Shown here: in pieces, positions 1-64,000 of the stretch
Position numbering within the stretch: position 1 is the first letter of the stretch
Layout of the letters: each line of letters begins with the position of its first letter
Source: Candidatus Hydrogenedentota bacterium
GTDB lineage: Bacteria > Hydrogenedentota > Hydrogenedentia > Hydrogenedentales > GCA-2746185
NCBI GenBank assembly: GCA_046583315.1
Contig: JAYGCN010000052.1
Span: 32,001 to 96,000, forward strand
Length of the DNA: 64,000 bases
Direction: 5' to 3'
The notes under the pieces: model-generated
The model's database searches: none
What the model was told of the DNA's origin: nothing
What the model saw: the letters and a program-made list of their open reading frames with translations, nothing else
Translations under genes and position numbers: made by a program

Positions 1-112
1 CAAGAGTCACCAAAATCGTGTGAATTGTACGTAATAAAAACCTGTTGTGTGGTTGATTGAACTTTGTTAGACTTCAGATCACGTTGTTAATTTTGGTTTA
101 CACGGAGTTCGG

Positions 113-2533
113 GTGTACATGGTAGTAGATGAGATATTGGGTCGGGTCGCGCTGGATGTATCGATCGATAAAGAGAAGGTCGCCAAAACGATTGAATTGC
201 TGAACGCGGGTTCGACAATCCCTTTCATTGCCCGGTATCGCAAAGATGTCACGGGGCAGCTAAACGAGGTTCAGCTGGAAGCCATTTCTGAGCGGAACCA
301 GTACTTCATCTCCATGCAGCAACGTAGGGACTCGATTCTGGAGACGATTCGTAAGCAGGAAAAACTCACGCCGGAGTTGGAGAAAAGGATTCTCGCCTGC
401 TGGGACAAGAACGCTCTGGAAGATCTCTATCTGCCGTACAAGAGGCAACGCCGCACGAAGGCGACGGTTGCGCGTGAGCAGGGTCTGGAACCGCTTGCCG
501 ATTTTCTGTTTAACCAGGTCGAGGGTGAGGTTGCAATTGATGCCTTTGCGGAAAGCTTCGTAAATCCGGCGAAGGAAGTCCCGTCCATTGAGGGTGCGCT
601 GGAAGGCGCACGTTTTATTCTCGCGGAGCGCATTTCCATAGACTTTGGGATTCGCGCCTATGTGCGTGATCGGATGATGGAAGAAAGTCGTCTTGCGGCG
701 CATTCCACAAAACTTTCCGACGGCAAGAAGACGAAGTATTCTTCGTACTACGAATTCAACGAGGTCTTGAAGAATGTTGTTTCGCATCGTATGCTGGCGA
801 TTCTGCGGGGAGTCAAAGAGGCTTTGCTCCGAATGGAAGTGGTGCTGGATGATGAATCGATTCAACAGGGTATTGTCGGGAAGGTAGTGCAGGATGCCTC
901 ATCGGAATATGCGACACATCTTATTCAGGCGATAGACGATTCGTATAAGCGACTGATTCTGCCTTCGATAGAAAATGAAGTCATCGGTATTGCCCGAAAG
1001 AAAGCGGACGATCACGCGATCAAGGTTTTTCGTGACAACGCGTACAAGTTGTTGTTGGCAGCACCGGCAGGACGCATCGCGGTCATCGGTCTTGATCCAG
1101 GATTGCGCACCGGATGCAAACTGGCTGTGATTGACACGATGGGCAACTACGTAGAAAGCGATACGATACATCTTCAGGCTTCCGAAGAAGCGCGCCAGGA
1201 CGCACGCTCGACGTTGGTTGCCTTGATGAAGAATCATAAAGCGATGGCCATCGCGATTGGAAACGGAACTGGATCGCGGGAGGCGCATACCTTCGTTAAA
1301 GTAGTTATTGCGTCGGAGCCCGAAATCAGTGAGGGCTTCTGCGTACTCGTGAATGAGGCGGGTGCTTCAATTTATTCAGCATCCAAAATTGCGCGCGAGG
1401 AGTTCCCCGATCTGGATGTGACCATACGCGGGGCCATTTCCATTGCCCGGCGACTACAGGATCCGCTGGCGGAGTTGGTGAAAATTGAACCCCGTAGCGT
1501 TGGCGTTGGTCAATACCAACATGATGTCAATCAAAAAATTCTGCGCGAGGGCTTGCATCGCACCGTGGTCTCCTGCGTGAACAAGGTCGGTGTGGATCTT
1601 AACACGGCATCGGTTCCGTTGCTGCGGTATGTCAGCGGCGTGCAATACGGGACCGCTCAGCATATCGTCGCCCGTCGTAATGAGATCGGCGGATTCAAGA
1701 ATCGACAGCAGTTGCTGGACGTAGACGGCATCGGGCCCAAAGTATTTGAACAGTGTGCGGGATTTTTGCGCATTCATGACGAAGAAAATGCATTGGATTC
1801 CACAGCGATTCATCCTGAATCCTATGATGTTGTCGAAGCTATGGCCACAGCGCTGAACTCGACTTCAAAAGAACTCATCGGAAATACCGAACTTCTCAAA
1901 AAGCTCGAACTTGAACAGTTTAATTCCGACTCCATTGGCACCTTGACCCTCAAAGATATTGTCAACGAGCTGCGCAAGCCGAGTCGGGACCCGCGTAAGA
2001 AATTCGAGGTCCCCGAGTTTATCGAAGGCGTGGAGTCGATAAAAGACCTTAACCTGGATATGGAACTTCAAGGAGTGGTGACCAACGTCACAGATTTCGG
2101 AGCCTTCGTGGATGTCGGTGTCCATCAAGACGGCCTTGTGCATTTGTCCGAAATGGCCAATCGATTCGTTCGCGACCCATTGGAAGTTGTTGGCGTGGGG
2201 GATATCGTGCGCGTCAAGGTGATCGGGATCGATGTCGAAATGCCGCGCATCTCACTGTCCATCAAAGCACTACTTCCGCCTCCGGCACAAAAGGCGCATC
2301 GTCGTAGAGCGGCTGCGTCCGACAAGAAGTCCGATGGCGATAAAGCCAGGCGCGAGCGTCCGGTTCATGCTAAGGGTAAAGCTAAGGGCAAACCTGCCAG
2401 GTCAAAGGACACGCGCCGTTCTGGAAAGAAGCAGGGCAGGCCCAAACAGACCCAACCGGCTACCAGTACCGAAGGGATGAACACCCAATTGGCCGATCAA
2501 TTGGCCAGTTTGAAGGCTCGTTTCAACGATTAG
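113..2533 (+). CDS. tex: Tex-family RNA-binding transcriptional accessory protein with S1 domain
   Basis: N-terminal TIPFIARYRKD, YqgF-like GLDPGLRTGCK, HhH GVDLNTAS, S1 domain GVVTNVTDFGAFVDVGVHQDGLVH, basic low-complexity tail. Start may be ATG 119. Confidence 0.95.
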   Translation: MYMVVDEILGRVALDVSIDKEKVAKTIELLNAGSTIPFIARYRKDVTGQLNEVQLEAISERNQYFISMQQRRDSILETIRKQEKLTPELEKRILACWDKNALEDLYLPYKRQRRTKATVAREQGLEPLADFLFNQVEGEVAIDAFAESFVNPAKEVPSIEGALEGARFILAERISIDFGIRAYVRDRMMEESRLAAHSTKLSDGKKTKYSSYYEFNEVLKNVVSHRMLAILRGVKEALLRMEVVLDDESIQQGIVGKVVQDASSEYATHLIQAIDDSYKRLILPSIENEVIGIARKKADDHAIKVFRDNAYKLLLAAPAGRIAVIGLDPGLRTGCKLAVIDTMGNYVESDTIHLQASEEARQDARSTLVALMKNHKAMAIAIGNGTGSREAHTFVKVVIASEPEISEGFCVLVNEAGASIYSASKIAREEFPDLDVTIRGAISIARRLQDPLAELVKIEPRSVGVGQYQHDVNQKILREGLHRTVVSCVNKVGVDLNTASVPLLRYVSGVQYGTAQHIVARRNEIGGFKNRQQLLDVDGIGPKVFEQCAGFLRIHDEENALDSTAIHPESYDVVEAMATALNSTSKELIGNTELLKKLELEQFNSDSIGTLTLKDIVNELRKPSRDPRKKFEVPEFIEGVESIKDLNLDMELQGVVTNVTDFGAFVDVGVHQDGLVHLSEMANRFVRDPLEVVGVGDIVRVKVIGIDVEMPRISLSIKALLPPPAQKAHRRRAAASDKKSDGDKARRERPVHAKGKAKGKPARSKDTRRSGKKQGRPKQTQPATSTEGMNTQLADQLASLKARFND

Positions 2534-2695
2534 CAGCCCGTCTGTGTGCTACCGAAGCTCTTCTTCCTCAAACAACTCTAAACCCTTGTCCGTAGGGACT
2601 TTTTTGACTTTTCAGCACCCGGCATGATAGATTTTGCTGTTTGATTCTACGCCAATTCTGACGACATAGCAGGCTTTCAGGCCAGATTTCCATTT

Positions 2696-5485
2696 ATGAG
2701 TGAAATTAACTACAAACAGACCGTAAACCTCCCCAAAACTGACTTTCCCATGCGGGCAAACCTGACAAAACGGGAGCCTGAAACGGTCGAACGTTGGGAC
2801 GAGATTGACCTCTACGGAAAGATGCGCGAGCAATCTGCCGGAAAGCCCAAATTCGTGCTCCACGACGGCCCGCCTTATGCGAACGGCGAATTGCACGCGG
2901 GAACGGCCCTGAACAAAATCATCAAAGATATCGTCGTAAAATCCAAGCAGATGGCCGGGTTTGATGCGCCGTATGTGCCGGGCTGGGATTGTCACGGATT
3001 GCCGATTGAGTATAGAGTGCTCAGCGAACTCGGCGACGAGGCGAAAACACTCAGCCAGGTAGATATTCGTCGTAAATGCCGCGAGTTCGCCCTGAAATAC
3101 GTCGAGCTGCATCGCGAAGGTTTCAAGCGCCTGCTGGTTATGGGTGATTGGGCGAATCCCTATTTGACCCTCAATCCCGATTATGTAGCGACTGGTATTC
3201 GCGTGTTTTCCGAAATGTACCGCACTGGCGGGATCTACAAAGGCCTGAAACCCATCTACTGGTGCTCCCATTGCCAGACGGCACTTGCCGAAGCCGAAGT
3301 GGAATATGGCGACCACACTTCGCCGAGCATCTACGTCAAATTCAAGGCCGTGGATGAGGTGCCTGGATTGGATGGCGATGTGTCATTCGTCATTTGGACG
3401 ACGACTCCGTGGACCCTGGCCGCGAACTTGGCGATTTCGTTGCACCCTGATTTCAAATACAGCGCCATCAAGGCCAACGGCGAGACGCTTATCATGGCGA
3501 CGGATTTGGCCGCGAAGGCCATGACCGCATGCGGCATCAGCGATTATGAAACAATCAAAAAATTCAACGGCTCAGAACTCGAAGGCCTGAAGTACCAGCA
3601 TGTGCAGTTTGAAGACCGGATTTGTCCCATCATTTTGGGTGACCATGTTACGCTTGAGGCCGGTACGGGTTGTGTACACACGGCTCCGGGTCATGGACAG
3701 GAAGATTACGTTGTCGGCGCGCGTTACGGCATTGAGCCGCTTTCGCCAGTGGATGCCGAAGGTTGTTATACGGCTGATGCGGGTAAATACGAAGGCTTGC
3801 ATGTATTCAAGGCCAACGATGTTGTTATAGAGGATTTGACCGCATCCGGGCATCTGCTGCATACCGAAAAAATCATTCACAGCTACCCTCACTGCTGGCG
3901 TTGTTCCACCCCGGTCATCTATCGGGCGACTCCCCAGTGGTTTGTCTCCATGAGCGAGAATGATTTACGCGGCAACGCCAGCGCAGCGGTTGATTCGGTC
4001 CAATGGATTCCCGCTTGGGGCAAAGAACGCATCCGTTCCATGATTGAGCAGCGCCCTGACTGGTGTATCAGTCGCCAACGCTCATGGGGCGTGCCGATTC
4101 CCATTCTGTACTGTGCGGATTGCGGTGAGGTTCATGCGACGGACGGTGCATTCAAGAAAATTGAAGAGACGGCATTGTCCGCGATCGACGGAATTGATCG
4201 CTGGTTTGATCAGGATGCTTCGACCTTTGTGCCCGAGGGTGAGACCTGTGCCAAATGCGGCAGTGCGAATTTTACCAAAGAAACCGATATTCTCGATGTG
4301 TGGTTTGATTCTGGTGTGAGTAACCGGGCCGTCGTCGAAAAGCATCCCGATCTCACCTGGCCCGCGGATATGTATTTGGAAGGCAGCGATCAACACAGGG
4401 GATGGTTCCAGTCCTCTCTGTTGCCGGCGATTGCCGTTAAAGGTCAGCCGCCTTACAAAACGGTTGTGACCCACGGTTATGTTGTAGACGGGACAGGGAA
4501 GAAACTTTCGAAGAGTCTTGGCAACTTTATGGAGCTACCCAAGTTACTGAAGAAAGTAGGTGCCGAAGTGGTTCGCCTTTGGGTGGCCGGTGAGAATTAC
4601 CAACAGGACATTCGTTTGTCCGACGAGATTCTGACGCAAATGCAGGATGCCTACCGTCGCATTCGCAACACGCTACGCTATCCGCTTAGCAACCTATACG
4701 ATTTCGACGCTTCCATGGCCATACCTTTCGAAGAACTCGTAGAGGTTGACCAGTGGGCATTGTCCCGCATGCAGGACCTGCGCGAACGCGTCTTGAAATC
4801 CTACGCCGACTATGAATTTCATCAGGTCTACCACAGTATCGTAAATTTCTCCTCGACCGAGTTGAGTTCATTTTACTTTGACATTCTTAAAGATCGGCTG
4901 TATACATTTGCGGTCGATTCCAAAGAGCGTCGATCGGCACAGACCGCGCTCGCAGCCATTCTGGTGGACTTGCTCAAGCTGTTGGCCCCCATCCTTTCGC
5001 ACACCTGCGATGAAGCGTGGCAGGAATTGCCGGAAGGGTACAAAGATGCGGACAGTGTGCATCTTGCGGGATTCCCCGAAGCTCATGCGAATTATGCGCT
5101 TTCTCCGGAAGCTGTGGTCCACTGGGGCGAGCTTTTGCGTCTGCGCGGCATTGTCTCCAAGGCACTTGAAGAAATGCGGCGTAACAAGGAAATCGGTTCC
5201 TCGCTCGAAGCGGCGGTTACCCTTACGCCTGGAACCGAAGCGGTTGAAAAGACATTAAAACAGTATGAAGCGAATTTGGAATCGATATTTATTGTTTCAA
5301 ATTGTACGGTGGCGGCTCTTGATGAGAGTGGCGCAACCGGTGAAGATAAATTAGCAGTAACGGCGACGAAAGCGGACGGTGAAAAATGTGCGCGTTGCTG
5401 GAATTTTAGAAAAAGTGTAGGAACGAATGAAACACACCCGACGATTTGCGAACGGTGTGTTGAACAACTGGGAGTGACAGCATGA
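2696..5485 (+). CDS. ileS: Isoleucine--tRNA ligase (type 1)
   Basis: [52 protein letters not shown] and C-terminal Zn finger CARCW...CERC. Confidence 0.98.
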
Positions 5486-5856
5486 ACAAACGTGAGTTAG
5501 GAAAATTCAAGAAACTGCTTCTCGCCGAAGGGCAACACTTCAACGAAGGGATCAAAACAATCGAACGCGATACCCTCGAAAGCACCAACGGCGACAAGAG
5601 CGGCGACTTCAGTAGCTTTGCCGATGCGGGTACAGACAACAACGATCGTGAAACGGCATTGCGTCTGGCGAGCGGCGAGACGCAGATGTTGAACGCCGTT
5701 GCCGACGCCCTGCAGCGAATTGACGACGGAACCTATGGCAAATGCGTCGACTGCGATGGCAAGATTCCAGTGAAACGTCTCGAAGTATTTCCGGCAGCAA
5801 AACGATGCATTCAGTGCAAAGAAATCCTGGAGAAAGAGCAAGAGGGATATGCATAG
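5482..5856 (+). CDS. dksA: TraR/DksA C4-type zinc finger protein
   Basis: Coiled-coil N-terminus, [16 protein letters not shown]...[14 protein letters not shown]; 4-nt overlap with ileS. Confidence 0.85.
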
Positions 5857-5883
5857 CATTTCCAAGCAGGCCTGCTGATAGCC

Positions 5884-6405
5884 ATGGTCACGCGCAAACA
5901 GCAATTTTTATGGATAGGGGGAGTCTTGGGATTCGTTCTGGGGCTCGACCAAATTCTCAAAGCCTGGATCGTCCGTACGATTGAACCGCACGCGCCGTAT
6001 CGCGGCGATGTGTTTTTTCACTTCACCCACCAGCGCAATACTGGGCTGATGGGCGGGTCATTCAGCGATATTCCGCTCGTGGCCTATATCGCGCCCGTGA
6101 TCGCGTTTTTTGTGCTGATCTACATGTATCGGCAGTTGTCACCGGAATCCCGCGTGCAATCGATTGCCTATGGCATGATTTTGGGCGGTGCATTGGGGAA
6201 TTTCATTGATCGAATTCGCCTAGGCGCGGTCACCGATTTCTTTCAGTTTCATTTCCTCTTCATCCCGTTCGATTTCCCGTGGAAATATTACCCCGCGTTC
6301 AATATTGCGGATTCCGGGATCATCTGCGGTGTGATATTGCTATTTTTTACGCTAAACACGGCCGGAACACCGGAAGAAACGACACCCGAAGAAAATGTTT
6401 CCTGA
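5884..6405 (+). CDS. lspA: Signal peptidase II
   Basis: LDQILK, NTG, GGALGNFIDR, VTDF and FNIAD motifs; multiple hydrophobic segments. Confidence 0.95.
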   Translation: MVTRKQQFLWIGGVLGFVLGLDQILKAWIVRTIEPHAPYRGDVFFHFTHQRNTGLMGGSFSDIPLVAYIAPVIAFFVLIYMYRQLSPESRVQSIAYGMILGGALGNFIDRIRLGAVTDFFQFHFLFIPFDFPWKYYPAFNIADSGIICGVILLFFTLNTAGTPEETTPEENVS

Positions 6406-7252
6406 ACTATTTAGAATAGGCCCTGTGCCGCTCCATTCTTACGGCTTTATGATTGCCGTGGGTTTTCTTTCGGTACTCTATTTCATTCAACGGGATGCCG
6501 AGCGCGAGGGTTTTGACCCCAAACTCTTCGCCGATTTGGCCTTTGTTGTGCTTCCACTGGGACTTCTGGGTACTCGCTTGGCCCATATTTTCATGTTCCC
6601 CAAGTATTATTCCCTCTCTGACCCTATCGGCTGGATAGCCGTGTGGAACGGTGGTCTGGTGTTTCAGGGAGGGCCGCCTCTGGCCATCGCGTATGGGTAT
6701 TGGTTTTTCCGCAAGAAAGGAATCCCCTTTTGGAACGGAATCGACATCATTTTTCCATATGTGGCGCTGGGACACGGGATTGGCCGCATTGGCTGTTTTC
6801 TCAAAGGATGCTGCTACGGTGCCCTAACGGACGTGCCCTGGGCGACCTCGTTTCCACGAATTCTTGACCCGGATTCCAACAATATCACCGGAAGTCCGGC
6901 GTTCTTGAGCCATTTTCGGGACTTTTCCGATATTACCGTGGAATCGACCCATGCGCACGCGATTCATCCTACACAACTGTATAGTTTCGTTGGGCTTATG
7001 TGTATTCTGGGAATCATGTTGAGCCTTCGCAAGTGGTGGAATCCATACACGGGCTTTACCTTCCCGATGTACTTCATCATCTACGGATCATTCCGTTTCG
7101 GACTCGAGTTTTTGCGCGGTGATCATAACCCGGTTCACGCTTTCGGACTCTCCGATCAGCAACTGTTCAGTCTCGGTGGTGTCGTGATTGGCATTGTTTT
7201 CTTCTTCGTTCTCGGCCGCTACCAGAAGAATCAGGACTCCAAAGCCGCCTAG
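6395..7252 (+). CDS. lgt: Prolipoprotein diacylglyceryl transferase
   Basis: HSYG, GGLVFQGG, GRIGCFLKGCCYG, HPTQLY, RFGLEFLRGD. Confidence 0.95.
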   Translation: MFPELFRIGPVPLHSYGFMIAVGFLSVLYFIQRDAEREGFDPKLFADLAFVVLPLGLLGTRLAHIFMFPKYYSLSDPIGWIAVWNGGLVFQGGPPLAIAYGYWFFRKKGIPFWNGIDIIFPYVALGHGIGRIGCFLKGCCYGALTDVPWATSFPRILDPDSNNITGSPAFLSHFRDFSDITVESTHAHAIHPTQLYSFVGLMCILGIMLSLRKWWNPYTGFTFPMYFIIYGSFRFGLEFLRGDHNPVHAFGLSDQQLFSLGGVVIGIVFFFVLGRYQKNQDSKAA

Positions 7253-7311
7253 TGCCTCGAATCAGCTCAGTCTTCTAACTTGACGATATCAGGCAAGTTG
7301 CAATACATCTT

Positions 7312-7358
7312 CGTTTCGAACGAAACGCCCTGGGATCAGAATTGTTTCGCGTGAAACG
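7312..7358. promoter_or_regulatory. Pair of GTTTC-N4-GAAAC palindromic operator-like sites
   Basis: CGTTTCGAACGAAACG (7312-7327) and TGTTTCGCGTGAAACG (7343-7358), 31 bp apart, immediately upstream of a -35 box. Confidence 0.6.
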
Positions 7359-7359
7359 C

Positions 7360-7388
7360 TTGACAAAACCCTGTTTAAGTTCTACATT
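7360..7388 (+). promoter_or_regulatory. sigma70-type promoter
   Basis: TTGACA (7360-7365), 17-bp spacer, TACATT (7383-7388), upstream of ATG 7419. Confidence 0.7.
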
Positions 7389-7418
7389 CCGATTCGGGGA
7401 ACAAGCAGGGGACATCGT

Positions 7419-9086
7419 ATGAGACCGACCAAATTAAGCTCCAATGTATTTCTGGAATTGCCGCCCGTGTTGGCGCACTACACCGATTCCGAACGCAACA
7501 CCTGTATCGAAGGAATTCCAAAACGCGGACGACTGAGCATGCTGAATCGACCGGGCACGTTTCAGGAGATCGAGTCCCAAGCCATCGAGCGAAAGTATCT
7601 GCTTCAGATGCTCGGCCCGGAGCGACTACGGGCCATCAAATTTCAATCCGGTTTCGAAGTCGGACGCCGAGATGCGCTCCGGCATTATGAGATCCAGGGC
7701 GACAACGCGCGGCTGGCACTCCAGGCGGGGCTTGTTTATGGCCAGATACAGGGCAATTACGTGGCCCATGACATCAGATTCGAGTTTGATTTGGAAGCGG
7801 GGACGCTGTATCGCGAGGTAGAGCTGCACGCTTCGGCGGAATCGATGATGCACCGCATGATAGCACCGGACGATGAATCCTGCGTATGTTGGTATACGGC
7901 TGGGTATATATCGGGCCATATCAGCGAGCTCGTGGGACGCAAAGTACTGACCTTGGAGACCAATTGCATGGCTGAGGGCTCAGATACCTGCGGATTCGTG
8001 TCCAAATTCGACTCCGAGTGGGGGCCAGAAGCGGATTGGATGCGCGAAGCGATGGAACAGCCCACGGTGGAAGATGAATTGTCGCAGCGAGACGAACTGA
8101 TTGACACGGCGCAACAGGCCGCGCGCAAGGCTCAAGCATCGCTGGGAGGGATCAACCGTCGATTGCGCTCGGATCTTGCTGCGGATTCGCTGATCGCCGA
8201 ATCCAAAGAGATGTTGCCCACACTCCGGCGCATGCAGTTGTGCATGCAATCTCACGCGCCGGTTCTGATCGCTGGTGAATCGGGCGTTGGTAAAGAAAGT
8301 GTTGCGCGTTCGATTCATTTCGGTAGTGATCGCAAGAAACGTCCTTTTATAGAAATCGACTGCAAGGGAATACCCGACACCATCATCAAACAGGAGTTGA
8401 TTGGTTATGAAGCGGGTGCGATTACGGGGAGCATGCGCGCGCACAAGGGAGCGATTCAGAAAGCGACTGGCGGCACGTTGTATTTCAATGAGATTGCCGA
8501 CCTGAGTATGGAGCTTCAACGCTTGCTCCTGCAGATTCTGGAGACGGGTAAAGTACAGCCTATTGGCTCAGACTCAAATATTCGAGCCGATATTCGTATC
8601 ATGGCGGCGACCCAGACCGACATCGATAAAGCTGTCAAAAAGGGCACATTTCGGGAGGATTTATATTATGCGCTGGCCATCTCTCGAGTCGATATTCCGC
8701 CTTTGCGTAAACGGGCCACCGATATCCTGCGACTGTCCGAGGCCTTCCTCATTGAATTCAAAGAACGCCACAAATGTGAGCATGTGACCATGAGCGGGGA
8801 GTTTCGTGAGGCCATCATGGATTGCGCTTGGCCGGGCAATGTGCGCCAATTGCGCAATGTCATCGAGCACGCCGTGCTGATGTCTTCCACGGGAAGGCTC
8901 ACGCCCAAAGAGTTGCCTGAGGAAATTCTTGCGTCCCGATGGGTGCGCAAACCGGAGCATCTCACCGAAGAAGTTATTTTGGCCACGCTGAGCCGCACGC
9001 ACAATAACCGGAGCGAAGCAGCGGAATTATTGGGCATCGGGCGTACGACGCTGTGGCGCACAATGAAGAAACTGGGGATCGACTAG
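7419..9086 (+). CDS. XylR/DmpR-like V4R + AAA+ + Fis-HTH transcriptional regulator with degenerate catalytic motifs
   Basis: V4R CWYTAGYISG...ETNCMAEGSDTCGF, Walker A GESGVGKE, WPGNVRQLRN, HTH AAELLGIGRTTLWR. Shows GAITGS, YFNE and LYYAL in place of the canonical motifs. Confidence 0.9.
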   Translation: MRPTKLSSNVFLELPPVLAHYTDSERNTCIEGIPKRGRLSMLNRPGTFQEIESQAIERKYLLQMLGPERLRAIKFQSGFEVGRRDALRHYEIQGDNARLALQAGLVYGQIQGNYVAHDIRFEFDLEAGTLYREVELHASAESMMHRMIAPDDESCVCWYTAGYISGHISELVGRKVLTLETNCMAEGSDTCGFVSKFDSEWGPEADWMREAMEQPTVEDELSQRDELIDTAQQAARKAQASLGGINRRLRSDLAADSLIAESKEMLPTLRRMQLCMQSHAPVLIAGESGVGKESVARSIHFGSDRKKRPFIEIDCKGIPDTIIKQELIGYEAGAITGSMRAHKGAIQKATGGTLYFNEIADLSMELQRLLLQILETGKVQPIGSDSNIRADIRIMAATQTDIDKAVKKGTFREDLYYALAISRVDIPPLRKRATDILRLSEAFLIEFKERHKCEHVTMSGEFREAIMDCAWPGNVRQLRNVIEHAVLMSSTGRLTPKELPEEILASRWVRKPEHLTEEVILATLSRTHNNRSEAAELLGIGRTTLWRTMKKLGID

Positions 9087-9090
9087 GCGA

Positions 9091-9819
9091 ATGAACCTTC
9101 TGCGAAGACCGATGGGTGCTCTGGCAGTCTGCCTAATTACAATCACTCTGTCCACATCCGCCCAAACGGAAGATGGACGCAAGCTGTTGCGTATGGCGAG
9201 CAAACTGGCTGGCGAGGGGAAGTATCCCGGTGCGCTGAGGATATTCGAGCAGGTGCGTCGTGATCATCCCGATAGCATCGTACCCCTGGACGGTGATATG
9301 TTCGCGACCTTGTACGGCATCCAGGGGGATACGGCGGGTCATCTCGAACACAGCAAGTGGATGTTGAAACGATTTCCAAATCCGAAGCGCGTGGAAAATG
9401 CTGAGCGCTGCGCCAAGGCGTGTATCTTGGCGCCGGGCATTGACGATCAAGAGTTGCTAAGGCACGCGGCACGATTGACGCGTTATGCGGCGACCGAGGG
9501 GAAAGGGGAGTTCGCGCCGTGGTTTCATGTCGCGCATGGCATGGCGGAATATCGGTTGAAGAATTATGAAGAAGCCGTGCGCTGGCTTGAGGATGCCATC
9601 GACAACGAAGAAATAATGATACGCAGTTTGGCGCTGGCGTATCACACATTGGCATTGCACGGTCTGGATAAACCTTTACAGGCCACGGAGTCTCTGGAGC
9701 GAGCCAGAGCGATCGATTATAAAATGCCGAAAGTCGGATCACGCGAATTCGCCCGTGAGTGGTCCAATATTCTCGCGTTCCAGATAGGATTGCGCGAAGC
9801 CGAGGCGACCATTCGTTAA
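9091..9819 (+). CDS. Secreted TPR-like helical repeat protein
   Basis: Signal-peptide-like N-terminus; TPR-like AHGMAEYRLKNYEEAVRWLEDAI. Confidence 0.7.
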   Translation: MNLLRRPMGALAVCLITITLSTSAQTEDGRKLLRMASKLAGEGKYPGALRIFEQVRRDHPDSIVPLDGDMFATLYGIQGDTAGHLEHSKWMLKRFPNPKRVENAERCAKACILAPGIDDQELLRHAARLTRYAATEGKGEFAPWFHVAHGMAEYRLKNYEEAVRWLEDAIDNEEIMIRSLALAYHTLALHGLDKPLQATESLERARAIDYKMPKVGSREFAREWSNILAFQIGLREAEATIR

Positions 9820-9954
9820 GGTCGGCAAACTGAGTAATTCCATTATTTAGACAGTCCGTAGCACTATATGTAGTCGTGACGAATTCCCCTTTAATTTCGC
9901 TTTTCTGTTGGCTATAATTAAAGTCTAAGCCGAAATGGGGAAGTCGATTATTAT

Positions 9955-10860
9955 ATGCTTTGGCGTTTTGTACAAATCAGCGATCCCCATCTGGGCAGTG
10001 AAACCGATGGTCAATGGAACAACGGTTTCATCTGTAGCATGATGCCTGACGTGATGCGGTGCCTGCGTAAGGACCTCGCCACGATTAACCCGGATTTCAT
10101 TCTTGCCACGGGGGATATTTCCAGTCATCAAACGCGCGACGCCATGTTTGCCGCACGCGATCTGATGGATTCGCTGGGTTTTCCGTATTATCCGATGGGT
10201 GGGAATCATGATTTCGTGCTGGAAGATTCGCGGAAGTGGTTTCTGGAAGCGTTTCACAGTCATTTGCCGGTTCAGAATACCTATTACTCCTTCGATCACA
10301 ATGAAATCCACTTCGCCGTGTTGGATCCCTGGTGGAAATGGGCCGACGATACGCTGCATCAGGTGAGTGAACCCGAAGTGGCTGCGCATCAGGAGATCCA
10401 CCTGAAGGGTGCACGCTGGGAGTTGCCCCAGGAGCAACTCGATTGGCTTGAGCAAGATCTTTCGGAAAACGCGGACAAGATATGCCTCATTGCGAGCCAC
10501 TTTCCGGCCATCGATATTCCTGAACGTTTGAAGCGGCCGGGGCTGCGTAATTCGGGCGCGCTGCAAAATGGGGACGACATCATCGCGCTGATACGTCGTC
10601 ATCCTCAGGTGAAAGCGATATTCTCGGGGCATATGCACATGCACATTATTGAGCCTGACGAAGGCTTCACGCATGTGATTACCGGATCGCTGCCGGAATA
10701 CCCGACGGAGTATCGGGAGGTGTGTGTGTTTGAAGACCGCATTGAAATAAATACGGTAGGTCTCAGTGACCCCTCGTTTGCTACGCGCTCGCTGATTCCG
10801 GGCAAGGATTACACTTCCGGGCAGCCGGGTGATCGGAAAGCAGTAATCCCTTTTCGCTAG
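9955..10860 (+). CDS. Calcineurin-like metallophosphoesterase (CpdA-like)
   Basis: ISDPH, TGD, GNHD, SH and SGHMH metal-binding motifs. Confidence 0.9.
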   Translation: MLWRFVQISDPHLGSETDGQWNNGFICSMMPDVMRCLRKDLATINPDFILATGDISSHQTRDAMFAARDLMDSLGFPYYPMGGNHDFVLEDSRKWFLEAFHSHLPVQNTYYSFDHNEIHFAVLDPWWKWADDTLHQVSEPEVAAHQEIHLKGARWELPQEQLDWLEQDLSENADKICLIASHFPAIDIPERLKRPGLRNSGALQNGDDIIALIRRHPQVKAIFSGHMHMHIIEPDEGFTHVITGSLPEYPTEYREVCVFEDRIEINTVGLSDPSFATRSLIPGKDYTSGQPGDRKAVIPFR

Positions 10861-10872
10861 ACGGTGGTTGGG

Positions 10873-11337
10873 TTACTTAACCTTCATCACAACGATTAGA
10901 TCGCCGTCCGTCAATTTCAGTCCGCCCAAGTTCAGATGTTTTCCCGGAGCCATCACCAATACGGTGTCCAACGCTTTAACGGGATCCGAATCTTTCTTGG
11001 ACTGCATGAGTATCTGCGTTTTCAGTCGGATTCGACCTTGATCGTCAATCGACGTGGGTTCGACCACGAGAGAATAGCGCTGGTTAATGTAGAAGGTCGT
11101 TTTTTCGCCGAAGGGAATGACGGCGTTGGACGAACCAATCTTTTCGAAGGTGTCGTAACTGAGCGAGGCGATTGCCGACTTTACTTTTTCGAGGCCTTTA
11201 CTGAAGGTCTTGTGCGGGGTACCCTTGTTTGATGCCTGTACAGACACAACGGTGATCTCGACGGGTGCCGGATCGGTCATCGCGTAGGACAGGCCGCTCA
11301 GCCAAAGGAGCGCCGTTATAAAAGCAAGATGCCTCAC
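10873..11337 (-). CDS. Secreted hypothetical protein, third gene of ECF sigma operon
   Basis: Signal peptide; coupled to the anti-sigma stop codon. Confidence 0.75.
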   Translation of the reverse strand: MRHLAFITALLWLSGLSYAMTDPAPVEITVVSVQASNKGTPHKTFSKGLEKVKSAIASLSYDTFEKIGSSNAVIPFGEKTTFYINQRYSLVVEPTSIDDQGRIRLKTQILMQSKKDSDPVKALDTVLVMAPGKHLNLGGLKLTDGDLIVVMKVK

Positions 11338-11831
11338 TACAGCTCTCCATCCTCAGGTGCATTCAGCCAAATTGTTGGCGTACCACTGTCAGGTGCATTC
11401 AGCCAAATTGTTGGCGTACCACTGTCGGTGTAGAGCAATTCTGCCGACGCACCATCAATGTCCGTTGAGTAGGTTTCAACAATCGTGTCCGCCGCAACGG
11501 GAGCGGGGCCTTCGGAGGTAATGGTCATCATGGACACGGCCACAATGACGGCTGCCGCTGAAACGGATGCCATGGCCCATAATCCGGCGTGGCGACGTTT
11601 GGGCGCATGTACCCCCTCAGAGATTCCCGCGAGAAAAGCCGGCATCTGTGCATCGTCGATGGTGGGTGTTTCAGGAAGTGCTTCGAGCGATGCACGGCAG
11701 GTCTTCATAAAAGTGAGATGTTTCTGACAGGTTGTGCAGTGTTCAATATGCGATTCGAGTTGTGGGTCATTCGGCTGTTCCCCGTCGAACCAGCGTTCCA
11801 CATCGTTTTCGTGTGTACATGTCGATTTCAT
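11337..11831 (-). CDS. Zinc-binding (zf-HC2-type) membrane anti-sigma factor
   Basis: HIEHCTTC (HxxxCxxC), single TM segment, directly downstream of an ECF sigma factor. Confidence 0.8.
   Translation of the reverse strand: MKSTCTHENDVERWFDGEQPNDPQLESHIEHCTTCQKHLTFMKTCRASLEALPETPTIDDAQMPAFLAGISEGVHAPKRRHAGLWAMASVSAAAVIVAVSMMTITSEGPAPVAADTIVETYSTDIDGASAELLYTDSGTPTIWLNAPDSGTPTIWLNAPEDGEL
11353..11424. repeat. Exact 36-bp tandem duplication (2 copies)
   Basis: TCAGGTGCATTCAGCCAAATTGTTGGCGTACCACTG at 11353-11388 and 11389-11424; encodes DSGTPTIWLNAP twice on the minus strand. Confidence 0.97.
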
Positions 11832-12518
11832 TTATCGATCCTCCATGACGCCCATGTCGAGCAGCGTCTGTTGCAGTTTCTTCCTAGCATGGTGCAAGCG
11901 ACTCATCACCGTGCCCAAACTGCATTTCATGACTTCCGCCATGTTTTCATACGATAACCCTTCTAGTTCCCGTAATACAAAAGCCGTTTTATGTTTATCC
12001 GAAAGTGTGTCCAGCGCCTGCGTAATGCGCTGGCCGAGTTCGGATGATGCCATCGATTCATCCGGGCGAGCCGCAACACTTTCAAAGCGCGCCTCGGGCA
12101 TCGAGTCATCGAGTGATATCGTCTTCAATTTTCGTTTTTTGAAAAAGTCTTTACAGCGATTCGCCGTGATGCGCAAGATCCAGGTCTTGAAACTTGAGTC
12201 GCCACGAAACGAGCCTATTGCCCGGTGTGCTTTGATGAACACTTCCTGCGAAATATCCCAGGCGTCTTCACGATTGCGCACGTAGTGATAGGCCAATCCA
12301 TAGACATCGTTGCGATACCGTCGAACCAATTCTTCAAATGCGGCGTAATCACCCGTCCGGGCATCTCCGGTGAGCGTTTGATCATCGGCTTCGCGCAACT
12401 CGGCGTACGATTTGGAATCTTTCGATTCGACCATAAAATCATCCATCAACAGGCTGAGTTCAACGGCTTCGCTCACATCTTCGCTCCCGGGTTGTTGATT
12501 ACACCCAACTAGACGCAA
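11832..12518 (-). CDS. ECF RNA polymerase sigma factor (RpoE-like)
   Basis: Region 2 DAWDISQEVFIKA...FKTWILRITAN, region 4 GLSYENMAEVMKCSLGTVMSRLHHARKKL. True start probably downstream of 12518. Confidence 0.93.
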   Translation of the reverse strand: MRLVGCNQQPGSEDVSEAVELSLLMDDFMVESKDSKSYAELREADDQTLTGDARTGDYAAFEELVRRYRNDVYGLAYHYVRNREDAWDISQEVFIKAHRAIGSFRGDSSFKTWILRITANRCKDFFKKRKLKTISLDDSMPEARFESVAARPDESMASSELGQRITQALDTLSDKHKTAFVLRELEGLSYENMAEVMKCSLGTVMSRLHHARKKLQQTLLDMGVMEDR

Positions 12519-12682
12519 ACCGTTGAGGGATATTCACTTCCAGCCTTCTATTTATAAGTAAAAATTGCCCATCCGTTATAATATACTGATAATAAAGGGC
12601 TTAGCTTGCTGTAGTCAAGTGATTTTCTTGCATGCTTATACTCAAAATCGGTACCCTGTGTGTCCAAACGAGGAGGAAATAC

Positions 12683-13372
12683 ATGTCAACTACACCCGAA
12701 ATCGAAACCATGTCCCTGGACGAAGCCATCTATGCACGTCGCTCCGTTCGAGGTTATCTGGATAAACCTGTGCCGCAGGAAGTGCTCAACGAGGTATTCG
12801 CCCTGGCGCAACGTACTCCGTCCAATTGCAACATTCAGCCTTGGAAGGTATTTGTTGCCTCCGGGGAAGTCCGTGATCGGCTGCGCGAAAAAATGATTCA
12901 CAATGTGACCAACGGTATCGCGCCCAAAGCCGATGTACCGTATCCTGGCAAATTCGAGGGGGAATATCGTAAACGCCAAGTCGACTGCGCTTTCGAGATG
13001 TACGGTGAAATGGGCATTGCCCGCGAAGACAAAGAAGGCCGTATGCGCGCATCCCTTCGCAACTTTGAACTCTTCGATGCGCCGCACGTCGCTTTCATCG
13101 GCATGGAAAGCACTTTCGGGACAACCGTCGGTCTTGATGTCGGCATGTACATGCAGACCCTCATGCTCGCCATGGCCTCCCGCGGCATCGCCAGTTGTGC
13201 CCAGGGCAGCATGCGCTCCTACCCCGACCTCGTGCGCGAAGAATTCCCCGGCAACGATAACATCGACATCCTCGTCGGCATGTCCTTCGGCTACGAAGAC
13301 GCGGAAGTATTGGCCAACAACACCCGAATCGATCGCGACCCGATAGATGCGAGCGTGACGTTCAAGGGGTAG
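12683..13372 (+). CDS. Nitroreductase family protein
   Basis: RRSVR, TPSNCNIQPW, FDAPH motifs; AGGAGG SD at 12671 before ATG 12683. Confidence 0.92.
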   Translation: MSTTPEIETMSLDEAIYARRSVRGYLDKPVPQEVLNEVFALAQRTPSNCNIQPWKVFVASGEVRDRLREKMIHNVTNGIAPKADVPYPGKFEGEYRKRQVDCAFEMYGEMGIAREDKEGRMRASLRNFELFDAPHVAFIGMESTFGTTVGLDVGMYMQTLMLAMASRGIASCAQGSMRSYPDLVREEFPGNDNIDILVGMSFGYEDAEVLANNTRIDRDPIDASVTFKG

Positions 13373-13389
13373 GGCAATACCTCAATCAA

Positions 13390-13450
13390 GGATGCAAAGC
13401 ATCCGCCGGTCTTTCTTTTCTTTCTTCCCAGAAAGAAAAGAAAGACCGGT
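13390..13450. repeat. Polypyrimidine/polypurine hairpin between convergent genes (copy 1)
   Basis: Small hairpin GGATGC-AAA-GCATCC, then a 20-bp perfect stem CCGGTCTTTCTTTTCTTTCT-TCCC-AGAAAGAAAAGAAAGACCGG. Confidence 0.85.
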
Positions 13451-13456
13451 TTGCTC

Positions 13457-14434
13457 TTAGGAGTGGCGTATCAACACGAATTCTGCGCATTCGCGCATGG
13501 TGTCGACGTAGTGGGAGGGGGGGAGTGCTTCGAGGGCGGTGATGCCTGAGTTGACGTAGTCGCGGCACAAATTAACGACCTTGTCGGTCGCGCCGGTGGA
13601 CTGCATTTGGTCATGAATCCAGGTACGGTCGTCTTCGGTAAGGGCGTTGCCGAGCAGGGATTCGAGGCGCGCTTGGTCGGCATCATTCATGGCTGTTTTC
13701 ATCTCGATGATCGGCAGCGTTGTTTTGCCTTCAACGATGTCTCCGCAGGACGGTTTTCCGAGCGTTTCTTCGGTTTCCGTGAGGTCGATGACATCATCGA
13801 TGAGCTGGAATGCGGTGCCCATGCCCATGCCGTAGTCGTAGAGTGGCTTGCGATGGGTTTCATCGAGCAGCAGTGATGGCGTTGAGCAGGCTACGGCGAA
13901 CAGACTGGCCGTTTTCTTTTCGGAAAGTCGTATGCAATCTTCCGCGTTCAGATTTTCTTTGCCGCGACCGAAGTTGATGAGTTCGCCCTCGGCCATTTGG
14001 TGGATGGAATCGAGCGCACTGACGATGACCTGGCAATTGTCGTAGGCTGTCATGATGCTGAGCGCGCGCGCGACCAGATAGTCTCCGCCGAGTACAGCGG
14101 TATGGTTGTCCCACAGGCGATTGAGCGATGTTTCGCCGCGGCGCGTATCGGCGCTGTCCACCACATCATCGTGCGCGAGCGCGGCCAGGTGTAGCAATTC
14201 CATGCCGGCGGCCATTTCGGTGAAGTGATCAAGATTATCGGCACCGCATGCGCCGGCAGACAAGAAACACAGCGCGGGACGCATGAGTTTTCCGCCGAGC
14301 CGCGGCGGGGTCACTTCGGGTCCATAGACCAGTTGGAAGGCATCGGTCCATTCGCGTGTGACGGTTTCGCGGACGCGATCCAGCTGAGGATCGATGGATT
14401 CGAAGAGCAATTTGAGGGACAGTGTGGAAGACAT
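13457..14434 (-). CDS. Polyprenyl diphosphate synthase (IspB/HepT-like)
   Basis: GGKLMRP, LAHDDVVDSADTRRG, FQLIDDVID, GKPSCGDIVEGKTTLP. Confidence 0.93.
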   Translation of the reverse strand: MSSTLSLKLLFESIDPQLDRVRETVTREWTDAFQLVYGPEVTPPRLGGKLMRPALCFLSAGACGADNLDHFTEMAAGMELLHLAALAHDDVVDSADTRRGETSLNRLWDNHTAVLGGDYLVARALSIMTAYDNCQVIVSALDSIHQMAEGELINFGRGKENLNAEDCIRLSEKKTASLFAVACSTPSLLLDETHRKPLYDYGMGMGTAFQLIDDVIDLTETEETLGKPSCGDIVEGKTTLPIIEMKTAMNDADQARLESLLGNALTEDDRTWIHDQMQSTGATDKVVNLCRDYVNSGITALEALPPSHYVDTMRECAEFVLIRHS

Positions 14435-14440
14435 CGGAGG

Positions 14441-14449
14441 ATTATAGCA
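14441..14449 (-). promoter_or_regulatory. Extended -10 promoter, probably leaderless transcript
   Basis: Minus strand reads TGCTATAAT-CCTCCG-ATG; no SD between -10 and start. Confidence 0.6.
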
Positions 14450-14488
14450 TACGCCCGCGGGCCGAAAAAGGTCTCGTGTGTGGGGCGG

Positions 14489-16759
14489 CTACTCAGCTGT
14501 GGCGCGTACGAACTGTATTTCCAGCGGGATATTCGTGGCGGCGGAACGTGGAATCGTTATCGAAGCCACGCCATTGGAGAGCGTCCAGGGCGTATCTTGG
14601 GAGTCGATGGTGACGGACGAGACGTTGAGAACATCCGGGACGAGGATGTGAATGTTGTAGTCGTCGAGGGAAGGTGTGAGCGATCCGTGCAAGCGCATCG
14701 TGTCAGATTTCCAGCCTGTTTTAAGTTGGTCGGGCGTGCTGGATGCGATTGAACGTGACGTGCCGAGCAGCAAGGGGACTCCCCGGAATTCGCGTAGCAA
14801 CAGCGTGCGCACTTGTCCGGCGGATACGTTGATGTTGACCTGGTTGCTGGCGTTTCCATAATACCGCTGTTGATCGAGATCGAAGAGGGTGTATTTTGTA
14901 GCTCGGCGTTGCCGGGATTCCCCTAACGGCAGGGTCACAGTTCTGGTTTTGTCGCCGTGTACGTTTTGAATGCTCGCGAGCAGCCATTGGCCCGAAGTTT
15001 CTGTTCCACGCTTGAGCCAGATCGCTGGCGGATCGGCTAGAAAGAGGTCGCGTGGTTTGGCCGGATGCAACAAGGGGGGAAGGAATATCGATGTGCGGGT
15101 ATCGGCCTCCCATGCGGTGTCGAGCGTCTCAATAGTTTCTATCAAGTTTACGGCCATGATGCCCGCTTGGGGATAGGTCAATTCATTTTCGCCTGAACGA
15201 TTTAGGGTATATCGATGCCCCAGATGAGGCGCGTAGGAAAATTTGGAGAACTCGTTGTGACTTTCGAGATGGCCCGTGTAGGGGAAGGTTGGAAGGAGAT
15301 GGGAGGGATTGAGAATTATCGGAGTGGTCGGGGTTACTGAAGCTCTGAGCGTTGCCATTGCCATACGCGCGATTTCGATTTTGGTTAAATGGTCGCCGGA
15401 TTGGAACCCATATTCGTCGGTTTGGAGCTCACTATCCGTAAAGTTCCATACGAGGCTTCTTGTGTACAGATCGAGATCGATGCCCCATATTGAATCGAAA
15501 CCAATCGTTTTCTGACGTTCCTTCAATCGTTGCATTAGCCAACTACTCGCTATCAGGTTTGTGACATCCAGCAAGTCGTGTGAGATCGTCGAGGATGAGT
15601 ACATGGAGGTGGGTTCATGAACAAACCAGTCGGGATTCTGTTTTACTTCGTCCGATTGGATAGGAAACTCGAAGGGGTTGCCGAATAATCCGACTCGAAA
15701 CCCGTGCTGTCGAATAAGGCTGGCGTGGGTGGCGAGAGACCTATCGCTGACGGAATAGGGGTACTCCGGCGGTCGTCCAATGATAAAACGAATTTGTTCT
15801 GCGTGTGCGCCGCTCGACTCAATTCGTTCGATGGCATCCAACAGTACGGCGCGATATTCTTCGTCGGTCGGGTACTCATGCATGACCAGAATATTTCGTG
15901 CCGGAGTTTTCGTGTAAACGGGAATGCGGTTTGTGACCGCGATGGCTTTTGCGTATCGCTCCAGAGCGAGGAGCGGGTCGGATTCTGCGATGGCGAGATA
16001 GAGTATTTCGGATTCGAGGACTTCTCCCGGATTAACGGTGGCGGGCGGATCGTAGATGTTGGTCGCGCGCATATAGTTGAAATGGTTGGGTTCGTCGTCA
16101 AGCGACTGTATGTGTACTGTATTGAAGGCGCGTGCCTGCGTGGTAAACCCGGCGATCAGGGATTGGCCTGTGTGCGGGTTTAGCAAGGCCATCATGTTGG
16201 CGGCCTGTCCGTTCTGGGTGGCGAGCGCTCGTGAATCTTTTCCCATGCCATCGAGCAGCATGATAGAGTCCGCCGTGCCTGCGCCGAGAATTACGCTGCC
16301 CTTTCGTGGGTCGCCTATCGCCCAAGGGATCAATTGTTTGATGTGTACTGGTTTTTTGGAGTTGTTGATGTACGCGAGTTGCACAGCGAGGTAAGGTTTG
16401 GTGGGATAGGCTTGCAGTGTCCATTGGATGTCATTGAATCGAATCCGCATGCCCTGACCGCGTCCCAACGCGTCGTTCACTTCGAAACGTTGGGAATAGC
16501 GACCATCGAGACGTACCGCTTCCGGTTTTTTCTTGCCCGCGAACCAGACCATCGGGAAGGCATCAACAAAAATGGGTGCACCGGCAGAGGTGGTAATGTC
16601 CACCCGACCGTTTTTCTGGATGGATATGTGGTATTGGCCTGTGTTTAGTGAACGATATTCACGGCCGGGACCGAATACTTGCGCCGACACGATGCTCGTG
16701 CACAGCAGGAGTGCCAGCATCGCTATAGCGCACCGTTGATATCGATTTGCGGACAGCAT
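14489..16759 (-). CDS. Secreted hypothetical protein, distantly alpha-galactosidase (GH36/GH27)-like
   Basis: Signal peptide; PGEVLESE, GFRVGLFGNPF, NPDWFV and LDVTN resemble GH36-type segments; catalytic motif not recognisable. Confidence 0.55.
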   Translation of the reverse strand: MLSANRYQRCAIAMLALLLCTSIVSAQVFGPGREYRSLNTGQYHISIQKNGRVDITTSAGAPIFVDAFPMVWFAGKKKPEAVRLDGRYSQRFEVNDALGRGQGMRIRFNDIQWTLQAYPTKPYLAVQLAYINNSKKPVHIKQLIPWAIGDPRKGSVILGAGTADSIMLLDGMGKDSRALATQNGQAANMMALLNPHTGQSLIAGFTTQARAFNTVHIQSLDDEPNHFNYMRATNIYDPPATVNPGEVLESEILYLAIAESDPLLALERYAKAIAVTNRIPVYTKTPARNILVMHEYPTDEEYRAVLLDAIERIESSGAHAEQIRFIIGRPPEYPYSVSDRSLATHASLIRQHGFRVGLFGNPFEFPIQSDEVKQNPDWFVHEPTSMYSSSTISHDLLDVTNLIASSWLMQRLKERQKTIGFDSIWGIDLDLYTRSLVWNFTDSELQTDEYGFQSGDHLTKIEIARMAMATLRASVTPTTPIILNPSHLLPTFPYTGHLESHNEFSKFSYAPHLGHRYTLNRSGENELTYPQAGIMAVNLIETIETLDTAWEADTRTSIFLPPLLHPAKPRDLFLADPPAIWLKRGTETSGQWLLASIQNVHGDKTRTVTLPLGESRQRRATKYTLFDLDQQRYYGNASNQVNINVSAGQVRTLLLREFRGVPLLLGTSRSIASSTPDQLKTGWKSDTMRLHGSLTPSLDDYNIHILVPDVLNVSSVTIDSQDTPWTLSNGVASITIPRSAATNIPLEIQFVRATAE

Positions 16760-16761
16760 AA

Positions 16762-17793
16762 TTATTTCAACGTGACTTTCTTGCCGTTATCGCTGGATTT
16801 ATATGCGGCCAAGGCGACTTCGAGCGCGTTACGCCCGACCTGACCCGTCATTGTTTGTTTCTCTTTGCCTTCAATGACATCGATCCAGTGTTTGATTTCG
16901 ACATCCCAGCCGCCACGGGTCGGGTTCTTATCGAGCGTCTTCCATTTTACCGAACCGTCCTTGCCAGCGGACGCGTTACCTTGGCAGAGCTGTAAGCCTT
17001 TGATGTAATCGCAGATGAGCGTGCCTTCGGTGCCGTAGATTTCCACGCCCGCGAATCCCGGCTGACTCGTCCAGCCGACTTCGATGTATCCGAGCGCGCC
17101 GTTTTTGTATTCGATTTGCAGTAGCGCGTTGTCGTCTACTGGAATCTTCTTGACCACGGTGCGTGCCATGGCGTTGATTGATTTTATCGGACCCATCATC
17201 CACAGCGACAAGTCGATCGCGTGGATACCCATGTCTAGTAGGGCACCACCGGCCGCGAGTTTAGGGTTGTAGAACCAGGCATTCTTCGCCCAGCTGGGAT
17301 AGGGACCGCCATGCGCGAAACGCACGCGACACATGAAGGGTTTTCCGATTTTACCGTCCTGTATCATCTGTTTCGTTTTCTGTGTGCCCGTGAACATGCG
17401 GTGTGTAAAACCGATCATCAGTTTTCTGCGATTCTTTTTCGCCGCCGCAATCATTTTGTCCGCCTGATTCAGATTGATGGCGATCGGTTTTTCGCACAAG
17501 ACGTGGCATTTTGCATTGAGCGCCGCAATAGTGTTCTCCGCGTGGAAGGCATTCGGGGTGCAAATGCTGACGATGTCGAGGTCCTCGTTTTTCAGCATGT
17601 CCTTGTAATCCGTGTATCCCGTGACCCTGCCGAAACGCTCCTTCACCTCGTCATGCCGCTCCGCAGTGGGTTCCGCAAACGCGACGACCTTCGTGCGGCG
17701 ATCTTTCTTGTATCCTGGAAAGTGGCATTCCTGCGCAATCGCGCCCGCGCCAATAATGCCGACCGTATATACCTTCTTCGTGCTTGTAGCCAT
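16762..17793 (-). CDS. Gfo/Idh/MocA family oxidoreductase
   Basis: GIIGAGAI, HVLCEKP, GGALLDMGIHAID. Confidence 0.93.
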   Translation of the reverse strand: MATSTKKVYTVGIIGAGAIAQECHFPGYKKDRRTKVVAFAEPTAERHDEVKERFGRVTGYTDYKDMLKNEDLDIVSICTPNAFHAENTIAALNAKCHVLCEKPIAINLNQADKMIAAAKKNRRKLMIGFTHRMFTGTQKTKQMIQDGKIGKPFMCRVRFAHGGPYPSWAKNAWFYNPKLAAGGALLDMGIHAIDLSLWMMGPIKSINAMARTVVKKIPVDDNALLQIEYKNGALGYIEVGWTSQPGFAGVEIYGTEGTLICDYIKGLQLCQGNASAGKDGSVKWKTLDKNPTRGGWDVEIKHWIDVIEGKEKQTMTGQVGRNALEVALAAYKSSDNGKKVTLK

Positions 17794-17924
17794 GTAGCGA
17801 TGTACTCCTGTGGGGTTATTGCTGAAGTGTAGAGCGTTAAGTCTAATAGTTAATACGATTCAATACAACTTGGTTGCTTCTTTGACGCGAATCGTGAGGA
17901 AGATGGCGGACGAAGGTGGGGAAT

Positions 17925-19217
17925 CTACTTTCCCTTGGTATATAGGTTGATTTTCGCCTGAATCTTTCTGGAAAGGCTGTCGCATTGGTTGAGGAAGATG
18001 AGGAATTTCCGATCGCTGGTGAGGTCTTAGTGAGTGAGTTCTTCGATGGCCTGCAGTTTGATGCGGGTGACTTCGTTTAGGCGTTCTTTGAGTTTCGCGG
18101 GACTGGATTCTTCCATCTGCTGTTCTTCGATCCTGAGCGTATCGGTGAGGTGTTCGTGCATGATGCGATTTTGATTTAACAGGGCGCGTTCACGGAATTT
18201 CCTCATTCTTTCGTCGCGTCGACGCCACAGCAGGTACAAACCGGCCGCAATGGAGAGGAGAATTTCTTTGGCCCCGGCGAGGAATTGCATCAACGCACCG
18301 AAATTCTCGAGGCCCTTGTAGGGCGTGAAATAACTGAGACTCGCCTCATGCATCGGGAAAATTCGCCATTGTTCGGCTTCGCTGTAGGGGATTAAGGTCG
18401 GCAATTTTCGGTCGGCCCGTAGATCGTTCGTGTAGAGTGCGTCGAGTACGGTTTGAACGAGCAGGGCGTTCGCATCCTCACGTGCGGCCAGGAACGCCAT
18501 CGTTGACACGGTGGATACGGGCTCCGGCGGAACAGGTTTATTCTCTGCGAAGAAGCCCCGGGGAATTTCATATTCGGCAAAATAGGCATGGCGCACGGAT
18601 AGGGTGGCGGCATCTTAAATATTCAGAATCTTGAAGTCTCCGGTGGACAAGATGCGTTGCAGATCTTGATTCATCAGGCCGGTCGTAATGGTCGCGCCAT
18701 CGATTTCTGGATGATCTTCCAGGAGTTCGAAGGAACCTCGTGCGTGTTCATCCTGCTCGGCGAATTTGAGGTCGTAGTGGTTGACTACCATCATGGCCGC
18801 CTGAACCATGCCCGAATGCGTCGGGCCGAGTATGATGGTGCGCCCATTCAGATCGAGCATCGAATCGATATCGCGATCGTTGCGCACGACCACGAGGATA
18901 ACTTCATCAAAGGAGGGGACGAGCCCGGTCAGCCCATCCATCGACATGGCACCCGCCTGAAGTATCGCGTTCGCGACGGAGCCGACGGTCGGCAGAATCT
19001 CCACGTGATTCGGACCGTTTGGGTCGTTTTCCAAGGCCGTGGTCAAATGGCTCGCGAATTCATCATAGAGTCCACCCGAATCACCGGCGGCAATGCGTAT
19101 CGTGTTCGGCAAGGTCTCGCGGGTTACGAACCAGATAATGATCGATATGGGGATAATCGAGATGATGAGCGCTATCCACCACCGTTGCATCAGGTATGAT
19201 TTTGTGAATTTTCCCAT
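17925..19217 (-). pseudogene. TAXI-type TRAP solute-binding membrane protein interrupted by two in-frame TAA stops
   Basis: ORFs 18615-19217 and 18027-18596 share a frame, which continues to TAG at 17925. Motifs IRIAAGDSGGLY, TVGSVAN, LGPTHSG. Stops at 18615-18617 and 18027-18029. Confidence 0.8.
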
Positions 19218-19262
19218 CGCCAGTTGCTCGCTCCCTGCCGTGTTGACAGAGTTGAGTCTATT

Positions 19263-20393
19263 TTAATTCTGGGAGGGAGCCAACTCTTTGTCCGCATAAT
19301 ACTGCCTGTCCTGAACAGTGAATCTGGTGCCGTTCACCTCAATGAGAACATGCCCATGTACAATCTCCCGCAGCGCTTGTACAGCTTCCGCGACATCCCC
19401 TTTCGTTTCCCCGCGTTCTGTCTGATAAATCCGTTGCACGCCTGCGTTGGCGAGGCGTTAGAGGGTTTCGGCGTGGGGGTGGCCGTGGGTGTTTCCGTCG
19501 CCGAGGGAGATGATGGCGACTTCGGGGCGGATGAGCTCGAGGAAGGCGGTGGAGGAGCCGTTGTTGGCGCCGTGGTGATTGACGTGGTAGACATCAATAT
19601 CGATTCCCTCTTCTACAAGGGCTTGGGCGATGGCGAGTTCGACTTTGGCATTTTCACTTCCGGCTTTACGTCCGATTATGTCGCCACCGATGAGGTAATC
19701 GAAGTCGCCGTACGAGATCAGGAAGCAGAGGGACCGCTCGTTTTCGGTGTTCACGAAGCGAATGGGGGAGGCCCGGTCGCGTACGAAGCCGTTTGCCGCA
19801 TACAGTGTCATGGTAGCGCCATCTCCGAGGTCGATAGTGAAATCGTCCACTTCGAGTTGGGTATCCAGCGAGATGCGCGTGCCCATGGTATCCGCGATGG
19901 CCTCGTATTTCTCGTAGGTGCGTGTATCCGGCTCGTCATCCTGGCCGCGGTCGATGAAATGGGTGATAATGATGTCGTCAACGTCTCCCTCAACACCGTT
20001 TGCGCCGAAAGTGAACGCTGAGCCGTGCACGGCAGGCCGTCCGCTGATGAGTCCTCCGATATGGTCGGCATCATAGTGGGAGGCGACGAAGTAATCTAAA
20101 GTAGACAATCCATATACGGCGAGAACCTCCGCGACAATTGCTCCGCCGTCTTTATCGCCTCCGTTGGGGATGTCGCCCGCGTCCATTAAGACTGACACGC
20201 GTACGCCGTTCTCTTCGGGGCCCAGTATCAGGGTGGAATCGCCCTGCCCAATATCGAGGTGGAGGATGGTCAGTTGGTCGGAGGAGACGATATCGGAGAT
20301 GTTTGACGGAACGTAGCCAACAATTTTCGGATAATAGTAATAGCTTGCACCAAGACCGGACAAAATTATCACGAGTAGTATTAGTTTGCGCAC
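19263..20393 (-). pseudogene. ComEC/Rec2-like metallo-beta-lactamase-fold hydrolase with one in-frame TAA
   Basis: LDIGQGDS, SHYDADHIGG, NENERS, NHHG, HGHP. After TAA 19458-19460 the frame continues RLANAGVQRIYQT... to TAA 19263. Confidence 0.8.
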
Positions 20394-20473
20394 TGTTAAT
20401 CTCTTTGATTGTGACTACGGTTTCCGGAAATAGAATACCTGAAACATCCAGGAAGGTTCCCGAAAAAGAACGG

Positions 20474-20502
20474 TTGAAGTGACGCTTGTTGAACAATATA
20501 AT
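20474..20502 (+). promoter_or_regulatory. sigma70 promoter of marR with palindrome in spacer
   Basis: TTGAAG (20474-79), 17 bp, TATAAT (20497-502); TTGTTGAACAA palindrome 20486-20496; ATG 5 nt after the -10. Confidence 0.6.
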
Positions 20503-20507
20503 AAATA

Positions 20508-20984
20508 ATGTCCAAGAAATCGAAAAAGGATGACGATTCCGAACAGTTAATGTTCGACGCTCCGGATCGTCTGTTGCTCGACTCGCTGATTCTCACGCAC
20601 GACGCTGTAGTGACCGCGTTTCAAGAGTTGTTGCGTGGTTACGATATTTCCTATACCCAGTTCTGCGTACTATCGGTGTTGGACGAGGTGCGCGATGAGG
20701 GGATGCGCACGCAACGACTGGGCGCTCGCTTGCTGACGCGTGTACCGGACATCACGCGTCTCGTGGATCGTCTGGTGAAGGCCGGATTCGTTGAGCGGAA
20801 ACGATCGCACGAGGATAAGCGCGTTGTGTTTGTGGCGATTACACAAACGGGTTCGGAACTACTTAACGAAATCAAAGAACCCGCCAAAGAGCTACAGTCC
20901 GGACTCTTCACCCACCTCTCCCAAAACAAGCAGGCCCAGCTCAACCAACTACTCCACGAACTCCGCGACGGCACGCAGCAGTAA
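20508..20984 (+). CDS. MarR family transcriptional regulator
   Basis: ISYTQFCVL, PDITRLVDRLVKAGFVER, EDKRVVFVAITQTG. Confidence 0.93.
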   Translation: MSKKSKKDDDSEQLMFDAPDRLLLDSLILTHDAVVTAFQELLRGYDISYTQFCVLSVLDEVRDEGMRTQRLGARLLTRVPDITRLVDRLVKAGFVERKRSHEDKRVVFVAITQTGSELLNEIKEPAKELQSGLFTHLSQNKQAQLNQLLHELRDGTQQ

Positions 20985-21260
20985 ACGCGAAGGGCAAGGG
21001 TCTCTCACCGCGGAGAGTCTCTCATCTGGTACCTACAGCAATCACGAGTGGTGGCTTTGAATTGTTCGACCGCCTTCTGCGTGATTTTTATTTTTATCGT
21101 TTACCCCGGATTCGTTCGAGGCTATTATTGTTTGACGCATTCCGGGTCGACTGGCAAATTTCATGTTAAAAGTCTTTGCTTCTTTTACCCTTTGCGCCTT
21201 TGCGTTGAGGCAATTTGCATTTAGTCCTATCTGCGTGTATCCGTGTTCATCTGCGGCTAA
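20984..21260. repeat. Degenerate repeat-bounded cassette remnant with three related short-tandem-repeat types
   Basis: AACGCGAAGGGCAAGGG (20984-21000) inverted against CCCTTTGCGCCTTTGCGTT (21188-21206); TCACCGCGGAGAG (21005-21017); ATCTGCGTGTATCCGTGTTCATCTGCGGCTAA (21229-21260). Confidence 0.6.
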
Positions 21261-21295
21261 TTGAGTTGTTGTGGTTCTTGCTGATAGTTAAAGGA

Positions 21296-21325
21296 TTGAC
21301 TATTTTGACCACCTTCTGCTATCAT
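21296..21325 (+). promoter_or_regulatory. sigma70 promoter of rib operon
   Basis: TTGACT (21296-21301), 18 bp, extended TG-C-TATCAT (21320-21325), just upstream of the riboswitch. Confidence 0.55.
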
Positions 21326-21342
21326 TACTCCCACTAGATGAA

Positions 21343-21473
21343 TGAATCTTCGGGGCAGGGTGGAAATCCCTACCGGCGGTGACAGCCCGCGAGCTTCGCG
21401 AACCTTGGTTCTCTTTGCTGACATCTGTGAAATTCAGAGGCCGACGGTTATAGTCCGGATGATAGAAGGTTCA
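21343..21473 (+). ncRNA. FMN riboswitch (RFN element)
   Basis: TCTTCGGGGCAGGGTGGAAATCCCTACCGGCGGT...AGCCCGCGAGC...GTGAAATTC...GCCGACGGTTATAGTCCGGATG..AGAAG; P1 TGAATCTTC/GAAGGTTCA; upstream of ribD. Confidence 0.97.
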
Positions 21474-21568
21474 TACCGTGCATGGGCGAGCGTTGCCTGT
21501 CTGGGGTTGTGATCGCTCGTTGTGTTGGCGCAAAAAATTTGCCGGCAAAACGAGAGTTTCGCCGTATG

Positions 21569-21605
21569 TCCCGAAGGTTTGTGCCTAAACCAGCGGGATT
21601 TTTTT
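21569..21605 (+). terminator. Riboswitch expression-platform terminator
   Basis: TCCCGAAGGTTT-GTGCCT-AAACCAGCGGGA followed by T7, directly before ATG 21606. Confidence 0.65.
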
Positions 21606-22685
21606 ATGCCTACAGAACGCGATTATATGGAACGGGCACTGGCCCTGGCGGCGGTGGCGCGTGGGCGCACGAGTCCGAATCCGATGGTGGGCTGCGTGGT
21701 GGTATCGCATGGCGAGATCATCGGCGAAGGCTATCATGAGAAAGCGGGCGAGCCTCACGCGGAAGTGATGGCTCTGCGCGATTGCGGGGATGTTTCCAAT
21801 GCGACCGTGTATGTGACGCTGGAGCCGTGTTGCCATGAAGGGCGTACGCCACCGTGCGTCGATCTCCTTAAAGAACGTAAACCCCAGCGCGTTGTGGTTG
21901 CCATGGAAGATCCGAACCCGAAGGTGGCCGGACGAGGCATCGAAGCTTTGCAGGAAATCGGCGTGGATGTGTCCGTCGGCCTACTTGAAGAACGAGCGCG
22001 CAAACTCAATGAAGTGTACGTGAAACACGTGACGACGGGCATGCCTTTTGTGATCGCGAAATGCGGCATGTCTCTGGATGGAAAAATTGCCACGCGCACG
22101 GGCGATTCAAAATGGGTCACGGGCGAAGAATCGCGCACGATGGTGCATCAGATTCGCAATCAGGTGGACGCGATTCTAGTGGGCAGTCGCACAGTGATGC
22201 TGGACGACCCAAGCCTGACGACGCGCCTGCCTCAAGAGCGGACCTTCGATCCCATTCGTGTCATCCTTGATTCCAGCGAATATCTCGGCGATGATCGCAA
22301 AGTATTTTCCGTCGAAAGCACATCACCCACGTGGATCGCTGTTGCGGATGAGCGAAAGGTGGTCGGTGCCGATGAAATTATCAAAATACCCAGAGGTCCG
22401 GGCGGTCTGGATATGGAAACGTTGATGCTTGAACTGGCGCGACGCGACGTAACGTCCGTCTTGATAGAAGGCGGCGGCACGACGCATGCCTCGGCATTCG
22501 AAGCGGGCATCGTGGACAAGGTGATGTTCTTTGTCGCTCCCAAAATTATCGGTGGACGCGAGGCGGTGTCCGCAGTGGACGGCGTAGGCAGCGAAACGAT
22601 GTCCGATGCCGTGCCGCTCGAGCAGATGACGGCGACGCCGGTGGGAAATGACATTCTGATACAAGCCTACGTGAGCAAGGGATAG
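21606..22685 (+). CDS. ribD: Bifunctional riboflavin biosynthesis deaminase/reductase
   Basis: SPNPMVG, HAE, TLEPCCHEGRTPPC, SLDGKIA, IEGGG. Start taken as ATG 21606. Confidence 0.97.
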   Translation: MPTERDYMERALALAAVARGRTSPNPMVGCVVVSHGEIIGEGYHEKAGEPHAEVMALRDCGDVSNATVYVTLEPCCHEGRTPPCVDLLKERKPQRVVVAMEDPNPKVAGRGIEALQEIGVDVSVGLLEERARKLNEVYVKHVTTGMPFVIAKCGMSLDGKIATRTGDSKWVTGEESRTMVHQIRNQVDAILVGSRTVMLDDPSLTTRLPQERTFDPIRVILDSSEYLGDDRKVFSVESTSPTWIAVADERKVVGADEIIKIPRGPGGLDMETLMLELARRDVTSVLIEGGGTTHASAFEAGIVDKVMFFVAPKIIGGREAVSAVDGVGSETMSDAVPLEQMTATPVGNDILIQAYVSKG

Positions 22686-22687
22686 TC

Positions 22688-23320
22688 ATGTTTACAGGAA
22701 TCATAGAAGAAGTCGGAGCGATAGCAAAACGCGGCGGCGCGGAATTGACCATCATGGCGAATACCGTGTTGGAAGACGTCTCACTCGGAGACAGTATCGC
22801 CATTGATGGCGCGTGCATGACGGTGGTGAGTTTTAGCGACGATTCGTTTGTGGTCCAGGTGTCGCCGGAATCCTTCGACAAAACAACGCTGGGCAATTTG
22901 AAAGCCGGAGACGCCGTAAACCTTGAACGCGCTATGGCCCTCGGTGATCGATTCGGGGGACACCTCGTTCAGGGACACGTCGACGGTGTGGGCCGTGTGG
23001 AAAGCGTGACGAAGCAGGGCGAATTCAGTCTCTGGAAATTCTGGGCACCGCCGGAAGTCGCGCCGTATCTGATTCCGAAGGGATCGGTCACGATTGACGG
23101 GATCAGCTTGACGGTAGTTGACCCGACGGGCGAAATCTTTGGCGTGGCGGTCATCCCGACGACGTTGCAGGAAACGAAACTACAATCCAAGCAGGCTGGC
23201 GATACAGTGAACATGGAAGCCGACTCGTTTGGAAAACATATCTATCACTATTTGATGCAAGGTGCAGGTCAATCTGCCGGTATTACCCGGGAATATTTGA
23301 ACAAGCACGGATTCGCGTAA
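22688..23320 (+). CDS. ribE: Riboflavin synthase alpha chain
   Basis: MFTGIIEE start, [30 protein letters not shown] (called ribC in E. coli nomenclature). Confidence 0.97.
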
Positions 23321-23353
23321 ATGGAAGCCAGCAGGACTGGCGAGGAGGCATAC

Positions 23354-24586
23354 ATGCCTGAACGAATACCGCAAATTTTGGAAGACCTCGCGGAAGGCAA
23401 GATGATTATTCTTGTGGATGACGAGGATCGTGAAAACGAAGGCGATCTGGTCATCGCTGCGGACAAGGTCACGCCGGAAGCCATCAATTTTATGGCGACA
23501 CACGGGCGTGGATTGATCTGCCTGGCGATGACTCCGGAGCGTATCGAGGAACTCGATCTGCCGCCAATGACGCCGGACAATACAAGTCCATTTGAGACGG
23601 CGTTTCACGTGTCGATTGAAGCGAAAACCGGTGTGACGACGGGAATCAGTGCCGCCGACCGTGCGCGCACCATCCAAGTCGCAGTCAATCCCAATTCCAC
23701 GCCTGCCGATCTCGTTCGTCCCGGTCATGTATTCCCCCTGCGGGCCCGTGAAGGCGGTGTACTTGTGCGTACAGGCCAGACTGAGGGATCCGTCGATCTC
23801 GCTCGCATGGCCGGATGCGCTCCCGCTGGAGTCATCTGTGAAATCATGAGTGAAGACGGTACCATGGCGCGCATGCCGGAATTAAAAGAGTTTGCCGCGA
23901 AACATGACATCAATATTTGCTCTGTGGAGTCGATCATTCAATATCGGCGTATGGCGGAGCAGATTGTCGAGCGCGCAGCCGAAACCGTGTTGCCCACCGA
24001 CTACGGCGATTTCAAGCTGGTCGTATACGAAACCAATGTGGACGAAAAGAATCACCTGGCACTCGTGAAAGGTGATGTCAAAGGGAAAGACAACGTGATG
24101 GTACGGGTGCACTCTGAATGCCTCACCGGCGACGTATTTCATTCGATGCGCTGTGACTGCGGGAGCCAGCTGCACGAAGCGATGCGGATGATCGCGGAGG
24201 AAGGTTCTGGGGTGCTCGTATACATGCGCCAGGAAGGTCGCGGCATCGGGCTCGTCAACAAAATCAAAGCCTACGTGTTGCAGGATCAAGGCATGGACAC
24301 CGAAGAGGCGAACGTGCACCTCGGTTTCGACCCCGATCCTCGCGAGTACGGCCTGGGTGCACAGATTCTGAAAGACCTCGGAATCACGACGATGCGTTTA
24401 ATCACCAACAATCCGGTAAAACGTAAAGGCTTGCAGGGCTACGGGCTTGAGATCACGGATCGGGTTCCTATTGAAATTCCGGCGAATCCTCATAATCACA
24501 AGTATTTGAAGACGAAACAGGAAAAATTTGGGCATCATTTATCTGAATTTGGCGCGGGCGATATTGGTGCCTCAGTAGAAGATTAA
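23354..24586 (+). CDS. ribBA: Bifunctional DHBP synthase / GTP cyclohydrolase II
   Basis: [52 protein letters not shown] before ATG 23354. Confidence 0.97.
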
Positions 24587-24605
24587 TAGGGTAGGAGAAT
24601 TTTTA

Positions 24606-25070
24606 ATGCCAAAAGTTATTGAAGGAAATCTGAACGCGAAGGGCAAACGTTTTGCCATTGTCGTCACGCGATTCAACGAATTTATTACGGCAAAACTGCT
24701 GGACGGCGCGCTGGATGCCATCAAGCGTCATGGCGGTGATGCGGACGGTACTACGGTCGTCTGGGTTCCCGGCGCCGTGGAGATTCCGGTTGTGGCGCAC
24801 AAACTCGCGAAGTCTGATAAGTATGACGTCGTGATCGCGCTGGGTTGCGTGATTCGCGGGGCCACGGCTCACTTTGAGTACGTATCCGGCGAAGCAGCCA
24901 AGGGCATTGGACAGATCGCGTTGCAGACGGGCGTGCCTGTCATGTTCGGCGTGCTGACTACCGAAACGATTGAACAAGCCATTGAACGCGCTGGTACAAA
25001 AGCTGGCAACAAAGGTTTTGAAGTGGCCGTGGGCGCTATCGAGATGGCGAACCTGATGGAGAAATTGTAA
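24606..25070 (+). CDS. ribH: 6,7-dimethyl-8-ribityllumazine synthase
   Basis: [39 protein letters not shown]. Confidence 0.97.
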
Positions 25071-25071
25071 C

Positions 25072-25500
25072 TTGAGCGGTAGTCCACAACAACGAAGAAA
25101 AGCCCGGCGTCGCGCGCTGGAATTTTTGTTCAGCATCGAATTCACGCAATACGAATGGGAAGCCGCGCTTGAGGCATTCTGGGAAACCTTCGACACCAAA
25201 CAGGTCGTGCGTGAATACGCGAAAACCCTGATTAAGGGAATCTCGAATCACACGGAAGACATTGATGCCCACATCGACAGCGCGCTCACCAACTGGTCAC
25301 CCGATCGCGTCGGTCATGTCGAGCGCAACATCCTTCGCGTGGCCGTATTCGAAATCGCGTATACCGATGACGTTCCCCAAAAAGTCGCCATCAACGAAGC
25401 CATCGAAATCGCAAAGGCCTACGGCTCCGACGAGTCCGCGGGTTTCGTGAACGCCGTACTCGACAAATTGAAGAGCACCGTCTTCGCGGATATCGAATAG
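25072..25500 (+). CDS. nusB: Transcription antitermination factor NusB
   Basis: RRKARRRALE, VAINEAIEIAKAYG..FVNAVLD; follows ribH; TTG start. Confidence 0.95.
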   Translation: MSGSPQQRRKARRRALEFLFSIEFTQYEWEAALEAFWETFDTKQVVREYAKTLIKGISNHTEDIDAHIDSALTNWSPDRVGHVERNILRVAVFEIAYTDDVPQKVAINEAIEIAKAYGSDESAGFVNAVLDKLKSTVFADIE

Positions 25501-25507
25501 GTTTCCC

Positions 25508-26332
25508 ATGTCAGGACGTTACGTCGATCTCCACATGCACACGACCTTTTCTGACGGGGCCGACATCCCTTCAGTCGTCGTTGAGCGTGCCAGCAGCCTG
25601 GGCTTCAGTGCCATCGCGATTACCGATCACGATACCCTCACCGGATTGCCGGATGCACGGGTAGCCGCCGACGACGCGGGAATTGAGCTTCTGCCCGGGG
25701 TAGAAGTGAGTTCGCGATACGGCAAGATGGAAGTGCACATCCTTGGCCTCGGCGTGGACCCGACCGATGCCGAACTCACCGAGTCGCTCGCCGTGATGGC
25801 CAAAGAACGTGCGCACCGCGCCGAAGCGATCGTCGAGAAACTGAATGCCCTTGATGTTCCCGTCGATTATGAATCAATCCGCACACGCGTGGGCAAAGGC
25901 GTCATCGGGCGCATGCATATCGCGCAAGATATCGTGTCCCTCGGACATGCCGATACGATCCAGGGCGCCTTCGATAAATACATCAAAGCTGGACGCCCAG
26001 CCTACGTACCGAAAAAGGCGATGACCTGCGAAGATGCCGTCGAATCCATCCACAAAGCAGGAGGACTCGCCTTCGTCGCGCATCCCTGCATCGGAAAAAC
26101 ACGCTCGATCCTAGACCAGTTACTGCGACTCCCCTTCGACGGCATCGAAGTCTTCCACTCCCGCCACACACCAGGACACATCGCCGACCTGAAGGCACTC
26201 GCAGAAGATCGCGGCCTGTTAATCAGCGGAGGCTCCGATTGCCACGGCTCCATAAAAGGCGACTCGCCACTCATGGGGAAAATTCGACTCGCGTGGGAAC
26301 ACTACGAGGCAATCCAGGGACGTCTGACTTAA
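25508..26332 (+). CDS. PHP-domain metal-dependent phosphoesterase (TrpH/YciV-like)
   Basis: DLHMHTTFSDG, ITDHD, GVEVS, AHP, GGSDCHG. Confidence 0.92.
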   Translation: MSGRYVDLHMHTTFSDGADIPSVVVERASSLGFSAIAITDHDTLTGLPDARVAADDAGIELLPGVEVSSRYGKMEVHILGLGVDPTDAELTESLAVMAKERAHRAEAIVEKLNALDVPVDYESIRTRVGKGVIGRMHIAQDIVSLGHADTIQGAFDKYIKAGRPAYVPKKAMTCEDAVESIHKAGGLAFVAHPCIGKTRSILDQLLRLPFDGIEVFHSRHTPGHIADLKALAEDRGLLISGGSDCHGSIKGDSPLMGKIRLAWEHYEAIQGRLT

Positions 26333-26333
26333 C

Positions 26334-26878
26334 GAACCATTTGCACCGCGGAGGACTTCTACTCCAATAGGTCATCATCCAGGTACAGCGCACACTTGTT
26401 TAATGCTTCTTCGACCTCGGGACACTTTGCGCAATCGATGGTCAGCAATACGTAGTCCACGAAGCTTAAGTCATCAAAGGTTGCACAGTTGACGAAGTAG
26501 AACGCGACATCTTTTGGCTACTCAACTTTATGCCAAGTGGTCATTACGAGTGGGTAATTCTCGTGAAGATCGCCGTTCTTGTCGATGTTGCTTCCAATAT
26601 TTTTCTCGTCCGTCATATCATGCCAAAGTTCACAATTCGAGCCGCCGCATACGACCGAGCGACACCCCTTTCGTAAGATCTCGCCGACAATGTAGTCAAT
26701 TTGCTCGACAGAAAAGTTGCTGTCACAATCCTAGATCATGCACGCGAACGGATTGCCGACATCGAGCAGAGCAATGTCATCGGGATGAGAAACGTATTGG
26801 TGCCAATAGCGCCGTCCCTCATTTTCTACAATAATTTTCATATTTAATTCTCCGCGCCTCCGCGGTGAAATGCGGTTC
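26334..26878. mobile_element. Inverted-repeat-bounded gene cassette (cassette 1)
   Basis: Left GAACCATTTGCACCGCGGAGG (26334-26354); right TTCTCCGCGCCTCCGCGGTGAAATGCGGTTC (26848-26878). Fills the whole gap between two convergent stop codons. Mobility is inferred. Confidence 0.6.
26359..26841 (-). pseudogene. 160-codon cassette cargo gene with two in-frame TAG stops (DUF7684-like by recollection)
   Basis: Manual translation: MKIIVENEGRRYWH...FACMI*DCD...GCRSVVCGGSNCELWHDMTDE...LVMTTWHKVE*PKDVAFYFVNCATFDD...DDDLLE*. TAG at 26731-26733 and 26518-26520; GGAG SD comes from the repeat. Confidence 0.7.
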
Positions 26879-28239
26879 TACTTCAGCTCGTTAAACTTGT
26901 CTTCGATTAGTTTGCGAATTTCCTTGAGGCGTTCCTTCGTTTCTGCTTCACACCGCATGACGATCATGGGGGAGGTGTTGGATACGCGGAGCAGGCCCCA
27001 GCCGTCGGGGAACTCAATGCGTGCGCCGTCGATCGTGTTGACGTCGTAACCTTCTTTCAGGAAAAACGCCGTTGCTTTCTCCACGATCTTGAATTTCTTT
27101 TTGTCCGTTGTTTCCAGTCGAATTTCGTCCGTAACGAAGGTTTTCGGCAGGGACTCGAGGTGTTTATGGAAGGGTCTGTGGCTGGCTGCGATGATTTCCA
27201 TGAGGCGTGCCGCCGCGTAGATGGCGCAATCGAAGCCGTACCAGCGGTGTTTGAAGAAAATATGGCCGCTCATTTCGCCGCCGATGGCCGCGTTGTTCTT
27301 GACCATACAATCTTTGATGAGCGAGTGGCCCGCTTTATACATGATTGGGTTGCCGCCATTTTTTGCGATATCCTCGTACATCGTGCGCGAACACTTTACT
27401 TCGCCGACCACGGTCGCGCCTTTCACTTCTTTCAAAATCTGCCGCGCAAACAAAAGCAGTAGCATATCGCCTGCGATAAAATTTCCTTTGTCGTCCACCG
27501 CACCGATTCGATCGGCATCGCCATCAAAACCGATGCCCAAGTCAGCCTTCTCTTCCTTGACCGTACTCACGAGCTTCTTGAGGGTCTTCGGTAGCGTGGG
27601 ATCGGGATGATGATTCGGAAAGTTGCCGTCCACCTTGCAATACAGCTCAACCACGTCGCAGCCCATCGCGCGAAACAGATCAACTCCGACTTTTCCACCA
27701 ACGCCGTTACCCGCATCCACTACAACCTTCAGCTTCCGCTTCAGTTTAATGCCCCGAAGAATTTTCTGTTGGTACTTCGGAATAATGTTCATACGCGTAA
27801 TCGTAACCGGTTTTTTGGCGACAGGAAATGCTCCTTTTTGAATGATCGCCTTAATCTTTTGAATTTCTTTACCGTGAATGGTGGATTTGCCCACGCCCAG
27901 TTTCAATCCGTTGTATTCCTTCGGATTGTGCGAGCCCGTAATCATCACTCCGCCGTCCACAGGTAGATGAAACAGGCCGAAATAGGTGACGCCCGTGCTG
28001 ACTTCGCCAATATCGATGACGTTCATGCCCACAGAGGTCAGACCGTCGATGAGCGCGTTGGCGAATCCCTTCGACGTAAGCCGTCCATCCCGTCCGACCA
28101 CCATACAATTGTGTTTTTTCTTGCGGCGCATATAAACGGCAAGGGCTTTTCCGACCAATTCGACGATTTCTTCCGTCAATTCGTCGCCGGCAATGCCGCG
28201 GATGTCGTATTCTCTAAAAATGTTGTCTGGCAACTGCAT
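26878..28239 (-). CDS. Phosphomannomutase/phosphoglucomutase (AlgC-like)
   Basis: FREYDIRG, ITGSHNP, FDGDADR, GEMSGH, RVSNTSP. Confidence 0.96.
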   Translation of the reverse strand: MQLPDNIFREYDIRGIAGDELTEEIVELVGKALAVYMRRKKKHNCMVVGRDGRLTSKGFANALIDGLTSVGMNVIDIGEVSTGVTYFGLFHLPVDGGVMITGSHNPKEYNGLKLGVGKSTIHGKEIQKIKAIIQKGAFPVAKKPVTITRMNIIPKYQQKILRGIKLKRKLKVVVDAGNGVGGKVGVDLFRAMGCDVVELYCKVDGNFPNHHPDPTLPKTLKKLVSTVKEEKADLGIGFDGDADRIGAVDDKGNFIAGDMLLLLFARQILKEVKGATVVGEVKCSRTMYEDIAKNGGNPIMYKAGHSLIKDCMVKNNAAIGGEMSGHIFFKHRWYGFDCAIYAAARLMEIIAASHRPFHKHLESLPKTFVTDEIRLETTDKKKFKIVEKATAFFLKEGYDVNTIDGARIEFPDGWGLLRVSNTSPMIVMRCEAETKERLKEIRKLIEDKFNELK

Positions 28240-28419
28240 GGTGTTCTCCCCAAAAGGCTAATCAGGTGCGTATTGTAATGATTCAGAGTTGGAAAACCAA
28301 GAGATGGAAGGGCCGAGTGGGTCGTCAAGCCAGAGAACTGCGCATGAACAGACTTGACAGTGTACATGGAACCCGTCCATCAGTATACTCGAATCGTTCA
28401 TGAATGAAGGAAGCATACC

Positions 28420-29148
28420 ATGCCCATTACCGATACCGTGTGGAAATCAGAAGAAGTCGCATCCAAATATCTGCAAGGCGTGCGCGGCGCGATTCCGGGA
28501 GCCTTGTTGCAGCTCGAGGTCATGATGCGTTTGCTGGGCACGGGTGAACACACGATAGATAGCTTCCTTGATCTCGGATGCGGTGACGGTATTCTGGGAC
28601 AAACAATCCTCGCTGAGCATCCCGAGGCGCAGGGTGTGTTCGTCGATTTTTCCGAACCCATGATCGATGCGGCCCTCAAACGATTGGGAACTGACTCGAA
28701 GCATGCGTTTCATGCGATCGATTATGGGCAAGCAGGTTGGATCGATTCCCTTTCAGCCCCTTTCGACTGTATCGTGTCCGGATTTTCGATACATCACCAG
28801 CCGGACGAACGAAAGAAGGAAATCTACCAGGAACTTTTCGATGCGCTCGCGCCTGGAGGCTGGTTTATCAATATGGAACACGTTTTGTCCGCTACGAAAA
28901 CAGGTGAGACGGCGTTTCTGCAGCATCTCGTTGACAATATGTTCGCACTGGAGAAAGAATCCGGTGGTACGCGGTCGCGCGCGGAAATTCTTCATGCGAT
29001 GGAAAACAACGAAGACAGCCAAGCGAATATTTTGGCAAGAGTTGATGTGCAATGCGAATGGTTGTCGGCGATCGGTTTTCAGGAAGTCGATTGCTATTTC
29101 AAAATCTATGAGTTGGCCATTTTCGGGGGCGTTAAGCCTACCCAATAG
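28420..29148 (+). CDS. Class I SAM-dependent methyltransferase
   Basis: LDLGCGDG, VDFSEPM, SGFSIHH, LAPGGWF. Confidence 0.92.
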   Translation: MPITDTVWKSEEVASKYLQGVRGAIPGALLQLEVMMRLLGTGEHTIDSFLDLGCGDGILGQTILAEHPEAQGVFVDFSEPMIDAALKRLGTDSKHAFHAIDYGQAGWIDSLSAPFDCIVSGFSIHHQPDERKKEIYQELFDALAPGGWFINMEHVLSATKTGETAFLQHLVDNMFALEKESGGTRSRAEILHAMENNEDSQANILARVDVQCEWLSAIGFQEVDCYFKIYELAIFGGVKPTQ

Positions 29149-29163
29149 GGGAACGAATTCAGT

Positions 29164-29613
29164 ATGCGCGCGGTTATTCAACGGGTCAGTGAGTCATCGG
29201 TCACGGTCGATGGGTCTGTTATCGGTGAGATCGGCGTGGGATTCATGGTGCTGTTGGGCGTGTCCGATGACGATACCGAGCAGGACGCGGATGCCCTTGT
29301 GCAAAAAATCGTCGGCTTGCGCGTGTTCAATGACGACGACGGAAAGTTCAATCTGTCATTGATGGATGTGGGCGGGAGGGTGTTGCTCATTTCCCAGTTC
29401 ACATTGATGGGGGATTGCCGGAAGGGGCGCCGTCCATCATTTATCAGAGCCGCTCGCCCTGAACACGCGATTCCGTTGTATGAATCGGTCATTGCGGGTC
29501 TAAAACAGCGCGGCGTAACGGTTGCCAGCGGTGAATTCGGTGCGCACATGGACGTGCATCTCATCAATGATGGACCCGTGACCCTGCTCGTGGACAGTCG
29601 AAAGGAATTCTGA
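29164..29613 (+). CDS. dtd: D-aminoacyl-tRNA deacylase
   Basis: [35 protein letters not shown]. Confidence 0.97.
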
Positions 29614-29622
29614 CCAAAGGCG

Positions 29623-30597
29623 ATGAGCACCCCTGATGAGAATAGTCGCTTGCGAATCGTGGTCGCCGGGTCAGGCCGTCTCGGCATGGCCGTGCTGGAG
29701 CCACTACTCGATTCTGGATATGAGGTGGTTGCCGTCGTGCAGAACGGTCGTAAAGTGCCGCGGTGGGAGCGAAAGTTACTCGGACTTCAGGCGCGCATCA
29801 CACCGCGTATGCCTTCACCGTTGTGTGAAGCAGTGCGGCAGCGAATTCCAATTTATTGGTTGGAACATCTTGATGCTACGGAGATTAAATCGCTATGCGC
29901 GATGAAACCCGACCTGTTGATTACTTGTGGATTCAGCATCATTCTGCCGGAATCTGTTCTGTCTATCCCGCGCATCGGCTGTATCAATGTGCATACGGCC
30001 CTGTTGCCGAAACATCGAGGTCCAAATCCCTGCGCGTGGGTCGTGCACGACGGGGACGGAAAATCCGGCGTGACGATTCATGTTACGGAAACCGGAATCG
30101 ACACGGGGGCGGTGTTGGCACAGGAATCCTTTGATCTGTCGCCTACTGACACGAGCATGGATGTGTATCTTGCTTCGTGCGCCGTGACCGCTGGCATGAT
30201 TTCGGAAACGATTGCAGATATCGAAGCGAATGGTTTTGCGAACGCGCGTGTGCAGGACGAATCTGAGGCGACTTATGACAAGCGCTTCAATGATGAGCAG
30301 TCGCGCGTGGATTGGACGCAGTCCGCCGTGGCAATTGAACGATTGATACGCGCGGCGCATGCCTACGCTCCGGCCTGGTTCCAATTCGGCAAAACGCGCG
30401 TGCGTTTGGTGCAGGCTGAGGCGAAAATGGGTGGCCGTGATGTTGCACCAGGTGTGATTGTGGCCGTCGACCCCGAGCTCGTCGTCGGTACGGGCGACGG
30501 GACACTGACCCTGTACTCAACCTATACCGATCAACGCGGCGGCACACGATGGCCGGGCGCGTTCACGAAGCTGAAACCGGGCATGCGTCTGGAGTAA
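29623..30597 (+). CDS. Formyltransferase, Fmt-like paralog
   Basis: CINVHTALLPKHRGPNP, GVTIH, GIDTG and Fmt-type C-terminal domain; N-terminus diverges from canonical Fmt. Confidence 0.85.
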   Translation: MSTPDENSRLRIVVAGSGRLGMAVLEPLLDSGYEVVAVVQNGRKVPRWERKLLGLQARITPRMPSPLCEAVRQRIPIYWLEHLDATEIKSLCAMKPDLLITCGFSIILPESVLSIPRIGCINVHTALLPKHRGPNPCAWVVHDGDGKSGVTIHVTETGIDTGAVLAQESFDLSPTDTSMDVYLASCAVTAGMISETIADIEANGFANARVQDESEATYDKRFNDEQSRVDWTQSAVAIERLIRAAHAYAPAWFQFGKTRVRLVQAEAKMGGRDVAPGVIVAVDPELVVGTGDGTLTLYSTYTDQRGGTRWPGAFTKLKPGMRLE

Positions 30598-30622
30598 GAT
30601 ACGCGCAGGGGGAAATACGCCG

Positions 30623-31252
30623 ATGGATGTCGAAATTCGCGAGTACCGTGACGAGGATGAGCAGAAATGGATGCGCGTCCACGCAGAAATCATGACGATA
30701 TCCCATTCCTGGAACTATTGCATACAGGAACGCCCCCCCTATGATGGCCACGAATCCACGCGACTCGTCGCGCTCGTGGACGGGAAGATTATTGGGTTGA
30801 CCGATACGCTTTACGATAACGAACCCGGCGAAATTTGTTTCAACAAAGAAACGCGCGGGGGTTATGTCACAGAGTTCGGTCGACTACCCGGATTCGCGGC
30901 GAAGGGACTCGGCATTCAGCTCATGCAAGCGACGATGGATCATGCGCACGCCAAGGGGATCGACCGCCTCGAATACTGGTCGCAGGATCGCAACGCACAA
31001 CGCTACTACATGAAACTCGGGCTGCCCGAAATCTCGCGCCATTATCGTTTCCGCATGCAAGCCCCGCAAGAGGTCGGCGACCACCTCCTCCAAGACGGCA
31101 TCGGAGTCGAATACATCTACGGCGTGTGCCAGCCCGAAGATTGGCCAGCCGTGAAAAAGAAATATGAAATCAAAATGGATCACCCACTAGAACCCCACCT
31201 GTGTATCGGCTACGCGATCGATGATTTCGAGAAACCGTTCCCGAAGGGCTAA
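30623..31252 (+). CDS. GNAT family N-acetyltransferase
   Basis: IREYRDEDE start, LPGFAAKGLGIQLM acetyl-CoA motif, NAQRYYMKLG. Confidence 0.85.
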   Translation: MDVEIREYRDEDEQKWMRVHAEIMTISHSWNYCIQERPPYDGHESTRLVALVDGKIIGLTDTLYDNEPGEICFNKETRGGYVTEFGRLPGFAAKGLGIQLMQATMDHAHAKGIDRLEYWSQDRNAQRYYMKLGLPEISRHYRFRMQAPQEVGDHLLQDGIGVEYIYGVCQPEDWPAVKKKYEIKMDHPLEPHLCIGYAIDDFEKPFPKG

Positions 31253-31264
31253 GGGCGAAGAGCA

Positions 31265-31868
31265 TTCACCGCGGAGGCGCGGAGAACGCGGAGGAAATTT
31301 GTGATAGATATCGAGTCTATACGAAATTTGCTGGCAAACGAACTCCGTAGCTGCGAATTCGGATATATATATCGCCCTAAGAGGGCGTTTTTGGATTTTT
31401 TCGAATAAATCGATGCAACGTACCCTAGATTTTGTCGATTTGCTTCGGAAACCTCCATCGAACTTTTACATTTGTCATGACAACCCGGATCTGGATATTT
31501 TGAAAGAAGCGATTGATAATAAACAAATTTACCATTTAGGGGGAGAGGTTTATCGAATTTCCCACTCATTTGACACAAATTTATTCTACCGCTGTTTCTT
31601 TTTGTACTCAGATTCTTGGGCGTATTGGATTACTTCGGACTGTACTTTCGAAGGAAGCTTCGTTCGCTATGAAATGGAAATGGATGGGGATTATAGAAGA
31701 GGAACTAGCCCGTCGAGTGAATTTAGGCGAAATTGATGTTGCAGTTTGCGCGTACGGAGATGGTGTAGAAATGCACATAATAGTTAACAACAAGGCGGAG
31801 TAGCCTTATTTATTGTTGATGCGCCGACAGGTAATCCCTCTCCGCGCCCTCCGCGTCTCCGCGGTGAA
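31265..31868. mobile_element. Inverted-repeat-bounded AT-rich cassette (cassette 2)
   Basis: TTCACCGCGGAGGCGCGGAGAACGCGGAG (31265-31293) and its inverse at 31840-31868 match at 26/29 nt. Interior is AT-rich (19/60 GC in 31501-31560). Mobility is inferred. Confidence 0.7.
31301..31803 (+). pseudogene. Probably decayed cargo gene(s) of cassette 2
   Basis: GGAGG SD from the repeat, then GTG 31301 (MIDIESIRNLL...FFE, TAA 31406); further ORFs 31413-31736 and 31570-31803 lie in other frames. No family recognised. Confidence 0.45.
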
Positions 31869-31873
31869 GAAAG

Positions 31874-31902
31874 CCCTTCTTCGTGTTCTTCGTGGTGAAA
31901 AA
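31874..31902. repeat. CACGAAG-type short tandem repeat abutting cassette 2
   Basis: CCCTTCTTCGTGTTCTTCGTGGTGAAAAA; the reverse complement TTTTTCACCACGAAGAACACGAAG has the same architecture as TTCACCGCGGAG-N-CGCGGAG. Confidence 0.7.
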
Positions 31903-31903
31903 G

Positions 31904-33367
31904 CTAAGCCAGCAAATCCTTCACGACCCGTCCATGCACATCCGTCAACCGGAATTGTCGGCCTTTGAGTTTGTAGTTGAGGCGTTCGTGGTCGATGCCC
32001 AACAGGTGGAGCAGGGTGGCGTGGAAATCGTGGACGTGTACGCCGTTTTCGGTGATGTTGTAGCCGAAATCGTCGGTGCTGCCGTAGCTGAAGCCGGGTT
32101 TTACGCCGCCGCCGGCCATCCATACGCTGAAACAGCGGGGATGATGATCGCGACCATAGTTCGTTTCCGTGAGCGCGCCTTGCGAGTAGTTCGTGCGTCC
32201 GAATTCACCACCCCAGATGACCAGCGTGTCGTCGAGCAGGCCCCGTTGTTTCAGATCGGCGACGAGTGCCGCGGAAGGCTGATCGGTTTCAGCGCATTGC
32301 GTCTTTATGCCGCCGGGTAAGCCACCGTGCTGATCCCAGCCGCGATGAAAGAGTTGGATGAAACGAACGCCGCGTTCGGCGAGTCGTCGTGCGAGTAGAC
32401 AGTTGGCCGCGTAGGTGCCCGGTTTTTTCGAGTCGGGACCATACATCTCGAATGTCGATTCCGGTTCGTCGGAGATGTCGGTCGCTTCGGGCACAGAGGT
32501 CTGCATGCGGAAGGCCATTTCGTATTGCGCGACCCGTGCTTCGAGGATGTCGCGATTGGCCTCATCTTGCTGGAGTTCGTGGATCTGTGCCATACGATTC
32601 AACAACATGCGCCGGGATTCTTCGCCGATTTCGCCGGGGTTGTTGAGATAGAGGACCGGGTCCTTGCCCGAGCGGAACTGAACGCCCTGGTGTTTAGAAG
32701 GAAGGAAACCGTTGCCCCAAAGGCGCGAATAGAGGGGTTGTCCACCTTTGGCTTTCGTGACGAGCGCGACATACGCCGGAAGGTTTTCATTTTCCGTTCC
32801 GAGACCGTAATCGATCCACGAGCCGATGGAGGGACGTCCCGCGCGTTGATCGCCAGTCTGGAAGAAGGTGATGGCCGGGTCGTGGTTGATGGCTTCGGTG
32901 TACATCGACTTGATGATGCAGAGTTCGTCGGCAATTTTTTGTGTATGCGGCAACAAATCACTCATCCATTGTCCCGACTCGCCATGTTGACCGAACTTGA
33001 AGATGGAACCCGCCATGGGTAATGACGCCTGATTCGCGCTCATGCCGGTGAGGCGTTGTCCTTGCCGAACGGAATCGGGCAGTTCTTCCCCGTTGCGTTC
33101 GTTGAGCAAAGGTTTGTAGTCGAAAAGATCAAGCTGGGATGGGCCACCGCTCTGGAAAAGGTAGATGACGCGTTTCGCCTTGGGTGCAAAGTGGGGGAGT
33201 GATGGCAGGCCGCCCGTTGCCGCGTGGGCAGACGAATCGCCAAGCATATCGGCCAGCGCCATACCACCAAGTCCCATACCAACTTGACTCAGGAATTTGC
33301 GGCGACTCAGAGACGAAGGGTCCCATTCGCCCGTGCATTGATTACAGATTGGGTCGAATTCGCTCAT
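31904..33367 (-). CDS. DUF1501 family protein (Tat signal)
   Basis: SRRKFL, AKRVIYLFQSGGPSQLDLFD, CLLARRLAERGVRF, WDQH, WGGEFGRT, GRDHH. Confidence 0.95.
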   Translation of the reverse strand: MSEFDPICNQCTGEWDPSSLSRRKFLSQVGMGLGGMALADMLGDSSAHAATGGLPSLPHFAPKAKRVIYLFQSGGPSQLDLFDYKPLLNERNGEELPDSVRQGQRLTGMSANQASLPMAGSIFKFGQHGESGQWMSDLLPHTQKIADELCIIKSMYTEAINHDPAITFFQTGDQRAGRPSIGSWIDYGLGTENENLPAYVALVTKAKGGQPLYSRLWGNGFLPSKHQGVQFRSGKDPVLYLNNPGEIGEESRRMLLNRMAQIHELQQDEANRDILEARVAQYEMAFRMQTSVPEATDISDEPESTFEMYGPDSKKPGTYAANCLLARRLAERGVRFIQLFHRGWDQHGGLPGGIKTQCAETDQPSAALVADLKQRGLLDDTLVIWGGEFGRTNYSQGALTETNYGRDHHPRCFSVWMAGGGVKPGFSYGSTDDFGYNITENGVHVHDFHATLLHLLGIDHERLNYKLKGRQFRLTDVHGRVVKDLLA

Positions 33368-36300
33368 AACTTCACCTGAAATTCGTTGAGGTTCATGATG
33401 CCCTGCGCGATGGCGGTCATGGCGGCCGTGTTAATGTTGTCCAGGCCGATGAGGCGTTCTTTATCGCCGACCGCAAGATAACTTTTTGCTTCTTCTTCAT
33501 TATTCGCGAACCAATCGCGCTGCTCATAGAACGCGTCATTCAGAATCGATGATTCTTCCGCAGTTGCCTCCCGTGTCAGAAGCGCGCGGAATATGGTGCT
33601 GATTCCTGCGGTATGGTCGTCTTTGTGCTGAAGCAGTGTTTTCTCCGCGAGCACACGCGCGGCCTCTACGTATTGCGGATCGTTGAGCAGAATGAGAGCC
33701 TGCAACGGAGTGGTCGTGCGTTCGCGGCGTACCACGCACACTTCGCGAGTGGTCGCATCAAAGGTGAGCATGGACGGCGGCGGCACGGTGCGTTTGATGA
33801 AGGTGTAGATGCTGCGGCGATAAAGTTTGTCGCCTTTATCGGCCACATAACTCGCCGATGCCACGTCTTTCCAGAGGCCGTCGGGTTGATAAGGTTTCAC
33901 GCTGGGGCCGCCGATGGTTTTCGTGATCAGCCCGGATGATACGAGTGCCGCATCGCGAATTTCTTCGGCGGAACGACGGTAGAGCGACGCGCGGGCGAGC
34001 AGGACGTTGTCGGGATCGTGTTCGAGAAGTTTCTTGGACGCGGCACTTGACTGACGATAGGCAGCTGACAGCACCAATCGTTTCAGTAATGCTTTCGTAT
34101 CCCAAGCGTTGTCGCGATATTCGTTTGCGAGATAGTCGAGCAGTTCGGGATGACTCGGCAGCTCGCCTTGTAATCCGAAATCTTCCTGCGTGGCGACGAG
34201 TCCCTGCCCAAATATTTGCTGCCAGAGTCGATTGACCGCGACGCGTGAGGTGAGAGGGTGATCGGGATGCAGCAACCACTGCGCGAGTCCGAGTCGGTTC
34301 ATGGGGAATTCATCGGGCGATTCAAAGAGATTGCCGGGAAAGGTTGCCTGCACCGCTGTGGTCGGGTTTTGATACTGTCCGCGATCCAGGATGTGCGTTG
34401 GATGCAGGCCGGGTTCTTCGGTCATGACCATGAGTTGCCGAATGCCGTCAAGGTGATCGGATTCACGCTTGCGGGTTTCGCGAAGGGAGTCGCGTTCTTC
34501 GATGGAGGCTTCGTGGATACGGGCGGCATAGTAGCGCTGCACTTCCAGAGATCCGGGGTCTTCTTCTATTGCGGCGGCGATCACTTCGGCGGGTGATTGT
34601 CGTGTCGCGATCGACTGCACCTCAATCGCGGTCAATTTGCGCGGGAAGGCCATGAAGTCGTCCATGCGCCCGTTGCGGAACCCATTATCGCGGAAACGTG
34701 CGCCGAGGGTAAGCGCAGGGTCGTCACCTTTCTTGTTGTACCAGATCGTGCGCGTAAGTTTGTCGCGCAGGATGTCGAATGTTGCAGATTCACCATTGAC
34801 GAAGAGGTTGATTCCAGCTGCGGTGCTGGAGCCGTCGTACGTGGCCGCGATATGCACCCATTCACCGACGGGTAATGTCGTTTCGGATTGCACACGAACC
34901 GCGTTGCCGGGCCAGAAGTGTACCAGACTGAACACGAGTTTGCCCTCGTCGATCATGATTTCGTATCCGCGACTACCTGCGTCGGAAGCGGCCTTCGATT
35001 TATGAAGGATGACCATGTGGGGCAGCATCTCTTTGATGTAGAGGGACATGGTGAAGCTGAAGGCATCGTAGCGGTTATAGATGCCGGCTTCCTTGATGTT
35101 GATGGCACTCTCTCCGCTAAATTTGTTGGCGGCGCCGGAATCCCTTTCGGATTTGATGAACTGGCCTTCGATTTTTCCCGCAGAGCCTGAATTTTCCAGC
35201 CCCTTTTCACCGTCAAAGGAGAGGTGGACTTCGGGTTCCAGTTCGCGGATGTCTCGCTTGTTTTTCTTGATCCATTTTTTGTAGCTGCGACCGAGATCAG
35301 AGTCGGCGATGGCTACGACGTCATCTGCGGCGGTAATGGCCTCAAGCAGTTCGCGGTGCTTCTTCTCGGAGGCTGGCGTGTAGAGGTTCAGGGTGGGTGT
35401 CGGCGTGGCGTTTGTGAAGTGAGAATAGAGTCCCGACTCATCAATCTTGTCGAAGAAGGCCATGAATTCGTAGAAACTTTTTTGCGAAATCGGATCGAAT
35501 TTGTGATCATGACACCGTGCGCACTCCAGCGTGAGTCCCATGAACGCCGTGCCCATTGTCGCCACGCGGTCAACGTTGTATTCGATTCGGTATTCTTCGT
35601 TGACGCTTCCGCCCTCGTTGGTTTGACGGTGCAGACGATTGAACGCCGTCGCGATTTTTTGGTCCTGTGTGGGATTCGGCAGCAGGTCGCCCGCAAGCTG
35701 TTCCGTCAAAAACTGGTCATAGGGCATGTTCTGATTGAACGAAGCAATCACCCAGTCGCGCCACGGCCACAGGTGCGTTTCCACGTCGCTTTGATAACCG
35801 AAGGTGTCCGCGAATCGCGCGACATCCAGCCACGCCGAGGCCATGTGCTCGCCGTAGTGCGTGGAGGCCAATAGTGCATCGACGACCTTTTCGTAACGTG
35901 ACGCCGACGTGTCCTGCTCGAATGCCTCGATGGCTTCTGGCGTCGGCGGTAGTCCGGTGAGGTCAAAGGTCACGCGCCGTAGCCAGAGAATCGGATCGAC
36001 TTCCGGTGCAGGTTGGAATCCCGCTTCCATAATGCCGTCCAGCACAAAGGCGTCAATCGGATCACGTGTCCAGTCGGTCGAAGGCGGTACCGTGGGACGT
36101 GACGGTTTCTGAAAGGCCCAGTGCCCCTCGAATTGCGCGCCCGCATCAATCCATTCCAGTAACATCGCAATCTGCGCGTCGGTCAGCGACTTTTTCGAGT
36201 CCGGTGGCGGCATGCGGTCCCGCGATTTCTCCGAGGTAACGTGTTCAACAAGTAGACTGTCCTCGAGATCGCCCGGCGTGATGGCACCATAATCGATCGC

Positions 36301-36480
36301 GTCCGCAATGTCATCGAAACGCAAGTCCGATTCACGCTTGTTCGCATCTGGACCATGACACGCATAACAATTGTCCGCAAAAATAGGACGAATGTCGCGC
36401 ACATAATCCGGCGCGGCTTGGGACAGCGGTGTTGCCAGAAGTGAGGCAATGAATAGTGTATAAATAAAACGGTAGTTCAT
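33364..36480 (-). CDS. PSD1/planctomycete cytochrome c protein (DUF1549-LamG-DUF1553)
   Basis: CYACHG, LRRVTFDLTGLPPT, WLDVARFADT, CARCHDHKFDP, LamG WVHIAATYDG, PSHPELLD, TTTPLQAL. Confidence 0.95.
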   Translation of the reverse strand: MNYRFIYTLFIASLLATPLSQAAPDYVRDIRPIFADNCYACHGPDANKRESDLRFDDIADAIDYGAITPGDLEDSLLVEHVTSEKSRDRMPPPDSKKSLTDAQIAMLLEWIDAGAQFEGHWAFQKPSRPTVPPSTDWTRDPIDAFVLDGIMEAGFQPAPEVDPILWLRRVTFDLTGLPPTPEAIEAFEQDTSASRYEKVVDALLASTHYGEHMASAWLDVARFADTFGYQSDVETHLWPWRDWVIASFNQNMPYDQFLTEQLAGDLLPNPTQDQKIATAFNRLHRQTNEGGSVNEEYRIEYNVDRVATMGTAFMGLTLECARCHDHKFDPISQKSFYEFMAFFDKIDESGLYSHFTNATPTPTLNLYTPASEKKHRELLEAITAADDVVAIADSDLGRSYKKWIKKNKRDIRELEPEVHLSFDGEKGLENSGSAGKIEGQFIKSERDSGAANKFSGESAINIKEAGIYNRYDAFSFTMSLYIKEMLPHMVILHKSKAASDAGSRGYEIMIDEGKLVFSLVHFWPGNAVRVQSETTLPVGEWVHIAATYDGSSTAAGINLFVNGESATFDILRDKLTRTIWYNKKGDDPALTLGARFRDNGFRNGRMDDFMAFPRKLTAIEVQSIATRQSPAEVIAAAIEEDPGSLEVQRYYAARIHEASIEERDSLRETRKRESDHLDGIRQLMVMTEEPGLHPTHILDRGQYQNPTTAVQATFPGNLFESPDEFPMNRLGLAQWLLHPDHPLTSRVAVNRLWQQIFGQGLVATQEDFGLQGELPSHPELLDYLANEYRDNAWDTKALLKRLVLSAAYRQSSAASKKLLEHDPDNVLLARASLYRRSAEEIRDAALVSSGLITKTIGGPSVKPYQPDGLWKDVASASYVADKGDKLYRRSIYTFIKRTVPPPSMLTFDATTREVCVVRRERTTTPLQALILLNDPQYVEAARVLAEKTLLQHKDDHTAGISTIFRALLTREATAEESSILNDAFYEQRDWFANNEEEAKSYLAVGDKERLIGLDNINTAAMTAIAQGIMNLNEFQVKL

Positions 36481-36641
36481 GATGGTTTATTGAACTCGTT
36501 GCAACCTTAAACCATTGTACCTCGTATCCAGACATCAATGCGAAAAGAGCGTCGCCCCCCGTCAATCACTTGCGAAACCCTGGAATAGTGTGGTTGAATG
36601 GACTCTATCTAATTCAAGGCTACTGTACGAAGGATATTCCC

Positions 36642-38141
36642 ATGTACCGGCACGTCACATTAATTTTGCTCTTGCTTTTGGGCAGCTCGATTGCCTACGC
36701 CGACTCCTACTCGAAACTTTGGGGTGAAGACGGGGAGGCTTGGTCTTCTGAGAGCCGACTGCCTGAGTTTTCATTTGCTGGATATGGGCGTGGTGAACGT
36801 GCGATTTCCGTTTCGTCGGTTACGCACAACGTCAAAGATTTCGGCGCGGTGGGGGATGGGGAAACCGACGATAGCGATGCCTTCGTTCGTGCGTTGAGCG
36901 AAGTCGAGCACGGGGTGTTGTATGTGCCGGAGGGCCGATATCGAATCACGAAAATGCTCAGCATCGATAAACCGAATCTCGTGTTACGTGGTGCGGGACC
37001 CGACAAGACGACACTCTTTTTTCCGATTCCGCTCAACGACATCAAACCAAATTGGGGTGCAACGACGAGCGGTCAGCGTACTTCCAATTACTCGTGGTCC
37101 GGCGGGTTCATCGCCATCCGCGGCAACTTCCGCACCGAACGCATCACGGTAGTCGAAGGCACAGCCAAGCGCGGTGCCCATCAGCTCATCGTGGCAGATG
37201 CCGGGTCACTCGTCATTGGACAGGAAATCGAAATTAAGCTGACGGATGATGCCGAAAACTCGCTTGCGATGCACTTGTACTCCGACGATCCGCGAATCGG
37301 CCTTGAAAAACTACTCGGCAGAGTACGCGCGTCACTGGTCACCCGCATCACGGCGATATCCGGCAATACGATTAGCTTCGACCGACCGCTACGGTGCGAC
37401 ATTGACCCGAAGTGGAAACCCGGCATCTATCGTTTCGCTCCTACCGTCACCGAATCGGGTATCGAAGACCTCCGCTTCGAATTTCCGAATACGCCCTACA
37501 AGGGACACTTCTCCGAACTCGGCTTCAACGCCATTGCTCTCACGCAAACCGCCCACTGCTGGGTGCGCAACATTCGCGTGCACAATTCGGATAGCGGGGC
37601 CTTCATCTCCGGGCACTTCAATACCCTTGACGGCGTGGTCTACACCTCCGACCGTGAAAAAGATTCGGGACGGCAATCGCAGGGGCATCACGGCATCACG
37701 AACGGCGGCAACGACAACCTCTTTGAGAATTTCGATTTCCAATGTGAGTTCATCCACGACATCACCGTAAGCCGCAGCTCTGGCAACGTACACAAGAATG
37801 GCAAAGGTGTGAATCTTTCGTTAGACCATCACCGCCACGCCCCCTACGAAAATCTGTTCACCAATATTCATGTCGGGAAAGGCACACGCACATGGCGATC
37901 CGGCGGCGGCGCATCGCTGGGTGCGCACTGTGCTGCACGAGGCACCTTCTGGAACATACAAGCCGGCCGACCAATCGCTGTGCCCGACAAAAAATTCGGC
38001 CCGTGGTCCATGAACCTCGTGGGCGTGAACATGAACGAAGAAGACCAGCTCAAGAAAAACGAACGCTGGTACGAACACAGCGGGTCCGGCGTGACTCCAC
38101 GCGATTTGCATGAAGCGCAGTTGCGGAAACGATTACAATAA
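36642..38141 (+). CDS. Secreted pectin-lyase-like beta-helix protein (Pectate_lyase_3-like)
   Basis: Signal peptide, LPEFSFAGY, NVKDFGAVGDGETDD, YVPEGRY, LRGAG, HCWVRNI. Confidence 0.85.
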   Translation: MYRHVTLILLLLLGSSIAYADSYSKLWGEDGEAWSSESRLPEFSFAGYGRGERAISVSSVTHNVKDFGAVGDGETDDSDAFVRALSEVEHGVLYVPEGRYRITKMLSIDKPNLVLRGAGPDKTTLFFPIPLNDIKPNWGATTSGQRTSNYSWSGGFIAIRGNFRTERITVVEGTAKRGAHQLIVADAGSLVIGQEIEIKLTDDAENSLAMHLYSDDPRIGLEKLLGRVRASLVTRITAISGNTISFDRPLRCDIDPKWKPGIYRFAPTVTESGIEDLRFEFPNTPYKGHFSELGFNAIALTQTAHCWVRNIRVHNSDSGAFISGHFNTLDGVVYTSDREKDSGRQSQGHHGITNGGNDNLFENFDFQCEFIHDITVSRSSGNVHKNGKGVNLSLDHHRHAPYENLFTNIHVGKGTRTWRSGGGASLGAHCAARGTFWNIQAGRPIAVPDKKFGPWSMNLVGVNMNEEDQLKKNERWYEHSGSGVTPRDLHEAQLRKRLQ

Positions 38142-38350
38142 CGCGTCACGAGCAACCACCTCGTCCCAATCTCAACTCGAACCTTGAAATGCCACTGCCC
38201 CTACTTCCTACGATTTCTTTTCTATAGAGAGCCCGCGAGATTGCTGTTTCCTTATTTGCAGCGTAGGTTCGACGTCGCTATAATCGATTTAGGTGTCCTG
38301 AAAGAACGGTAAGAAAGCAAAAGATAGTCTAAACACAGGAGGTCTCACTT

Positions 38351-38644
38351 ATGGAAGCTGATAAGCCAATCAACGTACCGCTAATTGTCGTCTCGTTCAT
38401 TGTAATCATACTGTATAACGTTCTTAGTTCCATGTACACGCCCGATACTACCAGCGTAGAGCCCTCCGTTGCAGGCTTTGTTTTAACGTCCATCGCTCTT
38501 TTGCTCGTGATCCCACTACTGGTCATTTGGTTCAAAGCCCTTTGGAACGAGGTCATACCTCGTGTGACTTCGTGGGGGAGACTTTCGTACATGGAGGCTT
38601 TCGGCATCATGACGATTATCATGTTTTTGGGCTCTGATCTTTAG
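38351..38644 (+). CDS. Small membrane protein
   Basis: AGGAGG SD, three hydrophobic segments, lower GC than neighbours. Confidence 0.65.
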   Translation: MEADKPINVPLIVVSFIVIILYNVLSSMYTPDTTSVEPSVAGFVLTSIALLLVIPLLVIWFKALWNEVIPRVTSWGRLSYMEAFGIMTIIMFLGSDL

Positions 38645-38846
38645 TCAGGCACTATTGCGCACCTGGTGGCACGCGTTTCCATTTTCTTCAACCGCCTTCG
38701 GGGTTGTATTTCTTTTTGTCGGTGTTCGGGGGTTATTAGCCCCGGCTATTCATCTTGAACCCTTTCCGGGATCCGGGTTGGTGTGTCGGTTCGTGATAAC
38801 GCTGGGGCGGTATTTTGCGGCCTTGGGGGTTTGGACTCTTCGTTTA

Positions 38847-38872
38847 GGATTCCCAATCAAGTTGGGAATGAC
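38847..38872. repeat. REP-like palindrome
   Basis: GGATTCCCAATCAAGTTGGGAATGAC (ATTCCC-N9-GGGAAT). Confidence 0.55.
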
Positions 38873-38963
38873 ACAGGGGGGGATGCTATACTCGCGAATA
38901 CTTAATGGTTTAACTATTTTTGTTTTCGCGATGATCGCGGAACGTGTTGACCAGGAAAATTCA

Positions 38964-39587
38964 GTGACCGAGCCCTTGAACATAGAATCGATTCGTGATG
39001 CCATGGCCTCGCATGAACCGGACACGCGGGCGTCCGAGAATGCGACGCGTAACGCTGCGGTCGCGATGATTATTGCCAATCACGAAGAACTTGATCTTGC
39101 TGCGTTATTTATCCAACGGGCCGAACATCCCGGTGATCCCTGGTCCGGACAGATGGCGATGCCCGGCGGTCGTAACGAAGATTCCGATGCGAGTTATCAA
39201 CATGCAGCGATGCGTGAGACCCTCGAAGAAGTGGGCGTCACCCTGACGGACGAGATGTGCATCGGACGACTCCACGATTTGTACGGTGGGCGACTCGAAG
39301 CGCATCGCATGGCCGTGTCGCCTTACGTGTTTGACGTGGGTCCCGTGCCGAAAGTGACGCTGAATTACGAAGTGGCCGATACGGTGTGGGTGCCGCTCGA
39401 ATTCATGCGGTATCCCGAAAATACGACGCCCTATGTATTTCATCTTGATCCGGAAGGACGCGAATTCCCCGCGTTTCGATACGAAAGCTATACGATTTGG
39501 GGATTGACCTTTCGAATCCTCGCCAACTTCTATCGTACGCTGGGCATTGAACATCCCGCCGACCCCATTGCCACGGACGTGGAATAA
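38964..39587 (+). CDS. Nudix hydrolase, CoA pyrophosphatase-like
   Basis: AAVA, QRA..DPWSGQMAMPGGR, AAMRETLEEVG, IWGLT. Likely GTG start 38964. Confidence 0.9.
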   Translation: MTEPLNIESIRDAMASHEPDTRASENATRNAAVAMIIANHEELDLAALFIQRAEHPGDPWSGQMAMPGGRNEDSDASYQHAAMRETLEEVGVTLTDEMCIGRLHDLYGGRLEAHRMAVSPYVFDVGPVPKVTLNYEVADTVWVPLEFMRYPENTTPYVFHLDPEGREFPAFRYESYTIWGLTFRILANFYRTLGIEHPADPIATDVE

Positions 39588-39640
39588 ACTGCGCATAGCC
39601 GATTGTGGTTTAATGGGTCATTCAATACGCAGGAGGCACG

Positions 39641-40639
39641 ATGGAATATACACAAGACATGATCACGGAAATGCGCGCGTCGATTTCACTCGAAGGCGTG
39701 TATGCGGCGCGCAAGGTTATTGAGGATTTCCTGAGTCCCACACCGCTGCTGGAACATCCACTGTTAATTGAAGCACTTGGATTTCCGATACACGTTAAAC
39801 ACGAGAACCACTTACCCACGGGCGCATTCAAAATTCGCGGCGGCTACAACTACATGGCCCGACTCTCCGATGATGAACGCGCCATCGGCGTGATTACGGC
39901 CACGCGCGGCAATCACGGGCAGTCTATCGCGTTGGCGGCACGTGACTTTGGGGTACGCGCGGTGATTGTCGTGCCACACGGAAACAATCCTGAAAAAAAC
40001 GCGGCCATACGCGCCTTCGGTGCCGAGTTGGTTGAGTATGGAAAGGACTACGACGAAGCGCGGGAGTATTGTGGCGCGTTAATGGAGAAAGAGGGGCTAC
40101 GGTACATTCATTCTGGCAATGAACCCGACCTCATTCACGGTGTCGGCACCTACAATCTGGAAATCCTCGAAGCATTGCCCGAAATCGATACTATAATTCT
40201 TCCCATTGGAGGCGGAAGCTCTGTGTGTGGGGCGATTACTGTGTATCGTGCGCTGAAACCAGAGGTTCGCATCATCGGTGTGCAGGCTGCGAATGCGCCG
40301 TGCGTTTACGAGAGCTGGAAGGCCGGACACGTCGTCACCACCGAAAGCGCGGACACCTTCGCCGATGGACTGGCCACGCGTGTGCCGATGGAGTTGCCAC
40401 TCTCGATCATCAGCGACGAAATCGACGAGATTATCACCGTTACTGAAGAAGAAATTCGACGTGCGGCGAAATTGATCATCACGACCACGCACAATCTCGC
40501 GGAAGGGGCTGGCGCGGCCTCAATTGCGGGTGCCTACGCCATTCGGGAGCAGCTTGCCGGCAAGACCGTTGTTGCGGTTCTTTCTGGCGGTAATCTGGCC
40601 CGGGACACGCTCCGCTGGGTGTTGGAAGCCCAAGATTAA
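39641..40639 (+). CDS. PLP-dependent threonine/serine dehydratase-like protein
   Basis: KHENHLPTGAFKIRG, ATRGNHGQ, PIGGGS, ADG, EGAGAA, SGGN; no ACT domain. Confidence 0.93.
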   Translation: MEYTQDMITEMRASISLEGVYAARKVIEDFLSPTPLLEHPLLIEALGFPIHVKHENHLPTGAFKIRGGYNYMARLSDDERAIGVITATRGNHGQSIALAARDFGVRAVIVVPHGNNPEKNAAIRAFGAELVEYGKDYDEAREYCGALMEKEGLRYIHSGNEPDLIHGVGTYNLEILEALPEIDTIILPIGGGSSVCGAITVYRALKPEVRIIGVQAANAPCVYESWKAGHVVTTESADTFADGLATRVPMELPLSIISDEIDEIITVTEEEIRRAAKLIITTTHNLAEGAGAASIAGAYAIREQLAGKTVVAVLSGGNLARDTLRWVLEAQD

Positions 40640-40760
40640 GGGTAGTCGGTACCCGTAGGCAGACAGGGTGTGTTATTCTAGCGGCAAGGGGATTAGTGAA
40701 CTCGAGGCGCGATTTCGGGTTTAATGTACATTCTGATGCACATCACACGGATTTAAAGGA

Positions 40761-42134
40761 ATGACCATGAAATTGCGCGTTATGTTTATGCTGGTCTGCA
40801 CGGTGGGTTTGACCGTTCAGACCTGGTCCGATTCACATGAAACATCGGCCCCGCTACCCTCCGTATTGTCACTCGAAGAAGCACAACGAATCGCGCTTTC
40901 TGAGAATCCAACGCTCAAGGCGGCGCGGGATCGCGTCGATCAGGCGGCGGCGATTTTGCAGCAGGCCATGTCCGAATATCTCCCTTCAGTGACCTCTTCG
41001 GTTACCGCTTCATTTACCGATATTTCCGACAACGACGTTGTGCAGGGACAGGCGCTGGCCATGTTTTCCGGTGGGTCATTCGACGACACAATTGAAAATT
41101 ATGATGCCAACATTACGGCAAGCTACCTTTTGTTCGACGGATTCGGCAGAAAATTTCGCCGTGTCCTGGCATCACTGGGTACGGATCGTAGCGAAGCGAC
41201 TCGTCGCGAGACACAACGGCTCTTGCTCAATGCCGTCGCGCTTTCTTATTACAACGTGCAGCTTTCGCGCGAAAACGTTCGCATTGCCGAAGCCGACGAA
41301 GCCTTCAACGAACGTCAGTTGAACGAAGCCAAGGCGCGATTTGATGTTGGGCAAGGGTCGCTCAGCGACAAGCTGAACTTTGAGGTTCGCATTCGCGCGG
41401 CCCAAACAGCAGTGCTTGTGGCAGACTCCGGTCACGATGTTGCCATGATCGCGTTGGTGCAATTGATGGGTGTTACACGTGATCGCGTTTCTGAAGATAC
41501 TGACGTGGCACCACTTAAAATGGAAACGGATGCCGATCTGACTCTACCCGACGTGAACGAAGGTATCGCCTATTCGCTCGTGCACCGTCCAGACTGGCTG
41601 GAGACGCAATACATCCACGAGCAGACCGAGGCGTCCGTCAAACTCGCGAAATCGACCTATTTCCCAAGCCTCTTTGCCTCTGCATCGGGTGATGCACGCC
41701 GTGGAGACAATGCCTATTTCGAGGAAGACGATATCTCCGGAACGGTTGCCATTCAGGGGCAATACAGCATTTACCTGGGTGGGCGACGCCGCGCGCAGCT
41801 ACACGAAAGCAAAGCGGTCGAGCGTGAATTGAGCCACGTGTTGGAGAGCCAGGAAATTCAGATTACGGCGGAAGTATTGGATGCGGTGCGTCGACTCGAA
41901 ACCGCCCAGCGTGTGCTGGAGCTACAACGCGAGACCACCTCGCTGGTCGAGCAAAACCGCGACCTGGTAGAAAAGGAATACAACGCGGGTCAAGGGTCTC
42001 TGGTTCGATTGAATCAAGCGCAACGTGACCTGATTTCCCAGCAGGCGAGTCTTGCACTGGCGCGGGTTTCGCTGCATCAGAACTGGGTCGACCTGCGTAC
42101 CGCTACGGCTGTGATTTTGGAGGACGTTAAGTAG
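40761..42134 (+). CDS. TolC family outer membrane efflux protein
   Basis: Signal peptide, LSLEEAQRIALSENP, YLPS, LFDGF, HRPD, YNAG repeats. Confidence 0.9.
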   Translation: MTMKLRVMFMLVCTVGLTVQTWSDSHETSAPLPSVLSLEEAQRIALSENPTLKAARDRVDQAAAILQQAMSEYLPSVTSSVTASFTDISDNDVVQGQALAMFSGGSFDDTIENYDANITASYLLFDGFGRKFRRVLASLGTDRSEATRRETQRLLLNAVALSYYNVQLSRENVRIAEADEAFNERQLNEAKARFDVGQGSLSDKLNFEVRIRAAQTAVLVADSGHDVAMIALVQLMGVTRDRVSEDTDVAPLKMETDADLTLPDVNEGIAYSLVHRPDWLETQYIHEQTEASVKLAKSTYFPSLFASASGDARRGDNAYFEEDDISGTVAIQGQYSIYLGGRRRAQLHESKAVERELSHVLESQEIQITAEVLDAVRRLETAQRVLELQRETTSLVEQNRDLVEKEYNAGQGSLVRLNQAQRDLISQQASLALARVSLHQNWVDLRTATAVILEDVK

Positions 42135-42150
42135 AGTTCGAGGGGGTATC

Positions 42151-42891
42151 TTGACTGACCATAAACATTTCAAAGATCGAAACAAGGTTTCCAACTGGAT
42201 ATGGGCACGTAAATTCAGGGTCCTCTTGTTCATGCTTGTGAGTGTGCTCGTCTCCTATCCCTATCTGCAGGCCGAAGGTCGCACCGGCAGGACGCTCTTC
42301 GAAGTTCTCTTTACGGCATTGCTGTTCGTATCGACCTATGTACTCTGTGACACGCGGCGGAACACCACTATCGCTCTCGTACTAGGATTACCTGCTGTCA
42401 TCGCTCATCTCATCTATGTGATCTTTCCCGAATCATTCTCCTACGGCTTCCCCATGGGGACCTTCGTTATTTTTTACGCGTATATGACCTTCACCGCGCT
42501 ACGCCATGTCGCCACACCCGACAAAGTTACCGCTGATATTCTCGCCGGTGCGGTCTGCGTTTACCTCCTGATCGGTATGGTGTGGGCCATGGTCTTCGCG
42601 TATTTGGAGCATTCGCTTCCAGGTTCATTCGTAAGCGTGCTCAGCGGCGATCCAATCACTGGGGCCATCGGAGGGGATACCCAGGATACTCATTTCACGC
42701 TCTTCCTCTACTTTAGCTACACAACCTTAACCACCCTTGGATACGGAGATATACTTCCCAAAACGGCCTCCGCGCGATCCCTCACCAGTCTTGAGGCCAT
42801 CACGGGTGTCCTGTACATCGGAGCATTCGTGGCCAGACTCATTTCAGCTTATCAGCCGAAACGTCGCCGGACAGACGTAATCGACCAATGA
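42151..42891 (+). CDS. Potassium channel family protein (Ion_trans_2)
   Basis: YFSYTTLTTLGYGD selectivity filter; multiple TM segments. Confidence 0.9.
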   Translation: MTDHKHFKDRNKVSNWIWARKFRVLLFMLVSVLVSYPYLQAEGRTGRTLFEVLFTALLFVSTYVLCDTRRNTTIALVLGLPAVIAHLIYVIFPESFSYGFPMGTFVIFYAYMTFTALRHVATPDKVTADILAGAVCVYLLIGMVWAMVFAYLEHSLPGSFVSVLSGDPITGAIGGDTQDTHFTLFLYFSYTTLTTLGYGDILPKTASARSLTSLEAITGVLYIGAFVARLISAYQPKRRRTDVIDQ

Positions 42892-42892
42892 C

Positions 42893-43030
42893 TGGTTAAA
42901 TTAGCCAATTTTGATGGTATTTTTGGCTAAATTAGACGCATTAACCATACTTCAATTTCACCCAATACTTCACTAAGTTGTTTATTTTCAAGTAATTACA
43001 ACTTATTCCGCTACTTGGCACCTCGATTGC
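42893..43030 (+). promoter_or_regulatory. sigma54 promoter with two UAS-like palindromes and IHF-like site
   Basis: TGGCAC-N5-TTGC at 43016-43030; TGGTTAAATTAGCCA (42893) and TGGCTAAATTAGAC (42924); IHF-like TTTCAAGTAATTA (42986-42998). Confidence 0.8.
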
Positions 43031-43100
43031 GATAACCACTGCATAGACACATTGAATAAAGCGTAGTCGCTTGCAGTAGTTAACAACAGGAGGTGTCATC

Positions 43101-43793
43101 ATGGGAATCTTTACCCGAGCACGAGACATTGTCAACTCGAATATTAATGCGGCGCTGGACAAGGCCGAAAATCCCGAAAAACTGATCCGCCACATGATTC
43201 GCGAGATGGAAGACACACTCGTCGAAATCAAAGCAGCCTGTGCAGGTGCGATGGCCGGTCGCAAAAAAGCTGAACGTGACACGGATGACGCGCAGTCCCT
43301 GATCAATCACTGGACCGAACGCGCAGAGCTCGCCGTTGAACGTGGACGCGAGAATCTGGCGCGCGAAGCCCTTCGCGCCAAACAGCGTTACCAGGGTGAT
43401 GTAGAAACCACCCAGAACGTGATCGACCAACTCAGCGGACTTGTCGATCAGTACAAGAGCGACATCCTACAGATCGAAAATAAACTTCAGGGTGCTCGCG
43501 AAAAACAACGCGTACTGACGCAGCGTCACGTACACGCCGTGCAGCATAAACGCGCTCTGATGCAAATCCGTAAACTGGATACCTCCAACGCGATGATTCG
43601 TTTCGAGGAATTCGAACAGCGCCTGGATCGCTCCGAGGCCGAAGGCGAATTGGTCAATTTCGGTCGCCCGAAACCTTTCTCGCTGGAACAGGAATTCGTG
43701 AAGATGGAGTGCGACGAATCCATTGAGAGCGAACTGGAAGCACTCAAAGCGAAAGTGAATAAGAAACAAACGACCGAAGTTGCGATAGCCTAA
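43101..43793 (+). CDS. pspA: Phage shock protein A
   Basis: MGIFTRARDIVNSNINAALDKAENPEKLIRHMIREMEDTLVE; coiled coil; AGGAGG SD. Confidence 0.96.
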   Translation: MGIFTRARDIVNSNINAALDKAENPEKLIRHMIREMEDTLVEIKAACAGAMAGRKKAERDTDDAQSLINHWTERAELAVERGRENLAREALRAKQRYQGDVETTQNVIDQLSGLVDQYKSDILQIENKLQGAREKQRVLTQRHVHAVQHKRALMQIRKLDTSNAMIRFEEFEQRLDRSEAEGELVNFGRPKPFSLEQEFVKMECDESIESELEALKAKVNKKQTTEVAIA

Positions 43794-43833
43794 CTTGAAC
43801 CCGGCAACCAGAAAGCCGAAAGGAGTATAAATC

Positions 43834-44058
43834 ATGAGTTACTATGGATACGAACGAACAGGAATGTACCGGTCCCGCGATGGGATGGTTGCCGGAGTAT
43901 GCCGAGGCATCGCAGAATATTTTGACATCTCAGTATTTGTCACCCGCGGGATTGCTGTATTCATGTTACTCTGCACAGGTGTCTGGCCAACACTCGGCCT
44001 CTACCTGCTCGCTGCATTGGTGATGAAGAAAGAACCTTACGTGCGCTGGGGTAACTAA
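43834..44058 (+). CDS. pspC: PspC domain protein
   Basis: YRSRDGMVAGVCRGIAEYFD followed by a TM segment. Confidence 0.92.
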   Translation: MSYYGYERTGMYRSRDGMVAGVCRGIAEYFDISVFVTRGIAVFMLLCTGVWPTLGLYLLAALVMKKEPYVRWGN

Positions 44059-44083
44059 CTCGCAAGCGAAATTCGAAGCAAAC

Positions 44084-44124
44084 ACCCGTCGCCGGACTTC
44101 AAATCCGGCGGCGGGTTTCTTTTT
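44084..44124 (+). terminator. Intrinsic terminator after pspC
   Basis: ACCCGTCGCCGGA-loop-TCCGGCGGCGGGT followed by TTCTTTTT. Confidence 0.8.
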
Positions 44125-44179
44125 GTGGACGAGGTGCATCTGATATGCTTTTCGAACTGATTCAATCGGACTGAAAGGG

Positions 44180-46123
44180 ATGCGCGTGCACCTCCATTTG
44201 TTACGATTCGTACCATTTTGCCTGATTCTATTGGCCGTTGTTGTCGCCTATGCGGACGAATGCGCTTTCGATGGCGCGTCGTCCGACTGGCATGGATTCA
44301 CCTTACACGAATTCGAAGTCGATGGCCGTGCCTGCAAGGTGGTGTGCCCGGAAACGGCTGAGGACGGCAAACCGTGGATCTGGCGCGCGCGATTCTGGGG
44401 GCATGAGCCGCAGACGGATATCGCGCTGCTCAATGCTGGATTTCACGTCGCCTATATGGAGGTCGGCGCGCTCTTTGGCAATCCAACGGCGGTCGCGCAT
44501 TGGGATGTTTTTCATGCCTACCTGACTGGGGAGTATGGATTCTCGTCCAAACCCGCGCTCGAAGGCATGAGCCGTGGCGGTCTCATCATTTACAATTGGG
44601 CCATTGCGAATCCCGACAAGGTCGCGTGTATTTATGCCGATGCGCCCGTGCTGGACATTCGAAGCTGGCCGGGTGGAAAAGGAAACGGTAAGGGGTCGGA
44701 ATCCGATTGGCGCGCGTGTATGCGGCGATACAAATTGACCGAAGAGACGGCCTCCAGCTTTTATGGAAACCCTATCGATAATCTGAGACCGCTTGCGGAT
44801 GCAGGAATTCCATTGTTGCACGTCGTCGGTGCCGCGGACGAGGTCGTGCCAGTCGCGGAAAACTCCGCCATTCTCGAAGAACGTTACAAAGAACTCGGTG
44901 GTACCATTCACGTCATTTCGAAAGAAGGCGTTGGGCACCATCCGCATAGCCTGAAAGATCCCAAGGTTATCGTCAACTTCGTGCGCGGCTATGCCAGTGG
45001 AATCGGCGATCCTTACTTTGAAGTTCGCAGTGGCCTCTCAAACTCAGGACTGAGTTTTGCTCAAAAGAAAGACGGGCGCGTCGCATTTCTTGGTGGCTCC
45101 ATAACAGAAATGACGGGTTGGCGTGAGAAGACTTCCGCTGATCTGCAACGTCGTTTTCCCGATACCGAATTCGATTTTATTGACGCGGGAATCGCCTCTA
45201 CGGACAGCACGTATCACGCATTCCGACTTGAAGACCACGTTTTCGGGCGTGGTAAGGTCGATTTGCTCTTCATCGAATCCACCGTGAATGAGCAGCACAA
45301 TATGCGCGAACAGCAGGAACGGATTCGGGGGCTGGAGGGCATTATTCGCCATGCCCGCACACTTAATCCTGAGATCGACATTATCGTGCAATACTTCATT
45401 GACCCCGCGCAGATGGATTATTGGGAAAAAGGGGAGGTTCCCCCGATCATCCTCGATCAGGACCGGGTGACCCGGCATTACAACGTGCCCGCCATCAATC
45501 TATCGCGCGAAATTAGTGATCAGATTATGGCTGGCAACTTTGAATGGGAAGACTTCGGCGATGCGCATCCGAAACCCTTTGGTCACGAAATCTACGCGAA
45601 TCGTATTGCTCGATTGTTTGATGCGGCGTGGGGTGGAGGCGTGTTGGATACTGCTACGGTGTCGAGCCACGAAACGCCCGTCACTTCAATCGACCCCTTC
45701 AATTATCAACGTGGCCGATTCGTCGATATTCAGAAAGCCGAGGTCATCTTGGGCTGGAACTATGTCGACGATTGGAAACCATCCGACCGCGCGGGACGGC
45801 GCAAACAATTCATCAACGTACCTGCCCTCGAAGCGCTCAAATCCGGCGCGGATTTCGTCATGCCCTTCGAAGGCACCGGAATAGGCATCATGGTTACCGC
45901 TGGCCCCGACGTGGGCATTCTTGAATACTCCATCGATGGCATCGACTATCCGCCTCTCGATCAATTCACAAAATGGAGCGAAGGATTGCACATTCCCTGG
46001 GCCTACATGCTCGCCACCGAGCTCGAAGTCGGCACGCATCGACTCACAATAAGGACCAGCGACAAGAAAAACGAAAAAAGCAAAGGATACGCCAGTCGTA
46101 TCCAACAATTTTTGGTGAATTAA
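44180..46123 (+). CDS. Secreted alpha/beta-hydrolase + SGNH/GDSL esterase fusion
   Basis: WIWRARFWGHEP, GMSRGG nucleophile, GHHPHS; then VAFLGGSITEM, ESTVNE, GDAHP. Confidence 0.85.
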   Translation: MRVHLHLLRFVPFCLILLAVVVAYADECAFDGASSDWHGFTLHEFEVDGRACKVVCPETAEDGKPWIWRARFWGHEPQTDIALLNAGFHVAYMEVGALFGNPTAVAHWDVFHAYLTGEYGFSSKPALEGMSRGGLIIYNWAIANPDKVACIYADAPVLDIRSWPGGKGNGKGSESDWRACMRRYKLTEETASSFYGNPIDNLRPLADAGIPLLHVVGAADEVVPVAENSAILEERYKELGGTIHVISKEGVGHHPHSLKDPKVIVNFVRGYASGIGDPYFEVRSGLSNSGLSFAQKKDGRVAFLGGSITEMTGWREKTSADLQRRFPDTEFDFIDAGIASTDSTYHAFRLEDHVFGRGKVDLLFIESTVNEQHNMREQQERIRGLEGIIRHARTLNPEIDIIVQYFIDPAQMDYWEKGEVPPIILDQDRVTRHYNVPAINLSREISDQIMAGNFEWEDFGDAHPKPFGHEIYANRIARLFDAAWGGGVLDTATVSSHETPVTSIDPFNYQRGRFVDIQKAEVILGWNYVDDWKPSDRAGRRKQFINVPALEALKSGADFVMPFEGTGIGIMVTAGPDVGILEYSIDGIDYPPLDQFTKWSEGLHIPWAYMLATELEVGTHRLTIRTSDKKNEKSKGYASRIQQFLVN

Positions 46124-46143
46124 GAACAAACAGAAAGAGTTTT

Positions 46144-48255
46144 ATGACGAAACGTATCGCATCAGCAACAATGATGATTCTGGTCTCGCTCTCTTCGGCG
46201 ATGAGCGTGGCCTTCGAAAACACCACCCTCTCCGGCATGGAGCAACTCACCTGGAACGAGGTCGCGCCCGGGGTATGGTCTGCGCAGATTGGGGTGACGG
46301 AATCGATGACGTTTCGCGAGTTGGCTGGTGCACCGCCGCGTGTTGATGCGATGGAGGCGATGGGGGAGACGAAATTTCCTTTTGATGAGACGGCGACACG
46401 CGGTCAAGTAATCGGTACGCGTACCTCCGTGCGATTGCCCCTTGGTAAAACTGAACAGGTCTACGGTCTCGGCATGCAGTTCCGCAACATGAACCGACGC
46501 GGGCAAGTCTATCATCTGCGCACGGATCATTACGGCGGCAACCTCGGTCGCACGCATGCGCCGTCGCCTTTTTACGTGACCAGCGACGGGTATGGTGTTT
46601 TGTTCAATACCGTCAAGTGGATTTCGGTTTACCCCGGCGTGGGAAATCGCAAGGACAGCGACCTGCCGCCGATTCGCGATCGTACGACCGATCCCGCGTG
46701 GCAAGCGGTGCCGACATCCGATGCCGTAGAAGCCAGCGCGATAACGGAGGGCATGGAAATCCTCGTGTTTGCCGGACCGACCACGCTCGATGCCGTGCGT
46801 CGATACAATCTCTATTTCGGTGGCGGTCCTCTCGTGCCGCGTTGGGGACTCGGTTTCTGGCATCGCGTGCCGACGGCGGCTACGGATGAACAAGTCACTG
46901 CGGAGGTGGACGAATTCGCGAAACGTGATTTTCCGCTGGATGTGATTGGTCTTGAACCCGGCTGGCAGAGTTTCGCGTATCCGGGATCTTTTGATTGGAG
47001 TCCGAAGCGATTTCCCGATCCGGAAGCCTTTGTTGATGCGATGACCGAACGCAATTTGAAAGTGAATCTTTGGGAGAATCCTTATATTTCGCCGGAGTCG
47101 TCCATTTTCGAAGAGATGAAACCGTACACCGGATCGCACATGGTTTGGCTGGGCGAAGTCCCCGACTACACGCTGCCCGAAGCGCGTGACCTCATCGCCG
47201 AGCATCATCAAAAATCGCATCTGGACATTGGCGTGAGCGGTTACAAAATTGATGAGGTGGACGGGGTCGATAGGTGGCTCTGGCCGGACCACGCGACCTT
47301 CCCGTCGGGTACCAGCGCCGAAGAGATGCGTCAGACCTACGGGTCGCAGGTTCAAAAATGGCAGACGGAGATGTTTCGTGCCGCGGACACGCGGACCTAC
47401 GGACTCGTGCGCGGCAGTAACGCGGGCTCATCGGCTTACCCCTACGCGATTTACAGCGACTACTACAATCATAAAGGCTACATCACCGCGCTGTGCAACA
47501 GCAGCCTTTCCGGCGTGTTGTGGACCCCTGAAATTCGCAGCGCGAATTCCGACGAAGAATGGGTTCGCCGTATGCAGAGCGTCGTTTTCTCACCCCTGGC
47601 CATGTTGAACGCGTGGTCGTCGGGACTCAAACCGTGGTCGCGCGAGAAAGTTATTCCGGAAATTCGCGATGCGATGAAATGGCGCGTGCGATTTCTACCG
47701 TATTTGTACTCGGCCTTCGCGGAGTATCACTTTGAAGGCACACCGCCCTTTCGCGCTATGGTGCTGGAAGCCGACTACGCGCCCTCCAACAACCTGACTG
47801 ACCAATATATGATGGGTGAGTCCATACTCGTCGCGCCATTTTTCATGGGACAAAAAGAACGCGCCGTCGTGTTGCCGACGGGCAACTGGTACGACTTCTA
47901 CACGGGAGACCTTGCAGGAAACGGCGAAACGATTACCGTTCCCGCCGAGCTCGCCAAGATTCCCCTCTACGTCAAAGAAGGCGGCATCATTCCGCTGCTA
48001 AAAGAAGGCAACAACACCAGCGAATGGACCCAAGGCGTCGACCTCGAAGTCCGCCATTACGGCACCCAAGCCAACGCAACCCGCCTCTACGACGACGACG
48101 GAAAAACCTTCGCCTACGAACGCGGCGAATATAGTTGGTACGAATTCAACGTAGAAAAATCCGAGCGCGGAAAACTCAAAGGAAACGTCACGCATATCTC
48201 CGGCGACTACCCGCAAACCTTCGACAAAGCCAAGTGGAATTTCATGACGAAGTAG
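46144..48255 (+). CDS. Glycoside hydrolase family 31 protein
   Basis: VYGLGMQF, PRWGLGFWHR, FPLDVIGLEPGW, GYKIDEVD, WTPEIR, DQYMMG, LYDDDG. Start ATG 46144. Confidence 0.9.
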   Translation: MTKRIASATMMILVSLSSAMSVAFENTTLSGMEQLTWNEVAPGVWSAQIGVTESMTFRELAGAPPRVDAMEAMGETKFPFDETATRGQVIGTRTSVRLPLGKTEQVYGLGMQFRNMNRRGQVYHLRTDHYGGNLGRTHAPSPFYVTSDGYGVLFNTVKWISVYPGVGNRKDSDLPPIRDRTTDPAWQAVPTSDAVEASAITEGMEILVFAGPTTLDAVRRYNLYFGGGPLVPRWGLGFWHRVPTAATDEQVTAEVDEFAKRDFPLDVIGLEPGWQSFAYPGSFDWSPKRFPDPEAFVDAMTERNLKVNLWENPYISPESSIFEEMKPYTGSHMVWLGEVPDYTLPEARDLIAEHHQKSHLDIGVSGYKIDEVDGVDRWLWPDHATFPSGTSAEEMRQTYGSQVQKWQTEMFRAADTRTYGLVRGSNAGSSAYPYAIYSDYYNHKGYITALCNSSLSGVLWTPEIRSANSDEEWVRRMQSVVFSPLAMLNAWSSGLKPWSREKVIPEIRDAMKWRVRFLPYLYSAFAEYHFEGTPPFRAMVLEADYAPSNNLTDQYMMGESILVAPFFMGQKERAVVLPTGNWYDFYTGDLAGNGETITVPAELAKIPLYVKEGGIIPLLKEGNNTSEWTQGVDLEVRHYGTQANATRLYDDDGKTFAYERGEYSWYEFNVEKSERGKLKGNVTHISGDYPQTFDKAKWNFMTK

Positions 48256-48260
48256 GGAGT

Positions 48261-49727
48261 TTAGTCATCCAGTCCGGCGAAGGGGAATAAATCAGAGGAG
48301 ATTCTGGCCTCTCTCATGACGCGCTCAATGTTCTTGCGAACTTTTCTGTTCTCGTCGGCGACATCGTTGGACTCGCTAGGATCGTTATCCAGGTTATAAA
48401 GTTCCAGTCGGCCGCCATCCGGATTGATCTTTCCATTGCGCAGCAGCATGTTTTGGCGGATGCCTTTCCAGTTGCCCATGCGGACGGCTTGTTGGCCGCC
48501 GTAGGCTTTGAATTCCCAGTAGAGGTAGTCGTGTTGTTTTTGTTTGGCGGAGGCGTCGAGCAGGTGTCGGGCAAAGGAGATGCCGTCGATGTTTTTTGGG
48601 GTGGTGGCTCCGGTGAGTTCGGTGAAGGTCGGCAGGACGTCCCAGAAGGCGGAGATGTGGTCGGAGGTGCGGCCTGCTTCGATTTGTTCGGGCCACCGCG
48701 CGACGAGGGGTACACGGATGCCGCCTTCATAGAGCGAACCCTTGAGTCCGCGAAAGACGCCTGCGCTTTCGAAGAATTCCGAGTCGGACCCGCCGAGACG
48801 GTTGAAGGCGGGGCCGTTGTCGCTGGTGAATATGATGATGGTGTTGTTATCGAGGCCAAGCGATTCGACGAGGTCCATAATCTTGCCGACATCGCGATCC
48901 ACGTGGCTGATCATCGCGGCATATCCCGCGCGAGGGTAGGGATGTTTGAGGTAGCCTTTATGTACGTAGTCTTCCTCGGGGATGATGCCTTTGTATTGCG
49001 CGAGCGATTCGTCGGTGACTTGAATGGAGAGGTGGGGGATGGCGATGGGCAGGTAGAGGAAGAAGGGTTCGTCTTTGTTTTCCTGGATGAAGTCGAGGCC
49101 CCATTTGGTGAAATAGTCCTGCGAGAATTGTTCGCCGGTGAGTGTGCGGTCGTTGCCGGGCATCGGGAGTTGTTCGCCGCTTTTCCACAGGAATCGCGGG
49201 TAATGATTGTGCGCGTGAACCTGGCAGAGGAATCCCCCGAAATCATCGAAGCCCTGCTTCAACGGATCACCAGAGGAGCCTTCGAAACCGAGTCCCCATT
49301 TCCCGTAAGCCGCTGTCGCATAACCGCGATCCTTCAACAATTCCGCAATCGTCACGGTTTCGTCTGGAATCGCGTTTTGTCCGGGAAAAATGCTGCGATC
49401 CTGATCGGTTTCGCGTCCCGGAGGATTGCCGTTGTCTCGAATGTAGGTGTGACCCATGTGTTTTCCGGTCATCAGCGCACATCGAGACGGTGCACAGACC
49501 GCCTGGCCGGAATAATGATTCGTGAATCGAATTCCTTCGGCAGCGATGCGGTCGATGTTGGGCGTCTTGATGATTTTCTGACCGTAGCTGCCGAGTTCCG
49601 CGTAGCCGAGGTCGTCGGCGAGGATGTAGATGATGTTGGGACGGTCGAGCGGCGCGCGCATCTCGGCAGAGACCGGAATTGCGACGATAGTTAGTAGCAA
49701 CAGAGTTATAAACTTTTTCATAATCAT
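48261..49727 (-). CDS. Arylsulfatase (S1 formylglycine-dependent)
   Basis: PNIIYILADDLG, CAPSR, GKWGLG, SDNG, KGSLYEGGIRVP. Confidence 0.95.
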   Translation of the reverse strand: MIMKKFITLLLLTIVAIPVSAEMRAPLDRPNIIYILADDLGYAELGSYGQKIIKTPNIDRIAAEGIRFTNHYSGQAVCAPSRCALMTGKHMGHTYIRDNGNPPGRETDQDRSIFPGQNAIPDETVTIAELLKDRGYATAAYGKWGLGFEGSSGDPLKQGFDDFGGFLCQVHAHNHYPRFLWKSGEQLPMPGNDRTLTGEQFSQDYFTKWGLDFIQENKDEPFFLYLPIAIPHLSIQVTDESLAQYKGIIPEEDYVHKGYLKHPYPRAGYAAMISHVDRDVGKIMDLVESLGLDNNTIIIFTSDNGPAFNRLGGSDSEFFESAGVFRGLKGSLYEGGIRVPLVARWPEQIEAGRTSDHISAFWDVLPTFTELTGATTPKNIDGISFARHLLDASAKQKQHDYLYWEFKAYGGQQAVRMGNWKGIRQNMLLRNGKINPDGGRLELYNLDNDPSESNDVADENRKVRKNIERVMREARISSDLFPFAGLDD

Positions 49728-51253
49728 TTCTTCCCGGATTGGAGAGCTTGTCGGCCTGCTTTGAATATGTCCACATCGCGGTCGTTGGTCTGATCAGGAC
49801 CGGGAGTACTTCGGCCGCGGGCAACGTAGTGTTCAAGTTTTGAGGTGAGTCGAGCAACCACATTCGGGTAAACCCCGGCGAGATTGTTGCTCTCCCCGAT
49901 GTCGTCTTTGAGGTTGTATAGTTGGACCGCGGGCAGCTCCGATAAATCCGCGCGGCCCGGTCGTGGATTACTCCATCCACCGGACCCGGGACAAAGCGCT
50001 AGTTTCCAGTCACCTTCCGTGATGGCGAATGAGCCGTTTATGGAGTGATGCACGACGTCCGTGCGCTCGTGTGTTTTCTCTTTACGATTAAACAACGGCA
50101 CCATGCTGACACTGTCCACCGCTTCTTCAGGTGTTAACGCGACATCCAGGATGTCGGCGGTGGTGGCCATGAGATCGCCGAGACTCACGGGCGCGTCTGT
50201 CTTGGAATTCTTCTTGATGTGGCCCGGCCATTTCGCGAAGAAGGGGACGCGATGTCCACCTTCGAATATATCAGCCTTGTGTCCCCGGAAGACGTAACTG
50301 GGGTCATGTCCTTTATCCGCTAACTCGCGAAAGTTTGCCTCGGGAGAACATCCGTTGTCGCTGGTGAAAATGACGAGTGTGTTTTCGCTCAGTCCGTTGC
50401 GCTCAAGCGCGGCAAGCACTTCTCCGACTGTGTGGTCGACTTGCATGACGAAATCGGCGTATCCGTTCACGTTACTCTTGCCAGCCCATTCGTCGGTAGG
50501 CACGATGGGTGTGTGCGGTGCGGTGAGAGGGAAATAGAGGAAGAAGGGTTCGCCGTTTTTCGCGGCGTTTGCATGGTGATCGATGTAGTTCCCGGCGCGA
50601 CGTGTGAGTTCGGGCAACACGTCGAGCGCTTCGAAGTCTTTTTCCGCGATGCCGTCGCGGTAGAAATGTTTCGTTACGGTTGGGATACCGATGAGTTCGT
50701 CACCTTCGATGTAGACGAACGGCGGGATATCGAGTGAGGCCGTGATGCCGAAGAATTCGTCGAAGCCGTGAACGAGTGGACCGTTGCCGACCGGTTTCGT
50801 GAAATCGATTGTGTTACTATCCGCACCACGTGCGGCAAGACCACCATTCTTGAGCGTCCAGTCCAGCCCGAGATGCCATTTTCCGATGCAGGCCGTGGCG
50901 TATCCCTGACGCTTCAATAATTCGGCCACCGTGACGCGGTCATGCTGAATCAGATGTGGTGAGTAACTCCAGGCGACTCCCTGTTCGAGCGTCGAACGCC
51001 AATTGTAGCGTCCCGTGAGCACACTGTAACGGGTCGGAGTGCAGACCGCCGAAGTGGAATGCGCATTCGTGAAGGTCATCCCGTCTTTGCCGAGCGAATC
51101 GATGTGCGGCGTGGGAATCTTCCCGTCGGGATTCAATGATGCGATGTCGCCATAGCCCAGATCATCCGCGAGAATATACACGATATTCGGTTTTTCCGCA
51201 TACGCTGCCACGGAAGCCGTGAGTAAAACGATGTAACAGAAGATTCTGATCAT
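49724..51253 (-). CDS. Arylsulfatase (S1 formylglycine-dependent)
   Basis: PNIVYILADDLG, CTPTR, GKWHLG, SDNG, KADIFEGGHRVP. Confidence 0.95.
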   Translation of the reverse strand: MIRIFCYIVLLTASVAAYAEKPNIVYILADDLGYGDIASLNPDGKIPTPHIDSLGKDGMTFTNAHSTSAVCTPTRYSVLTGRYNWRSTLEQGVAWSYSPHLIQHDRVTVAELLKRQGYATACIGKWHLGLDWTLKNGGLAARGADSNTIDFTKPVGNGPLVHGFDEFFGITASLDIPPFVYIEGDELIGIPTVTKHFYRDGIAEKDFEALDVLPELTRRAGNYIDHHANAAKNGEPFFLYFPLTAPHTPIVPTDEWAGKSNVNGYADFVMQVDHTVGEVLAALERNGLSENTLVIFTSDNGCSPEANFRELADKGHDPSYVFRGHKADIFEGGHRVPFFAKWPGHIKKNSKTDAPVSLGDLMATTADILDVALTPEEAVDSVSMVPLFNRKEKTHERTDVVHHSINGSFAITEGDWKLALCPGSGGWSNPRPGRADLSELPAVQLYNLKDDIGESNNLAGVYPNVVARLTSKLEHYVARGRSTPGPDQTNDRDVDIFKAGRQALQSGKK

Positions 51254-51351
51254 GGATAGCCTTTCAACTTAGTTTTGCGGAAAATCAGTGTAGCATAGTG
51301 CCATTTCGATCCGGTATCATCGCTACTTCTCGGTAGTACACAAAAGGGGCA

Positions 51352-52554
51352 ATGATGTCAGACACACCAAAAACTCCAGCACCCTCTGGACGCCTGGACT
51401 CACTCGACGCCTATCGCGGATTCATTATGATGGCACTGGTCTCTTTCTTCTTCGGCATGGGCGAATGGCTGAAGGGTACCGGGCTCGAAGAATTTGGGAG
51501 TTATCAAACGAGTCACGTTCCTTGGACCGGTTGTTCGTTATGGGATTTAATTCAACCGTCGTTCATGTTTATCGTCGGCATCGCCATGCCGTTCTCTTAC
51601 GCATCTCGCCGTGCACAGGGCGACAGCCAGGGAAAACTAATTGGTCATGCGATACGTCGCGCACTGACCCTCATCCTCCTCGGCGTATTTCTCCGTTCTA
51701 ACCATAGCGATTTTACCTATTGGACCTTCGAAGACGTCATCAGCCAGATCGGGTTGGGCTACGTATTCGTCTTTCTCACATTGGGTCGTGGAATCAAAGT
51801 TCAGGCCATCACCGCAGGTGCAATTCTCGTCGGATACTGGATCCTCTTTGCATTCTGGCCCTTACCCGAAGAGGGTTTCTCGCCATTTCCTAATGGTGAT
51901 GTCCAGTGGGAATACTTCTCCGGATTCGCGGCCCACTGGAACAAAGGCGCAAATCCAATGGGTTACTTCGACGCGTGGTTCCTGAACCTCTTTCCCCGTA
52001 TCAAAGAGTGGGGATATCATCCGGGCGGCTACGGCACACTGAGTTTTATCCCCTCCATGGCCACCATGCTCTTCGGCGTCATGACCGGCGAATTCTTGCG
52101 TGGGACAAAGACGGCCTTCGAGAAATTCACACGCATTGCTGCTTGTGGATGCGGGTTCCTCGTGATTGGACTCGCACTCGACGGACATATCTGGTTCGGC
52201 GTGGACTGGGACTGGAGCATCGTGCCGATCGTCAAACGTATCTGGACGCCGTCCTTCGCGATTTTCAGTACAGGCTGGACGCTGTTGATGCTGTCGGCCT
52301 TCATATTGGTCATCGACGTGTGGGGATTCAAAAAATGGGCCTTCCCCTTCTTCGTTGTCGGCATGAACCCGCTGACCATTTACGTGCTGGACCATCTCAT
52401 CAGGGGATGGATCATACACACCTATAAGACCCACGTGACCCCGCTGTCCGAGAGCCTCGGAAGCAACGAGCTAGTGATGTACATTGTCTCGATACTGGTG
52501 CTGTGGGGAATTCTATTTTGGATGTACCGCAAGAAACTTTTCATCCGCATCTAA
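51352..52554 (+). CDS. DUF5009/HGSNAT-like membrane acyltransferase
   Basis: RLDSLDAYRG, WDLIQPSFMFIVG, PIVKRIWTPSF, VGMNP. Confidence 0.85.
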   Translation: MMSDTPKTPAPSGRLDSLDAYRGFIMMALVSFFFGMGEWLKGTGLEEFGSYQTSHVPWTGCSLWDLIQPSFMFIVGIAMPFSYASRRAQGDSQGKLIGHAIRRALTLILLGVFLRSNHSDFTYWTFEDVISQIGLGYVFVFLTLGRGIKVQAITAGAILVGYWILFAFWPLPEEGFSPFPNGDVQWEYFSGFAAHWNKGANPMGYFDAWFLNLFPRIKEWGYHPGGYGTLSFIPSMATMLFGVMTGEFLRGTKTAFEKFTRIAACGCGFLVIGLALDGHIWFGVDWDWSIVPIVKRIWTPSFAIFSTGWTLLMLSAFILVIDVWGFKKWAFPFFVVGMNPLTIYVLDHLIRGWIIHTYKTHVTPLSESLGSNELVMYIVSILVLWGILFWMYRKKLFIRI

Positions 52555-52625
52555 GTCTTTGCAGCATGACTGCACTCCATGATAACCTGAATATTCACCT
52601 ACAAACTGTATAGAGGAACTCAACA

Positions 52626-53459
52626 ATGAACACGATGACACGACGCGATTTTCTGAAGGTCGCCGGGGTATCGACGGCGACTGCAGGGCTTATGATGGCT
52701 GGATTACCAACCGTGGATGCGTATGCGCCCTACGGCGACTTGCGGATGGGAATTCAGTCCTACAGCTTACGGCATTTTTCCTTTGAGGAAGCATTGAAGA
52801 GGACGAACGAGCTTGGACTGAAGCACATCGAGCTGTTCTCGGGTCACCTGGATCACAATACCGCGACACCGCAGCAGATAAAAGATGCGAAAAGTCGTAT
52901 GAGCGATCTGGATATCACTCCGGATGCCTATGGCGTGAGTCCCTTCAGTCGTGATGAAGGCGCCGACCGCAAGATTTTCGACTTTGGTGCCGAGCTGGGA
53001 TTGATTTCCCTTTCGGCGGACCCGACGAAGAGCGCCTTTGATACACTCGACAAACTGGTTGACGAATACAAGATTCCTATCGCGATTCATAATCACGGCC
53101 CGAATCATCATTGGGGCAAACCGGAGGTGATTCTCGATGCGATCAAGGATCATCACAAATTGATCGGACTCTGCGCGGACACCGGACATTTCCTGCGCGC
53201 GGATGTTGACCCCATTAAAGCGATCAAGATATTGCGCGGTCGCGTCTTTGGTCTGCATGTAAAAGACTTCGTCAGTGAACATAAGGAAGTCATTGCAGGC
53301 GATGGCAAGCTGGACATAAAGGCGCTCGTAAAAGAACTCAAGAAACAGAAGTTCAAAGGCACCTGCTCAATTGAATACGAAAACAACCCCGAAGACCCGA
53401 TGGAAGACATTCGTAAAGGAATGCAAAACGTAGCAAATGCTGTAGCGGCGGTAGGTTAA
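52626..53459 (+). CDS. Tat-exported sugar phosphate isomerase/epimerase (xylose-isomerase-like TIM barrel)
   Basis: TRRDFL, GIQSYSLR, IHNHG, DTGH, HVKD, SIEYE. Confidence 0.9.
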   Translation: MNTMTRRDFLKVAGVSTATAGLMMAGLPTVDAYAPYGDLRMGIQSYSLRHFSFEEALKRTNELGLKHIELFSGHLDHNTATPQQIKDAKSRMSDLDITPDAYGVSPFSRDEGADRKIFDFGAELGLISLSADPTKSAFDTLDKLVDEYKIPIAIHNHGPNHHWGKPEVILDAIKDHHKLIGLCADTGHFLRADVDPIKAIKILRGRVFGLHVKDFVSEHKEVIAGDGKLDIKALVKELKKQKFKGTCSIEYENNPEDPMEDIRKGMQNVANAVAAVG

Positions 53460-53498
53460 AGGGATAATGCGAAGACACCAAGGGCCTAAGACGTAAGA

Positions 53499-53819
53499 AT
53501 GTCCGACGCAGAGTCAATAGTAGTCGAGAGAATCGAGGTCCGCGAAGACTGCCAGATTTACTTCGTGTTGAAAGATACCGGAAAATCACATTTGCAACAT
53601 ATTTATCGCGAGGGTCGGGAAGTCTATTGGGATCCACGGGCAAATGCGTTTAAGTCCACGCAGATGACCAACAGGGATGTCGTCGAATGGTTTCGTAACA
53701 TTATCGAGACTTGTCAATCCGTCGGAATCTCTCTCGAAATTGACGATTCCACGAAATGGGTAGGAGAGGTTGAGAAGTCGAAAATCGAGATCTGTCGCAA
53801 GCACGGCCTAGATCTCTAA
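53499..53819 (+). CDS. Small hypothetical protein resembling the integron cassette protein Hfx_Cass5 family
   Basis: IYREGREVYWD...WFRNII...STKW pattern; family assignment is from recollection and unverified. Confidence 0.6.
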   Translation: MSDAESIVVERIEVREDCQIYFVLKDTGKSHLQHIYREGREVYWDPRANAFKSTQMTNRDVVEWFRNIIETCQSVGISLEIDDSTKWVGEVEKSKIEICRKHGLDL

Positions 53820-53827
53820 GGAGCGCG

Positions 53828-53883
53828 CAGAGCATCGTATCGGTTCTTCTTTGTTTCTTTCTTCTTTCCCAAGAAGAAAGAAA
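53828..53883. repeat. Polypyrimidine/polypurine hairpin (copy 2)
   Basis: CAGAGCATC...CGGTTCTT, then TTTCTTTCTTCTT-TCCC-AAGAAGAAAGAAA; same TCCC loop as at 13426. Confidence 0.75.
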
Positions 53884-53897
53884 GGTTCTAAAGTAAT

Positions 53898-53946
53898 AAA
53901 AAAGCCCGCTGTTTCAATCTTGATGAAGATGAAACAGCGGGCTTTT
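53898..53946 (-). terminator. Intrinsic, probably bidirectional, terminator
   Basis: AAAAAAGCCCGCTGTTTCA...TGAAACAGCGGGCTTTT. Confidence 0.85.
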
Positions 53947-53952
53947 GCGTTC

Positions 53953-55092
53953 TTACTTAACCTGTTCGAGGATAGCGAAGCCGCCCGGGTTCCAGGCTTG
54001 CGTGATGACGTAGAATTTCCCGTTGCGTTCGATCATGACTGCGTTGTGAACATGTTGGAAATCTGCGAGGCCGAGCTCCGATTTGATCATGATGGTGGAC
54101 ACCACTTCGCCGTCTTTGACGATGTAGATGGGCGCGCCCGCTTCACGATCTTTACCGTGTAGGCAGCCGACGATGGTGTAGCCGGACTGATAATCAATGT
54201 CGCAGGGGAATGCGCCTTCGGGCAGATTGAGCGTGTTGAGATAGTTGCCTTTGAGATCGAACTCTTCGATTTCCGCGTTGGGACGGTCCGCGACGGCGAT
54301 GGTTTTGCCGTCGGGTTTAATCGTGATGCCATGGCCTGTGCCGAACTGACCCGGACGACTGCCTTTTCCGCCGAATGCCATTGAAGCCCATTCAGACGTG
54401 ACATCTTTCTTGGCTTTCACATTCGCGGTGAGCACGTAATCGAGCGGGGAATAGCCTGTGGTGATGTAGAATTTGTTGTTCACGACTTCGACATCGGTGG
54501 GAATGAATTTTTTGCCATCGGCGAAGTATTTTGAGACGCGATTTTCGTCGAACTTGGTTTCGGCAGTAGGGGATTCGAGAATGTTGAGCAGTGTGCCATC
54601 GAGGTCGGTCGTGTAAATCCGCGCTGAATCGTTTCCGGGGAAGGTGAGGTAGGCTTGATCTTTCTTGCCATACCAGATGGTGGCGTTGTGCATGTTGGTC
54701 GGTTTCATTTTGCGGTCCGTGGGAAGTACGTCGACCGTTTTCAGATCATTGCCGATGCGCAAGATGCCGACTTTGGGAAGTGCCCAGTAGATTTCGCCTT
54801 TACCATCGCGACGGTCAACCGCGAATCCGCCGTGCGCAGACAGAATGCCGGGTTCGGTGGCAGCGGGCAGGTCAGCGGTGGAGTAGATGACTTTGAACCT
54901 GAGATCGCCCTGTCCTGAGGTTTTGCCCGAAGAAGCGGCGGTACCCGAGGCGTTGGCATCCTGCAATGCCAGCAGCAGTTCCGGGCTGGGTGCGCTGGCC
55001 TCTTGGCCGTGTCCCGGATGGGCCATCGCGGCAGTCGTGGCAAGGGTCATGCCTAGGCCGAGCAGTGTCGTGCGAATTGCGTATTTTTTCAT
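53953..55092 (-). CDS. Secreted NHL-repeat/beta-propeller protein
   Basis: Signal peptide, FGGKGSRPGQFGTGHGITI, VADRPNAEI, PCDID. Confidence 0.8.
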   Translation of the reverse strand: MKKYAIRTTLLGLGMTLATTAAMAHPGHGQEASAPSPELLLALQDANASGTAASSGKTSGQGDLRFKVIYSTADLPAATEPGILSAHGGFAVDRRDGKGEIYWALPKVGILRIGNDLKTVDVLPTDRKMKPTNMHNATIWYGKKDQAYLTFPGNDSARIYTTDLDGTLLNILESPTAETKFDENRVSKYFADGKKFIPTDVEVVNNKFYITTGYSPLDYVLTANVKAKKDVTSEWASMAFGGKGSRPGQFGTGHGITIKPDGKTIAVADRPNAEIEEFDLKGNYLNTLNLPEGAFPCDIDYQSGYTIVGCLHGKDREAGAPIYIVKDGEVVSTIMIKSELGLADFQHVHNAVMIERNGKFYVITQAWNPGGFAILEQVK

Positions 55093-55189
55093 GGGGGAAT
55101 CCTCTTTTGTGTCGGTTGGTAGCTGTCAACTCTACCGAATTTTCAAAGGATTCGCAAGCTCAATGGGTCTGGCGAAATGCCCTTCGTTT

Positions 55190-56692
55190 CTAGAGATCCA
55201 TGACGGCTTCGATGTCGGGATCGAGCTTGGGTGGTTTGCTGAGCAGCGATATGGTGAAGAACAGCGTCATGGAGACGATGATGGCGATTGCGCCGGTGTT
55301 GAATCCGTAGGGGATGGTTCTCCCCATGCCTTTGATGTAGACGAACTCGATGAAGAAGATGATGGTGATGGCGGAGATCATCGCGACATTAGCCGCAAGA
55401 GCGGTCGCGCGTTTCCAGTTAAAGCCGATGGCGACGACGGGCACGATGGATGCCGCGAAGACGCTCCAGCCGAAGGTGCCGAGCAGGGCGACGAGTGAGG
55501 ACGGGGCGTTCAACGCGAAGACGGCCGCGACGATAGCGATCACGAGGGTCATGATGCGAGCCATACGGAGTTCGTGTCTGAGGGGGCGCCCGATGATGGC
55601 TTTGGGCATGTCGTGAACGACGGCTGACGCACCGATGTTGAGGAAGCCGTCTGCGGTGGACATGATGGCGGCGAAGAGTCCGGCGAATACGATACCGGCG
55701 AGCATGGGGTGCGCGTAATTGTTAAGGAAGGCCGGCGCGGCCTCATCGGGACTGCCCAGTTCGGGGTGCGCACCTTGCAACACGAGCGCGCGTATGACGA
55801 AGCCGATGCTGATCCAGAGGAGCGCGGAAACGGAATAACCGATGACACTCACGGGCAGGATGTGTTTCGTGTCTCCGATATTTTTGGTCATCATCATTTT
55901 TGTGATGATGTGGGGCTGTCCTGCGCCGCCAATGCCGAAGATCAGGAACCAGGAGAGGCAGCCCATAATGCCGAAGGTACCCCAGGGAGAGACGGATTCG
56001 GTATCATCGGCCATTACCGTGGTGATCACGCCTGCGACGCCGCCATCAACGGCTGCCAAGGCCGAAAAGAAGACCAATAGGGCAGCCACGACCATAATGG
56101 AGCCTTGCACCAGGTCGGTGTATACGGAAGCGATGATGCCCCCGGTGACGCAATAGAACACGAGCACGGCGACGGAGATGGACATGCAGGTGAGGGTGGA
56201 GACTTCGCCTATCCATTCGACGTTACCGAAAATTTCCTGGAGTACGACCGTCATCGCCATGATTTGTGCGCCGAGGTAGGTGATGACGCCCAGGAATATT
56301 ACGAGCCCGGTCATGAATCGCGCGAGTTCGCTGTTGTAGCGAGCGGCAACCGCGTCGGGCAGTGAAATGGAGTTACGCAATTCGGCAAACATGCGTAAGC
56401 GTTTTCCCAACAGGAAAAATGACATGCTGAATCCGATGGTGGAGCAGATGATCATCCACATGGAACTCGTGCCCATGCGATAAATGAGGCCGGGACCTCC
56501 GACGAATCCGAACCCGCTAAGCGTGCTGGAAAATACGGCGAGAGAGGTGACCATGATGCCGAGATCGCGCCCGGCCATGAAAAAGTCGCTTGTGTTTTTG
56601 GTGCGACGAAGCGCCCAGATGCCGACGCCGATGCACAGCACCATGTAGACGGACACGCAGATGAGGACGATGAGGTTGCGTTGCTCTTCCAT
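55190..56692 (-). CDS. Sodium:solute symporter (PutP/PanF-like)
   Basis: DFFMAGR, SGFGFVGGPG, GGIIASVYTDLVQ, GQPH, AAIMSTAD. Confidence 0.93.
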   Translation of the reverse strand: MEEQRNLIVLICVSVYMVLCIGVGIWALRRTKNTSDFFMAGRDLGIMVTSLAVFSSTLSGFGFVGGPGLIYRMGTSSMWMIICSTIGFSMSFFLLGKRLRMFAELRNSISLPDAVAARYNSELARFMTGLVIFLGVITYLGAQIMAMTVVLQEIFGNVEWIGEVSTLTCMSISVAVLVFYCVTGGIIASVYTDLVQGSIMVVAALLVFFSALAAVDGGVAGVITTVMADDTESVSPWGTFGIMGCLSWFLIFGIGGAGQPHIITKMMMTKNIGDTKHILPVSVIGYSVSALLWISIGFVIRALVLQGAHPELGSPDEAAPAFLNNYAHPMLAGIVFAGLFAAIMSTADGFLNIGASAVVHDMPKAIIGRPLRHELRMARIMTLVIAIVAAVFALNAPSSLVALLGTFGWSVFAASIVPVVAIGFNWKRATALAANVAMISAITIIFFIEFVYIKGMGRTIPYGFNTGAIAIIVSMTLFFTISLLSKPPKLDPDIEAVMDL

Positions 56693-57273
56693 TATACAGC
56701 CCCTCCATCACGTTCCTGTTTGGCATCCATGATGGCCTTGAATTTCGCTTCGGTATCGGGGTCCCAAAAATATTTCGGATAGGTCTTGACGAAGAGGATG
56801 ATAAAAAATGCCGGGAAGAGCCAATAGCCATAAACCATCCACGCAGTCGGGATGGGCAACAACAGGAATCGGGCCTCGGTATTTCCGTTCATGTAATCGG
56901 AGTACGTCCAGACCATTGCGGTCCAAATCAGGACGTATATGATTCCGCCAATAAGGAGAGGTTTCCCGATGGGACCGACCACGTCGTTCTGTCTCGCTCC
57001 GAAGGCCAGGGTACTCACGAAAAGGATGGCGATGATGGTGCCGAAGAGCCAGCCCAGCCAGAGAATGTGTTCGTGTCGTGCCTCACCGGGACCACCCTGC
57101 AGCATGGTTTCGAATTCGGGATGCGTGGTTCCGTGCCCGTCGTGTGCCACCGTAATCGCTTGCGTATCGGCATTTAGCACGTCATACGCGGGTTGCTCTT
57201 CGATGGTAAATACCATTAGCAGAACGAAACACATTCCAAGGCAGCAAAGATACAAAAGCCACTGAAGTTTCAT
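56692..57273 (-). CDS. Membrane protein translationally coupled to the SSS symporter
   Basis: Start MKLQWLL at 57273 with AAGGA SD; four hydrophobic segments; 1-nt overlap with the symporter start. Confidence 0.75.
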   Translation of the reverse strand: MKLQWLLYLCCLGMCFVLLMVFTIEEQPAYDVLNADTQAITVAHDGHGTTHPEFETMLQGGPGEARHEHILWLGWLFGTIIAILFVSTLAFGARQNDVVGPIGKPLLIGGIIYVLIWTAMVWTYSDYMNGNTEARFLLLPIPTAWMVYGYWLFPAFFIILFVKTYPKYFWDPDTEAKFKAIMDAKQERDGGAV

Positions 57274-57437
57274 CGACTTGTCCTTTCGATTCCTGCGGAT
57301 TATGAAAGGATGCAGTCTATCGATGTGGCGCGGGGGATTCAACCTGTCGCTTGCCACGGACGGGTTGAATCGGAACGGAGGCTTGTATATGATTGCCAGA
57401 CGAGCAAAACGGCGTTTCAGCGAAAGGGCACTGGTGC

Positions 57438-58544
57438 ATGGCACAGGTTGTGTTGAAGGGGGTCGGCAAGGAGTATCCGGGCGGTGTACGTGCCGTGGAG
57501 GGATTCAACCTTTCAATTGCTGATGGCGAGCTGATCGTGCTCGTCGGGCCGTCAGGGTGTGGCAAATCGACGACCCTGAGAATGATAGCCGGGCTCGAAG
57601 AGGTTACTGATGGCAGCATCATTATCGGGGATCGCGTGGTAAACGATGTCGCACCGAAGGACCGCGATATTGCGATGGTCTTCCAGAATTACGCGCTGTA
57701 TCCCCACATGTCGGTTTACAAGAACATCGCGTTCGGCCTGAAATTGCGCAAAGTGCCCCGCAAAGAAATCAAAGAGACCGTACATGAAGTTGCCGAAACA
57801 CTCGGGTTGACCGATCTGCTTCACCGCAAACCCAAAGCACTGTCCGGTGGTCAGCGGCAACGTGTGGCACTCGGTCGTGCCATCGTTCGCGATCCCAAAG
57901 TATTCCTTTTCGATGAACCCTTGTCCAATCTGGACGCTCAACTGCGTGTGCAGATGCGCGCCGAAATCGGACGCCTTCACAGTCGCCTCAACACGACAAT
58001 GGTTTACGTCACGCACGATCAAGTGGAGGCCATGACGCTGGGGGATCGAATCGTGGTGATGCTTGACGGCGTGATTCAGCAGGTAGCCACGCCGAGCGAC
58101 TTGTACGCGAAGCCTGTAAACAAATTTGTCGCCGGATTTATCGGTAGCCCCCCCATGAATTTTCTGGAAGGAAGAATCGAAGCTGAAGGGGATGAACTGA
58201 TGTTCGTTGCGCCAGGGAGCGTGCGTCTACGGATTGCAGGTTACCTGGCACCCGTTCTGGAGCCGTACAAGGACAAAGAGATAACGATGGGGATTCGACC
58301 CGAGTTATTTTCGCATCCTGTTGAGGCTGACCGAGTGGCGAACACATCAGTCACGGGCAATGTTGATGTCGTCGAACCCTTGGGCGCGGAGGCCTATGTC
58401 CATTTGACAGTTGGGGACACATCGATCACCGCCCGCATGGATAGCGAAGAGCTACCATCGGTCAATGAAAGCTTTACGATGGATGTTGATATGAGCAAGG
58501 TTCAATTTTTCGATCCGCAATCCGAACGCACGATTCTGGGATAG
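57438..58544 (+). CDS. MalK/UgpC-type sugar ABC transporter ATP-binding protein
   Basis: [48 protein letters not shown]-terminus. Confidence 0.95.
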
Positions 58545-58549
58545 CGGAT

Positions 58550-59536
58550 ATGGAGTATCTCAAGGGCAAAAACGTGCTGATTCTGGGCGGCCTTGGTTTT
58601 ATCGGGAGCACGTTGGCGGTGCGTTGTATCCAACAGGATGCCACGGTTACCATTCTCGACTCGCTCATCAACCATGGTGGCGGAAATCCCGACAATCTTG
58701 GCGGCTATACGAATCGTGCACGAATCATTGTCAACGACATCCGGGATTACAATCTGATAGAGCCGGTGGTATCCGAGCAGGACTTTATATTTAATTGCGC
58801 GGGACACACCTCGCATGCTTACTCACAGCAGGACCCCTTTCTCGATATCGACATCAATTGTAAAGGCACGATGAACGTGTTGGAGTGTCTGCGCCGAAAT
58901 AATCCTGACGCACGGGTCGTTTACATCGGCACGAGTACGCGGTGCGGGGCGATGTTGCATGAGCCTATTGACGAGATGCACCCCGAGTTTCCGCTGGACG
59001 TGTATTCCGCGAACAAGAGTGCGGCGGAAAAGTATCATCTAATTTGTCATCGGACCCACGGTCTGCGGACTTCGGTGGTTCGGCTGGCCAATATTTATGG
59101 CCCGCGCGCAAACATCAGAAGCAGCGACTCCGGTGTACTAAATTTCTTTATTGGACTGGCCTTGCAGGGCAAAGATCTGACCATTTATGGAGACGGTACT
59201 CAAAAACGTAATATATTGTACGTCGAGGATTGTGTGGATGCGATATTAACCGTGGCGACATCGGACGAGGCGCTGGGGCAACTGTATTTCGCTGCCGGCG
59301 ACGAGGAATATTCAGTTACGGAATTTGCCAAGGCCATTGTCGATGTATTGGGGAAAGGCACGGTCGACCACGTGGAGTGGCCCGAGCATTGGGTCAATAT
59401 GGACGTGGGATCGGTATCGGTTTCGAACGCAAAAATAAAATCCGCTCTGGGATGGGAACCAAAAACCTCACTAAGAGATGGATTGAAGCAGACCTGGTCG
59501 TTTTTCGAAGAGCGACTGGAAACCTATCTGGGGTAA
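58550..59536 (+). CDS. NAD-dependent epimerase/dehydratase
   Basis: [27 protein letters not shown]. Confidence 0.92.
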
Positions 59537-59544
59537 TTATATTC

Positions 59545-60522
59545 ATGCGTGTTCAAGTTGTAGGGGCAGGAAGCTGGGGGTTGGCGTTGGCGCGTCTGCT
59601 GGCGCTCAATGGGAATGAGGTAAGCGTCTGGTGTCGTGAAGAGGACAATCCCGATGCATTGCGTGAAACTCGGGAGAGTCCGATTTTTCTGCCAGGGGTT
59701 GAGATTCCCGCGAGCATTGACATCGTTACGGAAACGGATCCCGATGTCGATATCGCCGTGCTTGCCGTCCCGTCCCATGTGATGCGATTGGTCGTCGGGG
59801 CGCACGAATTTTCGCCGGAAACCATCCGGGTTACGGTAGCCAAAGGAATAGAAAACGACACCCTGCATCGAATGGACGAAGTGATTCAAGAGGTGAGCGG
59901 TCCCTGCCCGGTGGTCGTGCTTTCGGGGCCCAGTCATGCCGAAGAAGTCGCCCGCGAACTTCCAGCCTCCGTATGTGTTGCCGGCGCCGATGAAGCAGCG
60001 TGTCTGAAAGTACAATCTGCCTTCCAGAGCCCTTATTTTCGTGTCTACACCACCCCTGATATCATCGGCGTTGAGCTTGGCGGGGCTCTCAAGAATGTTA
60101 TCGCGATTGCGGCCGGAGTAAGCGATGGATTCGGACTGGGGGACAATGCGAAATCGGCTTTGGTAACGCGCGGGTTGGCGGAGATTTCCCGACTGGGCAT
60201 TGCGATGGGTGCCGATCCCTTAACCTTCGCGGGGTTGAGCGGCATGGGGGATCTCATTACGACGTGCCTTAGCAAACATTCCCGTAATCGCGCAGTGGGA
60301 GAGCGATTGGCCAAGGGCATGAGCGTCGAAGAAGCACTTGCCGCGTCACCGATGGTCGCCGAAGGAGTACGTACAACGCAATCGGCACACGCGCTTGCGC
60401 AGAAATACAACATCGACATGCCTATCACGCAACAGGTATACCGCGTGCTCTTTGAAGGGGCGGATGCGCGCGAGGCGGTCACCGAATTGATGACACGCGA
60501 AGCACGACCAGAACAGGGATGA
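59545..60522 (+). CDS. gpsA: NAD(P)H-dependent glycerol-3-phosphate dehydrogenase
   Basis: GAGSWG, KGIE, SGPSHAEEV, GGALKNVIAIAAG, GDN, GLSGMGDL..TC.S.HSRN, AEG, MPI. Confidence 0.96.
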   Translation: MRVQVVGAGSWGLALARLLALNGNEVSVWCREEDNPDALRETRESPIFLPGVEIPASIDIVTETDPDVDIAVLAVPSHVMRLVVGAHEFSPETIRVTVAKGIENDTLHRMDEVIQEVSGPCPVVVLSGPSHAEEVARELPASVCVAGADEAACLKVQSAFQSPYFRVYTTPDIIGVELGGALKNVIAIAAGVSDGFGLGDNAKSALVTRGLAEISRLGIAMGADPLTFAGLSGMGDLITTCLSKHSRNRAVGERLAKGMSVEEALAASPMVAEGVRTTQSAHALAQKYNIDMPITQQVYRVLFEGADAREAVTELMTREARPEQG

Positions 60523-60526
60523 GGGC

Positions 60527-61432
60527 ATGACGCGAAAAAAAATCGTAGTGACCGGTGCTTCAGGTTTCGTGGCAGGTAGCGTATTGCACTTCGGCGCGAT
60601 GGAACACGAAATCCATGCTTTTTCACAGGGTGAAGGATTACTCGAGCATCCTCATATTCACTGGCATCGGATCGAAATTGAAGATCGCGCTTGCATCGAA
60701 GAAACGATTAGAAGCATACAGCCCGACGCACTGATTCACGTCGCCGCCATCGCGGATATCGATTTCTGCGAGAACAATCCGGACATCGCGCGCGCGGTGA
60801 ATGTTGAGTACACGCATGTGCTCGCTGAGGTATGCGCAGCTCAATCGATCCGAATGGTTTTCGTATCCACCGATAATGTTTACGATGGTCACGACGGGTC
60901 TTATACAGCGAAGTGTGCGGCCAATCCCGTCAATTATTACGGGCAGACAAAGGTTGATGCCGAGGCCGTGGTTCGCGAGTTGCTGCCAGATTCCGTCATC
61001 GCGCGCCTCGCACTGGTCATGGGATTTCCAATCATCGGCGGCGGGAATTCATTCGTGATGCGTATGATTGCCCAGTGGGAGAAAGGTGAGTCGGTGGGCG
61101 TGCCTGACAACGAAATTCGCTCACCAATCGATATCGTTACAGCCGGGCATGCCCTGTTGGAATTGGCGATCGGTGACTGTCGCGGCGTTGTATTATTGGG
61201 TGGCGCAGACGGGCTGGATCGAATCGATCTGGTTCGCCAATTGGCACCCGCGTTCGGATACGCATCGGAGATGGTGCATGCATTCGACCCCAGCAATCTT
61301 CCCGGTCGTGCAAACAGACCTGTGTCGGTGATTTTCGATATGGAGGAAAGTCGTGCCGTGCTGACTACGCCCATTGTCGGCATCGCGGAAGTGGTCGAAT
61401 TACTCAGGCCGTTTCAGCGAAACGCGGATTAG
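60527..61432 (+). CDS. RmlD-like SDR oxidoreductase
   Basis: TGASGFVA, STDNVYDG, PVNYYGQTK, RSPI. Confidence 0.88.
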   Translation: MTRKKIVVTGASGFVAGSVLHFGAMEHEIHAFSQGEGLLEHPHIHWHRIEIEDRACIEETIRSIQPDALIHVAAIADIDFCENNPDIARAVNVEYTHVLAEVCAAQSIRMVFVSTDNVYDGHDGSYTAKCAANPVNYYGQTKVDAEAVVRELLPDSVIARLALVMGFPIIGGGNSFVMRMIAQWEKGESVGVPDNEIRSPIDIVTAGHALLELAIGDCRGVVLLGGADGLDRIDLVRQLAPAFGYASEMVHAFDPSNLPGRANRPVSVIFDMEESRAVLTTPIVGIAEVVELLRPFQRNAD

Positions 61433-61932
61433 GTGCGTTTGTCACGTTGTGAACTCGCACGACCGCGATCATATCGACCACCGCCACGCTTTTTACGCTC
61501 TTCAGCCGTCAACATTCCCCGATCCTTGTCGCCCTTATAGCTATTGGAAGCGGAATACGTTGTAGGCCGCACCACGACGACTACGTAAAGGAGTACGAAC
61601 ATCATGACGAGCTCGAAATAGTAGAGCCACGTCGGGCTATAGAGTGATCTTTCGATAAAGTTCTCGGTCAGGAGGTTCGCGGGTGTCGTAAACGTTGCGC
61701 TTCTTACCGCCTCCGCAGCATCCATCGCCGTTTGTTCTTTATACCAGTCAGCCACGCTAACCATGAGCCAGAGCACATAGTGGCCCAACAATACGTAAAC
61801 GCAATATTCGACCGAGTGAAAAACAACCGGCATGGCTTTTTTCTGATAGATAATGAATAGTGGCACGAGAATCACGCCGAGAAAGGCGAGCGGTCCCACA
61901 TTTTCACGTGCCAATGTAATGATCGGTTCCAC
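61429..61932 (-). CDS. Hypothetical membrane protein
   Basis: Three hydrophobic segments, GGGGA SD, GTG start. Confidence 0.7.
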   Translation of the reverse strand: MEPIITLARENVGPLAFLGVILVPLFIIYQKKAMPVVFHSVEYCVYVLLGHYVLWLMVSVADWYKEQTAMDAAEAVRSATFTTPANLLTENFIERSLYSPTWLYYFELVMMFVLLYVVVVVRPTTYSASNSYKGDKDRGMLTAEERKKRGGGRYDRGRASSQRDKRT

Positions 61933-62088
61933 GAGGTTCCCCTTGTAGATTCAGCAGACAAAATTCCTGCCATATTTGCAAGTACTATAAGAAATTCCGG
62001 TAGCTTTGTAAAGCATTTTCGAGCTACTCATTCGAAATTTCGCTGTTTTTCTGGTGGCGTGACCCCGAAAGGTCACGCCAAAATAAGC

Positions 62089-62453
62089 GAGCAGGCCTGT
62101 AAGCCGAGTTCTGTCTAAGATGCAAGCATCTCGAGACGATCATTCATCTAGAATCTGCGTTGCCACAGATTTCGAGCTTCCTACCCGGGAGCCGCGCGGA
62201 CCACGCCATTGCTCCCCTATTTGGAATTGCTCCGAGTGGGGTTTAGCAGGCCGACTTGTCACCAAGCCACCGGTGCGCTCTTACCGCACCATTTCAACCT
62301 TACCGGCCCAATCCATTAAGGAGAGGACGTAGGCGGTATATTTTCTGTTCCACTTTCCGTCGGGTCACCCCGCCTTGACGTTATCAAGCACTCTGTCCTT
62401 CGGAGTTCGGACTTTCCTCGATATCAGGGATATCGCGACCGTCCAGCCTACTC
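62089..62453 (-). ncRNA. rnpB: RNase P RNA, bacterial type A
   Basis: Minus strand: GAGTAGGCTGGACGGTCGCG...GAGGAAAGTCCGAACTCC...GGAAAGTGGAACAGAAA..ACCGCC...GGTAAGAGCGCACC...AAACCCCACTCGGAGCAA...AGATGAATGATCG...ACAGAACTCGGCTTAC; hairpin 62055-62080 downstream. Confidence 0.97.
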
Positions 62454-62702
62454 AGGTAGAGTATACCACGAATTGTGACTTCGAGGCACGAGGGGGTATT
62501 CGGAAAACGCGCATAATGTAAAAACACATAGGATCTATTCATATCTCCTTGTATTGTAAGGGGATATTGTGATATTCTCAATTCGTCGTAAAACCGTTTT
62601 TATCAATTTTCGGTGTTGCGTCCGGGCAAAACAGGATTTGTTGCTTACGTAAAACTGTTCTGCGGGGGCAAGGCTCCGAAGTACTGACAAGGTGGAACCT
62701 AT

Positions 62703-62900
62703 ATGAGTCCGAGAACAAGCGAAAATCCTGGCGAATCTGTCAAGATGACGGTCACATTGCCCCGTGAAGTAGCAGCGTTTCTTCGCTGGAAGGCCGAGGT
62801 TGAAGGGATGAAGCGTGACGAGTTGCTGCGCAAAATTATCGTCCACTATGCCAAAAAATTGCGTAAGGAAGATTTTCGTACCCCGCCCATCGAAGATTAA
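62703..62900 (+). CDS. Small ribbon-helix-helix (CopG-like) DNA-binding protein
   Basis: VKMTVTLP strand followed by two helices (EVAAFLRWKAE, KRDELLRKII); AAGGTGG SD-like. Confidence 0.65.
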   Translation: MSPRTSENPGESVKMTVTLPREVAAFLRWKAEVEGMKRDELLRKIIVHYAKKLRKEDFRTPPIED

Positions 62901-63061
62901 GCACCCTCAAGCTCTCCATTGATACGCGCAGGGCTCTCCGGGGTTGTGCAGGGACAATTGTAGCTTGAAATCCGTGCCGCCATTTGATACTCTATTTGTC
63001 CGTGTCCTGTCTTGGACATGTTGATGTTCCACACCCAATTGATTTCCGGAGGTTTTGAAGA

Positions 63062-63490
63062 GTGAGTACGTATGTCCCGAAATTGGGCGAAGTCGAAAAA
63101 GCTTGGCTCGTTATTGATGCAGAAGATAAAGTTCTCGGCCGTGTCGCCGCGGAAGCAGCGCACCTGCTTCGTGGAAAACACAAGCCACAATACACGCCTT
63201 ACCTGGATTGTGGTGACAATGTCATCATCATCAATGCAGAGAAGGCGAAAGTTACCGGTGCCAAGCGTACCGATAAAATCTACTACCGTCACAGCGGGTT
63301 TCCCGGCGGAATCAAGGACACGTCGTATGAGGCGATGTTGGAAAAGCATCCGACCCGTCCGATGACGCTTGCAATAACCGGCATGCTTCCGCACAACCGT
63401 CTCGGCCGTGCGCTTGCGACGAACGTGCGTGTTTATGCGGGCCCAGACCACCCGCATGTGAGCCAAGACCCCGTCGAACATACTTTTTAG
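63062..63490 (+). CDS. rplM: 50S ribosomal protein L13
   Basis: WLVIDA..LGR, LRGKHKPQYTP..DCGD, YYRHSGFPGG, GMLP, HPH. Confidence 0.98.
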   Translation: MSTYVPKLGEVEKAWLVIDAEDKVLGRVAAEAAHLLRGKHKPQYTPYLDCGDNVIIINAEKAKVTGAKRTDKIYYRHSGFPGGIKDTSYEAMLEKHPTRPMTLAITGMLPHNRLGRALATNVRVYAGPDHPHVSQDPVEHTF

Positions 63491-63514
63491 TCAAACAACA
63501 AGAGGTTATATATC

Positions 63515-63919
63515 GTGTCAGTTGATAGCTTTACTGGAGAAATCATTTCTGTCGGACGTCGCAAAGAGTCGACCGCTCGCGTTCGCATCAAACCCGGTTC
63601 TGGAAATGTCGTTGTAAACGGTCGCCAAATTCGGGAATACCTTGGTCGCGCCGTTCTTGTGATGCTTGCCAAGCAACCGCTGGAACTGACCGAGAATATG
63701 ACCAAGTTTGATATGCGTATCCGTTGTAACGGAGGCGGAAAATCGGGACAGGCCGGCGCGATTCGCCTCGGCATTGCTCGTGCACTCATCGAACACGATG
63801 AATCACTTCGTGGAGCGCTGAAGAAGGCCGGATTCCTGACTCGTGACGCGCGTGAAGTTGAGCGTAAGAAATACGGACAGCCCGGCGCGCGTAAGCGTTT
63901 CCAGTTCTCGAAGCGTTAA
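63515..63919 (+). CDS. rpsI: 30S ribosomal protein S9
   Basis: [46 protein letters not shown]. Confidence 0.98.
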
Positions 63920-63941
63920 GCCGTTTTACCATTCAATTTCG

Positions 63942-63977
63942 AAGCCGCCTCCAACGTTGGTTGGAGGCGGCTTTTTT
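63942..63977 (+). terminator. Intrinsic terminator after rpsI
   Basis: AAGCCGCCTCCAAC-GTTG-GTTGGAGGCGGCTTTTTT. Confidence 0.92.
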
Positions 63978-64000
63978 GTGTTTTCGGGTGAATCAAAAGG

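Follow-up and report, generated by a model that had tools for sequence, protein, structure and literature searches.

Inverted heptamer arms of the kind found at GxxExxY genes bracket two unrelated, broken genes in a Hydrogenedentota contig

The window, a stretch of 64,000 nucleotides from a Candidatus Hydrogenedentota bacterium, contains three intergenic inserts whose ends, or arms, are built from 7-mer units. The initial annotation described each insert as a cargo between inverted tandem-unit ends, beginning within about 12 nt of a host stop codon. The inserts comprise the following features:

20985..21016, plus strand: insert 1, left end, with an AAGGGC-type linker, a T/C-rich lead and one CGCGGAG unit (21009-21015), running from the marR stop
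21017..21189, no strand: insert 1, interior, a spacer without a gene (GC 0.43)
21190..21260, minus strand: insert 1, right end, two stacked inward arrays, CGCAAAG x2 (21190-21204) and CGCAGAT/CACGGAT/CGCAGAT (21229-21255)
26333..26353, plus strand: insert 2, left arm, a lead and one CGCGGAG (26347-26353) after the stop of the PHP-domain gene; the cargo stop is 5 nt away
26359..26841, minus strand: cargo 2, a whole DUF7684 gene (PF24733, E 4.7e-17) of 160 codons, GC 0.47, with in-frame TAG at codons 37 and 108
26850..26877, minus strand: insert 2, right arm, an AACCGC linker, a TTTCAC lead and CGCGGAG x2, running from the phosphomannomutase stop
31253..31293, plus strand: insert 3, left arm, an AAGGGC-type linker, a TTCAC lead and CGCGGAG x3 at the GNAT stop
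31301..31803, plus strand: cargo 3, a whole orphan gene of about 165 codons, GC 0.40, that two frameshifts divide into three reading-frame pieces
31840..31903, minus strand: insert 3, right arm, a composite of CACGAAG x2 (31879-31894), a linker and CGCGGAG x3 (31840-31863), running from the DUF1501 stop

Insert 1 (20984-21260) has no ORF, and the claim of a cargo in every insert therefore stands for inserts 2 and 3 only. Its ends belong to different heptamer classes, CGCGGAG on the left and CGCAAAG and CGCAGAT/CACGGAT on the right, and opposite the right end lie a promoter region and an FMN riboswitch (21342-21474), with no stop codon. Stop-side arms start 10–25 nt from host stops. The repeat units and both composite strings were recovered in place, but on the left inserts 1 and 2 each have one unit, not a tandem array.

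Inserts 2 and 3 were correctly read as holding unrelated, decaying single genes; both genes are whole, have starts confirmed by homology and are bracketed with cassette-like precision. Cargo 2 aligns to P0006 at 54%, Met1 to Met1. All three pieces of cargo 3 match P0005 in order, a homologue found only through full phmmer, with no match in Pfam, a word-indexed search or Atlas. A GGAG lies 8 nt upstream of the cargo 2 ATG (26841) and 6–7 nt upstream of the cargo 3 GTG (31301), where the GGAGG is 6 nt away, a placement that had been assigned to the first and second inserts and belongs to the second and third. The arms are separated from cargo starts by 6–8 nt and from cargo stops by 5 and 36 nt; the corresponding medians in native nuclease cassettes are about 10 and 12 nt. 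As to the matching terminal inverted repeats and target-site duplication of a MITE or IS-derived element, no flanking direct repeats are visible by eye at the inserts, whose ends vary in both word and length; the empty alleles are too diverged to map a target. In metagenome contigs from 4 of 24 runs, near-identical strains carry insert 1 and the cargo ends. One contig (X3, depth 4.55) skips cargo 3, with 22 different letters linking 31297 to 31848; we did not count this joint as an empty allele because identical gene-less hairpins are common in other organisms and the flank lengths are not shown.

The anchored word CACCRCRRAG occurs six times in the window, and every copy falls within one of the inserts; 100 shuffles gave 1.13 ± 1.07 copies, and no shuffle reached six. 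Over the whole genome there are 77 tandem heptamer arrays, compared with 17–21 in shuffles, and 69 of the 77 are extragenic. Of 46 array loci, 39 are one-sided and only 7 form inward pairs. Arm blocks with several modules (50–110 bp) recur across loci at 75–90% identity. Insertion at operon ends only is not supported as a rule, since outermost arms are split between positions behind a stop (23) and behind a start (24). Nor is a general supply of Shine-Dalgarno sequences to the cargo: of 23 arrays ending in GGAG, 3 stand before an ORF in this way, where chance gives 19%. Convergent gene pairs flank only 3 of 10 inward pairs, which speaks for passenger cassettes. Solo arms facing away from the nearer gene were counted at 17 of 25 cases (25 of the 39 one-sided loci), which is not significant (p = 0.11). 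Low-GC ORFs occupy 7 of 35 array gaps and 73 of 1821 other gaps (p = 5e-4), an enrichment that speaks for passenger cassettes; against them, a tandem array is absent from 73 of the 80 gaps with such ORFs. Genes beside one-sided arms, likewise of types frequent in mobile pools, include SMI1/KNR4, DUF998 and AbiJ_NTD4.

A rival explanation is that the arms are REP-like dispersed selfish repeats without a capture role, which settle at stop and start codons independently of cargo, while foreign genes enter tolerant gaps by illegitimate or flank-homology recombination and the brackets are by-products. We regard this explanation as possible, if somewhat unlikely. Arms are mostly solo or gene-less not only in this genome but in relatives (52 of 62), in GTDB (80 complete loci with 88 arms, 40 of them in gene-less pairs, 1 enclosing another whole gene and 2 enclosing GxxExxY) and in viral contigs (18 of 21 solo, with 2 gene-less hairpins). 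Of 23 stop-side arms, 17 are no more than 30 nt away from their stop codon, and other hairpin repeats share these gaps. Both gene cassettes of the window have convergent neighbors, and at such a place a pair of arms that had each settled independently beside a stop would point inward regardless. The explanation accounts less readily for the position of both arms within 5–36 nt of whole, trimmed genes, like that of native cassettes.

Orthologous sites add evidence on both sides. The initial annotation proposed looking for empty or differently filled alleles at the three junctions of the window; such alleles were found at two other loci of this genome. The menB-menA gap spans 1018 nt here, with arms and a DUF3885 gene, and 25–85 nt in 14 relatives; in another genus it holds GxxExxY with arms (G010, G011), in G008 it holds an arm hairpin without a gene, and in G013 GxxExxY with arms follows menB. 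The glycosyltransferase-Spx/ArsC gap measures 549 nt here, with arms and a decayed ORF, and 41 nt in G001. In all, alternative contents between conserved genes were seen at menB-menA and two other syntenic gaps. At menB-menA and C346, where the genes are co-directional, the arm that follows the stop codon of the cargo is turned back towards it, just as GxxExxY cassettes show, which argues against independently settling repeats. In their favor, equivalent sites hold foreign genes without arms (menB-menA in G001, the sugar-dehydrogenase operon in G007); the sole same-genus genome, however, has 0 arm matches, so the armless cargo there may have lost its arms. These armless genes, together with the predominance of solo and gene-less arms, speak against the dedicated, general capture system originally proposed. 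At the junctions named in the initial annotation, the PHP gene adjoins phosphomannomutase in 0 of 22 relative loci and DUF1501 adjoins GNAT in 0 of 19; the marR and PHP loci are syntenic in 0 of 4 each and the C101 site in 0 of 5. A metagenome scan with GNAT returned one locus, covering residues 1–78 only at 69%. The relatives contain 11 members of the DUF3885 and DUF7684 families, distant from the cargos, and none of the 11 has arms; nor was any cargo seen at two places together with arms.

The arms are those that accompany GxxExxY genes. GxxExxY (TIGR04256/PF13366, PDDEXK_3) is described as a family of unknown function with multiple transfers in the part of PMC3424549 that treats it; the family is present in 30 of 31 genomes. 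At least three arm units accompany 58 of the 80 GxxExxY genes examined (49 inward, 9 outward) in the same inverted heptamer classes, which bears out the association mentioned in the initial annotation, and CGCGGAG arms enclose GxxExxY at three loci (L192, L229, L265). By sequence comparison, the arm word co-varies with the protein clade. Specifically, the AG and AT arm classes require 1 change on the GxxExxY tree (1000 shuffles: minimum 14, mean 20) and the seven word types require 12 (shuffle minimum 28), on a quick tree of 117 columns in which 59 labelled genes were counted, two with hand-set labels, and 21 unlabelled rows were left out. Six arm types occur within one host genus. Plain physical linkage of arm and gene would give the co-variation of arm and clade as well. 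The predicted fold resembles Cas4, lambda exonuclease and Hjc, with D62, E72 and K74 conserved.

Two unrelated broken foreign genes hold the slot usual for a GxxExxY gene between inverted arms. We judge the chances evenly balanced that inserts 2 and 3 are stranded passenger cassettes in GxxExxY arms, an unrelated whole gene having taken the nuclease slot. They are likely orphaned and decaying, because the only GxxExxY gene found in the host genome is frameshifted and belongs to the AT class, with CACAGAT arms only, whereas the window arms are of the AG class. Searches of this genome, which is 96.7% complete, gave no intact GxxExxY gene, whether of the cognate AG class or another, and no match to the four-helix-bundle family TIGR02436.

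In the folded strand, the two arms base-pair with each other in insert 2 and in insert 3, and the arms might instead act at the level of RNA. Within the transcript of an operon they would close a long stem around a gene, comparable to the 23S rRNA intervening sequences that carry an ORF. The arms would then be processed, or would set translation or termination, and the nuclease-fold gene would be a domesticated passenger. In favor of this, the last unit of a native AT-class cassette can extend into the start codon (distance −2), a role as translational signals has been proposed in Beggiatoaceae for heptamers located at ribosome-binding positions (PMC4679880), and one GxxExxY cassette (G000) is an old fixture of a single operon kept in 6 genomes of the family. 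That long-term fixation also means that the element is not obviously active. Yet inserts 2 and 3 have convergent genes on either side and are not contained in one transcript, the arms point outward at 9 of the 58 GxxExxY genes that carry them, most arms lack a partner, and an ORF after GGAG-ending arrays is no commoner than chance. An RNA role is on balance improbable.

More doubtful still, and in our view very improbable, is a genuine integron-like mechanism whose site-specific recombinase, encoded elsewhere, inserts circular cassettes at defined attachment sites. The cargos do suit it, being whole, promoterless and unrelated single genes of types frequent in mobile pools (DUF7684, DUF3885). 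In agreement with the initial annotation, which saw neither recombinase nor attC site, the genome has no match over cut-off to the integron integrase TIGR02249, only two weak tyrosine-recombinase loci, and a crude attC-like pattern had 0 matches in 35 array-bearing gaps. There are also 0 matches to the Y1/RAYT transposase (PF01797) and no stand-alone GIY-YIG nuclease, the single match lying within a 412-aa frame. Nor do the arms resemble fixed att sites, since they stand in inverted orientation, combine different word types and vary in length. As the genome is 96.7% complete, these absences are provisional.

The best reading, drawn by analogy, is that the nuclease-repeat element would work like REP-RAYT or Ssn-SRM. 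Each nuclease clade would bind and cut its own arm word, and repair or recombination at the arms would place copies of them, and of hairpins without a gene, in the interval from a stop codon to the following ribosome-binding site. Now and then, a foreign gene could land between two arms, and an inward arm ending in GGAG could act as its Shine-Dalgarno sequence. Such an element can likely carry passengers without an integrase, most arm copies carrying nothing. The stronger proposition, that GxxExxY clades are word-specific nucleases driving a recombinase-free, genome-wide cassette system whose arms capture genes, provide their ribosome-binding site and insert after stops, seems to us unlikely.

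GxxExxY/PDDEXK_3 proteins are widespread and have no assigned function; the match between arm and clade gives each protein a predicted substrate word, which a simple cross-cleavage assay could test, as for Ssn. If arms do move passengers, they would provide a route for single-gene acquisition without integrase or transposase, invisible to current mobile-element annotation, and a possible source of small sequence-specific nucleases.

Like the genes in integron cassettes and CALINs, cargos 2 and 3 are single genes without promoters, unrelated to each other and cut close to their start and stop codons, but they lack IntI, an attC-like site and a single-site array, and end in inverted tandem heptamers. 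Minimal mobile elements depend on flanking-gene homology and are not known to need inner arms, whereas the arms here hug the cargo start and stop and are part of a nuclease cassette found in many phyla. Their likeness, and that of the Neisseria NIME/dRS3 mosaics, lies in alternative small gene sets at syntenic gaps; these intergenic repeat mosaics are proposed to promote exchange of neighbouring genes (PMC1797815).

For GxxExxY, the arms described here are the arms around the family's own genes; the family passage in PMC3424549 gives neither a repeat association nor a cargo, and no description of the arms or their cargo was found in the main texts of open-licence PMC and bioRxiv papers. REP/REPIN-RAYT systems (PMC3116915) share several traits with the arms: extragenic inverted doublets that form gene-less hairpins, a link to the gene of a cognate enzyme with these repeats on its flanks, the occurrence of non-autonomous copies, and mosaics of several repeat types. 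They differ in that the partner here is not an HUH/Y1 transposase, none being present in the genome, singlets outnumber doublets, and some arm pairs hold whole foreign genes. Ssn, a small single-domain GIY-YIG nuclease whose gene is flanked by its own SRM/NTS repeat and whose cleavage has been shown, offers the other parallel: its repeats are dispersed around other genes in homolog-specific variants, and control of horizontal transfer is proposed (PMC11893778). Its repeat is a hairpin motif of 20–50 nt (PMC11893778), whereas the arms are tandem 7-mers and their partner is a predicted PD-(D/E)XK nuclease.

The three intergenic inserts reported in the initial annotation were recovered at their coordinates together with their ends, which consist of single or tandem 7-mer units such as CGCGGAG in inverted orientation (here called arms). 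Six copies of the anchored word CACCRCRRAG are present in the window against 1.13 expected, every copy inside an insert. The features are:

20984–21260: insert 1
21342–21474, forward strand: FMN riboswitch upstream of the rib operon
26334–26878: insert 2
31265–31902: insert 3
62084–62454, reverse strand: RNase P class A RNA

No ORF was found in insert 1, whose two ends are mismatched. The gene inside insert 2 (cargo 2) is a DUF7684 gene with two in-frame TAG codons. Its homolog P0006 aligns nearly end to end at 54%, Met1 to Met1, which places the true start 8 nt past the arm's GGAG; the stop lies 5 nt from the opposite arm. Cargo 3 is an orphan gene split into three frame pieces, all matching protein P0005 in order, with its start 6 nt downstream of GGAGG and its stop 36 nt from the opposite arm. 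Cargos 2 and 3 have a GC content of 0.47 and 0.40, compared to 0.51–0.58 for their neighbours, and some of the breaks could be assembly errors. The proposal that arms supply the cargo Shine-Dalgarno sequence holds for inserts 2 and 3 and fails as a rule, since GGAG-ending arrays precede a start codon with a frame of ≥30 codons in 3/23 cases versus 19% at random gap positions. Public runs contain the inserts in strains of the source species; one contig of a metagenome run (X3) joins 31297 to 31848 through 22 other letters and may represent either an empty allele or another organism's gene-less hairpin.

The source genome (4.65 Mb, 53% GC, 355 contigs, 96.7% complete), to which marine metagenomes contain near-identical sequence, carries arms at many loci. 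In a motif-free count of the whole genome, CRCRRAG/CRCRGAT heptamers recur at 8–10 nt spacing far over chance, with 10 recurrences for CGCAGAG versus 0.03 by chance. Tandem modules number 77 as compared with 17–21 in three block shuffles, and the linker GAAACYGAAAAC is present in 23 copies versus 0–4 in shuffles. By our own codon-score gene calls, which are not those of a validated annotator, 69/77 modules fall outside gene cores, while cores occupy 73% of the genome. Stop-side arms begin ≤30 nt from the stop in 17/23 cases, another 24 arms lie behind a start codon, and arm blocks of 50–110 bp recur between loci at 75–90% identity.

At G000:C236:20458, C260:901, C95:2606 and window 31250–31252, the arm or its linker extends over the last codons of the host gene and provides its stop codon. 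One arm-bearing region is present twice at 95% identity (C207:88435–88806 and C333:7051–7444), both times at a contig end, and the two copies are likely strain variants in the assembly. Other uncharacterised dispersed repeats of 45–90 bp, in many copies at 80–100% identity, occur at C172:19053–19099, C57:536–586, C73:31800–31892 and on many more contigs.

The suggested occurrence of similar repeats around genes of the GxxExxY nuclease-fold family (TIGR04256/PF13366) proved correct. The sole such gene of the source genome is frameshifted and enclosed by inverted CACAGAT arrays, and the family is present in 30/31 genomes searched, source genome included. We examined 80 GxxExxY genes, comprising those with loci from the 31-genome search, 40 further regions and a few from other scans: 58 bear arms, inward in 49 and outward in 9, and 22 have fewer than three units. 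In native cassettes the median distance between arm and gene is about 10 nt at the start and about 12 nt at the stop, a geometry shared by inserts 2 and 3. A structure model (pLDDT 97) best matches Cas4 SSO0001 (E 9.6e-4), with lambda exonuclease and Hjc as weaker matches, and D62, E72 and K74 are conserved. PF13366 is listed as PD-(D/E)XK of unknown function in PMC3424549.

Arm class splits cleanly on the GxxExxY protein tree, a quick-method tree of 117 columns with many open forks and 59 labelled rows, two labels being hand-set. Separating AG-ending from AT/AA-type words takes one change, against a minimum of 14 and a mean of 20 in 1000 shuffles; for seven word types the figure is 12, against a shuffle minimum of 28. 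CRCRGAG arms spread over eight family labels, and six arm types occur inside one genus. Labels are common to related rows, and each gene is in physical linkage with its arms, so this result shows co-travel and not recognition. We propose that the nuclease likely cuts its own clade's arm word, that arms and hairpins likely reach stop-to-RBS gaps through repair or recombination at existing arms, and that a foreign gene would occasionally be left in the nuclease's slot. That inserts 2 and 3 are stranded passenger cassettes of this element is the reading we prefer, at about even odds.

Several GxxExxY loci have distinct architectures. A CACAGAT/CGCAGAT-armed cassette (G000:C202:21675–22165, L372; orthologous loci L373–L377, L379 and L381) occupies the gap from a sugar-isomerase-like gene to a dehydrogenase in six family genomes, and several of the copies have a last arm unit that runs over the start codon. 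At this site, the same-genus relative G001 has a strongly diverged armless GxxExxY copy and G007 a different small gene. Locus L335 (G006:C25:1958–3254) has four identical arms in alternating orientation, forming an inward pair round a 377-nt broken-frame segment (GC 0.39), an outward pair round GxxExxY and an inward pair round a 400-nt gene-less segment; the broken frame may resemble a GIY-YIG/DUF4357 N-terminus.

Most arms enclose no gene. Among 46 array-containing gaps of the source genome, 7 hold inward pairs and 39 are one-sided. Counting one anchored unit as an arm, inward pairs make up 10/35 internal array gaps (background 3.6% per strand), with another gene inside five (inserts 2 and 3, and contigs C174, C346 and C101), GxxExxY in one and no gene in four. 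A GTDB scan with a three-unit arm gave at least 124 stretches; the 80 loci with full sequence contain 88 arms, of which 43 lack an inverted partner, 40 form gene-less pairs, two enclose GxxExxY, one another gene, and two are truncated. Seven family members have 5–32 copies of the pattern each, and 42 of 62 arms inspected are solo and 10 are short hairpins. Such a solo majority would be accounted for by REP-like repeats that bracket genes coincidentally, as are the two convergent sites of the window. This main rival, which we regard as possible but somewhat doubtful, deals less well with how closely whole genes fit and with back-pointing arms at co-directional sites.

Low-GC ORFs are commoner in array gaps (7/35 versus 73/1821, p = 5e-4, partly accounted for by gap length), and 73/80 gaps with such ORFs have no array. 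No cargo recurs at a second place, and 0/11 distant DUF3885/DUF7684 members in relatives have arms. Searches of the source genome for IntI, a Y1 transposase and TIGR02436 were all negative; its single GIY-YIG match lies within a 412-aa frame.

Arms also take other forms elsewhere. L160 (GTDB contig JBQCEI010000911.1) has CGCGGAG arms round 1249 nt that include a bile acid:sodium symporter-like gene of host GC. In G005 and G009 the same arms form doublets that face outward, contain no gene and are spaced about 33 nt apart (e.g. L137, L144, L150 and L155). At L359 (G010:C111), two convergent paralogous genes share a terminal arm and hairpin repeat, creating a long inverted repeat round a host-like gene. 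Viral contigs (L437–L456) have the CGCGGAG arm 21 times in 20 loci, mostly solo and never close to GxxExxY; in L439 two inverted arms are separated by 1178 nt.

A check for empty or differently filled orthologous sites had been proposed at the PHP/PMM, GNAT/DUF1501 and marR/ribD junctions, which show no synteny in the relatives examined. Such sites were found instead at two other arm-bounded loci that are syntenic in relatives. The first follows menB, compared over the best 30 loci, the source genome among them. Here, the menB–menA gap measures 1018 nt in the source genome, where it holds a frameshifted DUF3885 gene as well as CGCGGAG arms, and 25–85 nt in 14 relatives. G010 and G013, as well as G011, have GxxExxY with CACGGAT/GACGGAT arms after menB, and their 69–73% mutual identity suggests a single inherited insertion. 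G008 has an arm hairpin without a gene, G001 an armless low-GC ORF of 509 nt, two further relatives other repeats or a one-sided arm, and one relative a 162-nt gap; in the other 8 of 30 loci, menA was not found at this position. The second site separates a glycosyltransferase gene from one of the Spx/ArsC family; it spans 549 nt in the source genome, where arms accompany a decayed membrane-protein frame, and 41 nt in G001. G001 gave zero arm matches genome-wide, so loss in its lineage is possible.

Other intergenic heptamer repeats are described in PMC4679880, whose accessible part gives no mechanism, and the accessible parts of 10.1101/2021.01.26.428298 and PMC3390384 add nothing further. We found no description of the arms in the open literature, subscription papers and supplements being outside this scope. 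Integron and attC features were used for comparison, and the GxxExxY-arm element differs in its enzyme from integrons, RAYT and Ssn. Its proposed mode of working is like those of Ssn-SRM (PMC11893778) and REPIN-RAYT (PMC3116915), and its variable gaps are similar to the minimal mobile elements and NIME arrays of Neisseria (PMC1797815). The repeat arms are real, and we place the element with nuclease-plus-repeat systems.
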